Below are positions 1 to 40,893 of a stretch of DNA of 40,893 bases, in pieces. The stretch covers positions 1 to 40,893 of the forward strand of contig CAZENZ010000001.1 in assembly GCA_964513705.1 (NCBI GenBank), written 5' to 3'. The notes below the pieces were generated by a model. The model ran no database searches. It had not been told where the DNA came from and saw only the letters and a list, made by a program, of their open reading frames with translations. The stretch is from an uncultured Gammaproteobacteria bacterium. Lineage in GTDB: Bacteria > Patescibacteriota > Patescibacteriia > 2-12-FULL-60-25. The stretch's first letter is position 1. Each line of letters opens with the position of its first letter. The translations under genes were made by a program, and so were the position numbers.

Positions 1-2
1 TA

Positions 3-242
3 GGGATCGTCGAAGTAACCGAAACAGCTAAGCCGGATAAAACCGCCACGGAAGGTGACTGGGTGTCGGTTCGGGTAAGGGCGGTGGTCCCTTGTGGTCG
101 TTCCCTTGGACTGGAGGAGGTTCGTAATACGCCCGGTCTCAATACGATGCAGCTCGTGACCCATTCACGCCTGTCTGTCCAAACAGTCAGCGAAGCACAG
201 TGGAACGCGATTCTCAAGTATACGAAAACGTCTATTTCCTGA
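3..242 (+). CDS. 3' end of a CDS entering from the left edge; C-terminus resembles an EVE (PUA-like) domain
   Basis: Frame 3 is open from the window edge to TGA at 240-242 (80 codons). My translation: ...DWVSVRVRAVVPCGRSLGLEEVRNTPGLNTMQLVTHSRLSVQTVSEAQWNAILKYTKTSIS*. The SRLSVxxVxxxxWxxI tail matches what I remember of EVE-domain proteins (PF01878). It is absent from the ORF track because no start lies in the window. Confidence 0.45.
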   Translation, partial: GIVEVTETAKPDKTATEGDWVSVRVRAVVPCGRSLGLEEVRNTPGLNTMQLVTHSRLSVQTVSEAQWNAILKYTKTSIS

Positions 243-257
243 TATTCTAGACCAGCT

Positions 258-902
258 ATGGATCTTCCATCTTCGAGCACATCTCTTCCTGTATCCGAAC
301 CGCCGCGTGATCGCCGCAAAGCGAGTATTAAGTTTGCATTAGAGCTCCTTCAGATCTTGGCGATTTCGCTCGCCATTATCATTCCTGTTCGTTACTTCCT
401 TATTCAACCGTTCTACGTGAAGGGGGCGAGCATGGAGCCGAATTTCTTCGATCACGAATATCTCATCATCGATGAGCTGAGTTATCGTCTGAATGATCCT
501 CAGCGTGGCGACATCGTTGTTTTTAAGTATCCAAAAGATCCGACCCAGTATTTCATTAAGCGCGTGATTGGCATGCCTGAGGAGACGGTTGAAATCATTG
601 ATGGCAAGGTTCGTATCTACAATAAAGAGCATCCAAATGGGTTTTTTCTCGATGAAACTGGCTACATCGACGGCGTCTTTACGAGTAGTCGTCAGATCCA
701 GCCACTCAAGAAAGGTCAGTACTATCTGATGGGAGACAATCGTCCGGCGAGCTTGGATTCTCGTATTTTTGGTCCGGTGGAGCGTGACTTTATTGTGGGG
801 AAGGTTTTGTTACGTGGTTATCCGGTTGATCGTTGGAAAGTCTTTAAGTCGTTTACCTATCCCGCACCGTCCGCGACGCATAGCTCGACAACTGCCTCAT
901 AA
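258..902 (+). CDS. lepB: Signal peptidase I (S26 family)
   Basis: N-terminal TM helix, then the catalytic Ser box GASMEPNF. Also KRVIGMPEETVEI (Lys box) and GDNRPASLDSR, the classic LepB boxes. Confidence 0.9.
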   Translation: MDLPSSSTSLPVSEPPRDRRKASIKFALELLQILAISLAIIIPVRYFLIQPFYVKGASMEPNFFDHEYLIIDELSYRLNDPQRGDIVVFKYPKDPTQYFIKRVIGMPEETVEIIDGKVRIYNKEHPNGFFLDETGYIDGVFTSSRQIQPLKKGQYYLMGDNRPASLDSRIFGPVERDFIVGKVLLRGYPVDRWKVFKSFTYPAPSATHSSTTAS

Positions 903-947
903 TTTGGCTATTCTCAGACATCCTTTTTAAGACGCCACCTTCTCTCT

Positions 948-2330
948 ATGCCTACCGCTCCTAAACCGAAGGCTGACAAACCAGCAGCCGAAGCCGCTCC
1001 AAGTAAAAAAGCACCACAGCCCGTATCTCTTGTGCGTGGCATGCGTGATTTGCTGCCAGGTGATCAGCCCTACTGGAAGAAGGTCTATGATGCCTATGAT
1101 CGTGTGGCCGGGGCCTATGGCTTTGACCGTATTGATACTCCACTCATCGAAGAGCAATCCCTCTTTGTGCGTGGTGTGGGAAAGGTGACGGATATCGTGG
1201 AAAAAGAAATGTTCAGCTGGGAAACGCAGGGAGGCGAACATGTCGCTCTTCGCCCAGAAGGGACGGCTTCAGCCGTTCGCGCCTACGTGCAGCACGGCAT
1301 GTTGAACCTGCCTCAACCAGTGAAACTCTGGTACGCGGGTCCGATGTTCCGTTACGAGCGTCCACAAGCCGGACGTTTCCGTCAGCACTTCCAGGGTGGC
1401 TTTGAGTGCTTGGGTGAGGCCGATGCGATTGTGGATGCACAGCTGATCGTGATTTCACACGCGATTCTCAAGGATCTCGGATTGGAGCCGGTCGTGAAGA
1501 TCAACTCGCTCGGTTCACCAGAATCACGCACCAACTACAAGAATGCGCTCGTAGCCTACTTCCGTTCCAAACGCAACGTGCTCACCGAAGAAGATAAGAA
1601 GCGCTTGCTCAAGAATCCACTTCGCCTGCTCGATTCCAAAGAAGAGCACATGAAAGAGCTTAAGGCTGAGGCTCCGCAAATTGTTGATTGGCTAGACGAG
1701 GAATCGAAGGCGCACTTCATGCGCGTGCTCGAATATCTTGATGAGGTAGGTGTTCCTTACGAGCTTGATCCATACCTCGTGCGTGGTCTCGATTACTATA
1801 CCAAGACCGTTTTTGAATGGTATGCTTCGAGCGATGATCAAGAATTGGCGCAATCTGCGTTGGGAGGTGGTGGCCGCTACGACGACCTGGTGGAGCAACT
1901 TGGTGGTCGCCCAACACCAGCCGCGGGCTTTGGTCTTGGGCTTGATCGTATCGTCTCGCGTCTCAAGGAACTTGATCCGGCATTGGGAACGCAGATTCGG
2001 AAAGCCGACGTCTTTATTGCGCAGTTGGGAGAAATGGGGAAAAAGCGCGCGCTCGCTCTCTTTGAAGAATTCCGTCAGGCAGGGATCGCGGTCGGGGAGT
2101 CATTTGCAAAGACGTCTCTTAAATCTCAAATGGAGGTCGCGAATCGCCGGGGAGCACGCTACGCACTCCTCCTCGGACAAAAAGAAGTCCTAGACGGGAC
2201 GGTGCTGGTGCGTGACATGGATTCCGGTACGCAAGAGGTCTTTGACGCCAAAAAAGCGGTTCATGAAATGCGCAAGAAGTTAATTGCGAATGCGGCGGCA
2301 GCTGAGGCGGCAAAAGCCGAGACGGAATAA
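948..2330 (+). CDS. hisS: Histidyl-tRNA synthetase with a Lys/Ala/Pro-rich N-terminal extension
   Basis: Class II aaRS / HisRS motifs: RGMRDLLP, FRYERPQAGRFRQHFQ, GGGGRYDDL, GFGLGLDRI. The C-terminal anticodon-binding region is present. The first ~27 aa (PTAPKPKADKPAAEAAPSKKAPQP) are low complexity. Confidence 0.95.
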   Translation: MPTAPKPKADKPAAEAAPSKKAPQPVSLVRGMRDLLPGDQPYWKKVYDAYDRVAGAYGFDRIDTPLIEEQSLFVRGVGKVTDIVEKEMFSWETQGGEHVALRPEGTASAVRAYVQHGMLNLPQPVKLWYAGPMFRYERPQAGRFRQHFQGGFECLGEADAIVDAQLIVISHAILKDLGLEPVVKINSLGSPESRTNYKNALVAYFRSKRNVLTEEDKKRLLKNPLRLLDSKEEHMKELKAEAPQIVDWLDEESKAHFMRVLEYLDEVGVPYELDPYLVRGLDYYTKTVFEWYASSDDQELAQSALGGGGRYDDLVEQLGGRPTPAAGFGLGLDRIVSRLKELDPALGTQIRKADVFIAQLGEMGKKRALALFEEFRQAGIAVGESFAKTSLKSQMEVANRRGARYALLLGQKEVLDGTVLVRDMDSGTQEVFDAKKAVHEMRKKLIANAAAAEAAKAETE

Positions 2331-2350
2331 CTTAGCCCCGAAGATCGAAA

Positions 2351-2380
2351 AAGAGCTCCATTGTGGGCTCTTTCTTCGTT
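2351..2380 (+). terminator. Candidate intrinsic terminator after hisS
   Basis: aagagc (2351-2356) pairs with gctctt (2367-2372). An inner cca/tgg pairing has one bulged t. The hairpin is followed by the T-rich tract tcttcgtt. Confidence 0.45.
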
Positions 2381-2407
2381 GACGGTGTTCTGATTTTCGC
2401 GTAGGAT
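2379..2407 (+). promoter_or_regulatory. Sigma70-like promoter for rpsU-yqeY (and possibly the downstream locus)
   Basis: TTGACG (2379-2384), a 17-nt spacer, then TAGGAT (2402-2407). An AAGGAG Shine-Dalgarno sits at 2455-2460, 8 nt before the rpsU ATG at 2469. Confidence 0.45.
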
Positions 2408-2468
2408 GGATCTCGACATTCGTGGCAGTTTAGCCCCGGTGATCCTCATATAGAAAGGAGCGTGTCTT

Positions 2469-2720
2469 ATGGCCGAAGTGAAACGTAAGAAAGGTGAAGC
2501 GTTTGATGCCTTGTTGCGTCGTTTTCAGCGTCGCCACCAGGAGAGTGGAAAGAACATTGAAGTCAAACGTCGTCGTTTTCACGCGAAGGCAGTTAATGAA
2601 AACCGTCGCCGTGAGAGTGCGCTGTACCGTGTCACGAAGCGCAACAAGCTAACGTATCTTTTGAAGACCGGACAGGTCCAAGAAGATGCTCGCCGTCCTT
2701 CACACCGTAAATCATCATAA
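2469..2720 (+). CDS. rpsU: 30S ribosomal protein S21
   Basis: Small, very basic protein. VKRKKGEAFDALLRRFQRR...RRRFHAKAV...ENRRRE is the typical S21 pattern, and a strong SD lies upstream. Confidence 0.85.
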   Translation: MAEVKRKKGEAFDALLRRFQRRHQESGKNIEVKRRRFHAKAVNENRRRESALYRVTKRNKLTYLLKTGQVQEDARRPSHRKSS

Positions 2721-2722
2721 CG

Positions 2723-3160
2723 ATGACTATCCTCGAACGGATTGATGCTGACTTTAAAGAGGCGATGAAAACCAAAGATGAACTGGCATTGTCCGTTCTT
2801 CGCTTGGTCAGAACCGCTTTAAAGAATAAGCAGATCGATCTTGGTCACGCGCCTGATCAGGCGGAGACTGAACAAGTCTTACGCACCATGATCAAACAGT
2901 ACCAGGATGCGTTAACTGATTTCTCTTCAGCTGGTCGACAAGACCTGGTCGAGCGTCAGCAAAAGGAAATCGATCTCATCGCTGTGTATCTTCCACCGCC
3001 ACTGTCTGCCGAAGATCTTCGAAAGATTGTTCACGAGGCTCTCGCCGCGTCGGACATCAAGGAAGTTGGTCGTGCAATGGGGGTGGCGATGAAGGCGGTG
3101 AATGGCCGAGCGGATGCCAAAGACGTTCGTCCACTGGTCGAGAGTTACTTTCACCCGTAA
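2723..3160 (+). CDS. yqeY: GatB/YqeY-domain protein
   Basis: The N-terminus ILERIDADFKEAMKTKDELALSVLRLVRTALKNKQID and the 145-aa length are typical of the YqeY family (PF09424). It sits directly after rpsU, as in many Firmicutes and CPR genomes. Confidence 0.85.
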   Translation: MTILERIDADFKEAMKTKDELALSVLRLVRTALKNKQIDLGHAPDQAETEQVLRTMIKQYQDALTDFSSAGRQDLVERQQKEIDLIAVYLPPPLSAEDLRKIVHEALAASDIKEVGRAMGVAMKAVNGRADAKDVRPLVESYFHP

Positions 3161-3211
3161 ACTGTTCTTGTAGAGTCCGTGTCCCTTTGAATCCCAACAT
3201 CTTTCTTTCCC

Positions 3212-5146
3212 ATGCTTGAGAAAGGTTGCAGGAGCGTCACAGCCGCTATGTCAGCACCCGTACGATTATTCGCCCGGGTGTTGCTAGCGGCTGTGTTCGT
3301 GCTCGCGCTTGTTTGGACGTTGCCCGCGACCGTCCACGCGCAATCTGCCCCAGCCCCCGACGCAGCGGCTCAGTTGAGTGATGCGGCGACCGCCGCTGGT
3401 GTCGATGGATCGGTGTCGCTCATGACGCTGATTGGTCGTATCATAAACGTGATTTTCGGATTCTTGGGGGTGATTTTGCTTGGGTATATTTTGTACGCGG
3501 GATACCTGTGGATGACGGCACAGGGCGATCCGAAACAGGTCCAAACAGCAAAAGACACCATTCGTAATGCCATTATTGGATTGGTCATCTTTGCTTCTTC
3601 GTTTGCGATTGTGAGTTTTATTCTTGCGCAGCTTGCGGGAGTTGCGACCGGTGAAGGGTTATTTGGAACTGGAGGGGGTGATGACTTGGGATTGAGCGGA
3701 TTCCCTGATCGTGCTGGTGCGTTGGGCGATGTCATTCGTGATGTTTATCCAATGCCTGGTTCACGTGATGTCCCACGCAACACCAGCATCATGGTGACAT
3801 TTGCGCAACCGATCAAAATCGATTCGTTTATTCGTGGTTATGACGATCATGGTACGCCGGGTGATTTGAGCGACGATGTTGCAACGAGTACGCGTATTGG
3901 GCTGAACACGGATAATATTCGCATTTATCGCACTTCTGAAGGACGCACGCGTGCGCTTACAACGGAGCAAGTTCGTGTGCGCTTTACCCCAGATCGTCTG
4001 ACATTCGTGATGCGTCCAGTTGAGTATCTTGGGAGTTCGGTCGAGCCACAAGACTACACGGTTGAACTTACGGGTGGTCCAACGGGGATCAAACTGGAAG
4101 ATGGATCGGCGGTATTTCAGGGTCGTGCGTCGCGTGGATATCGTTGGGCTTTCCAAGTTTCAACGGTAGTAGATCTCACCCCGCCAAAAGTAGTGAGTGC
4201 GATTCCTGCCTCCGGTGGAAGATATGCGCCAAATATCATCGTCCAGGTCAACTTCAATGAAGCAGTTGATCCGACGAGCGCGGCTGGGCTTGTGCGTGAT
4301 GGTGGAGCGGGCTTCGATAACATTGAAGTCTCTGCTCGACCGTTGGCTGGAGGCGCTTCAGTTCGTCCCGCGGGTGAATTCAAAGTTTCGAATGCCTACA
4401 CCACGGTTGAGTTCATGACGAACTTGGCCTGTGGAGTGAATAGCTGCGGTCGACAAATCTTCTGTCTGCCATCGGATTCCGCGATTCGTGTGGATGTGAA
4501 AGCGGCGACATTGGAAACAGCAAGTAGTTCACAGGCAGCGATTGTACGTGGGTTATATGATGGAGTTGTAGATGTCGCGAACAACTCACTCGATGGAAAT
4601 GCTAATGATCGTGCGCAGGGTCCACCGGCTGATAACTACACCTATAACTTTACAACGCTCACGGATCCCGATCGAAGTGCGCCGTTCATTCGAGCCTTTG
4701 TGCCGGCGCCAGATACGGGACTCATCCCGGTAGATCAGATTCCGTCGGCTGATTTTAATGGGATCCTTCAGGCATCTACTGTGAACTCGGGGAATATCAA
4801 ATTATTGTTGAATGAGCCACCAACCGATACGTTCTGGTTCCGTCCACGTATGGTGAACGTCGTAGCAGGGCTGCCAGTAACGATTGGTCAGCCGGCTTCA
4901 TCCAGTCGTGCTTTGATTGACCATCGTGTCTACGCTGCCGCAACACCACGGTTTGCGCCGGAGTACTATCCACAGTTTGGTTCAGGCGTGCAGAATATCT
5001 ATCAGAACTGCTTCCATCCAACGTCGTCCGATAACTCAACAAGTGAATGTCGTGGAACGCCGGATCGGCCAAACTGTTGCTTTGTGGAAGGTGTTCCGAC
5101 GCCAAGTGCGAGCGCTTGCCCTTATCCTAATCCTTCACGGCCATGA
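3212..5146 (+). CDS. Exported protein: signal peptide + T4SS-pilin-like module + Gly linker + Big_5/SbsA-type Ig-like domains + Cys-containing C-terminal region
   Basis: The likely true start is ATG 3248, with AGGAG at 3230-3234, giving MSAPVRLFARVLLAAVFVLALVWTLPATVHA|QS. The pilin-like module is LIGRIINVIFGFLGVILLGYILYAGYLWMTAQGDPKQVQTAKDTIRNAIIGLVIFASSFAIVSFIL. Ig-like segments carry the Big_5 signature (YPMPGSRDVPRNTSIMVTFAQPIKIDSF; SAIPASGGRYAPNIIVQVNFNEAVDPTS). The stop overlaps the next start (ATGA at 5143-5146). Confidence 0.85.
   Translation: MLEKGCRSVTAAMSAPVRLFARVLLAAVFVLALVWTLPATVHAQSAPAPDAAAQLSDAATAAGVDGSVSLMTLIGRIINVIFGFLGVILLGYILYAGYLWMTAQGDPKQVQTAKDTIRNAIIGLVIFASSFAIVSFILAQLAGVATGEGLFGTGGGDDLGLSGFPDRAGALGDVIRDVYPMPGSRDVPRNTSIMVTFAQPIKIDSFIRGYDDHGTPGDLSDDVATSTRIGLNTDNIRIYRTSEGRTRALTTEQVRVRFTPDRLTFVMRPVEYLGSSVEPQDYTVELTGGPTGIKLEDGSAVFQGRASRGYRWAFQVSTVVDLTPPKVVSAIPASGGRYAPNIIVQVNFNEAVDPTSAAGLVRDGGAGFDNIEVSARPLAGGASVRPAGEFKVSNAYTTVEFMTNLACGVNSCGRQIFCLPSDSAIRVDVKAATLETASSSQAAIVRGLYDGVVDVANNSLDGNANDRAQGPPADNYTYNFTTLTDPDRSAPFIRAFVPAPDTGLIPVDQIPSADFNGILQASTVNSGNIKLLLNEPPTDTFWFRPRMVNVVAGLPVTIGQPASSSRALIDHRVYAAATPRFAPEYYPQFGSGVQNIYQNCFHPTSSDNSTSECRGTPDRPNCCFVEGVPTPSASACPYPNPSRP
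3422..3640 (+). other. T4SS-pilin-like (TrbC/VirB2-type) two-helix module of the 644-aa protein
   Basis: Two hydrophobic helices flank a short polar loop, YAG(Y/F)LWMTAxGD...KAxKTIRNAIIGL. This matches my memory of Pfam T4SS_pilin (PF18895), which is common in CPR genomes. Confidence 0.6.
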
Positions 5147-8100
5147 ACTTTCGTCGCCTTTTCTGTTTGTTGGGGCTAGTCCTCGCCATAGGCGGGGTTT
5201 TAGCCTTTTTGCCGGCGACACCGGTCATGGCTCAGGTGGATGCTGGATTTCAGGAGGTTGGAGCCGCCGCACAGCTGGGCACAGCTGATCCAAGAATTAT
5301 CGCTGCGCGTATCATTAATATTTTCTTGGGAACGCTTGGTACGATTCTGTTGTGTCTGGTGTTGTATGCGGGGTTTCTCTGGATGACGGCGGGTGGTGAT
5401 GCGGAGAGAGTAGAAAAAGCCCAGAAGACGATTCGCAATGCGATTATTGGGCTCATTATCATCGTGTGTTCCTGGGGATTCGTTACTTTCATTTTGAATA
5501 AGTTACTCGATGCAACGCGCGGAAGTGGGGGATTTGTTGCGACGAGTGATAACGGAGGAGGCGGTGGCGAATTAGGTGCAGCCGGTGGATCATTAGCGTT
5601 TAATGTTCGCTCGATCACGCCGTCTGGACCGATCCGTATTCGCAATGCGGAAGTGCGTTTCTTGTTGAGCCGTGAAGTTTTGGCGAGTTCTGCGACGAGC
5701 TCGATCACCGTTGTTCGTGCCTCGGATGAGCAGCCGGTCGAAGGTACAGTTACGGTGGCGGATAGTTTGGTGACGTTTGTTCCAACTCAAGCCTGTCCTG
5801 CTCCTAACGGAAACCGTAAGTGTTTTGCTGAAAATACCGATTACATTGCGCGCGTTGGACGGGGCTTACGCTCACGTTCAGGGCTCACGGTTGCTTGTGG
5901 GAGAACGGCGCCGCCATGTGAGGGGCGGTTCCGTACGGGGAGCTTGGTAGACGTAAGTTCGCCAAATTCCGCTATCACAAATCCACTCGATGGGCAGGGA
6001 ATTCCTCTGGGAGATACGGTACGTGTCACCGTTCGTTCCAGGGACGATGGAGGTATCTCCATCACAGAGGTGTTAGTGGATGGTCGCATGATCGGTCGTG
6101 ATGCGGCGACTGCTACTACCACTCCTCTTGAATATGACGCGACCGTGAACTGGGATACGCGTGGAGTTGCAACTGGTACGCATCGCATCGAAGCCCGGGT
6201 GTTCGATATCGATTCAAACAGTGTGACGACCACCCCGATTACGGTGGCTGTGCGTCCACGAAGTTATTTCAATGGCGTTCAAGATAATGGGGCTCCTGAA
6301 GTTGGTTGTGGTGGTCCTGGTCAGCCATTGTGTGTGGGGAGCGCTTGTACGACGGGTCGTTCTTGTTTGAGTGGTCTGTGCGAAGGGGGCGTATGTCGTG
6401 CGCGTCCTGAAACAGAAACAGGATGTGGCGGTCCTGGGCAGCTTGCCTGTATTGGGGCTGTCTGTACGCGTGGAGATGGTTGTTTGAGCGGACGGTGTGA
6501 AGGCGGTATTTGTCGCGGGCGAGGTGAAACGGGTGTCGACTGTGGGGGCGCAGGAGGTGGCGCGTGTGCCGGAGCGATGTGTACGCGTGGAGTCGATTGT
6601 GCAAGTGGTTTGTGTGTCGCTGGACGATGTATCGAGCAGCCAATTATTGGATCGTTCAATCCTGTAAATGGTCGCCCTGGTACCTATGTCACGATTAGTG
6701 GGGTGAATTTTGGAACTACCACCGGTCAGGTGACGTTTGGTGGCCGTCTAGCAACTGCGCCAGCCTCCTGCGGATCATCGACGGCTTTCTGGTCGCCGAC
6801 GCAGATTGTGGTGGCTGTTCCAGAAGGGGCGACTACTAGCACGATTCAGGTGACGCATGCCACGAATCGCATGACGGACGCCACGAATGACGAACGTGGT
6901 CCGCGTTTGGCTGATTTCGTAGTAAATGGTGTGGCACGTCCGGGGTTGTGTGTCATTCGTCCAGGAACCGGAACGGTCGGTGATCGCTCGCGTTTGGCGG
7001 TGGCTGGCGTGAACCTGGGTAGTACCGCGGGGCGATTGTTTTTCAACGATCATGATGTGGCGATTAGTGCCTGGCGTCCAACGGGTGTGGATCTGACAGC
7101 GCCACTTGTCCCACCGGGTGCCTATTCGGTCCGTGCTCGTATTGGAGAGCTGGAATCAAATCCGGTTGGTTTTCATTTTAACGATCGCGTCATTACCGCG
7201 CCTCCGATTATTGATCAGCTGCGTCCGGCGACTGGTACGGTTGGATCGTATGTCACGCTGCTTGGTCGAAACTTTGGAAGTGGCGGTCGTGTGTTCTTTC
7301 GCAATCCGTTGACCAACGCCATTGGTGAGGCGGATACGCGCTTCCCGGCGCAGTGTGGAAGCACTTTCTGGGCGGATACATCTGTGATGATCAAGGTGCC
7401 ACGTGCGTTGCGTGGCGGATTGGGGGAGGAGCAGGCGGTGCGTGGAGGGGCATACGAAATTTATTTGCAGCGTGATGGGATTACGCAGAGTAATCGTGTT
7501 CCATTTACGGTATTTGATGGTGCGCCTGGCCCAGGTGTGTGTTCTATTCAGCCAATTGCGGGTCCGGTTGGAACGGGAGTCACGATTTATGGTGAGCGGT
7601 TTGGTTCAGTGGTCGGTGCCGTATCCTTTGCAGGGACCACGTCCTCGCGTCCTTTAGCGTTCTTGTCGAGTGAAAGCTGGCGCGATGGAGAGATTCGTAC
7701 GCGTGTGCCAACCGGTGCGTTGACAGGCGGAGTGCGCGTTACGGTGGCCGGTCAAGACTCGAATGATGCTTTTTTCTCGGTAGCGAACTGTGTTAGTACG
7801 CCGGGTATTTGTGGACCTTCCCTTGCCTGTTGTCCGGACGGAAGCTGCGCGGTGGCTGGTACTTGCCGCGCGTTGGGAGTGGCTACGAGTACTTTTGCCT
7901 GGAGATCGTCAACCGGACGGTTGTATCAGTCACCACGTGTGGTGGAAGAGTGTAATAACGAATTACCACCTTCTCCAAGCCCACGGAGCCTTTCGACCTG
8001 TGTGAATGCTCAGGCAGTTGTACGCTTTACGACACATATTGAAGCTTCGACGATTAATCCGAGTAATGTGATTATCCGTCGCTGTACCGGAAGAACCGGC

Positions 8101-16146: not shown

Positions 16147-17091
16147 ATGGACCTTCAATCACCCGTCAATCTTCCAACGCAGCCAGCGCCTGCCTCGCCA
16201 CCGGTACCACCGATTAACTCTCCAGTACCTCCACCGATTCAGGCGATGCCAAGCGCGCCGGCGGCTATGCCGAGCGCTGCTGCGGATGATATGTTTTCGG
16301 GAGTAGATAAGGTTCCCGCTCCTTCTCCGATGTCTGCGCCACAGCCAATGTCTGCGCCTGTTCCTCCGATCGTTGCGAGCCAGGCTCCGATGCCTGCGAC
16401 TCCGGCAGCGCCTTCTCCTATGGCGCCACAGCGTGTGTTATCTCCTTTACCGGAGCCGCATCATCCACCGGTGTTGCACTACGTGTTGATTGCCTTGGCA
16501 GTAGTTGCGGTGTTGGGTGTGATTGCGGGAGGGGTTTGGTTTTTCGCCATTCGCCGTCCAGCTCAGCAGGTGATGGAGGCGTTGCCAGTTGCACCGGTTG
16601 CGACGTCAACGAATGATGCTATGACACCTTCTTCGGCTGCACCGATGGTTCCAGCGGATGAGCCTGTTGGAGGTACGACGGAATTCGGTGAGCCAGAAGA
16701 AATTCCTTCCAAGCCAGTCGTGACGCCTCCAGAGGGCGCCACGGTTCCACTGCCATCTTCGATTGATCCAAATGGTGTAGGACTGGGAGCCCCGACTTCA
16801 GCCACGGCAGATCAGGGTACGCCGCAGCCTGCCCCTGTTCAACCAGCTCAACCGGTTGATCAAGATGCGGATGGTCTGTCAGACGCGCGTGAAATCGAGT
16901 TAGGAACGAATCCAGCGCTCGCAGATACGGATAGCGATGGACTCACGGATGGAGATGAAGTACTAAAGCATCGAACCAACCCTCTTGTTCCAGATACGGA
17001 TGGTGATGCATATCCTGATGGGGTCGAGGTGCAAAAAGGCTTTAACCCACTTGGTCCAGGTAAGTGCGCAAATCCATCGTGTACGTTGTAG
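16147..17091 (+). CDS. Single-pass membrane protein: Pro-rich N-terminal region, TM helix, TSP3 repeats, Cys-loop C-terminal tail
   Basis: The ~110-aa N-terminal region is Pro/Ala/Met-rich (MSAPQPMSAPVPP...). TM helix: VLHYVLIALAVVAVLGVIAGGVWFFAI. TSP3 repeats: DQDADGLSDARE, DTDSDGLTDGDE and DTDGDAYPDGVE. The protein ends GFNPLGPGKCANPSCTL. Confidence 0.8.
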   Translation: MDLQSPVNLPTQPAPASPPVPPINSPVPPPIQAMPSAPAAMPSAAADDMFSGVDKVPAPSPMSAPQPMSAPVPPIVASQAPMPATPAAPSPMAPQRVLSPLPEPHHPPVLHYVLIALAVVAVLGVIAGGVWFFAIRRPAQQVMEALPVAPVATSTNDAMTPSSAAPMVPADEPVGGTTEFGEPEEIPSKPVVTPPEGATVPLPSSIDPNGVGLGAPTSATADQGTPQPAPVQPAQPVDQDADGLSDAREIELGTNPALADTDSDGLTDGDEVLKHRTNPLVPDTDGDAYPDGVEVQKGFNPLGPGKCANPSCTL

Positions 17092-17109
17092 AATTTTTTC
17101 TTTGTTCGT

Positions 17110-18525
17110 ATGGCACTTGCACCTTCTTCATCATCTCCTACTGCAGCCGGAGTGGCTGTCAAAAAAATGCCTGAGATCATCACGATCCCAGAGCAGTTCT
17201 ATGGAGTTGCCTTGAAATTGAAGGCGCTCACTTCCGCGGAAAAAGATGAGGCGGCACGTGTGCCGCCTCCGGCGCCTGCTGCTCCGAATCCAGCTGCCTT
17301 GATCCGTCCACCAGAAGCGCGTCGCACACCATGGGCAATGATCGGTGTTGTCGCAGGGGTGATTGTGCTGAGTGGGGGAGGATTTGTGTACTTCAACCGA
17401 GACGCCTTGTTTCGTAAGCAGGTTCCGGTGGTGGTCGTCGAACCAAAACCGATTCCTCAGGCGCCAAGCGGCTTATCAGCGCTGCCCAGTCAGGGAGCGA
17501 TTTCCTTGGCATGGACAGATGCGGCGAGTAACGAGCAGGGCTATCACATTGAGCGCAAAGATGGGGCGCTTGATTCAACCAATCCGTTTACCCGTATTAC
17601 AACGTTGCCCGCGAATAGCAATGCGTTTATTGATGTGACCGTGCAGCCGAGCACCTCTTATAGTTATCATGTGATCGCGACGGGTGAAGGTGGGGATTCG
17701 GCTCCATCGAACGATATGTCGGCGACGACTCCAGCATTACCGACACCGGAAGTGCCCAAGCCAACTCTTCCACCTGGCGGTCTTGACACCGACTCGGACG
17801 GTCTGACCGATGTTGAAGAGTCTTTGTATAATACAAACGCACAAAGACCTGACAGTGATGGTGATCGTTTTCTCGATGGCAACGAAGTGTTTCACTTGTA
17901 TAATCCAGCGACGGCGGCACCTGGTAAGCTCCTTGAATCGGGTCTCGTTCGTTCTTTTACCGCGGCGAGTGGTTGGGTGATGTATGTTCCGGCATCATGG
18001 ACCACTGGACCTGATCCGAGCGATGCGACCCGTGTCTTGCTCGAGACGGGCAGGGGCGAACGTTTCATTGTTTCTGTTGAATCCAATCCATCGAAACAAG
18101 ACGTGATTCCATGGGTTTCGGCACGCATTAATCAGCCCGTAGAAGCGCTCGGTGAGTTCACTACAAAGGGTGGTTTGCGCGGGGTGTATGCTCCTGATCG
18201 TATGCAAGCTTGGCTCGCCTGGGGGGATGCGGTGTTTCATATTACGTTCGATCTTCAGGCGCAGCCATTCGTCAACTTCCGCACGACCCTGGAAATGATG
18301 CTAAACTCTCTTGCGTTGAATGGAGCGGCGATTATTCCGACAACGCTTACCCCGTCTAACTCTGGCCCTGGATCGCTTTTGAATCTCCCGACGAGTTCAA
18401 CGCCAGATATGCTTTCCACGACCGCTACAACGACGGCCACTACTACAACAACGACAACACCGGTCACTGTAACCAATACAACCACCTCTACGCCGCCTGC
18501 GGCCAGCACTTCTACCACCCCATGA
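17110..18525 (+). CDS. Single-pass membrane protein: FN3 domain + TSP3 repeats + unassigned globular domain + Thr-rich tail
   Basis: TM helix: WAMIGVVAGVIVLSGGGFVYF. FN3 signature: PQAPSGLSALPSQGAISLAWTDAASNEQGYHIERKDG...YSYHVIATGEGGDSAPS. TSP3 repeats: DTDSDGLTDVEE and DSDGDRFLDGNE. The tail is TTATTTATTTTTTTPVTVTNTTTSTPP. The stop overlaps the ybeY start (ATGA at 18522-18525). Confidence 0.8.
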   Translation: MALAPSSSSPTAAGVAVKKMPEIITIPEQFYGVALKLKALTSAEKDEAARVPPPAPAAPNPAALIRPPEARRTPWAMIGVVAGVIVLSGGGFVYFNRDALFRKQVPVVVVEPKPIPQAPSGLSALPSQGAISLAWTDAASNEQGYHIERKDGALDSTNPFTRITTLPANSNAFIDVTVQPSTSYSYHVIATGEGGDSAPSNDMSATTPALPTPEVPKPTLPPGGLDTDSDGLTDVEESLYNTNAQRPDSDGDRFLDGNEVFHLYNPATAAPGKLLESGLVRSFTAASGWVMYVPASWTTGPDPSDATRVLLETGRGERFIVSVESNPSKQDVIPWVSARINQPVEALGEFTTKGGLRGVYAPDRMQAWLAWGDAVFHITFDLQAQPFVNFRTTLEMMLNSLALNGAAIIPTTLTPSNSGPGSLLNLPTSSTPDMLSTTATTTATTTTTTTPVTVTNTTTSTPPAASTSTTP

Positions 18526-18962
18526 TCCGTTTTTTGACTACAAGGCTTCCCTCGGAACTCCAAGAGACAGATCTGTCGCGTATCGGTAATGAACTGACAG
18601 CTCTTTTGCGTGTGAAAAAACCGGTGGAAATTTCCTTATCGTTTGTTTCCTCTCCGGCGATACAGGTATTAAACAAGCAGTATCGTAAAAAAGACCGTCC
18701 AACGGATGTTTTGTCGTTTTCAAGTCTTGAGGCGGCGCTCCCAAAAGGTATGGCAGAGTCCTCTTCCTGGGGCGACATCATCGTGTGTCCAGCTTACGCT
18801 AAGGTAGAGGCGAAGCGTCGCAGTATCTCGCTTCACGAAGAATTGGTGCGTCTGATAGTGCATGGTGTATTGCATCTGGCGGGGTACGATCATGCAACGA
18901 AACAAGATGAGCTCACGATGTTTGGTCTTCAGGAGCGTGTTGTTGAGCGGGTAACCGCCTAA
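18522..18962 (+). CDS. ybeY: rRNA maturation endoribonuclease YbeY
   Basis: The zinc-binding motif HGVLHLAGYDH is present, with TDVLSF upstream. The 146-aa length is typical of UPF0054/YbeY. Confidence 0.9.
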   Translation: MIRFLTTRLPSELQETDLSRIGNELTALLRVKKPVEISLSFVSSPAIQVLNKQYRKKDRPTDVLSFSSLEAALPKGMAESSSWGDIIVCPAYAKVEAKRRSISLHEELVRLIVHGVLHLAGYDHATKQDELTMFGLQERVVERVTA

Positions 18963-18966
18963 GTCT

Positions 18967-19341
18967 ATGTCGAGTCTTTTTCGATTCTTACGAAGTGTGA
19001 GGCATGCTGTACGGGGTGTCTTTTCTGTCTATCGAACGGAGCAAAATTTTCGCATCCAATGTGTGGGGGCGCTCTTCGCGAATACCCTCGCTCTTGCCTT
19101 GCCACTCACATGGGATAAGCGCTTGCTTATTCTCATTGTGTCTGTATCTGTCCTGGTGCTAGAATTGCTCAACAGCGCGATCGAACGCCTGCTTGACCTG
19201 TTAAAGCCACGGCTTAATGAGTACGCTGGAGAGGTCAAGGATGTGATGGCTGGAGCTGTATTGATTGCCTCTATTTCCGCTGTTGTGGTGGGTGTTTGTA
19301 TCTTCTGGCCCTATCTGACTCCTTTTCTTGTCCGCCTATGA
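18967..19341 (+). CDS. dgkA: Diacylglycerol / undecaprenol kinase (DgkA family)
   Basis: A 124-aa protein with three predicted TM helices and the conserved ELLNSAIERLLD motif. It occupies the canonical position after ybeY. Confidence 0.85.
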   Translation: MSSLFRFLRSVRHAVRGVFSVYRTEQNFRIQCVGALFANTLALALPLTWDKRLLILIVSVSVLVLELLNSAIERLLDLLKPRLNEYAGEVKDVMAGAVLIASISAVVVGVCIFWPYLTPFLVRL

Positions 19342-20612
19342 AAGATCACCTGATCGTTGGTGTCGATCTCGGGAGCTCGGCCATCCGGCTCGCGGTTGGT
19401 CAGGTATCGATCGGTTCGGACAAGCGAGAGGTTTTGAGTGTGATTGGGGCGGTCGAGGTGCCGTCTCAGGGGATTTCTAAAGGATCGGTGAATTCACTAG
19501 AAGATGTCGTCAGTTCAATTTCGGCGTCGCTCGAGCAAATCGAGCGCCAAATTGGCTTGCCGATTTCTGAAGTCTATTTGTCGATTGGCGGGGTGCATCT
19601 CACGATTCAGGCAGCGAAGGGAGTGATCGGAGTTTCTCGCCCGGAGGGGGAGATTCGTGAAGAGGATGTGCATCGTGCTCTTGAGGCAGCACGTTCGGTG
19701 GTGAACCCAGCCAACCAGGAAATCATTCACATCTTGCCGAAGGCGTTTAGTGTCGACGGTCAGACAGGGATTAAGGATCCAGTCGGAATGCAGGGGATTC
19801 GTTTGGAGGCGGAAGCGCAGATTATTCAGGGTTTTTCGGCGCATGTTCGCAATATCACGAAAGCCGCTTTCCGCACCGGTCTCGAGGTGCGTGAATTGGT
19901 GTTTGCGCCGCTCGCTTCAGCTGAGGCGGTGACGACACCACGTCAACGCGATGTTGGAACGGTTGTTATTAATGTCGGGGCTGGTACAACGAGCGTTGCG
20001 GTGTTCGAAGAAGGGGACTTGCTCCATGCGGCGATTTTTCCGTTGGGTGCGGACCATATTACTTCAGATCTCGCGATTGGCTTGCGTACGTCACTTGAGC
20101 TTGCCGAGCACATCAAGCGTCACTTTGCGAGTGCTCATGCTGATTCTGCGAATCGTTTCGAAGAGATTGATTTGCGTGAACTGGGCGGCGACCACACAGA
20201 GATTGTCTCGCGACGTTTTGTTTCTGATATTGCGCAAGCTCGTGCCGAGGAAATTTTTGAAAAAGTCGAAAAGGAGCTCAAGAAAATTGAACGAAGCGGA
20301 ATGCTGCCAGCGGGGGCGATTCTCACAGGTGGTGGGGTGAAGCTTGGTGGTATGACAGAAATCGCGCGTCAGGTCCTGCGTTTGCCAGTGTCGGTTGGAA
20401 CGCCTGCTGGAATCACGACGCCACTCACGGAACTCGTTCAAGATCCAGCGTTTTCCACAGCCGTAGGACTTGTCTTGTGGGGCTATAACGCGGAGCGCGA
20501 AGATGCTGGTGTCTCGACGAAAAATGGCTCAGGTTACGCAGCGAAAGGTGGAGAGGCGTTAAAAAAAATCAGTGAACCTCTCAAACGAATTTTTAAATCG
20601 TTCTTACCGTGA
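19338..20612 (+). CDS. ftsA: Cell division protein FtsA
   Basis: Actin-like ATPase motifs: IVGVDLGSSAIRLAVG, VINVGAGTTSVAVF and GGGVKLGGM. I place the start at ATG 19338 (MKDHLIVGVDLG), which overlaps the dgkA TGA (ATGA), rather than the track's upstream 19296. Confidence 0.92.
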   Translation: MKDHLIVGVDLGSSAIRLAVGQVSIGSDKREVLSVIGAVEVPSQGISKGSVNSLEDVVSSISASLEQIERQIGLPISEVYLSIGGVHLTIQAAKGVIGVSRPEGEIREEDVHRALEAARSVVNPANQEIIHILPKAFSVDGQTGIKDPVGMQGIRLEAEAQIIQGFSAHVRNITKAAFRTGLEVRELVFAPLASAEAVTTPRQRDVGTVVINVGAGTTSVAVFEEGDLLHAAIFPLGADHITSDLAIGLRTSLELAEHIKRHFASAHADSANRFEEIDLRELGGDHTEIVSRRFVSDIAQARAEEIFEKVEKELKKIERSGMLPAGAILTGGGVKLGGMTEIARQVLRLPVSVGTPAGITTPLTELVQDPAFSTAVGLVLWGYNAEREDAGVSTKNGSGYAAKGGEALKKISEPLKRIFKSFLP

Positions 20613-20625
20613 ACGATTTTTTCTC

Positions 20626-20654
20626 TTGACCCTGTCCGCACCGGTGAGTATGGT
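20626..20654 (+). promoter_or_regulatory. Sigma70-like promoter candidate upstream of ftsZ
   Basis: TTGACC (20626-20631), a 17-nt spacer, then TATGGT (20649-20654), all inside the 107-nt ftsA-ftsZ spacer. Confidence 0.35.
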
Positions 20655-20719
20655 GGCAGTGAACAACGTTTCTTCTCTCTATTGAGCCATTTTTGAACAC
20701 TCCTTGTAGACATTGTCCT

Positions 20720-22153
20720 ATGGCCGAAATCAAACCCGAAATCGAAGCGCTCGCCACCATCAAGGTGATTGGTGTTGGAGGCTCCGGTGGATCATCGCTG
20801 AATCGCATGATTGCTTCGAAGATTCGCGGGGTTGAGTTTATCGCCATGAATACGGACTTGCAGGCGCTGCATGCCTCGCAAGCCGGACAGAAGCTTCATA
20901 TTGGAAAGAGCATCACGCGTGGTCTTGGCGCTGGTATGGATCCAGAAGTGGGTCTTCACGCGGCTGAGGAAAGTCAAAATGAGATCAAAGAAATGCTGAA
21001 GGGCGCCGACATGGTGTTCATCACGTGTGGTCTTGGTGGTGGAACTGGATCGGGTGCGTCTCCGTATATCGCCAGCGTTGCAAAGGAAATGGGGGCACTC
21101 ACGGTCGCTGTTGTGACGCGTCCCTTTGGTTTCGAGGGTGCGCAGCGTCGCATGATCGCCGATGCTGCCTACGAAAAACTTGCCAATCAGGTCGACACCA
21201 TCGTCGCGATTCCTAACGATCGCATTCTCCAGATTATTGATCGCAAGACATCGTTGGTCGAAGCCTTCGAAATCGTGGATGATGTGTTGCGCCAAGGTGT
21301 GCAAGGGATTTCCGAGCTGATTACGGTTCCTGGGCTTATTAACGTCGACTTTGCGGACGTTCGTTCTGTTATGTTGAACCGCGGCTCCGCTCTCATGGGT
21401 ATCGGCCGTGGTCATGGTGACAACCGTGCCGCTGATGCCGCGAAAGCTGCTGTTGCATCGCCGCTCCTCGAAGTTTCCATTGACGGTGCCAAGGGGATCC
21501 TCTTCACGATTACCGGTGGTTCGAATCTCGGCATGTACGAAGTATCAGAGGCGGCAAAGGTTATTACTCAATCGGCTGATCCACAGGCAAAGGTTATCTT
21601 CGGTGCGATTATCGACGAATCGATGAAGGACGAGGTCAAAGTTACGGTTGTCGCGACAGGTTTCGAAACGCGTCCAGGGATGCCAAAGGCCAAGACCGTC
21701 CTTACGTCTGGCACTATTCAGCCACGTACGGGAACGATTTCGACGACGCCTCCTCCGGAGCCACTCGAAAAGTACTCGTTCCAAAACGCTCCTCGTGCTT
21801 CGGGAACTGTTCCAGCCGCCGCTCCAGCTCCACAGCAACCAAGCTACACGCAGCCTCAACCACAACAGCCTCAGCAGCAAGCACCGACCTACAGTAATTA
21901 CACCCAACAGCCGATTCAGCAGCAGTCTGAGTACGTGGAAGAGCCAGCTCCAGAGATCTACCGCAAACCACCAGCGCCAGCACCGGCCGCTCGTCAACCG
22001 CATGTGTCGCCGCCTTCTTATGCGGCTCCACAGTCTCAGCGTCCAGTAGCCCCACCCATTCCTCAGAAGCCGGTTCCTCCTCCGGCGCCCGCTGCTGCAT
22101 CGGACGAAGAAGATCTCGATATCCCGGCCTTTATCCGTAAGAAGTTGATGTAA
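20720..22153 (+). CDS. ftsZ: Cell division GTPase FtsZ with a long Pro/Gln-rich linker
   Basis: Motifs: [17 protein letters not shown], the tubulin signature [12 protein letters not shown] and NVDFADV. The C-terminal peptide is [12 protein letters not shown] prefer ATG 20720 (MAEIKPE...) to the track's TTG at 20693. Confidence 0.95.
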
Positions 22154-22156
22154 CCC

Positions 22157-22606
22157 ATGCACTGTCCCGTTTGCGGTCATACCGATACCAAAGTTCTTGA
22201 CTCGCGTTTATCACCGAACGGGACTTCGGTTCGTCGTAGACGCGTATGTGACACATGTGAATATCGTTTTTCGACACTCGAAGAAATTGAGCTTTTGGAT
22301 GTGACAGTGGTGAAACGCGACGGCCGACGTGAGGCGTATGCTCGTGAAAAATTGGAACGTGGTCTGCGACGTGCGCTTGAAAAGCGTCAGCATACGGATT
22401 CCGAATTTCGCACCCTTGTTCAATCTATAGAACGGAGCATCCAAAGAAGAAAGTCTGGTGAAATCAGTAGCACAGACGTGGGGCAAATCGTCATGGATGC
22501 TCTCAAAACCTTTGATAAAGTTGCCTATATTCGTTTTGCGTCGGTCTATCGTTCCTTTGAAGACATTAAAACCTTTCGCGACGAACTATCCGATTTGGTA
22601 GAATAG
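22157..22606 (+). CDS. nrdR: Transcriptional repressor NrdR (zinc ribbon + ATP-cone)
   Basis: MHCPVCGHTDTKVLDSR...RRRRVCDTCEYRFSTLE is the NrdR zinc ribbon. An ATP-cone follows. Confidence 0.95.
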   Translation: MHCPVCGHTDTKVLDSRLSPNGTSVRRRRVCDTCEYRFSTLEEIELLDVTVVKRDGRREAYAREKLERGLRRALEKRQHTDSEFRTLVQSIERSIQRRKSGEISSTDVGQIVMDALKTFDKVAYIRFASVYRSFEDIKTFRDELSDLVE

Positions 22607-22614
22607 TTCTACCT

Positions 22615-23847
22615 ATGTCTGCATCTCGTTGGATGGCTGCATATCTTGTAGCCGCGGTTGGAGCTGGTGCGTTGGGTGGCATTGCGGTGACGCGCTATGG
22701 GCAGCAACCGGTAGCTCCCGCAAATAGTTCTGTGCCGAGCGGACAGCTCGACACGCGCACACGTCCAGTCTCAGAACTTCGTAAAGAAGAGATGCAGACG
22801 ATTGATGTTGTGCGGCGTGCCTCACCAGCTGTTGTTTCGATCGTGATAACAAAAGAACTCACTACGCGAGCACCCGATGATTTTTTTTCAGACTTGTTTA
22901 ACAATCGCTTCTTTTTTTCGCCCAACGTTCAGCGACCTCAGACGGCTACGACGACCGCATCAGCCCCAAAACAACGATTGCGTGTGGGCGGTGGTTCTGG
23001 GTTTCTAGTTACTTCGGATGGCTATATCGTTACGAATCGTCATGTGGTGGATGATTCGGAGGCGGAGTACACGGTCGTATTATTGGATGGGCGTCAGTTG
23101 AGTGGAAAGGTGCTCGCCATTGACCCGGCGCTTGATCTTGCGATCTTGAAAATTGATGGCACAGGCTTTCCGTTCCTGTCGTTCGGCGATAGCGATAAGG
23201 CAGAAATCGGTCAGACGGTGATTGCGATTGGGAATGCGTTATCTGAATTTCAGAACACGGTGACGAAAGGTATTGTTTCTGGAGTGAATCGTCGATTGGT
23301 GGCTGGCACGCGCAGTGCGACTGAAGTGATTGAAGGTGCCATTCAAACCGATGCCGCCATCAATCCAGGGAATTCTGGTGGCCCACTCATCGATCTCCAG
23401 GGGAATGTACTCGGCGTAAATACAGCAATTTCAGAAAACGCCCAATCACTCGGCTTTGCCTTACCGATTGATGTCGCGAAGCAAGCTGTTGAAAGCGTAA
23501 AGCGTACGGGGAAGATTGTGCGTCCCTGGATTGGCGTACGTTACACGCAGGTTGATAAGGAGGTGGCTGAGCGGGAGAAATTATCAAAAGAGTACGGCGT
23601 CTTTATTCAACCGAGTAGCTCCTCTTCGTCACCCTCGGTTATTCCTGGATCTCCGGCGGATAAGGCGGGTCTTAGGGTAAATGATCATCTCCTTGAATTG
23701 AATGGTCAGAAGCTTGATGTGGCGCATTCGTTGGCATCGCTCGTATCGCGTCTCGCACCTGGCGACGAAGTTGAGCTCAAACTCATTCGTGACGGGAAAG
23801 AGCAGGTTGTGCGCCTCACGCTCGAAGAACGAAAGGCTAATCTCTAA
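22615..23847 (+). CDS. HtrA/DegP-family serine protease (S1C) with an N-terminal TM anchor and one PDZ domain
   Basis: Catalytic triad contexts: TNRHVV (His), DLAILK (Asp) and GNSGGPL (Ser). The PDZ-like C-terminal region includes GSPADKAGLRVNDHLLELNG. Confidence 0.9.
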   Translation: MSASRWMAAYLVAAVGAGALGGIAVTRYGQQPVAPANSSVPSGQLDTRTRPVSELRKEEMQTIDVVRRASPAVVSIVITKELTTRAPDDFFSDLFNNRFFFSPNVQRPQTATTTASAPKQRLRVGGGSGFLVTSDGYIVTNRHVVDDSEAEYTVVLLDGRQLSGKVLAIDPALDLAILKIDGTGFPFLSFGDSDKAEIGQTVIAIGNALSEFQNTVTKGIVSGVNRRLVAGTRSATEVIEGAIQTDAAINPGNSGGPLIDLQGNVLGVNTAISENAQSLGFALPIDVAKQAVESVKRTGKIVRPWIGVRYTQVDKEVAEREKLSKEYGVFIQPSSSSSSPSVIPGSPADKAGLRVNDHLLELNGQKLDVAHSLASLVSRLAPGDEVELKLIRDGKEQVVRLTLEERKANL

Positions 23848-23877
23848 TCATTTCCCATCTTTTCCTCTGCGCTCTGT

Positions 23878-25308
23878 ATGTTTCAAAAAAACACCAAGAT
23901 TGTTTGTACGATTGGTCCATCCTGTCACACACTTGAAAAGTTGATTGAGTTGGTCGAAGCGGGGATGGATGTTTGTCGTCTCAACTTTTCACATGGGTCT
24001 CACGATGATCATGCCGAGCTGATCCGTTTAATTCGAAAAGCGTCAAAAGCAACGGGAAGACCTATTGCTATTTTGCAGGACCTGCAAGGCCCAAAGATCC
24101 GCGTCGGGGAGCTTCCTAAAGAAGGCGTCACCCTGAAAAAGGGAGAGGAGATTATTTTTACTACCGGGAAAGGTAAGCCGCCAGAAAAAATTCCGGTGAC
24201 CTATCCAATGCTGCACAAGGACGTGAAGACGGGGCAGCAACTGTTGCTGGACGATGGATTGTTAGCGGTCGAAGTTTTGAAAGTGAAGGGTCAAGACGTG
24301 ATCTGTCGTGTCTTGCAGGGTGGTTCATTGACTTCGCATAAAGGGTTGAACTTGCCAGAGACAAAGACCTCTATTTCCGCCATCAGCGAGAAAGATCGTG
24401 ATGATCTGCGTTTTGGAGTTGAACAGGGGGTTGATTGGGTGGCTCTCTCATTCGTTCGTTCAGCAGAGGACCTAAAAGAGCTGCGACGTTTAATTCAGCG
24501 CTACGAACGCGAGACGGGGGTTGTAGTCGACGCGCCACTCAAGATCATTGCCAAGGTAGAAAAGCCAGAAGCGATCGAGGTGCTGGATGAAATCGTGGCT
24601 GAAACAGATGCGATTATGGTGGCACGTGGGGATTTGGGGATTGAGATCGCTGCTTCAAAAGTACCACTTATTCAAAAGCGCTTGATCCAGGCCTGTTTGG
24701 AGGTGGGAAAGCCTGTGATTGTTGCAACGCAGATGTTGGATTCGATGATCCGTAACCCTCGTGCTACGCGTGCAGAGGTATCGGATATTGCAAACGCTGT
24801 ATTGGATGCAACGGATGCTACGATGTTGTCAGGGGAGACGGCGACCGGAGCGTTTCCAGTGGAAGCCGTGAAGACCATGGCATCGACCATTCAAGAAGTT
24901 GAACAGGCTATCAAAGGAACTGAGGACGCTCATCTGCATGTGACGGCTTCGACCCAAGAAGCAATGACGAACATCTCTGTGCTTCTGGCGCGTTCGCGTA
25001 ATGCTAAAGCGATTTTGGTATCGAGTTTATCCGGAAAAGCGGCGCGTCTTGTGTCGCGTGAGCGTCCAAGTGTGCCGATTTTTGTCGCATCTGCGAGTGA
25101 ACGTGTGGTGCGTCAGCTGACGTTGTCGCGTGGGGTGATTCCGTTACATATTCCCTCGTGCCGGAAGATGCGTGATCTGATTGATCGATCGTTTGCGCTC
25201 ATTCTTAAGCAGGGGATCGTGAAATCCGGTGACGAAATCGTCATCGTTGCGGGGGAGCCTCTTGGAGAATCAGGCAACGTGAATCTCGTAGAAGTTCGGA
25301 AGATCTAG
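23878..25308 (+). CDS. pyk: Pyruvate kinase
   Basis: Motifs: KIVCTIGPS, RLNFSHGS, MVARGDLGIEI and ATQMLDSM. The 476-aa length is full size. Confidence 0.95.
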   Translation: MFQKNTKIVCTIGPSCHTLEKLIELVEAGMDVCRLNFSHGSHDDHAELIRLIRKASKATGRPIAILQDLQGPKIRVGELPKEGVTLKKGEEIIFTTGKGKPPEKIPVTYPMLHKDVKTGQQLLLDDGLLAVEVLKVKGQDVICRVLQGGSLTSHKGLNLPETKTSISAISEKDRDDLRFGVEQGVDWVALSFVRSAEDLKELRRLIQRYERETGVVVDAPLKIIAKVEKPEAIEVLDEIVAETDAIMVARGDLGIEIAASKVPLIQKRLIQACLEVGKPVIVATQMLDSMIRNPRATRAEVSDIANAVLDATDATMLSGETATGAFPVEAVKTMASTIQEVEQAIKGTEDAHLHVTASTQEAMTNISVLLARSRNAKAILVSSLSGKAARLVSRERPSVPIFVASASERVVRQLTLSRGVIPLHIPSCRKMRDLIDRSFALILKQGIVKSGDEIVIVAGEPLGESGNVNLVEVRKI

Positions 25309-25335
25309 CTCACGAACAGTATACCTAAGAAATAC

Positions 25336-25361
25336 ATAAGCGCCCTTTGCAGGGCGCTTAT
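25336..25361. terminator. Bidirectional intrinsic terminator between the convergent pyk and 25380-26195(-) genes
   Basis: The perfect stem aagcgccct (25338-25346) / agggcgctt (25351-25359) has loop ttgc and is extendable by two A:T pairs. T-rich sequence follows on both strands (attact on plus, tatttctt on minus). Confidence 0.6.
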
Positions 25362-25379
25362 TACTAGTCTAATCCCGAT

Positions 25380-26195
25380 CTAGAAAGGCAGGCGGCGGGT
25401 TTTTGTGGCTCCTGTATTTGTTAGGTACTTCACTTCGATCAGGCGGTCATTCACCCAACGAGCGCTCTTCCAGGTTTGTATAACGCTTTCTTCGCCTGCT
25501 GCGTTATATGGTCGTGTCAGGCTGGGTTCGAATTCGTTTGAGAAGGCCGCTTTTATTTTGCTCAGCATCACAGCTTGTTTGCTTGTGAGCGTAATTCCCA
25601 TAATGGCTGAATTTGCCTCGCAACCAGCTCCGCCGCAGCTATTCGGAACAAAGAAGGCACGTGTTCCGGCCTTATTCCAATACAGTTTGCGACCACTTGG
25701 ATTCACGATGGTTGAGAACTGACGTGTATCCAAGTTGAAGACCATTGTCTGAGCGGATTGAGCGCCGCCAACGCCATCGTAGAGGTTGTTCCAGGTATTA
25801 TTCTGAATCACTAAAAAGTGCTTAAGCGTTCCGTTCACGACACGTGGGGTGTACCACAGGATGCCATAATCCTGGGGCCAAGAGCCTTGCTCATCTAGCG
25901 AAGGCATTTGAGCTGGTAGGCGTGTGTCTACCACTTGTGTAGAGGTTTTTCCATTCCATGTTACTTGCAGTGTCGACTGGCCATCACACACCTGTTTTGG
26001 TGCTACACCTTCTTCGATGATGCGTGTATCACGAAGGCTGCCATTGCAACTTACGGCGAACGTTCCATCCTTGCCTTTGTGTGTGAAGTTGAAGCTGACG
26101 TATGGGCTGGGTGTTTCAGCGGCAAATACAGGCGGTACGGCGAGTGGACTCATTACGAACAAGGTGCTCGCAACAAGAGCGAAGAGGGTCTTCAT
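25380..26195 (-). CDS. Secreted hypothetical protein (271 aa)
   Basis: The start is moved to the internal ATG at 26195, giving a clean signal peptide MKTLFALVASTLFVMSPLAVPPVFA|AE. The track's upstream extension overlaps the LysE gene. I recognise no domain. Confidence 0.65.
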   Translation of the reverse strand: MKTLFALVASTLFVMSPLAVPPVFAAETPSPYVSFNFTHKGKDGTFAVSCNGSLRDTRIIEEGVAPKQVCDGQSTLQVTWNGKTSTQVVDTRLPAQMPSLDEQGSWPQDYGILWYTPRVVNGTLKHFLVIQNNTWNNLYDGVGGAQSAQTMVFNLDTRQFSTIVNPSGRKLYWNKAGTRAFFVPNSCGGAGCEANSAIMGITLTSKQAVMLSKIKAAFSNEFEPSLTRPYNAAGEESVIQTWKSARWVNDRLIEVKYLTNTGATKTRRLPF

Positions 26196-26212
26196 ATGTC
26201 CCCAGTATAGCT

Positions 26213-26851
26213 TTAAATCAGCCACCAGACGAATGTTTGAACCACTCGGAAGAAGCCAAACGCAGCAAAGGCCAGAATTACGCTGCCTGAAACGAGGTTC
26301 ACGCCGCGCAAAAAGCCTGGGGTGATGTAGGCGCGGATTTTTCCAACCATCCCACATAAAAAGGCCCACCAAGTAGCTGATCCAAGAAACACGCCAAGTA
26401 CCATAATGTGGCCAGAGGTGGGCGAATGTTCAAGATTTTTCAAACCAAACTCTGTGAAAATAACCCCAAAGGTTAAAATGGTGATTGGGTTGGCTAACGT
26501 TAGTAAAAACGTTGAAAAGAAGTCACCGACCAAGTCTTCGAGTTTTGAAGGAACTTCTTGGAGGGATGTGCTTGCTTTGAGTGTGCGGATCCCAAGGTAG
26601 AGAAGGAAGAGGCTTCCAATGAGTCGAAGCCAGAAACGATGTTCGACGAGTCCATTGGAGACGAGTGTGACACCAAAGGCGGCGATGAACCCGTAAATAC
26701 TATCGGCCAGAGCTGCGCCTAGTCCAGACACGATGCCAGACAAGCGACCTTGGTGGAGTGTGCGACGAATGCAAAGAGCCCCGATGGGGCCAAGGGGTGC
26801 GGCGATGGCAATTCCGATAATCAGTCCTTTGAGGAATACCGGCACGTGCAT
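26213..26851 (-). CDS. LysE/RhtB-family amino-acid exporter
   Basis: A 212-aa protein with about six TM helices. The N-terminus FLKGLIIGIAIAAPLGPIGALCIRRTL...GLGAALADSIY is the LysE-type signature (PF01810). Confidence 0.85.
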   Translation of the reverse strand: MHVPVFLKGLIIGIAIAAPLGPIGALCIRRTLHQGRLSGIVSGLGAALADSIYGFIAAFGVTLVSNGLVEHRFWLRLIGSLFLLYLGIRTLKASTSLQEVPSKLEDLVGDFFSTFLLTLANPITILTFGVIFTEFGLKNLEHSPTSGHIMVLGVFLGSATWWAFLCGMVGKIRAYITPGFLRGVNLVSGSVILAFAAFGFFRVVQTFVWWLI

Positions 26852-27113
26852 GGGGGCATCATAGCCTATTCGTGTGGAGAGCAGAATATGCTATCGCTTC
26901 GCTTGTTTCCATATCCGTCGTTTAAAACGAGCAGAGCAAGAAGACTATTTTGATCATGAGACGAACTTCAATCCGTTCGCGTTGAAGGCGTGATGATCGC
27001 CGTTGGGATAACTGGCTTTTTGACGAATATTCGAAAATAATATTAGATTATCCTGCTCGATGGCCTTCTATGCACAGAGATGGCTCTACGTATGAGCCAA
27101 AGGAGTATTCGCC

Positions 27114-27641
27114 ATGGACTGGACATTTGATAGGACGAGTCCGCGCTTCGGCATCCCGACCGCGCACCGACTCGACATGCACGTCTTCGGGATCCCGAAT
27201 GAAGAGGATCTTACCGCCTACGTCCGTGGAGCGGATCACCAGACGGTCATCCAGCGTGATCAAGCGGTCACTGCAGGAAGGGCGCTCGTCTCGCTCGACG
27301 ACCTGCAGCAGATTGTGCTCTACGAGACGCAGATGAAGCTCGAGCGCCAAGAGGGCGACCGTGTCTACGGACTTAGCCAACAGGAGCTTGGTTCGTTGCA
27401 GCGTGATGGTCGGCTTGCTGCCTGTCTGACCGCACCGAGGACCAGGCAGTACGTCATGCGCATGGACTGGTGTGCACTCGAGCGTCTCCTGACGCGTTTC
27501 ATCGGTCCGAACTTCGGGTGCCTGGGCGATTCAGGGGTGGTGGCGCCTGGCGACACTCATCGTTGGCACTTCTATCCCTTCCATCCCGGGAATCGGCTCG
27601 TCATGCTCGTGAAGAGCGGCGGTCTGATCTACCCGGAGTGA
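27114..27641 (+). CDS. Hypothetical cytoplasmic protein (175 aa) in GC-rich islet 1
   Basis: AAGGAG at 27100-27105 lies 8 nt before the ATG. The frame has G/C-biased third positions. I recognise no motif. The antisense and alternative-frame ORFs here are shorter and lack an SD. Confidence 0.6.
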   Translation: MDWTFDRTSPRFGIPTAHRLDMHVFGIPNEEDLTAYVRGADHQTVIQRDQAVTAGRALVSLDDLQQIVLYETQMKLERQEGDRVYGLSQQELGSLQRDGRLAACLTAPRTRQYVMRMDWCALERLLTRFIGPNFGCLGDSGVVAPGDTHRWHFYPFHPGNRLVMLVKSGGLIYPE

Positions 27642-27718
27642 GTTTGCTTGGCCCCATGGCCGCGACGACGTGTACCTCATGTCTGCGCCATGGGGTCGCG
27701 TCGTATCTGGATGATTTT

Positions 27719-28477
27719 CTAACGTCCTTTCCAATGTACGACTTTTTCTTCCAGCTTTTGTACGAATTTATTTACGCAGAAGCCAAAGACACCCAGTGTG
27801 AAAATCGCGGCAAACATATCGTCTGTTTTATACACTTGCTGCGCATTTAAGATGCGAAGGCCAAGTCCGGAGCGAGAGCCGATAAACATTTCCGTCACCA
27901 CGATAATCACGAGCGAAATGGAAAGCGCGACGCGATAGCCGGAAACGATTTGAGGCAAGGCATCAAAGAATACGACTTCTTTGAGCTTTTGTAAGGAAGT
28001 CATCTTCAAGTTATCCGCAACAATAAGACGATTTTTTTTAATGTTATGTACGCCGTACATGGTGTTTACGATGATGATAAGCGAGGCGCCCCAAGTGGCG
28101 ACAGCGATCTTGGAAGGGTCATCTATTCCAAAGAACAAGATAAACAGAGGAAAGAGCGCCGTGGTCGGAATTGATCGGAAAAACTCGACCAAGAATTCGA
28201 GTGAGCGATAAATTTTGTGTGACGTACCCATTAATATACCGATCGGTGTGCCAATCACGACCGCCAAAAAGAAGGCGGCCAAGAAGCGCCAGACGGTCGC
28301 GCCAAGGTCGCGGAGGAGGGAATAATTCTTTATTCCTACCACAATAGCGTCAACCACTTCGCCAGGCGTTGGAAAGAAAATGGGACTGACGATCTTTCCA
28401 TACGTCGCAATCGCCCAAATGATAATCAAGATAACGCTTGCACCAATCGCCTGAAGAAATGAGGTGACTTTATTCAT
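27719..28477 (-). CDS. ABC transporter permease, NitT/TauT (SsuC/TauC-like) family
   Basis: About six TM helices. The BPD-transport core LRDLGATVWRFLAAFFLAVVIGTPIGILMG...LFPLFILFFG is present. It overlaps the upstream ATPase gene by 8 nt. Confidence 0.85.
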   Translation of the reverse strand: MNKVTSFLQAIGASVILIIIWAIATYGKIVSPIFFPTPGEVVDAIVVGIKNYSLLRDLGATVWRFLAAFFLAVVIGTPIGILMGTSHKIYRSLEFLVEFFRSIPTTALFPLFILFFGIDDPSKIAVATWGASLIIIVNTMYGVHNIKKNRLIVADNLKMTSLQKLKEVVFFDALPQIVSGYRVALSISLVIIVVTEMFIGSRSGLGLRILNAQQVYKTDDMFAAIFTLGVFGFCVNKFVQKLEEKVVHWKGR

Positions 28478-29255
28478 ACGAAAAATGCTTTAAGACCTCG
28501 TTACGAACCTCGAAAAACTCCTGACTTGTGAAGGTTTCTAGGGTGCGTGGTCTTGGAAGTCGTACATCAATAATTGCCTTGATTCGTCCAGGTGAGCGGC
28601 TGAGGACGATGACCTTGTCGGCCAAGAACACGGCCTCATCGACGTCATGGCTTACGCAGAGCGCCGGAATATTTGAGTGCATCCAGAGGTCCTGCACCTC
28701 GAGTTCCACCTTTTTGGTGGTTTGATAGTCAAGGGCACTGCAGGGTTCATCTAAAATCAAGAAATCCGGATCTCTCACGAATGAGCGACAAATTGAAACG
28801 AGTTGGCGCTGTCCGCCGGACAATGTGTAGATACGTTCTTTAGCTTTATGGTCGAGGCCTACGCGTTTGAGGAGCTTAAGCGCTTTGGCTCGTGCCGTAT
28901 CCGCATCGATTCCTTGCACCACAAGTGGGAGTGCTACGTTGTCGATCGCGCTACGCCAGGGGAAAAGTGCATCATTGTAGTTTTGAAACACGAAACCAAT
29001 CGTCGATTCTTTTGGATTCTTGCCACGTACACTGACTGAGCCGATGAAATCGGTATCGAGTCCGGCCAGAATGTTCAAAAGCGTTGTTTTGCCACAACCA
29101 TTTGTCCCGAAAATGGTCACGAATTCTCCTTGAGCGACGCTAAACCGAACATCAGATAGGGCGGTAAAGGTACCACCCTCAGCTGTGGGGAAAAATTTTG
29201 TAATGTTGACGCTAATCATGTGGATGCGGTTATCTAGAGCGTGACGCTCATGCAC
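28470..29255 (-). CDS. ABC transporter ATP-binding protein (SsuB/TauB-like)
   Basis: Walker A is GTNGCGKTTLLNILAG, the signature motif is LSGGQRQ and Walker B is FLILDEP. An H-loop (CVSHD) is also present. An alternative start is ATG 29219 (MISVNITKF). Confidence 0.9.
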   Translation of the reverse strand: MHERHALDNRIHMISVNITKFFPTAEGGTFTALSDVRFSVAQGEFVTIFGTNGCGKTTLLNILAGLDTDFIGSVSVRGKNPKESTIGFVFQNYNDALFPWRSAIDNVALPLVVQGIDADTARAKALKLLKRVGLDHKAKERIYTLSGGQRQLVSICRSFVRDPDFLILDEPCSALDYQTTKKVELEVQDLWMHSNIPALCVSHDVDEAVFLADKVIVLSRSPGRIKAIIDVRLPRPRTLETFTSQEFFEVRNEVLKHFSYE

Positions 29256-29310
29256 TGTGCGTTGATTTTAGCAGGAATTTCTTTTAATTGCTCGAGTTAG
29301 TCCATCAGCT

Positions 29311-29375
29311 GTTTGAAAACGAAGAGCGCACCGTCGAAGGAGTCGGGCGCGAGCACTCGCCTTGCGGCGGTGCGC
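29311..29375 (-). terminator. Candidate structured 3' end / terminator of the GC-rich lipoprotein gene
   Basis: On the minus strand, gcgcaccg (29375-29368) pairs with cggtgcgc (29333-29326) and is followed by tcttcgttttc. A second small hairpin, ctcgcg-gtg-cgcgag, lies at 29384-29398. Confidence 0.3.
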
Positions 29376-29410
29376 CCTTCTCCCTCGCGGTGCGCGAGAG
29401 TCGTTGTTTC

Positions 29411-29827
29411 TCACTCGCTTCCGAGTGGGTAGATGTTCGCCTCGGATGTGCCGGCGATCTGGCAGGTCATGGCGACGTCGCGGTCCCAGGCGAGGCCGAT
29501 CGCGTCGCGCTGCCTGCGCCAGACGTCCCACTGCGCGAGCTCGTTGGAGATCTCGTTCGCGTGCGCGCAGGCGTTGCGGCAGGCGTCCACACCCAGCTCG
29601 CAGGCCAGGCGGATCTGGGCCTGCAGGCCGTCCAGGGCGAGCGTGGCGTTGACCGTGTCTCCCTGGAGCCGCAGCCGCTGACTCCGCGAGATCTGGGCGG
29701 TGATGCCGCGGTCGATCGAGGGGCCGATGTTGCCGGCGCAGCCGGTCGCGGCGAGCGCGAAGGCGACGACGAGCAGGGCGCGGAGGGCGAGCGAGCGGAC
29801 GGTGTTGCGGAAGGTGCGCGTGTTCAT
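29411..29827 (-). CDS. Small putative lipoprotein (138 aa) in GC-rich islet 2
   Basis: ATG at 29827 with GGAG 9 nt upstream. The signal peptide and lipobox-like site are MNTRTFRNTVRSLALRALLVVAFALAATG|C. The mature part has further Cys residues (LACELGVDACRNACAH...MTC). Third codon positions are very G/C-rich. Confidence 0.6.
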   Translation of the reverse strand: MNTRTFRNTVRSLALRALLVVAFALAATGCAGNIGPSIDRGITAQISRSQRLRLQGDTVNATLALDGLQAQIRLACELGVDACRNACAHANEISNELAQWDVWRRQRDAIGLAWDRDVAMTCQIAGTSEANIYPLGSE

Positions 29828-30109
29828 GGGGTTCGTCTCCAGGCTCACGGGAAATGGGTTGAGGTTGTCCGCGAGCTTCCAAGCGTTCTCTTCTATACGA
29901 AAAGAAGATGTGGAAGCACACGTGTTTACAATCTTTTATTATAAAAGTCGGTTCCTACGACCAGACACGATCTCTGACTGTTAACTGGTATTAAATTATC
30001 ACATTTTCGACATTTTGTCAACCCTCTTTGACCAGCTCTTTTTTACGTTTTTCTGCCATATCTCGTTGCCACAGATCACGTTGTGTGCGGTACACGACGA
30101 CACATAATC

Positions 30110-30568
30110 CTAGGAAACAAAAAACCGAGAACGTAGGGCAGCGCTGGGGCGATGTAGGTTTTTTCCAAAGACGAGGATCAAAATGTTCAAGATGATAAAA
30201 AGAGGCCGAATTTCACTCGGCCCGAAACCTAACTGGACCAATCTGAATTCCTGTGTGGTTCCAAAAACGACAAATGTAGTCACCATGATGCCTCCGCACA
30301 GTGCGAGGACTAAGAACTCGAGGACTGGGTAACGATACGTTATAAGAAGCGAGTACCCAATCAAGATGGCGCACAAGAAAAAAACCAACAAGTGATCCAT
30401 GTAATACCCCCCCCATTTCACAAGACCTTCTTTGCGATAACGTCCGAGCGCACCATCTAGTGAATCGGTTAACCACTGAATCAAAATGAAGACATTCACC
30501 ACGTACTGCCAGTTCGTTTCGAAACGTACAAGATAGCTGAACAATATGATGCCAAAACTCGCGGGCAA
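30110..30568 (-). CDS. CDP-alcohol phosphatidyltransferase-family membrane protein, unusually short (152 aa)
   Basis: DSLDGALGRYRKEG...GGYYMDHLLV approximates the D-x2-D-G-x2-A-R...G-x3-D-x3-D motif (PF01066). Only ~33 aa precede the motif, and the first conserved Arg context reads GR instead of AR. Confidence 0.55.
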   Translation of the reverse strand: MPASFGIILFSYLVRFETNWQYVVNVFILIQWLTDSLDGALGRYRKEGLVKWGGYYMDHLLVFFLCAILIGYSLLITYRYPVLEFLVLALCGGIMVTTFVVFGTTQEFRLVQLGFGPSEIRPLFIILNILILVFGKNLHRPSAALRSRFFVS

Positions 30569-30608
30569 GGATTGGCATAGCTATTTACATAGCATACACT
30601 AGTCCGAC

Positions 30609-32399
30609 ATGGCGTCTGTTCCTTCACATCGATCGTACCTGATTGGTCCGGTCTTGCGGGTCTTTTTTTCGCACATCAAGCGCTATCGTTTTGTCACGAT
30701 TGCGCTCACGATCATGCGCATCGCGTATGAGGCGATTCATTTGGTGGCCTTGCCTTATGTCGCCAAGCGCTTGTTTGATGTCTTGGCTGTACCACCGACC
30801 GGCTCATCCGGGATCGACGGGCCCATTTCGGTGGTGTTTTTCTTGGCGGGTACAAGTGTTGCGGCCTGGGTGGTGCTGTTTTTTCTATTTCGTGGCTACG
30901 CGTATCTTGTGCCGCGCATGATGGCAGATCTCGAGCAGGCCAGCTATCGCTACATGCTTGGCCACTCGTATCAGTTTTTTCAGAACAATTTTAGCGGCTC
31001 GCTTGTGCGTCGGATCACACGTATCTCAAAAGCGTTTGAAGAGCTCTACGATGCCTTTGATCAGAGGTTATTGCCAATCGCTGTCTCGTTTACGGGGATC
31101 TTAATCGTCTTGTTTCATCGAAGCACGCAGATCGGTTTGATTGTCTTGGCTTGGATTACGATCATGATGGCCTATAATTACTTCTACGCACGTTGGAAAG
31201 TGGGTCATGACGTCAAGCGTGCCGAACAAGACTCGCGTTGTACGGGATTCTTGTCTGACACTATTTCAAACGAACTCACCATCAAATTGTTTGCCGCGAA
31301 TAAGCGTGAAGTGGAGGGGTACGAACATGAGTCGAATACACTGAGAAACATGCGATTGCATATATTCAAGTCGCATCTGACGAATCATTCAGTACAGGCA
31401 ATGATTTTGATCGTGATTCAGGTTTTTGTATTGTGGCTGGGTATTCGTGCCTGGAGCGAAGGGCGTCTCACGGCTGGTGACATTATATTATTCCAGAGTT
31501 ACTTTGCGATTTTGAGTGGCAAACTGTTAGATTTTTCACGTCTCATCCGCACCTGCTTTAATTCGTTCGCAGATGCAACGGAAATGGTGGAGATCTTGGA
31601 TCAACCGCACCAAATTCAAGATGCACGTGGGGCAAAAGTCTTACGCGTAAGCAAGGGTCGTGTACAGTTTGACCGGGTTGATTTCTCGTATGGCACTGCC
31701 AACGTTCTGAATAATTTTGAGCTCGACATTCAGCCGGGGGAGAAGATCGCTCTCGTTGGAACATCTGGAGCGGGGAAATCGACGATCGTGAAGCTTTTGT
31801 ACCGATTCTACGATGTCACGAAGGGTGCGATTCTGATTGATGGCCAAGATGTACGAAAGGTTACACAAGACTCGCTCCGTTCAAACATTGCGCTCGTGCC
31901 GCAAGAACCGGTTCTCTTTCATCGCTCACTTCTCGATAACATCCGATATGGTCGGCCAAACGCTTCACTGAAAGAGGTGATTAAAGCTGCGAAGCTCGCT
32001 CATTGCCACGCCTTCATTGATCGTTTGCCTGAGAAATATGACACGCATGTTGGGGAGCGTGGCGTGAAGCTGTCAGGCGGAGAGCGTCAGCGTGTCGCGA
32101 TTGCGCGCGCCATCCTCAAAGACGCACCAATTTTGCTGTTGGACGAGGCGACTTCGAGCTTAGACTCCGAATCGGAAGGGTTGATCCAGGATGCCTTGCG
32201 TTCGCTGATGAAAGGCAAGACGACGATTGTGATCGCTCATCGCTTATCGACAATCATGTCGATGGATCGCATCATTATTATGGATAAGGGGCGAGTCGTG
32301 GATGCAGGAACGCACGAAGAGCTCGTAAAGCAGGAAGGGATTTATCAAAAACTCTGGAATATTCAGGTGGGTGGATTTTTTCAGGATGCAGAGGGCTAG
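30609..32399 (+). CDS. ABC exporter, fused TMD-NBD half transporter (MsbA/multidrug type)
   Basis: Six N-terminal TM helices. Walker A is GTSGAGKSTIVKLL, the signature motif is LSGGERQRVAIARA and Walker B is LLLDEATSSLD. An H-loop (IAHRLST) is also present. Confidence 0.9.
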   Translation: MASVPSHRSYLIGPVLRVFFSHIKRYRFVTIALTIMRIAYEAIHLVALPYVAKRLFDVLAVPPTGSSGIDGPISVVFFLAGTSVAAWVVLFFLFRGYAYLVPRMMADLEQASYRYMLGHSYQFFQNNFSGSLVRRITRISKAFEELYDAFDQRLLPIAVSFTGILIVLFHRSTQIGLIVLAWITIMMAYNYFYARWKVGHDVKRAEQDSRCTGFLSDTISNELTIKLFAANKREVEGYEHESNTLRNMRLHIFKSHLTNHSVQAMILIVIQVFVLWLGIRAWSEGRLTAGDIILFQSYFAILSGKLLDFSRLIRTCFNSFADATEMVEILDQPHQIQDARGAKVLRVSKGRVQFDRVDFSYGTANVLNNFELDIQPGEKIALVGTSGAGKSTIVKLLYRFYDVTKGAILIDGQDVRKVTQDSLRSNIALVPQEPVLFHRSLLDNIRYGRPNASLKEVIKAAKLAHCHAFIDRLPEKYDTHVGERGVKLSGGERQRVAIARAILKDAPILLLDEATSSLDSESEGLIQDALRSLMKGKTTIVIAHRLSTIMSMDRIIIMDKGRVVDAGTHEELVKQEGIYQKLWNIQVGGFFQDAEG

Positions 32400-32428
32400 C
32401 GTATTCGCTAGTATGTGGTGGTGAAACT

Positions 32429-33442
32429 ATGAAACCACCAAACGTTGAGCGGGTCTGTCCCGTAGAGCATGGAGTTCCTCGTAATCTGGCAGAGGGGGCA
32501 GATATCCGTACCAAGCGTGTTCAAGAGTTTCGCGAACAATTGTTAGAGACAGATGGGGCGTATGCGCTCGATCCGTCCCAAGACGCGGCTACGCTCTTGG
32601 ACTTGAGATATGCCACTGAGAGTATTTATTTGAATTACTTTTGGGAGTTTTTTATTGATCAGCACGCCTGTGAGAGAAAGATGTCTTCAACTCGTTTTTG
32701 GGAGTCCTTGTTTCAAGAGGTACAAACCGCCATTAAAAGCCGAGAAGAGCTTTTCGATCACGCGTTAAGAACTGCGAGGCGAGGAAGAGGCGACGCGCTG
32801 CCGAATACGCTCTTAGAAAACATAGATCGCATTTTGGATGAATTGGGGAGGATTCCGGCGACTGAATCTACGACCTATCCTGGATCGGCAGATATTAATA
32901 CCTTTGGGACCAAGCTTTTGCAGGCATTACACGAACGATATGAGAAGGAATACGCTTGCTCGATGACGGCTGAGATGTTCGCGCGTTTTAGAGCGAATCC
33001 ACTCATGGAAAAGACGCTCATATATTGGCAGTACAACTCACGGGAAGGGTCTGCGGCTATTAGAGAGGTTACAGATCTGACGGTGCACCGTAAGACGCCG
33101 GGTTCTATGGCGCGTATGAGCCTAGAGAGTTGTGTTATAGATCGTGAAACAGGCGCCTTTGGGTTTTCGCCGCACACAATTGAACGAGCGAGAGCTTTTA
33201 TTGCTCAGAAGAGGGCGTTGACGAAGGAGCGCCCAATGGCTCAGCGAAATTGTCCCGTAGTCTACTCGCAACACTTCCATGAAATGTGGTCTTGGTTAAC
33301 GGGACTCGTTGCGTATCAGTTGTATGGAGAGCCGTATCCAACGCGGGAACGAGTAGCGGTTTCACGCGTGCCGACTGCGTTCAAAACAAAAATGCAGGCA
33401 GAACTGGCTCAGGTTGTGTATCCACGTCTTCCAAAAGTGTAG
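32429..33442 (+). CDS. Hypothetical protein (337 aa), no recognisable domain
   Basis: A long ORF 29 nt downstream of the ABC exporter on the same strand, with no TM helix or signal peptide. Coding-like codon usage matches the flanking genes. Confidence 0.6.
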   Translation: MKPPNVERVCPVEHGVPRNLAEGADIRTKRVQEFREQLLETDGAYALDPSQDAATLLDLRYATESIYLNYFWEFFIDQHACERKMSSTRFWESLFQEVQTAIKSREELFDHALRTARRGRGDALPNTLLENIDRILDELGRIPATESTTYPGSADINTFGTKLLQALHERYEKEYACSMTAEMFARFRANPLMEKTLIYWQYNSREGSAAIREVTDLTVHRKTPGSMARMSLESCVIDRETGAFGFSPHTIERARAFIAQKRALTKERPMAQRNCPVVYSQHFHEMWSWLTGLVAYQLYGEPYPTRERVAVSRVPTAFKTKMQAELAQVVYPRLPKV

Positions 33443-33472
33443 ATCTGGAATTGCTCGAAAATAACACCCCGG

Positions 33473-33865
33473 TTAGTACTCATCCGCTTGGCGGTCCGCA
33501 TTGTCGGTCGCCATATTTATCGATCCATTTCCTTTGCCTTTGAATTCATTTTTCCAAAGGGGTGTTCCATCTAGCTGGAAGGCGTGTACGACTCCACCTG
33601 AAGTAACGTAGACCTGATCATGATCGATCAGGAGCGTGGGTGCTTGACCCAAGCCAGACAGCGGAACTTTTTTGATAACTGCCCCGGTTTTTGTATCTAC
33701 AACAAATAATTCTTGGCTTTCGCTGACGACATAGGCATGATTTTGGTGAATACAGAGCTGAGATCGTCCATTCCCAATCGTCGTTTCCCAAGCGGTTACA
33801 CCCGTTTTTGTGTCGAGTGCATAGAGCGTTCCACTGAGAGTGATGAAAAGAATAGAAGATGGCAT
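33473..33865 (-). CDS. Short PQQ-like beta-propeller repeat protein (130 aa; possibly a gene remnant)
   Basis: Repeats of the type TLYALDTKTGVTAWE / LFVVDTKTGAVIKKV / VVHAFQLDGTPLWKN. The start is set at ATG 33865, because the longer track ORF would overlap the divergent 33905 gene. Only about three blades are present and there is no signal peptide. Confidence 0.5.
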   Translation of the reverse strand: MPSSILFITLSGTLYALDTKTGVTAWETTIGNGRSQLCIHQNHAYVVSESQELFVVDTKTGAVIKKVPLSGLGQAPTLLIDHDQVYVTSGGVVHAFQLDGTPLWKNEFKGKGNGSINMATDNADRQADEY

Positions 33866-33904
33866 AGAATGAACAAACTTTACTGCATGATATACTAGGA
33901 GTCC

Positions 33905-35770
33905 ATGAAGCTCTTTGCGCCATGTTTGGCGGGATTTTTTGCGGCGTTCGTTTTCGTGCCTACGATTGTTCATGCCCGATCATTTACCGATGTCACGAAT
34001 TCAACCTACGAAAAAACCTACATCCAAGCCGTGCTAGAAAATGGCTGGATGAAGTCGCTTAGTGAAACGACCTTTGGATACGGCGTCGCAATCACGCCAG
34101 ATGAATGGCTCTACATGTTGATGTTTTTACGCACGAGCGATGCCTGCCCTGAGCTTGGCTTGGTGGCGAATCAGTATTGGACGTCCGAGAATATTCGCGC
34201 CTGTTTGTCGGGGGCTGGTGTGCCTGTTATGACGGCGCGTCCAGATCAGGTGCGTCGTGATGAGGCAATGCAGCAACTCTTTGCGTTGCGTCGTCGGTCG
34301 TTTGCGTTCCAAGGTTTGCAAACAAAACCCGCTGGTTATATTGATCCAGCTGACCTTGGAGACGTTTCGGAGAAGCGTTTGGGCGCTATGATTGCCGGAG
34401 ATCGGTTAAAACTCATCTTCCGTACAAAGAATAAACTCACGCCTTCCTTACCGCTCTTGCGTGAAGATGCAACACTCGCTGTGTCGCGTTTTCTAGCTTG
34501 GGAAAAACAAGGTGGTACAGACAAAGAAACCAATGATCAGGTGCAAATCAGTAAAGAAGCCAAGCTCAATCATTGGCGTGATCTCGACACGGATATCTAT
34601 GTGCTTCAGGTAAAGACGGGTGGAGACACGGTTATTCATCCAATCGTGCCACGGCGTTCGTTTAACCCAGCGAAGGATCCTGCGAAAGAAAAGTTGCGCG
34701 ACGAATTTGTGTACCTGCCCGTGTCCGATCTTGCGAAGGAATCAGGCGCACTCGCCGCCATCAATGGCTCCTATTTTAATGTTGAATGGCCCTGGGGTGC
34801 CTTCGAAGATGTGGTGATCATGAAAGGAAAGACTCTTTTAGAGCGAACCGATCGCAGTACGTTTATTGTGTGTAAAGATGGGAAGTTATTCATCGGGAAA
34901 TATCAAAAGAAAAATCTAGACGCCATAAAGTGTCTTCCAGAACATGCGTTGGGCGCGGGGCCACTCTTCCTTGCGAATGGAGAGGTGCTGACAGAGAGCC
35001 AGAAGGAGGGGTTTGATGAGTACACGCAATGGGAGCGGCGTGTCGGAAAGAACGCGCGCACGGCGGTTGCCATCTCTGCAGATCGTAAAACGGCGTATCT
35101 TATTGTTGTCGCAGGGAAGTCCTATCCTGCGTTTGGACGCGGTGGTTCTTCGTTGGGTGCCTTTTTAAAAGATAAGTATCCGGATATTGCGTGGGCTATG
35201 ATGTATGACGGCGGAACGTCCTCGGCGCTTTATGCGAAGGGGGAGTTGCTCGTTGGATCAGGTGTGAGCGGAGAGGATACAGAGCGTGCTGTTGTTTCGG
35301 CACTGGGGATCTTCTCAAAGAAAGCAGAAGATCAAGCGTTGAAGCAGTTTAAAAAGGATCAAGTGAAGCATTGGGATAATGAGACCACTAGTATTAAGGT
35401 GGAGAAGCCTAAACTCGCTTTTGAATGGACTGATGAGAAGCTTCTGAAAATTGTAAACGACAAAATGTCAGGTCTAAAGATCACGCGCCGCGAAAAAAGG
35501 CATGAGCGAGGCTGGAACATCCCACTCGAATTGCATGTGATTGATGCAAAGCGAGAGACGGACGTAGACATTATTACATTATTATCGTTCGTGCCTGACG
35601 CTCAAAAACCAGATCTCAAAACGTTTGATGTGCTTACGACGCGACCGACCGGTGTCGTGTTTGGTGATGCGACGGGAAGGGCATGGTTTTACTACGCGAA
35701 AGATCAACAATTGTCTCCAGCAAAATTCAAAGCGCCTCCGAAGGCTGCCGTAAAGAAAGCCAAGAAGTAG
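33905..35770 (+). CDS. Secreted phosphodiester glycosidase-family protein (NAGPA/DUF2233) with an SLH-like N-terminal segment
   Basis: Signal peptide: MKLFAPCLAGFFAAFVFVPTIVHA|RS. An SLH-like segment, FTDVTNSTYEKTYIQAVLENGWMK, follows. NAGPA motifs: AAINGSYFN, GAGPLFLANGEV, RTAVAISADRKTAYLIVVAG and MMYDGGTSSALY. The C-terminus is Lys-rich. Confidence 0.75.
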   Translation: MKLFAPCLAGFFAAFVFVPTIVHARSFTDVTNSTYEKTYIQAVLENGWMKSLSETTFGYGVAITPDEWLYMLMFLRTSDACPELGLVANQYWTSENIRACLSGAGVPVMTARPDQVRRDEAMQQLFALRRRSFAFQGLQTKPAGYIDPADLGDVSEKRLGAMIAGDRLKLIFRTKNKLTPSLPLLREDATLAVSRFLAWEKQGGTDKETNDQVQISKEAKLNHWRDLDTDIYVLQVKTGGDTVIHPIVPRRSFNPAKDPAKEKLRDEFVYLPVSDLAKESGALAAINGSYFNVEWPWGAFEDVVIMKGKTLLERTDRSTFIVCKDGKLFIGKYQKKNLDAIKCLPEHALGAGPLFLANGEVLTESQKEGFDEYTQWERRVGKNARTAVAISADRKTAYLIVVAGKSYPAFGRGGSSLGAFLKDKYPDIAWAMMYDGGTSSALYAKGELLVGSGVSGEDTERAVVSALGIFSKKAEDQALKQFKKDQVKHWDNETTSIKVEKPKLAFEWTDEKLLKIVNDKMSGLKITRREKRHERGWNIPLELHVIDAKRETDVDIITLLSFVPDAQKPDLKTFDVLTTRPTGVVFGDATGRAWFYYAKDQQLSPAKFKAPPKAAVKKAKK

Positions 35771-35856
35771 CAAAGATGGCCTAGAAGTATTGCTGGTTCA
35801 TGGTGGCTGTAGCCATTTTTGACGAGTCTTCCACTGGGGATTATCGTCTCAATACT

Positions 35857-36471
35857 ATGGAATCAGGGCCATTAAAAAAGATCGCACACTTCTTATTCGA
35901 GTCCGGAGCCTTGGCTAAAGTGCCGCGCAGCTATCATCCGTTCCTGGGATACGATGCGCAAAGTGTCGCTGAACATACGAATCGTGTTGCCTATATTGCG
36001 TACGCGCTTGGTTATATGGCGGGGGACGTGAACGTCGAGCATATGGTTCTCATGGCATTGTTCCATGATTTTGCAGAAGCACGTACCAGTGATTTGAACT
36101 ACATCCAACAGCAATACGTAGAATCAGATGAAGTTAAAGCGATTGATGAAATGACGAGTGGACTTCCGTTTGGTCAGGATATTTTGAAACGACTTACGGA
36201 GTATAAGACGCGGCGAACGCGTGAATCACAACTCGTGAAAGATGCTGATCAGTTGGAATTTATTCTCTCATTGAAAGAGCAGATGGATTTGGGAAATCCG
36301 CGCGCGCCTAAATGGTTGCCGTCAGCCATAAAGCGTCTGAAGACGTCGGAGGGGCAGCAATTGGCTGAGATGATTCTCGAAACGGGCGCAGATGAGTGGT
36401 GGTTTCTCGCGAAAGACGAGAGTTGGTGGGTGAACCGCACGGGTGCGCCTGGTCATGACAAACGGTTTTAG
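35857..36471 (+). CDS. HD-domain phosphohydrolase (YfbR-like 5'-deoxynucleotidase type)
   Basis: Motifs: SVAEHTNRVAYIA (H...), LFHDFAEARTSDL (the HD dyad) and KDADQLE. The start is placed at ATG 35857 (MESGPLKKIAHFLFESG); the track starts at 35800. Confidence 0.8.
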   Translation: MESGPLKKIAHFLFESGALAKVPRSYHPFLGYDAQSVAEHTNRVAYIAYALGYMAGDVNVEHMVLMALFHDFAEARTSDLNYIQQQYVESDEVKAIDEMTSGLPFGQDILKRLTEYKTRRTRESQLVKDADQLEFILSLKEQMDLGNPRAPKWLPSAIKRLKTSEGQQLAEMILETGADEWWFLAKDESWWVNRTGAPGHDKRF

Positions 36472-37223
36472 TGAAATGTTAGTAAAAGTGCGGCGTGGTC
36501 GGAGACTTCGTCGGGCAACACTTGAAAATTCTGGACGTCAACTCCGTCGCTGACGAACGCGTAGTCGGCGTGGCGTTCTGGCTTAGTATAGATACTCGTT
36601 CGTGTGGATGGAATCGCAAATTCTCGAATCAAATTTCGAAAACCGCCACGTTCCAGGATATGAATGCTTTCTGTATCAAGTGATAGATTAAGATCGCCGC
36701 AGAGGATCGCTGGATGCGGGGCTGTTCTTGTCGCTTCGATGATTTTTTCTGACTGAAGCAAGCGTTCGGGTGTATCTTTCTTGCCTCCAGGTTGCCAGGC
36801 CCCATGCGTGTGCATCACGATAAGCGGTCCATGCCCTGTCTGAATGGTGAGCATTTGTAGGAAGCGACTATGGTCCGCGATGTCATCTGGGGAGATATAT
36901 CCAGGTTCCCGATAAATGGGATAACGTTGTTCGCTTATCACGGGGAGATCTTTTCGTGCGAAGATTGCCATTCCAAAGAAATCAAGATATTGCGGAAGAA
37001 AATGCGGAACATGTTGGGGCAATACGCTTCCAATCTTACGCAGGAGTTGAAAGTCTACTTGCGACATTCGTTGTCCGGCGGCGATAGCTTCTATAGTATG
37101 CTCTCCGCCGTTCCAAATTTCTTGTAAGCAAAAAATATCGATTTCTTGGTATTTTTCAAAAAATCTAAGAAGTGGTTCAAGTCCCGCCCGCGCGCCCCAG
37201 GTATTCAGACACAGTAATTTCAT
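36468..37223 (-). CDS. Endonuclease/exonuclease/phosphatase (EEP) family protein
   Basis: Motifs: MKLLCLNTW, IFCLQE, GDLNLS and a C-terminal SDHAALL (PF03372 pattern). Confidence 0.8.
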   Translation of the reverse strand: MKLLCLNTWGARAGLEPLLRFFEKYQEIDIFCLQEIWNGGEHTIEAIAAGQRMSQVDFQLLRKIGSVLPQHVPHFLPQYLDFFGMAIFARKDLPVISEQRYPIYREPGYISPDDIADHSRFLQMLTIQTGHGPLIVMHTHGAWQPGGKKDTPERLLQSEKIIEATRTAPHPAILCGDLNLSLDTESIHILERGGFRNLIREFAIPSTRTSIYTKPERHADYAFVSDGVDVQNFQVLPDEVSDHAALLLTFH

Positions 37224-37368
37224 ATCTCCAGAGTAGCATCAGCTCTATGCTAGAGCCATGAAACGTTTCTTAATAGGATGGATTAATTAATACATCACTA
37301 ACGATACAAACGAACGTAGGGGAGCCCGCGAGCGACGCGAGTTCCCCTTCGTTGAGTACGGAATGGCT

Positions 37369-37941
37369 CTACAGCGGGATCTTTCCCCGCAGGATGACGC
37401 GTTCGTCCGTACGCAGTTCCTCGACACCATTCACGAGCTTCACGGACTCCACGTGTTGAATGGCGGCGAGCGTGAACTCGAGGCGAGCGTAGATTGCACG
37501 GATGATCGGCTGGTTCACTGAAGTCCGTACCACTCCTTTGGAGTAGCCCAGGAAGCGGGCGACCTTGAAACGCTCACGCATCAGCTGTTCAGCGATGCCT
37601 TGCTTGCGCCTGGATTGATCGACGAAGAGCTCGCTCAAATAGAAATGGGGTGCACTCTGCGGTCCGAGCAGTTCCGCGACATCAGTCTGACGCTTCAGGT
37701 CGAACCCGACCGTTCCACCGACGATTTTACCCGATTGCTCCGCGATCAGGATGACCGTCTCTGGCCAGGTTGTGAGTCGTTGAAACTCCGTTGCGAGCTC
37801 TGCGGGATCGAAGACCTCGAACCAGGGTGCTTCGCCGAAGCAGGCCTGGTACAGTGCGACGATGCCAGTCAGATCTGAAGTGAGAGAAAAAGGGCGAACG
37901 ATGATGTGGTCGTTGACGGTGTGCTCCATGAGATCCTCCAT
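37369..37941 (-). CDS. GNAT-family N-acetyltransferase in GC-rich islet 3
   Basis: The acetyl-CoA motif A context is LFVDQSRRKQGIAEQLM (Q/R-x-x-G-x-A). The 190-aa length is typical of GNAT proteins. Confidence 0.75.
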   Translation of the reverse strand: MEDLMEHTVNDHIIVRPFSLTSDLTGIVALYQACFGEAPWFEVFDPAELATEFQRLTTWPETVILIAEQSGKIVGGTVGFDLKRQTDVAELLGPQSAPHFYLSELFVDQSRRKQGIAEQLMRERFKVARFLGYSKGVVRTSVNQPIIRAIYARLEFTLAAIQHVESVKLVNGVEELRTDERVILRGKIPL

Positions 37942-37962
37942 CGGGTAGGCGTTGTTAACCTC

Positions 37963-37999
37963 CCGTCTCTCAATCCCTCGAAGAGAGATTGAGAGACGG
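37963..37999 (-). terminator. Strong hairpin between the AstE/AspA-like stop and the GNAT start (no U-tract)
   Basis: The 13-bp perfect stem ccgtctctcaatc (37963-37975) / gattgagagacgg (37987-37999) has an inner ctc/gag extension around a GAA loop. It begins 4 nt after the stop at 38003-38005. Confidence 0.35.
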
Positions 38000-38002
38000 T
38001 GG

Positions 38003-38713
38003 TCACATGCGCCGCATTTTGTAACAGGTGATGCCGTTCCTTTCCTGATAGCGTCCGACCAGAAGTGGGGAGAACGTTTCTCCTTCGATCGTGATTTCTG
38101 TGAACTCTTGTAAGTCTTGGGTCAGTTCTTGATTCTTGAGTGAGCCATAGACTTCGTAGAAAGTTGTTTGTGCTCGACGTGCTTTAAGATCGATCGTGGC
38201 GTTTGAGCGTAAATTTGTAACGAATGTTTCAAGTAGGTACGCAAGTTTTTCACGAACAAGCGGCATGTTTTGTGGGCCGCATTCAATCTCAACGCCGCAT
38301 GGGACGAATTCACTGATCGGTCCTGCTAGTTCGGGCGAGAAGCTCGGCCAGATGACGACACGAGGAATTCCTGTTCGCAATGCGAGATGAATGTTGTCGG
38401 GTGTGGGTTTTGTGACGATCACAAAGATACCAGTATAGGCATCTGTTCCGTGTAGATCGATCGTGTAGCGATAACCTTGCGAGAGCTCGATGAGCTCCGC
38501 GGCGCGTCGCTTCGCATAAGTCGTGGCATTCGTGTCACCTGGTGCACTGCGATTTAAGTCCCCTTCGAAGATACGAGTTCCTTGTTCAAAGGCGGGTGGG
38601 TTTCCAATGATCCAGTCAAAGCCCGTTATGCGTTTTTCAAGTGTTTGTAAGACCTCTACGCCGATTCGTTCATTGCCGTGTGTTCCGCCAATTAAGAGAA
38701 GATCGTTTTTCAT
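38003..38713 (-). CDS. Succinylglutamate desuccinylase / aspartoacylase (AstE/AspA, M14-like) family protein
   Basis: LLLIGGTHGNERIGVEV carries the zinc ligands H and E. TIDLHG carries the second His. The start is placed at ATG 38713 (MKNDLLLIGG). Confidence 0.7.
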   Translation of the reverse strand: MKNDLLLIGGTHGNERIGVEVLQTLEKRITGFDWIIGNPPAFEQGTRIFEGDLNRSAPGDTNATTYAKRRAAELIELSQGYRYTIDLHGTDAYTGIFVIVTKPTPDNIHLALRTGIPRVVIWPSFSPELAGPISEFVPCGVEIECGPQNMPLVREKLAYLLETFVTNLRSNATIDLKARRAQTTFYEVYGSLKNQELTQDLQEFTEITIEGETFSPLLVGRYQERNGITCYKMRRM

Positions 38714-38721
38714 AGATATGA

Positions 38722-38763
38722 AGTAAATAATAAAAGACACGCCCTTTCGGAGAAGGGCGTGTC
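38722..38763 (-). terminator. Intrinsic terminator after the YerC/TrpR-like gene
   Basis: On the minus strand, gacacgccct / agggcgtgtc forms a 10-bp stem (38736-38763). It is followed directly by ttttattattt. Confidence 0.6.
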
Positions 38764-38783
38764 CTGAATAAACGTTTCAAACC

Positions 38784-39110
38784 TTAGGCAAGCCGCTTCT
38801 CGCGAGAAGAGGTGGAATGATGCATAGCCGATACTGTGCCTCGATCTAACACGAGTCGATACCCACCCATCCCACTGCGCAACCAACGCGAAATACGCGC
38901 CACAGTGGTGGAGCTGAGCCCGGTTTGTTTTTGGATTTTGGTGTAAGGGATGTCTTGATCGAGCATCTGTGCCACCTGCCACCGTTTGGCGAATTCCTCG
39001 ATTTCTTCTTCCGTTAGAAGATCGCGAAAAAAGCGCTTGGCTTCCTCCAAGGTTTTGAGGCACAAGATAGCTTGGTACAGACTCTCTGAGAGTGGATTTG
39101 TTGACTTCAT
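38784..39110 (-). CDS. yerC: TrpR-like YerC/YecD-family DNA-binding protein
   Basis: LYQAILCLKTLEEAKRFFRDLLTEEEIEEFAKRWQVAQML...GLSSTTVARISRWL is the characteristic YerC/YecD sequence (Trp repressor fold). The protein is 108 aa. Confidence 0.85.
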   Translation of the reverse strand: MKSTNPLSESLYQAILCLKTLEEAKRFFRDLLTEEEIEEFAKRWQVAQMLDQDIPYTKIQKQTGLSSTTVARISRWLRSGMGGYRLVLDRGTVSAMHHSTSSREKRLA

Positions 39111-39141
39111 GTTACCACTTTATCTTACTAAAGTAATAGCG

Positions 39142-39624
39142 TCAAGAATATTTCTCCCGTAACCATTCAGATACATATGTTCCGTACCTTTCTCGCGTCC
39201 TTTGGGGGACATGCTCGTATGCTCCGATGATGCCTCGACAGATTGCGGTTCCGCATTTGCACGCAAGTCGCCAGTCGCTGTCTTCGGTCATGTCGTAGTC
39301 CCAAGTTAGTTCTTCGCCACGCTTGATAGGTTTCATGGTAACCAGGGTGGATGTGCCTCGGATGCCACAATTCGGATCGCAGGAGTGGTTAATGTAGCGG
39401 GCGAATCCGCGACTCTCTTTCCATGTATGCTCACCGATTTGAATTGCATGATCTGCAATGTCTTTTGGGAGATCTGTGCATTTTTGTGCCTGAAAAATCT
39501 CACCATCAAATTCAGCGATCACGGTGTCTTGGGCGATGTCTTCAATAGCGTATAAGGCTTTACCAAAGCCTTCACGCTCACCAATCCGAATATTTGGGTT
39601 ATCCATATGGGTAGTGTAATCCAT
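39142..39624 (-). CDS. SET-domain protein-lysine methyltransferase with a post-SET Cys cluster
   Basis: FARYINHSCDPNC (the NHSC motif), ELTWDY and CKCGTAIC (CxCx4C post-SET). The start is uncertain: GTG 39642, ATG 39624 or ATG 39606. Confidence 0.8.
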   Translation of the reverse strand: MDYTTHMDNPNIRIGEREGFGKALYAIEDIAQDTVIAEFDGEIFQAQKCTDLPKDIADHAIQIGEHTWKESRGFARYINHSCDPNCGIRGTSTLVTMKPIKRGEELTWDYDMTEDSDWRLACKCGTAICRGIIGAYEHVPQRTRERYGTYVSEWLREKYS

Positions 39625-39718
39625 TAAAAACACGACGCCCACCTTTGGCAGGTGACGCCGCGGGTGGGGATTGCGTGTGGCAGGACTGCCCGGAGGTGGG
39701 TTGTCGCGGCGCGCTGGC

Positions 39719-40150
39719 TCAGTCGTCGCCGCGCTCGAGCTGCTTCAAGTCGTACTTGCGCTTGAAGTAGTAGAGCGAGTAGCAGCCGAGCATCGCCCAC
39801 CAGGCCCAGCCGAAGCCGAACCGGTAGAGGGCGAGGAACACGGCGACCACGACCATGATCCACTCCTTCTTGAGCGCGGACCAGATGGCCTGGCCGTAGG
39901 ACTCGGCGCCCCACATGCGGAGACTCTGCTTCGCCTCGTAGATGAACTTCACCATCACGAGGAGCCCGAAAGCTGCGGGCGCGGTGAACCACGGGAGGTG
40001 CACCGCGAGGAGCGCCTTGAGGGCGATCTCCCCGAGGAAGATGCCCCAGGCTGCTTGGTGGAAGCGCTTCTGCGTCCGCGCGTAGTTTGCGAAGGGCATG
40101 AGGCGCTGCATCTGCTTGCTGGTCAATTTGCCAAGGTCGATTGGCGGCAT
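39719..40150 (-). CDS. Hypothetical small membrane protein (143 aa) in GC-rich islet 4
   Basis: The start is placed at ATG 40150 (MPPIDLGKLTSKQ...). Three hydrophobic helices are present: AAWGIFLGEIALKALLAVHL, APAAFGLLVMVKFIY and WIMVVVAVFLALYRFGFGWAWWAMLGCY. Third codon positions are G/C-rich. The longer overlapping ORFs on both strands are GC artefacts. Confidence 0.55.
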   Translation of the reverse strand: MPPIDLGKLTSKQMQRLMPFANYARTQKRFHQAAWGIFLGEIALKALLAVHLPWFTAPAAFGLLVMVKFIYEAKQSLRMWGAESYGQAIWSALKKEWIMVVVAVFLALYRFGFGWAWWAMLGCYSLYYFKRKYDLKQLERGDD

Positions 40151-40271
40151 GGAACTCGTCACTCTCTCGCCCGAAGGCGTACAAAGGGGTGTTCGGAGCA
40201 GCGGTATTGCCGACTCCCGACCGGTCTGAATAGTGTTTTTCAGGTCCATCAGGAAGCGGTAACGAAAGATC

Positions 40272-40299
40272 ATCATACAATAAAATAGCGAAAAGTCAA
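40272..40299 (-). promoter_or_regulatory. Near-consensus sigma70-like promoter pointing at the islet-4 membrane-protein gene
   Basis: On the minus strand: TTGACT (40299-40294), a 16-nt spacer, then TATGAT (40277-40272). Confidence 0.4.
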
Positions 40300-40308
40300 T
40301 ATATTGAC
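40295..40308. promoter_or_regulatory. Perfect 14-nt palindrome overlapping the -35 element (possible operator)
   Basis: GTCAATATATTGAC is its own reverse complement. It overlaps the TTGACT -35 hexamer of the candidate promoter. Confidence 0.3.
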
Positions 40309-40317
40309 CCATGTTTT

Positions 40318-40351
40318 ACACAAACGGCCGCTCCAGAGCGGCCGTTTGTGT
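40318..40351. other. Perfect 15-bp GC-rich hairpin downstream of the VOC gene
   Basis: acacaaacggccgct (40318-40332), loop ccag, then agcggccgtttgtgt (40337-40351). It lies 19 nt after the VOC stop. No U-tract follows on the minus strand. Confidence 0.4.
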
Positions 40352-40369
40352 GCAGTGTATCAATGGTTT

Positions 40370-40789
40370 TTACGCAGCCTTCTCATCTGGTTGATGAATG
40401 CCGAACAGGTTTCCTTCCGTATCAATGAAGTAGCCCTGCCAAGCCATGCCTTTCAAGGCAAATTTAGGCATCGCTTCTGTTCCACCAGCAGCAAGAATAT
40501 TCTTGGCAGATTCGTCATAGGAGTCGACGATCAGGGTGCACACGTAGGCGTTCATTGCTTCGCCCTTGGCTGGATTCGGACACTGGCGGCGCAGAATGCC
40601 GCCGTTAATCCCACCGGCTGCATCGCGTTCACCGGTCATGACCATCCAATATTCCATCTGACCGCCCTCCCATTTCTTGATATCCCAACCAAACACCTTG
40701 CTGTAAAACTCAGCGCAGCGTTCTGGGTTCTCGGCATGAATCTCAAAGTGAGCAACGCGATTTGGCATACAATTGTAGACAAAAATCAT
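40370..40789 (-). CDS. VOC (glyoxalase/bleomycin-resistance/dioxygenase) family protein
   Basis: VAHFEIHAENPERCAEFYSKVFGWDI is a typical VOC N-terminal beta-alpha-beta motif. The protein is ~132-139 aa, with an alternative start at ATG 40768 (MPNRVAHFEI). Confidence 0.8.
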   Translation of the reverse strand: MIFVYNCMPNRVAHFEIHAENPERCAEFYSKVFGWDIKKWEGGQMEYWMVMTGERDAAGGINGGILRRQCPNPAKGEAMNAYVCTLIVDSYDESAKNILAAGGTEAMPKFALKGMAWQGYFIDTEGNLFGIHQPDEKAA

Positions 40790-40893
40790 CAGTTTTTCGA
40801 GTCTAGCAATCCCTTGTCCAATCGTCTACGTTGTTGCGTGATATACTCGTATTCGATGGTATGCTGACCATTTTACGTACATGTTTTGTGTGG

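Follow-up and report, generated by a model that had tools for sequence, protein, structure and literature searches.

In modular type IV pilins, for example PilB and PilC of Streptococcus sanguinis, a functional module is grafted onto the C-terminus of the pilin. VirB2/TrbC-type pilins of type IV secretion systems (T4SSs), described in Patescibacteria and in Mycoplasma ICEs (PF18895, NF045849), have a cleavable signal peptide, two hydrophobic helices and a short basic loop; known members are small and often occur in arrays within T4SS clusters (PMC12102498). T4SSs with such pilins are widespread among Patescibacteria, and in one Saccharibacterium they are essential (PMC12102498, PMC10633639, PMC12857230). 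Giant Ig-repeat adhesins (SiiE, LapA-type RTX proteins, sortase-anchored giants of Gram-positive bacteria) combine great size with Ig-like domains, calcium-binding elements and a presumed surface location (PMC6272769, PMC10619420). Large cysteine-rich extracellular proteins of Peribacteria, with a signal peptide, about 5% Cys and a proposed role in attachment, have been reported as a source of strain variation (PMC4736985). Finally, bacterial thrombospondin type 3 (TSP3) calcium-binding repeats are present in Myxococcus CglD, part of the gliding adhesion complex, and MtsD, involved in cell-cell cohesion. The five-gene locus described here shares features with all of these systems.

The analysed stretch of DNA (the window) is 40,893 nt long and comes from an uncultured, ultra-small bacterium (Patescibacteria/Uhrbacteria). 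Five plus-strand ORFs follow one another in it: g1 (3212..5146, 644 aa), g2, the giant (5143..15483, 3446 aa), g3 (15484..16131, 215 aa, GTG start), g4 (16147..17091, 314 aa) and g5 (17110..18525, 471 aa). Spacers are -4 nt (g1/g2), 0 nt (g2/g3), 15 nt (g3/g4), 18 nt (g4/g5) and -4 nt (g5/ybeY). All these coordinates and spacers reproduce those of the preliminary description. The 10.3-kb ORF of g2 cannot have originated by chance. Upstream on the same strand lie conserved neighbours rpsU and yqeY (2469..3160) and, farther away, hisS (948-2330) and lepB (258-902), the latter four genes upstream of the cassette. Conserved plus-strand genes ybeY, dgkA and ftsA (18522..20612) follow downstream, then ftsZ and nrdR. 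Pfam supports these assignments, including the rpsU-yqeY and ybeY-dgkA-ftsA flanks named earlier. All five products are predicted to be exported or membrane-anchored, and no recognisable enzyme was found among them by Pfam, NCBIfam and fold searches, as had been proposed.

Synteny of the five genes was set beforehand as a test, and all relatives examined, close and distant, show it. In class ABY1, Uhrbacteria-like genomes throughout have the order lepB-hisS-rpsU-yqeY-g1-giant-TSP3-TSP3-g5-ybeY-dgkA-ftsA-ftsZ. In one scan the cassette was detected in 229 species genomes, and synteny is kept in 80 of 80 loci inspected. In all 80 GTDB species loci g5 is followed by ybeY, then by dgkA, ftsA, ftsZ and nrdR wherever the contig continues, and the giant precedes g5 in each locus with enough sequence. 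In 61 of 63 loci, a single-pass protein or a pair of them occupies the slot between the giant and g5; the remaining two loci have extra short ORF calls. The upstream order (lepB, hisS, rpsU, yqeY) matches in loci L002, L003 and L090-L094. The 4-nt g1/g2 overlap is kept in relatives, and that of g5 and ybeY is found in the window, L005 and L006. Gene set and order persist down to approximately 35-45% identity.

A Falkowbacteria-like lineage carries the whole cassette in another neighbourhood, relA(-) ... clpP(-)-secD-secF, and there the giant is divided between two genes; L125 and L140 are intermediates. Occurrence in a second neighbourhood with a split giant argues for a functional unit. The proposal that the genes form one unit thus stands, since they are syntenic in relatives and the cassette persists in a second, unrelated context. 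The accompanying phrase "wedged into a housekeeping operon", with its hint of an insertion, is not supported: the composition of the block matches that of the flanks, and the arrangement is ancestral to a large clade and no recent insert.

We propose, with a probability of about 0.5, that in Patescibacteria of class ABY1 the five genes form a conserved, operon-like cassette which builds a membrane-anchored multi-protein surface structure. It is highly unlikely that they encode five independent adhesins lying side by side with no common apparatus. Physical interaction among the products is putative, deduced from synteny; no tool reveals it, no expression, localisation or interaction results for these proteins were found in the literature searched, and their domains are all common adhesin building blocks. 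Against such independence, set and order have survived in two or more genomic contexts, despite a fission or fusion of the giant, and over the whole range of divergence given above.

The 4-nt overlaps kept in relatives, together with a sequence scan in which promoter- or terminator-like sites were not in excess within the block, suggest expression with the housekeeping genes. The structure would be co-expressed with them, probably constitutively. Co-transcription signals with core genes and proximity of ftsA in both genomic contexts also suit an envelope scaffold, i.e. an S-layer-like coat, wall-spanning fence or division-site structure that is no attachment device and whose linkage to ybeY-dgkA-ftsA-ftsZ reflects a housekeeping or cell-cycle role. 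Near-invariant presence, collinearity across the clade and constant protein lengths point the same way. However, proximity of ftsA may be inherited gene order only, and clpP, secDF and other genes intervene before ftsA in the split-giant lineage. For this and for structural reasons given below, we regard a scaffold as unlikely.

Protein g1 starts with a signal peptide (aa 1-43) and a VirB2-like hairpin (3416..3643, plus strand, aa 69-144). A Gly-rich linker leads to some four Ig-like domains (aa 171-600), and a small Cys knot lies at the C-terminus. The protein exceeds the cut-offs of T4SS_pilin PF18895 in Pfam (38.1 bits against 26.6), which also reports Big_5, and of NF045849 in NCBIfam (40.7 bits against 40), where the hairpin is named "Mbov_0395 family pilin-like conjugal transfer protein". 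Hydrophobic segments at aa 13-31, 73-91 and 116-134 fit a signal peptide and two helices. In the AF2 model (pLDDT 82.5), helices 70-102 and 107-144 are followed by beta domains. More than 300 homologues span the full length of g1, and their length is constant. In 68 homologues the hairpin is the best conserved part, with a column majority of 0.75 and 0.70 in its two helices, 0.58 in the whole protein and 0.36 in the signal peptide. Residues G75, G86, G97, A113, I122 and G123 are invariant, and conservation extends to the loop motif WMTAxGD.

Foldseek matched the g1 model only with tandem Ig arrays (LdtMt2 BIg domains, S-layer SbsC). Resemblance of the ectodomain to Ig arrays of the S-layer proteins SbsC and EA1 would favour a scaffold (4uj6/4uic, E 1.6e-7 and 3.7e-7, TM 0.13-0.15; 8opr, E 1.4e-4, TM 0.10). 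With TM-scores of 0.13-0.3, however, this may be no more than generic tandem-Ig likeness, and no SLH domain was found in the cassette proteins by Pfam.

The giant begins with a signal peptide and a VirB2-like hairpin (aa 52-117), which are followed by an ectodomain of about 3300 aa with 171 Cys (approximately 5%). T4SS_pilin is again above cut-off (32.6 bits against 26.6), and hydrophobic segments at aa 6-24, 52-70 and 97-115 fit the same plan of signal peptide and two helices. Between g1 and g2, similarity is limited to the hairpin (71 aa, 53% identity) and a single weak stretch of Ig type. Other Pfam domains are Big_7, TIG and Big_5, with DUF4215 and CarboxypepD_reg below threshold. The signal peptides, T4SS_pilin hairpins and Ig-like domains previously ascribed to g1 and g2 are thus confirmed. 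NCBIfam also detects a Myxococcus-type cysteine-rich repeat in g2, although matches to this family (TIGR02232/DUF4215) are weak. The translation shows three Cys-rich units in tandem, each about 37 aa long (6295..6642, plus strand, aa 385-500), with 16 Cys in aa 401-500.

Alignment of g2 with its L002 orthologue runs end to end (39% identity, q1-3387), and 14 complete orthologues are collinear over aa 1-2950. Such collinearity suggests that the giant has evolved by orthology and not by repeat shuffling. Least alignable is the membrane-distal C-terminal region (14593..15480, plus strand, aa ~3150-3446): among the 14 complete orthologues 43-64% of cells align in aa 3001-3400 and 7% in the last 46 aa, with the same trend in 45 partial orthologues. 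Unlike the giant Ig-repeat adhesins, whose repeats are near-identical, g2 thus has an ectodomain made of a fixed series of different modules, collinear throughout the clade. The Peribacteria proteins differ as well, since g2 is one conserved orthologue that has a pilin-type anchor and whose partners are fixed. For an envelope scaffold, a Cys-rich protein of 3,446 residues would be atypical as a lattice-forming S-layer subunit, and the variable distal end is easier to reconcile with ligand contact than with a lattice.

Conservation of the giant is highest (58%) in bin 2201-2250, which falls within an unannotated module of about 275 residues (11725..12552, plus strand, aa 2195-2470). A first motif, DAIGVRIxxNPxHxSxxxWY..QGFxGxPQ..VDGYEAIRDGxTxYV, is followed by a Cys linker and a second motif, K..RD.KR..DL....YP...S.WPSW..DP.N. 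The module has no Pfam match and no PDB sequence match, and its AF2 model (pLDDT 72.9) has no Foldseek match below E 0.05. It is present in 1403 representative protein clusters at E<=1e-3, constitutes the N-terminal domain of F3-type proteins and marks the split point where another lineage has the giant as two genes. We considered aa 2330-2440 as a type IV pilin or pseudopilin head and rejected this, as no pilin match was obtained with Pfam, PDB sequences or Foldseek (best E 0.05).

How might these proteins be displayed? No genes for T1SS, autotransporter, sortase, T4SS ATPase or type IV pili are present in the 41-kb window. The sole ABC exporter (30609-32399) is 12 kb away and lacks an MFP partner. 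Neither a C-terminal LPXTG signal nor an RTX run occurs in g1-g5; g1 has one isolated GGAGFD, and g2 an internal LPLTG at aa 1308. The locus is therefore distinct from T1SS/RTX giants, having no GGxGxD runs and no MFP gene in the window, and from sortase-anchored proteins, having no C-terminal sorting signal and no sortase gene in the window. In contrast to such adhesins, the anchor of g2 is an N-terminal helical hairpin. The earlier statement that the locus is self-contained, with no known display machinery, is accurate only inside the window. A signal peptide with Sec and LepB (signal peptidase) should suffice for export of g1 and g2, and two cassette-bearing genomes are listed as VirB4-positive in a published survey.

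This raises the question of whether g1 and g2 are modular T4SS pilins, i.e. substrates of a Patescibacterial T4SS encoded elsewhere in the genome. The hairpin would then be extracted from the membrane to become part of a VirB2-type pilus, or of its tip; the filament would display the Ig rod and giant ectodomain, and g3-g5 would be accessory or unrelated envelope proteins. Hairpin scores that exceed the thresholds set for VirB2-like pilins by Pfam and NCBIfam, and the peak of g1 conservation in the hairpin and its loop, speak for this; the strong conservation could equally reflect recognition by a T4SS. In solved conjugative pili, such as the F-pilus, pilin termini face outward, so a C-terminal graft is sterically conceivable. 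We know of no precedent, however, for a disulfide-rich extension of 3,300 residues on a VirB2 pilin. Known T4SS pilins often lie within T4SS clusters, whereas g1 and g2, with ectodomains of 500 and 3,300 aa, have housekeeping genes as neighbours and lack any T4SS gene within 10-20 kb; VirB4 and VirB6/VirB3-like genes are absent within +/-10 kb of the cassette in all related loci inspected. Strict linkage to three bitopic TSP3 proteins would be left unexplained. The VirB4-positive genomes, L036 (Uhrbacteria CG22_combo..._47_17) and L077 (Parcubacteria ADurb.Bin192), are the two cassette-bearing ones matchable to Table S1 of PMC12102498; in this phylum, VirB4 is a common gene in any case. On balance we consider it doubtful that g1 and g2 are T4SS substrates.

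Compared with modular type IV pilins, the common concept is a pilin-type membrane or assembly module joined to an adhesive or binding ectodomain. Those pilins, however, belong to another superfamily with a single N-terminal helix and prepilin peptidase processing, and their modules are far smaller; polymerisation of g1 and g2 is at most putative.

Proteins g3-g5 have one transmembrane (TM) helix each. Repeats were counted by the calcium-binding pattern DxDxDGxxDxxE, with four strict copies in g3, two in g4 and one in g5. In g3, an N-terminal TM helix is followed by the four repeats (at aa 92, 114, 162 and 184; TSP3_bac PF18884, 77.3 bits against a cut-off of 25) and by a C-terminal Cys motif, YNPLGPGRCARPDCRI, common to same-slot orthologues. 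Its paralogue g4 (29% over 243 aa) begins with a tail of about 105 aa that is rich in Pro and contains DDMFSGVDK; a TM helix (109-127), TSP3 repeats (49.3 bits against 25) and the C-terminal motif FNPLGPGKCANPSCTL follow; the N-terminal motif has a similar counterpart in F5 of L088. In g5, the N-terminal motif PEIxxIPExFYGVALK precedes a TM helix, an fn3 domain, two TSP3 repeats (one strict, one degenerate), a C-terminal globular domain (about 150 aa) and a tail rich in Thr and Ser. More than 330 homologues were found, and an alignment of 30 shows that the N-terminal motif and globular domain are conserved. For fn3 (PF00041) the single sequence scores 20.2 bits, under the cut-off of 25, whereas a profile of 30 homologues matches PDB FN3 structures at E 1e-12 (FN3con) to 1e-39 (titin FN3, 2e-39). 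Pfam reports no TSP3_bac in g5 itself at E<=0.01, but PF18884 is present in many of its homologues. The former description of g3-g5 as single-pass proteins with TSP3 repeats is thus correct. Their similarity to CglD and MtsD is confined to the repeats (14.7-43.9 bits, where the cut-offs are 400 and 800), and they are small bitopic proteins, not diderm lipoproteins.

Flanking charges do not decide the orientation of g3-g5; because fn3, TSP3 and Cys motifs are of extracellular character, it is presumably N-in/C-out. The conserved N-terminal motifs of g4 and g5, predicted to be cytoplasmic, could bind an intracellular partner, as an envelope scaffold might.

Our best reading of the sequences is a Sec-exported, hairpin-anchored multiprotein surface fibre or complex. 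Both g1 and g2 would be exported via Sec and their signal peptides cut by signal peptidase. Two features, the basic inter-helix loop and a hairpin topology of the kind required to keep a C-terminal ectodomain extracellular, suggest that the hairpins remain in the cytoplasmic membrane with both ends outside, so that the Gly-rich linker and all C-terminal parts would project from the cell. Because they are conserved beyond the needs of a passive anchor, the hairpins are probably engaged in specific helix-helix contacts, the candidate partners being the other hairpin of the pair, further VirB2-like pilins or an assembly factor. The four or so Ig-like domains of g1 would form a short rod. In g2, Ig-like and Cys-rich modules would make up a stalk of great length, rich in disulfides and largely free of repeats, whose distal end is the variable part; length and rigidity are inferred. 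The TSP3 repeats and C-terminal domains of g3-g5 would lie at the membrane-proximal base and, judging by strict co-occurrence, may hold or organise the two hairpin proteins.

The predicted role of such a structure is most likely contact with another surface, which may belong to a host cell or a particle or lie in the cell's own envelope layers. Clade-wide collinearity of the giant is unusual for a host-specific adhesin; a structural organelle would fit it better than a typical adhesin with fast turnover. Attachment to host cells is nevertheless plausible. Because the same gene set is found in hundreds of related genomes, the product of the cassette is probably a core, undescribed structure of the cell surface in these bacteria.

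The window is a string of plus-strand housekeeping genes (GC about 0.52); neither a tRNA search nor an Rfam scan of the whole window gave any match. Five consecutive plus-strand ORFs lie within this string: g1 (3212-5146), the giant g2 (5143-15483), g3 (15484-16131), g4 (16147-17091) and g5 (17110-18525). Their coordinates agree with those of the preliminary description, and its spacers of -4, 0, 15, 18 and -4 nt were reproduced. According to Pfam, this cassette is preceded by lepB, hisS, rpsU and yqeY and followed by ybeY, dgkA, ftsA, ftsZ, nrdR, htrA and pyk. The rpsU product (2469-2720) scores below the gathering threshold of Ribosomal_S21 (21 bits versus 27); since its position and length are kept in relatives, it is regarded as a divergent S21. 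Promoter and terminator counts between 2200 and 21000 were at or below shuffled expectation; they show no obvious internal terminator and are otherwise uninformative. Recent horizontal insertion of the block was rejected, because its GC content and skew equal those of the flanks and synteny is clade-wide. In a genome of some 1 Mb, the cassette takes up about 1.5%.

The surrounding pairs rpsU-yqeY and ybeY-dgkA (2469-3160 and 18522-19341) resemble the Firmicutes string rpsU-yqeY-(floA, nfeD, yqfC/D, phoH, pgpH)-ybeY-dgkA of the Bacillus subtilis gene map. The cassette would then lie in a long-standing variable slot, flanked by two conserved gene pairs. Further downstream, two nearly co-extensive ORFs on opposite strands (217 aa, minus; 218 aa, plus) occupy 29268-29944, the most GC-rich kilobase of the window (0.58); neither strand has a Pfam match at E<=0.1.

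Full-length homologues of g1 and g5 number more than 300 each and are nearly constant in length. Those that carry a name belong to Patescibacteria, mostly Uhrbacteria. Gene order is identical to that of the window at related loci L003 and L002, whose g1 is 79% and 47% identical to ours, and at L005 and L006, found through g5 homologues of 48% and 41% identity. Scanning GTDB species genomes with a g5 profile revealed a relative in 229 genomes. In 80 of the 80 loci kept, ybeY lies downstream of g5, followed by dgkA, ftsA, ftsZ and nrdR as far as the contig runs; upstream of g5, a giant is present wherever more than 3 kb are available. Between giant and g5, one or two single-pass proteins are encoded in 61 of 63 loci, the other two containing extra short ORF calls. 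This slot is occupied by a g3/g4-type pair in closer relatives and by a short transmembrane protein with a g5 paralogue in more distant ones. The 4-nt overlaps g1/g2 and g5/ybeY recur as well. Housekeeping proteins of the window and L002 are 62-70% identical, as against 47% for g1 and 39% for the giant. Evolution of the cassette is therefore faster than that of core genes, and still the giant can be aligned end to end. Invariance throughout the clade and the housekeeping neighbourhood with ftsA would also suit an envelope scaffold, a reading that we hold to be less likely.

Many of these loci, L007, L008 and L010-L013 among them, come from MAG records titled "uncultured Gammaproteobacteria bacterium" (bulk TPA submissions) despite their Patescibacterial locus. 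The label is evidently a placeholder or wrong.

The same genes also occur in a second context. A search with the most conserved stretch of the giant (aa ~2195-2470) retrieved proteins of about 1,000 aa that carry this stretch right behind the signal peptide, one of them labelled Falkowbacteria; with g2 aa 1850-2470 as query, at least 13 homologous proteins were found. In loci of this lineage, relA (minus strand) is followed by pilin+Big_5 (~890 aa), pilin+TIG (~1,950 aa) and module (~1,040 aa) proteins, a transmembrane protein of ~105 aa, a TSP3 protein and a g5-like protein. Then come clpP (minus strand), secD, secF, a Wzy_C/TPR gene, prepilin peptidase and ftsA. When the six cassette genes of this lineage (F1 to F6) were compared by BLAST, F1 proved to be the counterpart of g1, F2 of g2 aa 1-2176, F3 of g2 from aa 2203 on, F5 of g3/g4 and F6 of g5. 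A metagenome scan yielded many copies of both arrangements. Intermediates exist (L125, L140), in which the giant is split, yet ybeY, dgkA and ftsA lie downstream. Further, g1 was located by tblastn in L095 and L098.

Fission or fusion of the giant is clear, and it marks a domain boundary and, probably, a protein-protein interface. Of all evidence presented here, survival of the cassette through a changed neighbourhood and through the splitting or joining of its largest gene speaks most strongly for its genes working together; a reading of the five genes as independent, unlinked adhesins is disfavoured. Non-synteny in relatives, which the preliminary description had named as refuting its hypothesis, is the opposite of what was found: synteny holds, and the cassette is kept across two contexts.

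In L088 (19020-22151), as in L087, L089, L114, L145, L151 and L156, the cassette is followed by clpP (minus strand), secD, secF, a protein with Wzy_C (O-antigen-ligase-like) and TPR domains, and prepilin peptidase. The Wzy_C/TPR protein measures 650-790 aa in the split lineage. A Wzy_C-type enzyme next to proteins with Ser/Thr-rich tails, such as g5, might serve in O-glycosylation of surface proteins.

Domain calls of the preliminary description, made from raw sequence, were borne out by Pfam and NCBIfam searches, and no enzyme domain was detected in the five products. The g1 protein (644 aa) contains T4SS_pilin (PF18895) and Big_5 domains; by hydrophobicity, both g1 and g2 have a signal peptide and two helices. 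In an AlphaFold2 model of g1, built on 68 homologues (pLDDT 82.5, pTM 0.71), the signal-peptide helix is followed by a long helical hairpin (70-102, 107-144); a disordered Gly-rich linker then leads to about four beta-sandwich domains and a small Cys-containing end. Foldseek matched this model only to tandem Ig arrays (BIg domains of mycobacterial L,D-transpeptidase 2 and S-layer proteins SbsC and EA1); since all TM-scores are low, the likeness is taken as generic Ig similarity. No match to g1 was found among PDB sequences.

The two hairpin helices are joined by a basic loop (K, K, R), consistent with VirB2 topology, in which the loop is cytoplasmic and both ends lie outside; the entire C-terminal part would then be outside the cell. 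No part of g1 is better conserved than the hairpin: its two helices have column majorities of 0.75 and 0.70, versus 0.58 overall and 0.36 in the signal peptide, and it contains invariant small residues. Judging from these alignment columns, constraint on the hairpin exceeds that usual for a passive anchor. Apart from one weak Ig stretch, relatedness of g1 and g2 is limited to the hairpin (53% identity over 71 aa).

The giant itself (3446 aa) contains T4SS_pilin, Big_7, several TIG and Big_5 domains, a Myxococcus-type Cys-rich repeat and a CarboxypepD_reg-like domain. Its 171 cysteines (5%) are clustered at aa 400-500, 1400-1800 and 2400-3100. Its sole match among PDB sequences is the TIG-like domain of cyclodextrin glycosyltransferases. 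Collinearity extends over aa 1-2950 in fourteen complete orthologues, poor alignment being confined to the membrane-distal ~450 aa. A gene ending in L002 (1-2186), about 8 kb upstream of the cassette in genome GCA_963851785.1, encodes another giant protein of surface type (3,289 aa). By BLAST it is not related to g2, and it has repeated "GRYAYV...D(I/V)S(N/D)P" units and a Pro/Glu-rich tail.

Conservation along the giant is highest in a 275-residue module (g2 aa 2195-2470, window 11725-12552). It has no match in Pfam or among PDB sequences. Its AlphaFold2 model reaches pLDDT 72.9, with the first 100 residues near 90, and Foldseek found nothing better than E 0.05. An exhaustive phmmer search of 1.84 billion representatives of clusters at 50% identity detected 1,403 clusters at E<=1e-3 and 375 at <=1e-30. 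Among the best 150 of the 1,403 matches, the module takes two main positions, which cover most, not all, of them, several being fragments. One is near aa 2,050-2,450 (up to ~3,100) in giants of 3,100-4,600 aa; in the other, it occupies aa ~30-260 in secreted proteins 290-1,900 aa long. Module proteins also stand alone in unrelated contexts (L103, L106, L107, L115, L153). Docking or surface retention is a good candidate function for the module, which is N-terminal in many secreted proteins and located at the fission point of the giant; without annotation in Pfam, it is also a candidate new domain family.

Two other assignments within the module were rejected. A type IV pilin head was considered for its second half (K..RD.KR..DL....YP), and no pilin match was obtained in Pfam, in a PDB profile search or by Foldseek on the AlphaFold2 model. 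A PLDc_2 hit at g2 aa ~2243-2287 (E 0.0023, 18 bits versus a cut-off of 27) covers only the profile tail and was taken as chance.

Each of g3 to g5 has one transmembrane helix by hydrophobicity. Strong TSP3_bac repeats are present in g3 and g4, paralogues that both terminate in NPLGxGxCxxPxC. The g5 protein has one strict and one degenerate TSP3 repeat, and an fn3 domain that is sub-threshold with a single sequence and unambiguous with a 30-sequence profile. Conserved in g5 are the N-terminal motif PEIxxIPExFYGVALK (predicted cytoplasmic), a juxtamembrane motif and a C-terminal globular domain of ~150 aa; the protein ends in a Thr/Ser-rich tail.

The g5 motif lies within aa 1-75 (17110-17340), in the predicted cytoplasmic tail. 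The corresponding tail of g4 (16147-16470) carries a conserved DDMFSGVDK, and a similar VDDIFAETDK is found in F5 of L088. It is tempting to link these tails to the cytoskeleton through neighbouring ftsA/ftsZ. Read from the GTG immediately behind the g2 stop (15484-15540), g3 has a 23-aa leader before the transmembrane helix, which in orthologues lies inside the first ~10 residues. An ATG at about 15511 may be the real start, making the g2-g3 spacer ~27 nt, not 0.

The preliminary description had stressed that no display machinery is visible. This holds for the window only: no secretion or pilus machinery gene is encoded in it, and no LPXTG sorting signal or RTX run occurs in cassette proteins. 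Export of the cassette products needs only Sec and signal peptidase, and lepB lies four genes upstream of the cassette in conserved position. T4SSs that include VirB2-like pilins occur widely among Patescibacteria, and in Southlakia epibionticum they are essential (PMC12102498, PMC10633639, PMC12857230). Uhrbacteria belong to GTDB class ABY1; in the supplement of PMC12102498, VirB4 is entered as present for three of the four ABY1 entries considered and absent for one, and two of the positive entries bear the cassette (L036 and L077, Table S1). That survey took PF18895 matches as VirB2 homologues regardless of virB4 proximity and does not mention large PF18895 fusions. Conservation of the hairpin would agree with g1 and g2 being modular VirB2 pilins displayed by a T4SS; as a system, however, the cassette lacks the defining features of T4SS loci, and we consider this unlikely.

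The best-supported reading is that the cassette builds a Sec-exported, hairpin-anchored, multi-protein surface structure. In such a structure, g1 would be a short Ig rod and g2 a very long stalk, stabilised by disulfides and variable at its distal end; g3 to g5 would be calcium-binding bitopic partners at its base. The five products would associate physically, be exposed on the surface and act in contact. By sequence, the parts are assignable to known families (VirB2-like pilin, Ig-like, fn3, TSP3), and the cassette belongs among large bacterial surface or adhesin systems. Defining features of T1SS/RTX adhesins and of sortase substrates are likewise absent from it as a system, and its likeness to S-layer proteins is generic only. 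Three aspects appear to be new: use of an N-terminal VirB2-type hairpin to anchor or assemble giant ectodomains, a cassette with a fixed set of five to six genes kept across ABY1 lineages, and the unannotated domain family. No published description was found in the literature searched. The cassette is real, widespread and undescribed; its function we infer from the features discussed here.

A bolder reading, to which we assign a probability of roughly 0.2, is that the cassette is an unrecognised ABY1 surface organelle, present across the lineages sampled and used in host-cell contact. Its giant modular subunits, assembled or anchored by re-used VirB2-type hairpins, would be displayed on the essential Patescibacterial T4SS pilus, as the first "modular T4SS pilins", or would form a hairpin-based fibre independent of the T4SS. 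The module would serve as docking domain and be common to about 1,400 further clusters of secreted proteins.

A large part of bacterial diversity falls within Patescibacteria. To our knowledge, all cultivated members live attached to other microbes, their only known contact factors are type IV pili and the unusual T4SS studied in Saccharibacteria, and class ABY1 has no cultured member. The cassette is worth pursuing, being large, retained in every related locus examined and situated inside a housekeeping gene string, and the VirB2-like pilin fold on which it is built is the one essential in Saccharibacteria. For a major uncultured group, it yields hypotheses that can be tested. Should it prove to be an organelle of attachment or of the envelope, it would extend the range of known pilin-hairpin cargo and give cryo-ET, metaproteomics and host-range work in ABY1 a concrete target of wide distribution.

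Follow-up and report, generated by a model that had tools for sequence, protein, structure and literature searches.

A conserved gene pair of Patescibacteria encodes a giant cysteine-rich protein with an N-terminal VirB2-like pilin module

The locus

The window, i.e. the whole stretch of 40,893 nucleotides that was analysed, contains no N bases and harbors a giant gene located between the genes for SPase, HisRS, S21 and YqeY upstream and those for YbeY, DAGK, FtsA and FtsZ downstream (Table 1). The giant is directly preceded by a paralog, pilin644, the stop codon of which overlaps the start codon of the giant in the tetranucleotide ATGA (5143-5146), and three genes for TSP3-repeat membrane proteins are closely packed behind it. 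In Pfam searches, pilin644 is matched by T4SS_pilin (38.1-42.1 bits) and Big_5 (46.4 bits); the downstream membrane proteins are matched by TSP3_bac (77.3 and 49.3 bits) and weakly by fn3.

Table 1. Features of the giant gene, the domains of its product and the adjacent genes (aa, residues of the encoded protein)
Feature	Positions	Strand	Residues and remarks
Upstream paralog pilin644	3212..5146	+	644 aa; signal peptide, VirB2-like pilin module, Big_5 Ig domains
Giant pilin-anchored gene	5143..15483	+	3,446 aa; ATG to stop
Signal peptide of giant	5143..5235	+	aa 1-31; ends at conserved A-x-A|Q site (VMA|Q)
VirB2/TrbC-type pilin module (PF18895)	5236..5517	+	aa 32-125; two-helix hydrophobic hairpin
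Gly-rich linker	5518..5592	+	aa 126-150; read from sequence
Big_5 Ig-like domain, then Big_7	5593..6195	+	~aa 151-270, then aa 274-351
Three tandem ~38-aa 6-Cys modules	6292..6642	+	aa 384-500
Four IPT/TIG domains	6640..7782	+	aa 500-880; in register
Small 6-Cys cluster	7789..7866	+	aa 883-908; Cys conserved ~0.6 across orthologs
Two homologous units, each Big_5 plus a further domain	7930..9402	+	aa 930-1180, 1185-1420
Cysteine-rich repeat block 1, myxo type (CGNG..GE.CD)	9382..10362	+	~aa 1414-1740
Third Big_5-containing unit	10570..11592	+	aa 1810-2150
Patescibacteria-specific ~300-aa module	11740..12627	+	aa ~2200-2495
Cysteine-rich repeat block 2	12808..14367	+	~aa 2556-3075; TIGR02232, weakly DUF4215
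CarboxypepD_reg-like (prealbumin-fold) domain	14383..14583	+	aa 3081-3147
C-terminal ~290 aa	14620..15483	+	aa 3160-3446; poorly conserved even among orthologs
Three single-pass TSP3-repeat (calcium-binding type) membrane proteins	15484..18525	+	215, 314, 471 aa

A preliminary description of this DNA had reported an intact giant ORF for an extremely cysteine-rich protein. This observation is confirmed, and the interpretation attached to it is partly supported. The reading frame is uninterrupted, and the protein contains 171 Cys (4.96%), of which 168 are located beyond residue 135. Hydropathy analysis of the whole protein yields exactly three hydrophobic segments, at ~aa 2-32, 52-86 and 96-123, and none beyond aa 123. 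The giant is also depleted of lysine, a feature common to the co-located surface proteins. The absence of a Dsb-like gene, which had been remarked on as well, was reproduced among the window ORFs scanned, but it carries no weight for a window of 41 kb because Dsb genes need not be linked.

The N-terminal pilin module

The signal peptide and the TrbC/VirB2-like pilin module that had been read at the N-terminus were both recovered. In the signal-peptide region, AlphaFold2 (AF2) places a helix at aa 3-22, and the residues at the cleavage site, A30 and Q31, are almost invariant in alignment A4; an AxAQ-like site occurs in 102 of 145 family representatives. The subsequent module is matched by T4SS_pilin (PF18895) with 32.6 bits in the context of the whole protein and 37.5 bits for aa 1-135 (gathering score 26.6), and by NCBIfam NF045849 with E 9e-7, under the cut-off of that model. 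The hairpin bears the conserved loop motif YAGFLWMTAGGD, its helices are modeled by AF2 at aa 50-82 and 87-125 (pLDDT ~80-86), and the confidence falls to pLDDT <50 at aa 124-150. As in pilins, a cleavable signal peptide is followed by two hydrophobic helices with a short polar loop, but the mature giant comprises ~3,400 aa as opposed to the tens of residues of a pilin. A G|[FM]xxxE prepilin peptidase site was not found in the first 80 residues. When the AF2 model of aa 1-370 was submitted to Foldseek, all matches were Ig-like, with the Ig domain dominating the search, and none was a solved conjugative pilin such as TraA, VirB2 or TrhA; a profile search retrieved no PDB sequences.

The ectodomain

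The domain order given in the preliminary description is borne out essentially whole by HMM searches: PF18895, Big_5, Big_7, four TIG domains, TIGR02232 and PF13620 are supported, and DUF4215 remains below its cut-off. The first Big_5 domain (aa 154-248) reaches 21.7 bits as an isolated tile, under the gathering score of 23.6; AF2 models aa 150-250 as a beta-sandwich with pLDDT >90, the Foldseek matches of which are Ig-like. The adjacent Big_7 domain scores 32.9 bits. In the subsequent 6-Cys modules, Cys 467-496 are conserved at >=0.97 and Cys 389-457 at 0.0 among 35 orthologs; only the third module is kept in most orthologs, the first two being a lineage-specific expansion. The TIG tiles score 40, 15, 21.2 and 26.9 bits in order (gathering score 20.9). 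There is little to support the designation of these modules as ‘eukaryote-like’: the TIG domain, a generic Ig fold, occurs in bacteria as well, the only PDB sequences matching the TIG region are TIG-like domains of bacterial cyclodextrin glycosyltransferase (CGTase), and the similarity of the 6-Cys modules to Dickkopf is sub-threshold (E 0.04).

A further Big_5 match is located at aa 945-1036, in the first of two consecutive units that are homologous to each other according to hhalign of ortholog sub-alignments (probability 99.7%, E 1e-26). The third Big_5-containing unit, in which the Big_5 tile scores 28.9 bits at ~aa 1832-1880, is related to the other two with hhalign probabilities of 98.6-98.8%. 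Together with a recurrent Patescibacteria-specific module of ~300 aa, this unit largely resolves the ~800 aa that had been left unassigned.

The ~300-aa module carries the signature DAIGVRI..NP.H..WY..QGF..VDGYEA.RDG ... WPSW and recurs as N-terminal domain in many secreted stand-alone proteins. It was detected in 207 proteins at E <= 1e-3, in none of which a Pfam assignment covers the module, and is 36-38% identical to the proteins P0027-P0029; profile searches did not find it in PDB sequences or NCBIfam. Within the giant, the bin aa 2201-2250 shows 0.58 identity across the 35 orthologs. The AF2 model has a pLDDT of 75, a pTM of 0.75 and 168 residues >90, and its fold is without a known neighbor: Foldseek gave no significant match, with a best E of 0.09 in the PDB and of 0.006 in BFVD (viral) and TM <= 0.14. 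The genes next to stand-alone copies are housekeeping genes only and provide no functional clue. An identity as PLDc_2 was rejected: the match (20.3 bits) is under the gathering score, an invariant His is missing, the HKD region lies outside the match and the structure search is unsupportive.

Eight CG[DN]G..GE.CD motifs are split between the two cysteine-rich blocks. Block 1 contains 9-12 Cys per 100 aa with motifs at aa 1518, 1582 and 1686; its DNA constitutes a diverged repeat family (D1), and most of its Cys are conserved at 0.94 (35 orthologs). In block 2, the motifs are positioned at aa 2624, 2658, 2861, 2892 and 2940, and the Cys are mostly conserved at 0.97-1.0. TIGR02232 matches the giant with 26.5 bits (cut-off 20.8) in two stretches, the best at aa 2859-2888; DUF4215 matches block 2 with 23.5-24 bits, under its gathering score. 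For the CarboxypepD_reg-like domain, PF13620 scores 36.9 bits on an isolated tile (gathering score 32.3), and SdrD_B remains under its gathering score in the same region (28 bits).

The C-terminal ~290 aa, which the preliminary description had left without assignment, also yielded no match in the Pfam scan. Their identity is 0.06-0.26 at an occupancy of 0.2-0.8 across the 35 orthologs, and hhalign found no relation to other regions of the giant. The sole LPxTG-like string is internal, at aa 1308, and the protein ends with ...GGIDWDMPRY. A GGxGxD (RTX) motif or relevant Pfam match was not found in the giant, nor was a lectin or enzyme domain.

Conservation of the gene pair

The giant is a member of a conserved Patescibacteria gene pair, in which a ~620-aa pilin-Ig protein is followed by a giant of ~3,000-3,500 aa in the fixed context S21-YqeY-pilin-giant-TSP3 membrane proteins. 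The window holds all elements by which the pair is defined, namely a pilin-Ig gene of ~600-650 aa and a collinear, Cys-rich giant of 2,900-3,500 aa downstream of S21-YqeY, and the same arrangement of pilin and giant is found in the related loci L001 and L002. A word-index search with aa 1740-2560 returned 4 proteins and missed the true orthologs, which were recovered via synteny. Of 82 fetched loci, 65 have an open frame of >=1,200 aa immediately behind the pilin~620 gene, and ~50 of these 65 frames encode 2,900-3,500 aa with 4-5.6% Cys. S21 and YqeY are present upstream of the pair in 70-71 of the 82 loci, and, where the sequence extends far enough, tblastn detected TSP3 relatives behind the giant (21 loci). 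Relatives of pilin644, for which the family alignment (A3) comprises 22 sequences, occur at >=440 places across GTDB species genomes.

The giant has a collinear ortholog with 25-72% identity in ~50 species-level genomes; of its 171 Cys, 111 are conserved in >=80% of the complete orthologs (n=35). The locus and protein names of the relatives refer to Patescibacteria and Candidatus Uhrbacteria. What had been described as a ‘mosaic’, as if it were a one-off, is a vertically conserved, syntenic orthologous family of Uhrbacteria-type Patescibacteria. Compared to the ortholog in locus L003, the giant is 67% identical and the housekeeping neighbors are 89-92% identical; the faster divergence of the giant is as expected for an exposed protein.

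These data also bear on the concern, raised in the preliminary description, that the ORF might be a concatenation of repeats, and on the possibility that it is chimeric or not a genuine gene. The window is a metagenome-type contig and the giant holds repeated modules, both of which would be in line with such an artefact. However, near-identical repeats were not found in an internal DNA repeat search of the ORF (the closest are 42 nt long with <=74% identity), the reading frame is unbroken, and the Cys positions are strongly conserved. Moreover, ~50 independent assemblies, among them one complete genome and one record at chromosome level, contain collinear orthologs of the same length (2,900-3,500 aa). 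An artefact or pseudogene is thus effectively refuted, with a negligible chance left to it.

Proposed architecture and role

The giant ORF probably encodes a conserved giant cell-surface protein of Uhrbacteria-type Patescibacteria (Parcubacteria group), which would be exported by the Sec pathway, held by a VirB2-like hairpin anchor and serve as a disulfide-stabilised fibril or adhesin. Following export, signal peptidase would cleave at A|Q, and the hairpin would be embedded in the cytoplasmic membrane such that both of its ends lie outside, as in the VirB2 topology; with this orientation, the C-terminal ectodomain would therefore project as a long fibril. The ectodomain of ~3,300 aa would be lysine-poor and stiffened by disulfides, the latter of which we infer from Cys conservation alone (111/171). 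The strong conservation of the pilin module suggests that it is more than a passive anchor and may, e.g., dock to an assembly machine or to partner proteins that also bear a pilin module.

Such a fibril would most likely mediate contact with, or attachment to, a host cell or substrate, or else serve as a structural part of the cell envelope; adhesion is suggested by the domain types only. Patescibacteria account for a large part of bacterial diversity, and their lifestyle is believed to involve attachment to other cells. To our knowledge, how they make contact is known only for a few cultured Saccharibacteria. The giant is a good candidate for how these ultra-small cells touch hosts or their surroundings. 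Among the large surface structures of a major uncultured clade, the one encoded here ranks with the most conserved; the locus combines a translationally coupled pilin-anchored pair, a disulfide-rich, lysine-poor giant ectodomain and a domain that is absent from current libraries.

A length and domain order that are kept so strictly throughout a deep clade are atypical of fast-changing host-specific adhesins and fit a structural role in the envelope equally well. The giant could accordingly be a conserved, single-copy spacer or scaffold, e.g. S-layer-like or a cell-wall-spanning fibril, rather than an adhesin, and cooperate with the calcium-binding TSP3 membrane proteins in envelope architecture or division. 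For this unlikely reading speak the strikingly constant length and domain order, which are maintained among orthologs that differ widely in sequence, the constant placement of the gene on the chromosome, close to housekeeping and division genes, and the conservation of the TSP3 membrane proteins downstream. Housekeeping synteny is common in streamlined genomes, however, and need not imply shared function; the giant evolves much faster than its neighbors, and stalks of Ig, TIG and Cys-repeat domains are typical of adhesins and receptors.

Membrane anchor or pilus subunit

The locus raises the question whether, in Patescibacteria, the VirB2-like module is a subunit of a pilus or serves more generally to anchor surface proteins in the membrane. 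VirB2-like pilins and T4SS genes are widespread in this phylum, including class ABY1 (PMC12102498), and a pilin array is essential in Southlakia (PMC12102498; PMC10633639). The giant might be a modular VirB2-type pilin. Its N-terminal module would be recognised by the T4SS-like machine of Patescibacteria and join small VirB2-like pilins in a polymer; in analogy to modular type IV pilins, pilin644 and the giant would then act as minor or tip subunits of a conjugative-type pilus, on which they expose their adhesive ectodomains. Several features are compatible with this possibility, improbable as we consider it. In the giant, the pilin module ranks with the best-conserved segments (0.58 identity vs an average of ~0.3 across the 35 orthologs), and it is ~55-60% identical to that of pilin644. 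PF04956 (TrbC/VirB2), which was not found in the giant itself by the Pfam scan, exceeds its gathering score in the close pilin-module relatives P0003 and P0162, and among the 148 best matches to the pilin module, 19 are stand-alone proteins with a length of 125-200 aa. The loop between the helices faces the lumen in solved conjugative pili; in H-pilin, the N and C termini are joined, and a residue of the joined region was shown to be on the exterior surface (PMC12037004). Taken together with other solved conjugative pili, this suggests that both termini would point outward, as would then an extension at the C-terminus, so that a C-terminal fusion appears topologically possible.

Against a pilus subunit, a cargo of 3,300 aa per subunit is sterically incompatible with a homopolymer. 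The array pilins of Saccharibacteria adjoin T4SS genes, whereas neither the 41-kb window nor, in L001 and L002, the 10 kb preceding the pair yielded VirB4, VirB6 or any other T4SS gene. The pilin-module family comprises >25,000 cluster representatives, many with large C-terminal ectodomains, and includes proteins with 2-8 covalently linked pilin modules, which suggest that the module may also be a plain membrane-embedded unit. The fusion of pilin module and ectodomain, which had been regarded as unusual, is frequent among metagenomic sequences, with 40 of the 148 best matches to the pilin module having at least 2,000 aa. Quite unlikely, in our view, is the further proposal that the giant and its partner are the first cargo-carrying VirB2-type pilins, with a T4SS-like machine incorporating their highly conserved modules within a conjugative-type pilus or at its tip. 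If true, ultra-small cells would possess a long, disulfide-stiffened adhesive filament for host recognition; this would be a new way to build a pilus adhesin and give the puzzling essential pilin/T4SS system of Patescibacteria a concrete function.

Relation to known systems

The preferred reading, a hairpin-anchored surface fibril, can be set against four known systems. (i) The VirB2/TrbC-like pilins of Patescibacteria, such as those of the Southlakia epibionticum arrays, stem from the same phylum, also score above threshold with PF18895, consist of a signal peptide and a two-helix hairpin, and occur as tandem paralogs like pilin644 and the giant. In contrast to the giant, the described pilins are small and arrayed near virB4, whereas the modules here carry ectodomains of 3,300 aa and, in pilin644, ~500 aa. 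The literature searched on Patescibacteria pilins makes no mention of such fusions. (ii) Giant Ig-repeat adhesins, i.e. the RTX type (LapA, SiiE) and the LPXTG type, resemble the giant in their multi-thousand-residue length, Ig-like stalk and likely role in contact. They differ in that the giant is devoid of RTX repeats, a T1SS signal and a C-terminal LPXTG, its anchor being N-terminal and pilin-like; it is very Cys-rich, and its domain order is conserved as opposed to variable arrays of identical repeats. In line with the preliminary description, no characterised adhesin with the architecture of the giant was found in the literature searched. (iii) Myxobacterial Cys-rich repeat proteins (TIGR02232/TIGR04201; exchange receptor TraA) share the acidic CG[DN]G..GE.CD repeats, which presumably form disulfide-bonded stalks. 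The giant belongs to another phylum, has another anchor and lacks a MYXO-CTERM and a PA14-like head, and the myxo-type repeats make up merely two blocks of a larger architecture. (iv) In modular type IV pilins, e.g. PilB and PilC of Streptococcus sanguinis, a pilin module is fused to a functional C-terminal domain. The concept of an N-terminal pilin module with a bulky functional C-terminal part would, by analogy, be shared by the giant, but the giant has no class III prepilin signal (G|FxxxE); its module is of the VirB2 type with a Sec/SPase I site, and its cargo is approximately ten times larger.

Integrity and Conservation of the Gene

The 3,446-aa cysteine-rich protein (the giant) is encoded by a frame that runs from ATG to stop without interruption, and the window contains no N bases, so that the single intact ORF claimed in the preliminary description stands. 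Assembly concatenation of repeats had been raised there as a concern: a DNA-level repeat search found within the giant a trivial 12-nt tandem and a single family of 42-nt units with identities of at most 74%. This makes its repeated protein modules old and diverged, giving an assembler no cause to concatenate or collapse them. The protein is indeed extremely cysteine-rich (171 cysteines, 4.96% of residues), with only three cysteines in its first 135 residues. Lysine is scarce (0.84% versus 7.6% arginine), also in the neighboring surface proteins at 3212-5146 and 15484-17091 (1.4-1.6%), as compared with 4-9% in cytoplasmic proteins of the window at similar GC; lysine stays below 3% in 27 of 35 aligned orthologs, and many are also arginine-poor.

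The idea of a one-off mosaic did not hold, since the same gene pair recurs in the same context. When GTDB species genomes were scanned with an alignment of the ~620-aa upstream type (pilin module plus Ig), at least 440 relatives were returned, and all named homologs are from Patescibacteria, several of them from Candidatus Uhrbacteria (Parcubacteria group). Directly after the ~620-aa gene, 65 of the 82 loci examined have an open frame of 1,200 aa or more; about 50 of these frames encode 2,900-3,500 aa with 4-5.6% cysteine, and the orthologs align collinearly with the giant at 25-72% identity. S21 and YqeY lie upstream of the pair in 70-71 of the 82 loci, and both a 1.08-Mb contig and GCA_041660225.1, whose giants measure 3,483 and 3,637 aa, keep the order SPase-HisRS-small ORF-YqeY-pilin~620-giant. 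When 35 complete orthologs are aligned, 111 of the giant's 171 cysteines prove conserved in 80% or more of the sequences. Identity to the closest relative (locus L003) is 67% for the giant versus 89-92% for HisRS, SPase, S21 and YqeY. As judged from sequence comparison, the giant is a real, old and vertically inherited gene, evolving faster than its neighbors, as exposed proteins do. ENA-derived MAG records with a patescibacterial giant locus (L003, L004, L005, L011 and many others) are titled "uncultured Gammaproteobacteria bacterium", which looks like a systematic mislabel.

Features of the window and of the giant
Feature	Position (nt; window unless stated)	Giant residues (aa)	Remarks
Signal peptidase I (S26)	258-902		
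Small basic ORF	2469-2720		83 aa; putative ribosomal protein S21
Upstream paralog	3212-5146		644 aa
Giant	5143-15483 (+)	1-3446	
Hydrophobic segments		2-32, 52-86, 96-123	hydropathy
T4SS_pilin (PF18895)		62-117	Pfam
Helical hairpin		50-82, 87-125	AlphaFold2, pLDDT about 80-86
Beta-sandwich		150-270	AlphaFold2, confident
Big_5		~154-248, 945-1036, ~1832-1880	
Big_7		274-351	
Three 6-Cys modules		384-500	
Two of these, extra	6292-6528	384-461	
Four TIG units		500-880	in register
Homologous units		930-1180, 1185-1420, 1810-2150	
Cysteine-dense stretches		400-500, 1400-1740, 2400-3075	
~300-aa module	11740-12627	~2200-2495	
Stand-alone module proteins	L083, 8001-9227; L084, 8001-9176		
Three TSP3 proteins	15484-18525		
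ORF with partial PQQ_2/beta-propeller match	33473-33973 (-)		166 aa
NAGPA phosphodiester-glycosidase-domain protein	33905-35770 (+)		621 aa
SET-domain protein	39142-39642 (-)		166 aa; PF00856, 50.8 bits

N-terminal Pilin Module

A signal peptide, a TrbC/VirB2-like pilin start and a Gly linker had been read from the translation, and domain scans, hydropathy and structure prediction agree. PF18895 (gathering score 26.6) reaches 32.6 bits with the full-length protein and 37.5 bits with aa 1-135 alone, NF045849, a Mycoplasma ICE pilin-like family of NCBIfam, matches below threshold, and exactly three hydrophobic segments are present. In the AlphaFold2 model of aa 1-370, the signal-peptide helix is followed by a helical hairpin, a disordered Gly-rich linker and a beta-sandwich. 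At its start, the giant carries a Sec-type signal, whose AxA|Q site is conserved, and a VirB2-family hairpin.

A phmmer search, run exhaustively over 1.84 billion cluster representatives with aa 1-135 as query, retrieved 25,464 proteins at E <= 1e-3 (5,780 at E <= 1e-10), named "hypothetical", "pilin" or "DUF4215 domain-containing" in the source databases. The best 148 of the 25,464 comprise (i) 35 giant orthologs, (ii) 24 apparent giant fragments, (iii) 21 proteins of the ~620-aa type, (iv) 19 stand-alone pilins below 200 aa and (v) 49 others, of which many contain 2-8 pilin modules in tandem. P0162 (820 aa), P0161, P0164, P0181, P0204 and P0259 carry 5-8 tandem T4SS_pilin modules per polypeptide (P0162: eight stretches, PF18895 223 bits, also matching TrbC PF04956), and many proteins of about 230-290 aa carry two; such covalent chaining is odd for a pilus subunit. 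According to a preprint, PF18895 ranks first among the domains of freshwater-specific structure clusters. Studies of the Patescibacteria T4SS report small VirB2-like pilins and pilin arrays, essential in Southlakia, and describe no pilin fusions to giant ectodomains (PMC12102498, PMC10633639, PMC11665869). The architecture is therefore abundant in the data, yet, as far as we searched, undescribed and uncharacterized in the literature.

Ectodomain

The domain list of the preliminary description proved essentially right: besides Big_5 and Big_7, HMM scans detected TIG units (three of the four pass the threshold in separate scans), the myxo-type cysteine repeat TIGR02232 above cut-off and, in an isolated tile, CarboxypepD_reg above threshold, with DUF4215 below cut-off. 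The 6-Cys modules are evident from the sequence; no library model matched them, the sole match being a Dickkopf sub-domain (E 0.04). Two of the three are missing from almost all orthologs (cysteine conservation 0.0 at aa 389-457), and by this alignment they are a recent lineage-specific duplication in an otherwise rigidly conserved architecture.

Profile-profile comparison of sub-alignments of the 35 orthologs revealed three homologous units (probability 98.6-99.7%), each opening with a Big_5-like domain. The third occupies part of the ~800 aa previously called unassigned; aa ~2200-2495 do lack a Pfam assignment. This ~300-aa module is among the best-conserved parts of the giant and shares 36-38% identity with a domain at the N-terminus of independent proteins of 1,000-1,200 aa; a profile search found it in 207 proteins, most of which measure 300-650 aa and belong to Patescibacteria, none with a Pfam assignment for it. 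Structure prediction had been proposed for aa 1740-2560; for this part of it, AlphaFold2, supplied with an alignment of 70 sequences, produced a confident model (pTM 0.75, 168 residues above pLDDT 90), for which Foldseek found no significant neighbor in the PDB (best E 0.09) or BFVD, and profile searches against PDB sequences and NCBIfam found nothing. These results make it a recurrent extracytoplasmic domain, apparently confined to Patescibacteria. Over 200 stand-alone proteins of Patescibacteria (P0030-P0149 among them), for which neither Pfam nor NCBIfam has a model, carry it at the N-terminus; in L083 and L084, such a protein lies among conserved housekeeping neighbors (HtrA-PfkB-Fpg-[module protein]-DUF212-YceG-L10-L12). 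The last ~290 aa of the giant have no domain assignment and are weakly conserved even between orthologs.

Probable Surface Display

The giant combines two known kinds of protein: the VirB2-like pilin-module proteins of Patescibacteria and the giant surface proteins of modular build. What had been observed is confirmed, and its interpretation as a pilin-like anchor with eukaryote-like and myxobacterial-type modules is supported in part, the unique mosaic excepted; its interest lies in the deep conservation, the unusual anchor and the unrecognized ~300-aa module.

Across orthologs, conservation of the pilin module matches that of the best ectodomain blocks, which argues for a role beyond that of a greasy anchor and would also suit display on a T4SS-type pilus. 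The inter-helix loop of solved conjugative pili is turned towards the lumen; in H-pilin, the N terminus is joined to the C terminus, and a residue of the joined region is shown on the exterior surface (PMC12037004). From this study and other solved pili, we infer that the termini point outward, so that C-terminal cargo would be topologically allowed. Pilus display is nevertheless a live but minority reading: no T4SS gene was found in the window or within 10 kb upstream of the gene pair in two related loci, the cargo is very large, and covalently concatenated pilin modules occur within the family. In the favored arrangement, both ends of the hairpin would lie outside, as in the VirB2 topology, and the ectodomain would consequently project from the cell. 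Disulfides may stiffen the cysteine-rich blocks and small knots, with Ig/TIG units as spacers; roughly 30 small domains, if extended, could form a fibril on the order of 100 nm. The role is likely contact or adhesion, or that of a structural surface layer.

Gene Neighborhood

Housekeeping genes of a small genome surround the locus: signal peptidase I, HisRS, the small basic ORF and YqeY upstream, and YbeY, DAGK, FtsA, FtsZ, NrdR, HtrA and pyruvate kinase downstream. As stated previously, the window ORFs scanned include no Dsb gene. The 644-aa paralog directly upstream shares the pilin module and Big_5 domains, and its stop overlaps the ATG of the giant as ATGA. Directly downstream, three consecutive single-pass membrane proteins carry bacterial TSP3 repeats (calcium-binding type), a relative of which follows the giant in 21 other loci, wherever the DNA examined extends far enough; two of the three have the C-terminal motif NPLGPG(R/K)CA(R/N)P(D/S)C in common. 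The signal peptidase I gene, four genes upstream of the pilin pair and with a relative at 58 of 82 loci, is probably the housekeeping LepB; VirB2-type pilins are processed by S26-family enzymes, and RP4 TraF, which cyclizes TrbC, is a signal peptidase homolog (PMC12037004). Farther downstream, a SET-domain protein is encoded, and the end of the ORF with a partial PQQ_2/beta-propeller match, which may be a gene remnant or mis-called, overlaps the start of the NAGPA gene on the opposite strand.

Follow-up and report, generated by a model that had tools for sequence, protein, structure and literature searches.

The 40.9-kb window (the whole stretch of DNA that was analysed), from an uncultivated ultrasmall bacterium of the Patescibacteria/Uhrbacteria type, carries on its forward strand two adjacent genes, here called A and B, which we read from their translations and Pfam matches as encoding putative modular pilins. 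Gene A (3212..5146) encodes a protein of 644 aa with matches to PF18895 and Big_5, an architecture common to at least 327 homologues of ~580-680 aa. An alternative start codon at 3248 (Met13), with AGGAG just 5' of it, would give 632 aa and is a possible true start; it is the start coordinate used in the first-pass annotation. The signal peptide of A (residues 1-43, 3212..3340), assigned from the sequence and the homologue alignment, is hydrophobic over residues 11-43, forms a helix at residues 15-35 in the AF2 model and ends in the signal peptidase I (SPase I) site VHA↓Q, in which A43 and Q44 are invariant among 72 A-family sequences. The pilin module (residues 69-145, 3416..3646) consists of a helix, the loop MTAQGDPKQVQTAKDTIRN and a second helix. 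It was recognised by PF18895 (T4SS_pilin; residues 69-137, 38.1 bits vs a gathering score of 26.6), by NCBIfam NF045849 (40.7 bits, cutoff 40) and in the AF2 model, where the helices span residues 70-102 and 107-145 with a pLDDT of ~80-85. A flexible, Gly-rich linker follows (approximately residues 146-165, 3647..3706), which is poorly conserved and has a pLDDT below 50 at residues 142-162. The remainder is the passenger (3707..5143), modelled as a chain of Ig-like beta domains with a Cys-rich C-terminal knob. The AF2 model of A (mean pLDDT 83, pTM 0.71) is all-beta from residue 175, and Foldseek against the PDB matched Ig domains of L,D-transpeptidases, the S-layer protein SbsC, cadherins and titin. 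Six cysteines (C407, C412, C418, C600, C622 and C623) are invariant in the same 72 sequences. Among the homologues of A, identity was 0.64 in the module, 0.52 in the passenger, 0.34 in the linker and 0.31 in the signal peptide, and the module is the best-conserved segment of the protein.

Gene B (5143..15483) encodes 3446 aa and is co-linear along its whole length with 33 complete orthologues. Pfam recognised PF18895, Big_7, four TIG domains, Big_5, DUF4215 Cys-rich repeats and CarboxypepD_reg. The signal peptide (residues 1-30, 5143..5232; residues 2-32 hydrophobic) ends in VMA↓Q (A30/Q31), so that both proteins do carry the AxA-type signal peptides reported in the first-pass annotation. The pilin module (approximately residues 48-125, 5284..5517), assigned by PF18895 and by its likeness to the module of A, matched PF18895 at residues 61-117 with 32.6-34.3 bits, and with A it passes the gathering score of this family, in agreement with the earlier assignment to the T4SS pilins; with NF045849, B reached 28.5 bits, under the cutoff of 40. 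Residues 51-100 are 0.60 identical across orthologues, the maximum within B, tied with residues 2201-2250, and most other windows lie at ~0.2-0.5. The linker and the passenger of ~3300 aa, predicted to be extracellular, occupy 5518..15480. According to the Pfam map and the conservation profile, they comprise Ig-like domains as well as repeats rich in Cys (171 Cys) and have a central domain that is conserved; the C-terminal 300 aa are variable and form the least conserved part of B (identity 0.12-0.28). It had been claimed that Gly-rich linkers and then Big_5 domains follow both modules. The linkers are present in both proteins, and Big_5 is significant in A (residues 322-397), but the first Big_5-like stretch of B (residues 154-248) stayed below threshold (18.9 bits vs a cutoff of 23.6) and is followed by Big_7 at residues 274-351. 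The central domain (approximately residues 2190-2500, 11710..12642), defined by orthologue conservation and containing residues 2201-2250, is also found N-terminally in proteins of ~900-1200 aa from other Patescibacteria, with 33-43% identity to P0302 and P0305, and fold searches with it gave no assignable fold.

Relationship of the two modules and membrane topology

The two genes overlap by ATGA (5143..5146), in which the TGA of A and the ATG of B are combined exactly as first described. The modules had also been called near-identical. Their homology is clear, with 38 of 69 positions identical, 70% positives, no gaps and an E value of 1e-22 in BLASTP of the N-termini, but at 55% identity they are not near-identical. 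The similarity stops at the Gly-rich linkers, beyond which the passengers are alike only at the Ig level (best E 0.001). No further copies of the module besides A and B were found in the window. A, B and the small pilins of the same clade share nearly the same consensus, YAG[YF]LWMTAxGD...kAk...NAIIGL. Because the hairpin is the best-conserved part of both proteins and keeps this consensus of free small pilins, it is probably more than an anchor, as far as can be judged from sequence.

Each protein has three hydrophobic stretches, namely the signal peptide and the two helices, and the hairpin has a loop of net charge +1 with acidic flanks outside it (-3 and -4 in A, -3 and -1 in B). The VirB2/TraA hairpin adopts an N-out/C-out membrane topology. 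In the family studied here, P0001 has two tandem hairpins behind one signal peptide, so each hairpin must be N-out/C-out. The passengers of A and B contain, as far as recognised, only domain types typical of extracellular proteins, and we infer the N-out/C-out topology for both hairpins, with the passengers outside the cell. Neither a prepilin motif of the type IV pilin kind nor a C-terminal LPXTG or other secondary anchor is present in A or B.

Conservation and genomic context

At least 522 genomes of Uhrbacteria (class ABY1, Patescibacteria), counted at species level, encode a relative of A, and in nearly all of 80 loci A (~600-680 aa) is directly followed by a co-linear B (~3000-3500 aa). 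Tight coupling of the two genes, another of the earlier claims, is conserved: the gap between A and B is -4 to +15 nt in 60 of 68 orthologous two-gene loci, and an ATGA or GTGA overlap is available in 34 of them. The pair lies in a fixed gene block, SPase I-HisRS-S21-YqeY-A-B-TSP3 proteins-YbeY-DAGK-FtsA-FtsZ, with near-zero intergenic gaps from A to FtsZ. It is chromosomal, is located in a housekeeping and cell-division block and is part of the core genome that Uhrbacteria-type Patescibacteria inherit vertically. Just 3' of B (15484..18525, forward strand), three single-pass membrane proteins with Ca-binding TSP3 repeats are encoded, recognised by TSP3_bac matches and linked to the pair by conserved position only; in most loci whose sequence continues beyond the stop codon of B, B is followed by a gene with TSP3 repeats, with 15 such cases among 83 sources (82 loci and the window). 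Upstream of the pair, the window has a signal peptidase I gene (258..902, forward strand; Peptidase_S26, TIGR02227 at 132.7 bits), as do 65 of the same 83 sources in total. This enzyme, an ordinary signal peptidase I that did not pass the TraF model, is likely to process the AxA↓Q sites of A and B, a link given by gene position only.

The identity between the A and B modules was 0.52 within genomes vs 0.48 between genomes and climbed from 0.435 to 0.525 with relatedness, and none of 10,000 permutations matched the observed value. This covariation could instead reflect shared amino-acid composition, since GC content ranges widely in the clade, or occasional gene conversion.

Relation to pilin families and T4SS

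Members of this family had been expected to be small. In a sample of 194 complete module-bearing ORFs, picked by module similarity alone, 143 have tails of less than 100 aa, so the large passengers of A and B are a real departure from the norm. Small-pilin arrays of 5-10 genes each are present in relatives and could supply a shaft. A link to conjugation is provided by a Pontibacillus protein of 151 aa, annotated as an 'Mbov_0395 family pilin-like conjugal transfer protein', which our module profile matched at 59 bits and whose gene is plasmid-borne, 4 kb upstream of a VirB4-like ATPase. In addition, P0012, a close small homologue, passes both PF18895 and Pfam TrbC/VirB2 (29.7 bits vs a cutoff of 27.9). 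A direct match to TrbC/VirB2 (PF04956), which the first-pass annotation had proposed to look for, was not obtained with A or B even at E 10, and by sequence neither matched a solved pilin structure. The Foldseek matches of the full A model were dominated by its Ig domains.

No T4SS genes were found in the window, and no VirB4-like ORF was found within ~10 kb of ~165 related loci, a weak test with a single Firmicute VirB4 query. In a published census, VirB4 is reported elsewhere in the genome in two of three genomes carrying the A-B pair, and the third, an incomplete 745-kb MAG, was scored VirB4-negative (Quinonero-Coronel et al. 2025). Even with VirB4 elsewhere, A and B differ from ordinary pilin paralogues in being a fixed, passenger-bearing pair, located in a housekeeping block in at least 522 genomes counted at species level. 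The best reading of the two proteins, by their domain matches, is that they are modular VirB2-type (PF18895) pilins. We found in the literature neither a demonstration that any PF18895 protein polymerises nor a description of a pilin hairpin fused to a giant passenger.

Proposed mechanism and alternative explanations

We propose that A and B would be translated as a coupled pair and exported by Sec, with signal peptidase I cutting at the conserved AxA↓Q site. The mature proteins would stay in the cytoplasmic membrane as N-out/C-out hairpins with the short basic loop in the cytoplasm, and the C-terminus of each hairpin would lead through the flexible Gly-rich tether into the extracellular passenger. 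That of A would be a short rod of approximately four Ig-like domains with a Cys-rich knob, and that of B a fibre of ~3300 residues with Ig-like domains and Cys-rich repeats, variable at its distal end. Each hairpin would most likely pack with other pilin hairpins, that of A with that of B and probably with small pilins as well. For steric reasons, a helical shaft cannot be built from subunits that all carry a passenger of 3300 residues, and such proteins could at best be cap, base or sparse subunits. We picture A and B, with their passengers, in the cap or in the base of an oligomer or filament of pilins, where B would be displayed as an adhesin-like fibre for host-cell contact. From the module conservation, co-assembly in a stalk or membrane oligomer, as suggested earlier, can reasonably be proposed; a conjugative pilus, which that suggestion had set aside, is possible too. 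Co-assembly of A with B, extracellular display and an adhesive role are what we infer, and we give the combined reading, a coupled core pair of hairpin-anchored modular pilins that pack into an oligomer or filament with B as a fibre, about an even chance of being correct. A is conserved throughout and B varies only at its end, which a structural envelope component would fit as well as an adhesin.

The strongest competitor, possible though clearly less probable, is that the pilin hairpin was exapted as a plain two-helix anchor for two envelope proteins, such as a scaffold spanning the wall or S-layer or a non-filament adhesin, with no polymerisation and no T4SS. It agrees with the lack of T4SS genes around the pair, both in the window and in related loci, with the location inside a housekeeping and cell-division block, with the resemblance of the A passenger to Ig-domain chains of S-layer and wall proteins, and with the conservation of A throughout, as expected of a structural component. 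Moreover, some family members have 2-17 hairpins in a single polypeptide, which shows that the hairpin can be an ordinary multi-pass membrane segment. However, plain anchors usually evolve fast, whereas here the hairpin is the best-conserved part of A and B and the family motif is kept, including the loop. The covariation of the two modules within genomes also argues against a mere anchor, and so does the retention of the same foot and the tight coupling under two different passengers in hundreds of species.

A division-site or envelope scaffold appears unlikely. In that case, A, B and the TSP3 membrane proteins would form a Ca-dependent surface lattice for growth or division rather than for host contact, and the kinship with pilins would be only historical. 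The conserved gene order from A to FtsZ with its near-zero gaps points in this direction, and the TSP3 repeats match Ca-binding repeat models of the CglD/MtsD type; the conservation and co-linearity of B over 3300 residues would also fit. On the other hand, gene order is weak evidence of shared function in the compact genomes of Patescibacteria, the low conservation of the distal 300 aa of B is as expected if this end meets a variable partner, and the preserved pilin motif is left without explanation.

It is less probable still that the hairpin serves as a pilin-like leader used in secretion only, after which the passengers are cleaved, released or passed to another anchor. TrbC/VirB2 pilins (RP4, Ti) undergo C-terminal processing, which counts for such a leader, and the linkers after the hairpins, being flexible, Gly-rich and poorly conserved, could be protease sites. 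Yet the alignments show no conserved cleavage motif after helix 2, the neighbouring S26 enzyme is not TraF, and A and B have no secondary C-terminal anchor. Finally, PF18895 genes are usually found as small paralogues in an array, but the notion that A and B are members of such an array, or artefacts in which misassembly or a frameshift joined small pilin genes to downstream genes, was rejected as very improbable, being refuted by the same two fused architectures and lengths in independent assemblies from at least 522 species, by 34 complete, full-length co-linear copies of B (the window and 33 orthologues) and by a second, independent contig that bears an identical A protein.

Comparison with known systems

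With its constant position in hundreds of related genomes, the pair looks like an undescribed core way of using a pilin as the foot of a giant surface fibre. The closest known relatives of A and B are the VirB2-like PF18895 pilins of Patescibacteria, such as the six encoded by an essential array of Southlakia epibionticum ML1, within its T4SS locus, and those of the arrays of 2-11 genes catalogued by Quinonero-Coronel et al. 2025 (PMC12102498; PMC10633639; PMC12857230). They share with A and B the module family, the phylum, the Sec signal peptide with AxA↓Q, the two hydrophobic helices with a short basic loop, and adjacent paralogues (maximum identity reported in arrays 54%, A-B 55%). In contrast, known members have ~110-180 aa, whereas the hairpins of A and B carry ~480 and ~3300 further residues, predicted to be extracellular; A-B, located in a housekeeping block and not beside virB4, is an orthologous pair fixed across species rather than a variable array. 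Fused forms are not a topic of the census paper, and its Table S3 gives no VirB2 for GCA_000996355.1, which carries the pair.

The TrbC/VirB2/TraA pilins of diderms (PF04956; T-pilus, F-pilus) likewise have a hairpin of two helices behind a signal peptide. They are linked to A and B only transitively, through P0012, and A and B differ in their monoderm host, their large passengers and the lack of VirB5, VirB6 and VirB4 nearby. In the Mbov_0395/MMCAP2_0565 family (NF045849; Mollicutes, Firmicutes), for which A lies just above and B below the cutoff, proteins have ~150 aa and are encoded in T4SS clusters on mobile elements, whereas A-B is chromosomal, core and passenger-fused.

The same design, with an adhesive module C-terminal to a pilin module, is used by the modular type IV pilins PilB (vWA module) and PilC of Streptococcus sanguinis, and pilins of this type are minor filament subunits (PMC8179133; PMC9934059). 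Type IV pilins are, however, unrelated to A and B. They form a superfamily of their own, in which the signal peptide is of class III, processing is by a prepilin peptidase and only one helix, at the N-terminus, is present, and the grafted modules are far smaller than the passenger of B. As large extracellular Ig-rich proteins, A and B also resemble the surface adhesins of Gram-positive conjugation systems (PrgB of pCF10, thioester-domain adhesins) and the giant Ig-repeat adhesins (SiiE, the Mobiluncus adhesin), which have a presumed role in contact between cells, either of monoderms or by way of secretion systems; a PrgB-like adhesin was not found in Patescibacteria in the census, which counts for the reading proposed here (Quinonero-Coronel et al. 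2025). Those adhesins are anchored by LPXTG and sortase or secreted by a T1SS, whereas A and B have no sorting signal and would be held by an N-terminal pilin hairpin, and B is a co-linear multi-domain protein rather than a monotonous repeat array.

Two overlapping genes with homologous N-terminal modules

ORF A (3212..5146, forward strand) encodes a protein of 644 aa and ORF B (5143..15483, forward strand) one of 3446 aa. As the first-pass annotation had claimed for these adjacent genes, they overlap by an ATGA at 5143-5146, in which the ATG of B and the TGA of A are held in common. The start coordinate used there for A, 3248, is an in-frame ATG preceded by AGGAG; it is a second possible start and may be the true one. 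The same annotation called the N-terminal modules of the two proteins near-identical. When the N-termini were compared by BLASTP, 38 of 69 positions were identical in a gap-free alignment (E 1e-22), and thus homology stands far beyond chance, but at 55% identity the modules are not near-identical. The similarity ends at the Gly-rich linkers. Homology past the module was rejected, because the passengers, that is, the long parts C-terminal to the linkers, are only weakly alike, at the level of Ig domains.

Anatomy and predicted topology of A and B

Both proteins have a signal peptide followed by two helices, and these are their three hydrophobic stretches. The signal peptides end with VHA↓Q in A and VMA↓Q in B; Ala43 and Gln44 are invariant across 72 A-family sequences, and the AxA-Q pattern is present in small pilins too. 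The prepilin-peptidase motif of class III signal peptides (G↓F/M-xxxE) is absent from A and B, which carry SPase I AxA↓Q sites instead. The S26 peptidase encoded upstream was considered as a TraF and rejected, as it is an ordinary signal peptidase I. In both proteins, the flanks presumed to face outward are acidic, and the loop between the helices has a net charge of +1. The homologous protein P0001 (230 aa) carries two hairpins behind one signal peptide, and such tandem hairpins make topological sense only if each is N-out/C-out, which argues for passengers of A and B outside the cell. From these sequence features, we infer that A and B are probably processed by SPase I, adopt an N-out/C-out topology and expose extracellular passengers. 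There is no C-terminal LPXTG in A, and B has just an internal LPLTG at residue 1308; a C-terminal hydrophobic tail is absent from both.

The AlphaFold2 model of A, built from the 72-sequence alignment (mean pLDDT 83, pTM 0.71), places a signal-peptide helix at residues 15-35 and a hairpin of two helices at 70-102 and 107-145; residues 142-162 form a disordered linker, and from residue 175 onward the passenger is all-beta. In Foldseek searches of the PDB, the passenger matched chains of Ig-like domains from L,D-transpeptidase, the S-layer protein SbsC, cadherins and titin; since the full model returned Ig chains only, this search is silent on the hairpin.

In B, the signal peptide, module and Gly linker are followed by a sub-threshold Big_5-like domain, Big_7 and an insert that is variable and Cys-rich. 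Next come four TIG domains and a Big_5, a long stretch without family matches with a further Big_5 after it, a conserved central domain, Cys-rich 'CGNG/CGDG' repeats (DUF4215, myxo_disulf_rpt), and finally CarboxypepD_reg and a variable C-terminal segment of 300 aa. The protein contains 171 Cys in total. Its central domain (residues about 2190-2500; 11710-12642) recurs at the N-terminus of proteins of roughly 900-1200 aa (homologues P0302 and P0304-P0313) from Falkowbacteria and other Patescibacteria, several of which carry He_PIG Ig domains. A 30-sequence profile of this domain found nothing in the PDB and no informative Pfam family. The AlphaFold2 model of residues 2130-2560 was poor (pLDDT 58, just 13 usable homologues), and Foldseek with this low-confidence model found nothing below E 0.01. 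A long helix in the domain, 'KLQRDLKRMADL...GKYP...WPSW...DPLN', recalls what we take to be the start of a type IV pilin/GspG head, a likeness unsupported by Pfam, by the PDB profile search or by Foldseek on the low-confidence model. A PLDc_2 match was likewise set aside: at 18 bits it is below the cutoff of 27, and it looks spurious, the HKD motif being unmatched at H and K.

The module belongs to the PF18895 pilin family

The modules had been described as T4SS-pilin-like, and comparison with the two pilin families named at that time gave opposite outcomes. Against PF18895 (T4SS_pilin), whole A and whole B scored 38.1 and 32.6 bits, both above the Pfam gathering score of 26.6 bits, and the N-terminal fragment or isolated module of B scored 34.3-39.4 bits. 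Against PF04956 (TrbC/VirB2), neither module matched at E up to 10, so the direct link failed there. The B module gave only a match to CagC (E 0.085). For NF045849, the Mbov_0395/MMCAP2_0565 pilin-like conjugal transfer protein (NCBIfam cutoff 40 bits), A barely exceeded the cutoff with 40.7 bits and B stayed under it with 28.5. The small pilin homologue P0012 passes both PF18895 and PF04956 (29.7 bits for the latter, cutoff 27.9), and judged by these profiles, the link of A and B to TrbC/VirB2 would be transitive only, through P0012.

Taken by itself, the module is closest to 32 small proteins (109-230 aa). All belong to PF18895, and their named sources are Uhrbacteria or Falkowbacteria. The modules of A and B align without gaps to 30 small pilins through YAG(Y/F)LWMTAQGD...KAK...IIGL. 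Of 1.84 billion cluster representatives, 91,095 matched a profile of the module alignment at E up to 1e-3, which indicates a very large family; the top 150 matches were mostly multi-module proteins and therefore gave no census of passenger length. When plasmids were searched with the modules by tblastn, there was no TrbC/VirB2 match, and the only annotated relative found on plasmids of cultured organisms was a 151-aa Mbov_0395-family protein of a Pontibacillus plasmid, which scores 59 bits with the module profile and whose gene precedes those of a VirB4-like ATPase and a peptidoglycan hydrolase by 4 kb. PDB sequence searches with A, B and the module profile matched no solved pilin and returned CGTase Ig domains for B and spurious 'Pizza' repeats for the module. 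The module is a member of PF18895, and A and B depart from this family in two features, being neither small and single-domain nor T4SS-adjacent.

Conservation and gene neighbourhood

A has at least 327 homologues; the best 120 listed are nearly all 580-680 aa long with PF18895 and Big_5. Among the matches listed, annotation names include 'pilin', 'Ig-like domain-containing protein' and 'MMCAP2_0565 family pilin-like...', and the named sources are Uhrbacteria or the Patescibacteria group. A relative of A was found in at least 522 genomes in a scan with one genome per species. In practically all of 80 scan loci plus three others, a B orthologue of about 3000-3500 aa with the module follows A immediately. 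Of 68 two-gene loci, 60 have a gap of -4 to +15 nt between A and B, and 34 offer an ATGA/GTGA overlap. The gene order is fixed as signal peptidase I, HisRS, S21, YqeY, A and B, and loci reaching further beyond B contain TSP3-repeat membrane proteins, YbeY, DAGK, FtsA and FtsZ. B is co-linear over its full length with 33 complete orthologues, and an identical A protein is present on an independent 8-kb contig. Recurrence across species, synteny, co-linearity and the independent contig show that the fusions are genuine, old and vertically inherited, and an artefact is excluded.

In B, the hairpin region and residues 2201-2250 share a value of 0.60, which puts the hairpin among the most conserved windows of the protein; conservation is lowest over the distal 300 aa (0.12-0.28). 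For A, the values are 0.64 for the module, 0.52 for the passenger and 0.31 for the signal peptide.

Several further observations concern the surroundings of the pair. Three consecutive genes for TSP3-repeat single-pass membrane proteins (15484-16131, 16147-17091 and 17110-18525) lie behind B at intervals of 0-18 nt. The terminal motif NPLGPG(R/K)CAxPxC is common to the products of the first and second, and a TSP3 (Ca-binding) gene is next after B in most related loci that extend past the B stop codon. Five ORFs of the window (175-337 aa) are without a Pfam family at E up to 0.01: 25380-26372 (-), 27114-27641 (+), 29268-29921 (-), 32429-33442 (+) and 39624-40280 (-). In seven related loci (L003, L037, L043, L045, L053, L057 and L061), an extra small pilin of 123-167 aa is inserted between A and B. 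Its module has 0.46-0.54 identity to that of B and 0.33-0.46 to that of A and keeps the 'DPR' motif of B; being nearer to B, it suggests that B arose from, or gave rise to, a free pilin. Another related locus (L002) has a second giant gene at 1-2186, encoding 3289 aa with no Pfam match on record, which ends about 8 kb upstream of A-B. Many titles (L005-L008, L015, L020 and others) read 'uncultured Gammaproteobacteria bacterium', yet these contigs carry the Uhrbacteria-type locus and synteny, and the labels look like placeholders or errors.

Passengers within the pilin family

The length of C-terminal passengers was surveyed in 80 metagenome loci picked by module similarity only, with 194 complete module-bearing ORFs. 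The tail is shorter than 100 aa in 143 of them, 100-300 aa in three, 300-1000 aa in 39 and over 1000 aa in nine. Another 28 ORFs are truncated with tails already longer than 300 aa. Nearly all sampled loci fall into two classes, arrays of small pilins (up to about nine, and one or two on the shortest contigs) and the A-B pair in a housekeeping block, usually S26-HisRS-S21-YqeY-A-B. In a variant lineage of the latter class, A' is about 890 aa and B' about 1600-2000 aa long. From this split, passenger-bearing pilins in the clade are essentially one conserved A-B pair.

Many other PF18895 members (among homologues P0153-P0300) are 'polypilins' with 2-17 tandem hairpins per polypeptide, for example P0169 (1775 aa, 17 module matches) and P0210 (1147 aa, 11). 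Whether they are cut into single pilins or stay multi-pass proteins bears on whether the PF18895 family forms pili.

Relation to T4SS and to the published census

PF18895 proteins have been described as VirB2-like pilins of Patescibacteria, whose genes form arrays of 2-11 members with no more than 54% identity. In Southlakia epibionticum these pilins are essential; that the family forms pili has been suspected rather than shown (PMC12102498, PMC10633639, PMC12857230). In the published T4SS survey of Patescibacteria, PF18895 genes are beside other T4SS genes (virB4, virB6, trsD) in about 58% of assemblies, and Uhrbacteria are placed in class ABY1 (PMC12102498). Among the ORFs of the window, no T4SS family was found, and a single Firmicute VirB4 query, which makes for a weak test, gave no match in about 165 related loci. 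Three pair-bearing genomes could be matched to the census: VirB4 is recorded in two (GCA_000996355.1 and GCA_002786495.1), and the third is an incomplete 745-kb MAG with no VirB4 recorded (PMC12102498). For GCA_000996355.1, Table S3 of the census lists VirB4, TrsD, T4CP and VirB3 but not VirB2 (PMC12102498), whereas its A protein (locus L068) covers the full PF18895 profile at E 3.7e-11; its B protein scores 26.0 bits. Passenger-bearing pilins thus seem to have escaped the census (PMC12102498), and HMM censuses that presume small pilins can miss such genes.

As a separate observation, arrays of 5-10 small PF18895 genes in three loci (L085, L086 and L087) lie directly downstream of an SBP_bac_1 solute-binding-protein gene, a recurrent and unexpected neighbour, and no annotated T4SS family was present among the called genes within 10 kb of these arrays.

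Discussion

In the model that we prefer, A and B are modular VirB2-type pilins; the hairpin of one would pack against that of the other and probably against small pilins too. Since a passenger of 3300 residues is impossible on every subunit of a shaft, A and B would be the cap, the base or sparse subunits of a pilin assembly, with B shown outside as an adhesin-like fibre and A as its short partner. The main rival explanation is that the hairpin is a pure membrane anchor and forms no polymer. Two lines of evidence lead us to infer that it is more than an anchor. First, no part of A or B is better conserved than the hairpin, whose consensus, loop included, is still that of free pilins. Second, among 74 genomes, the identity between A and B modules is 0.52 within a genome and 0.48 between genomes, and it climbs with relatedness from 0.435 to 0.525, a trend that none of 10,000 permutations reached and that is not expected from an old duplication evolving independently. 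This trend could come from co-evolution, from occasional gene conversion or from common amino-acid composition. A few genomes have A and B modules that are mutual nearest neighbours, with identity up to 0.86, which suggests that the two feet have occasionally undergone gene conversion. Of lesser weight are a division- or envelope-associated scaffold formed by A and B with the TSP3 proteins encoded after B, and, in the last place, a module acting as a cleaved export leader.

A bolder proposal has A and B as the cap or nucleating base of a monoderm VirB2-type filament, with a shaft of small PF18895 pilins and a 3300-residue adhesin for host contact, or a T4SS-independent stalk on a pilin foot; we offer it tentatively and consider it rather doubtful at present. 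In the filament version, a few passenger-bearing pilins, kept at a fixed ratio by translational coupling, would start or end the shaft, and A and B would correspond in function to VirB5 or PilY1 and supply the adhesin that is 'missing' from the T4SS of Patescibacteria; the census found no conjugation-type adhesin in this phylum (PMC12102498). If the filament or stalk reading is true, this would be the first modular VirB2-class pilin. The A-B pair is also a candidate for how Uhrbacteria-type ultrasmall bacteria contact their hosts, and A and B can be used as protein markers in metaproteomes and in cryo-ET of enrichment cultures.

To the best of our knowledge, VirB2-type pilins are small stand-alone subunits. 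In the searchable literature, we found no account of VirB2-class pilins with large passengers, and the Patescibacteria pilins appear there only as small array proteins. What is known is the PF18895 module itself; what is new is a pilin hairpin carrying passengers of 0.5 and 3.3 kaa. TrbC/VirB2 (PF04956) pilins polymerise with phospholipid into an extracellular pilus that is assembled by VirB4/VirB6; A and B have no direct match to their profile, and the model of A has a hairpin. Compared with PF18895 pilins, A and B likewise pass the family cutoff and have a signal peptide and two helices with a short loop, but those pilins are single-domain proteins of about 110-180 aa, encoded beside T4SS genes in about 58% of assemblies, whereas A and B are 644 and 3446 aa long and have no such neighbours in the window. 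Unlike sortase-anchored Gram-positive adhesins, A and B lack a C-terminal LPXTG with hydrophobic segment and basic tail, and unlike modular type IV pilins (T4P/T4F), which have a class III signal peptide and a single long N-terminal helix, they lack the prepilin motif. The nearest parallel comes from Streptococcus sanguinis, whose modular type IV pilin has an adhesive module grafted onto a pilin module (PMC8179133), although that protein belongs to an unrelated pilin superfamily. The conserved, core-genome and translationally coupled A-B pair would carry this 'modular pilin' design beyond type IV pili into the T4SS pilin class.
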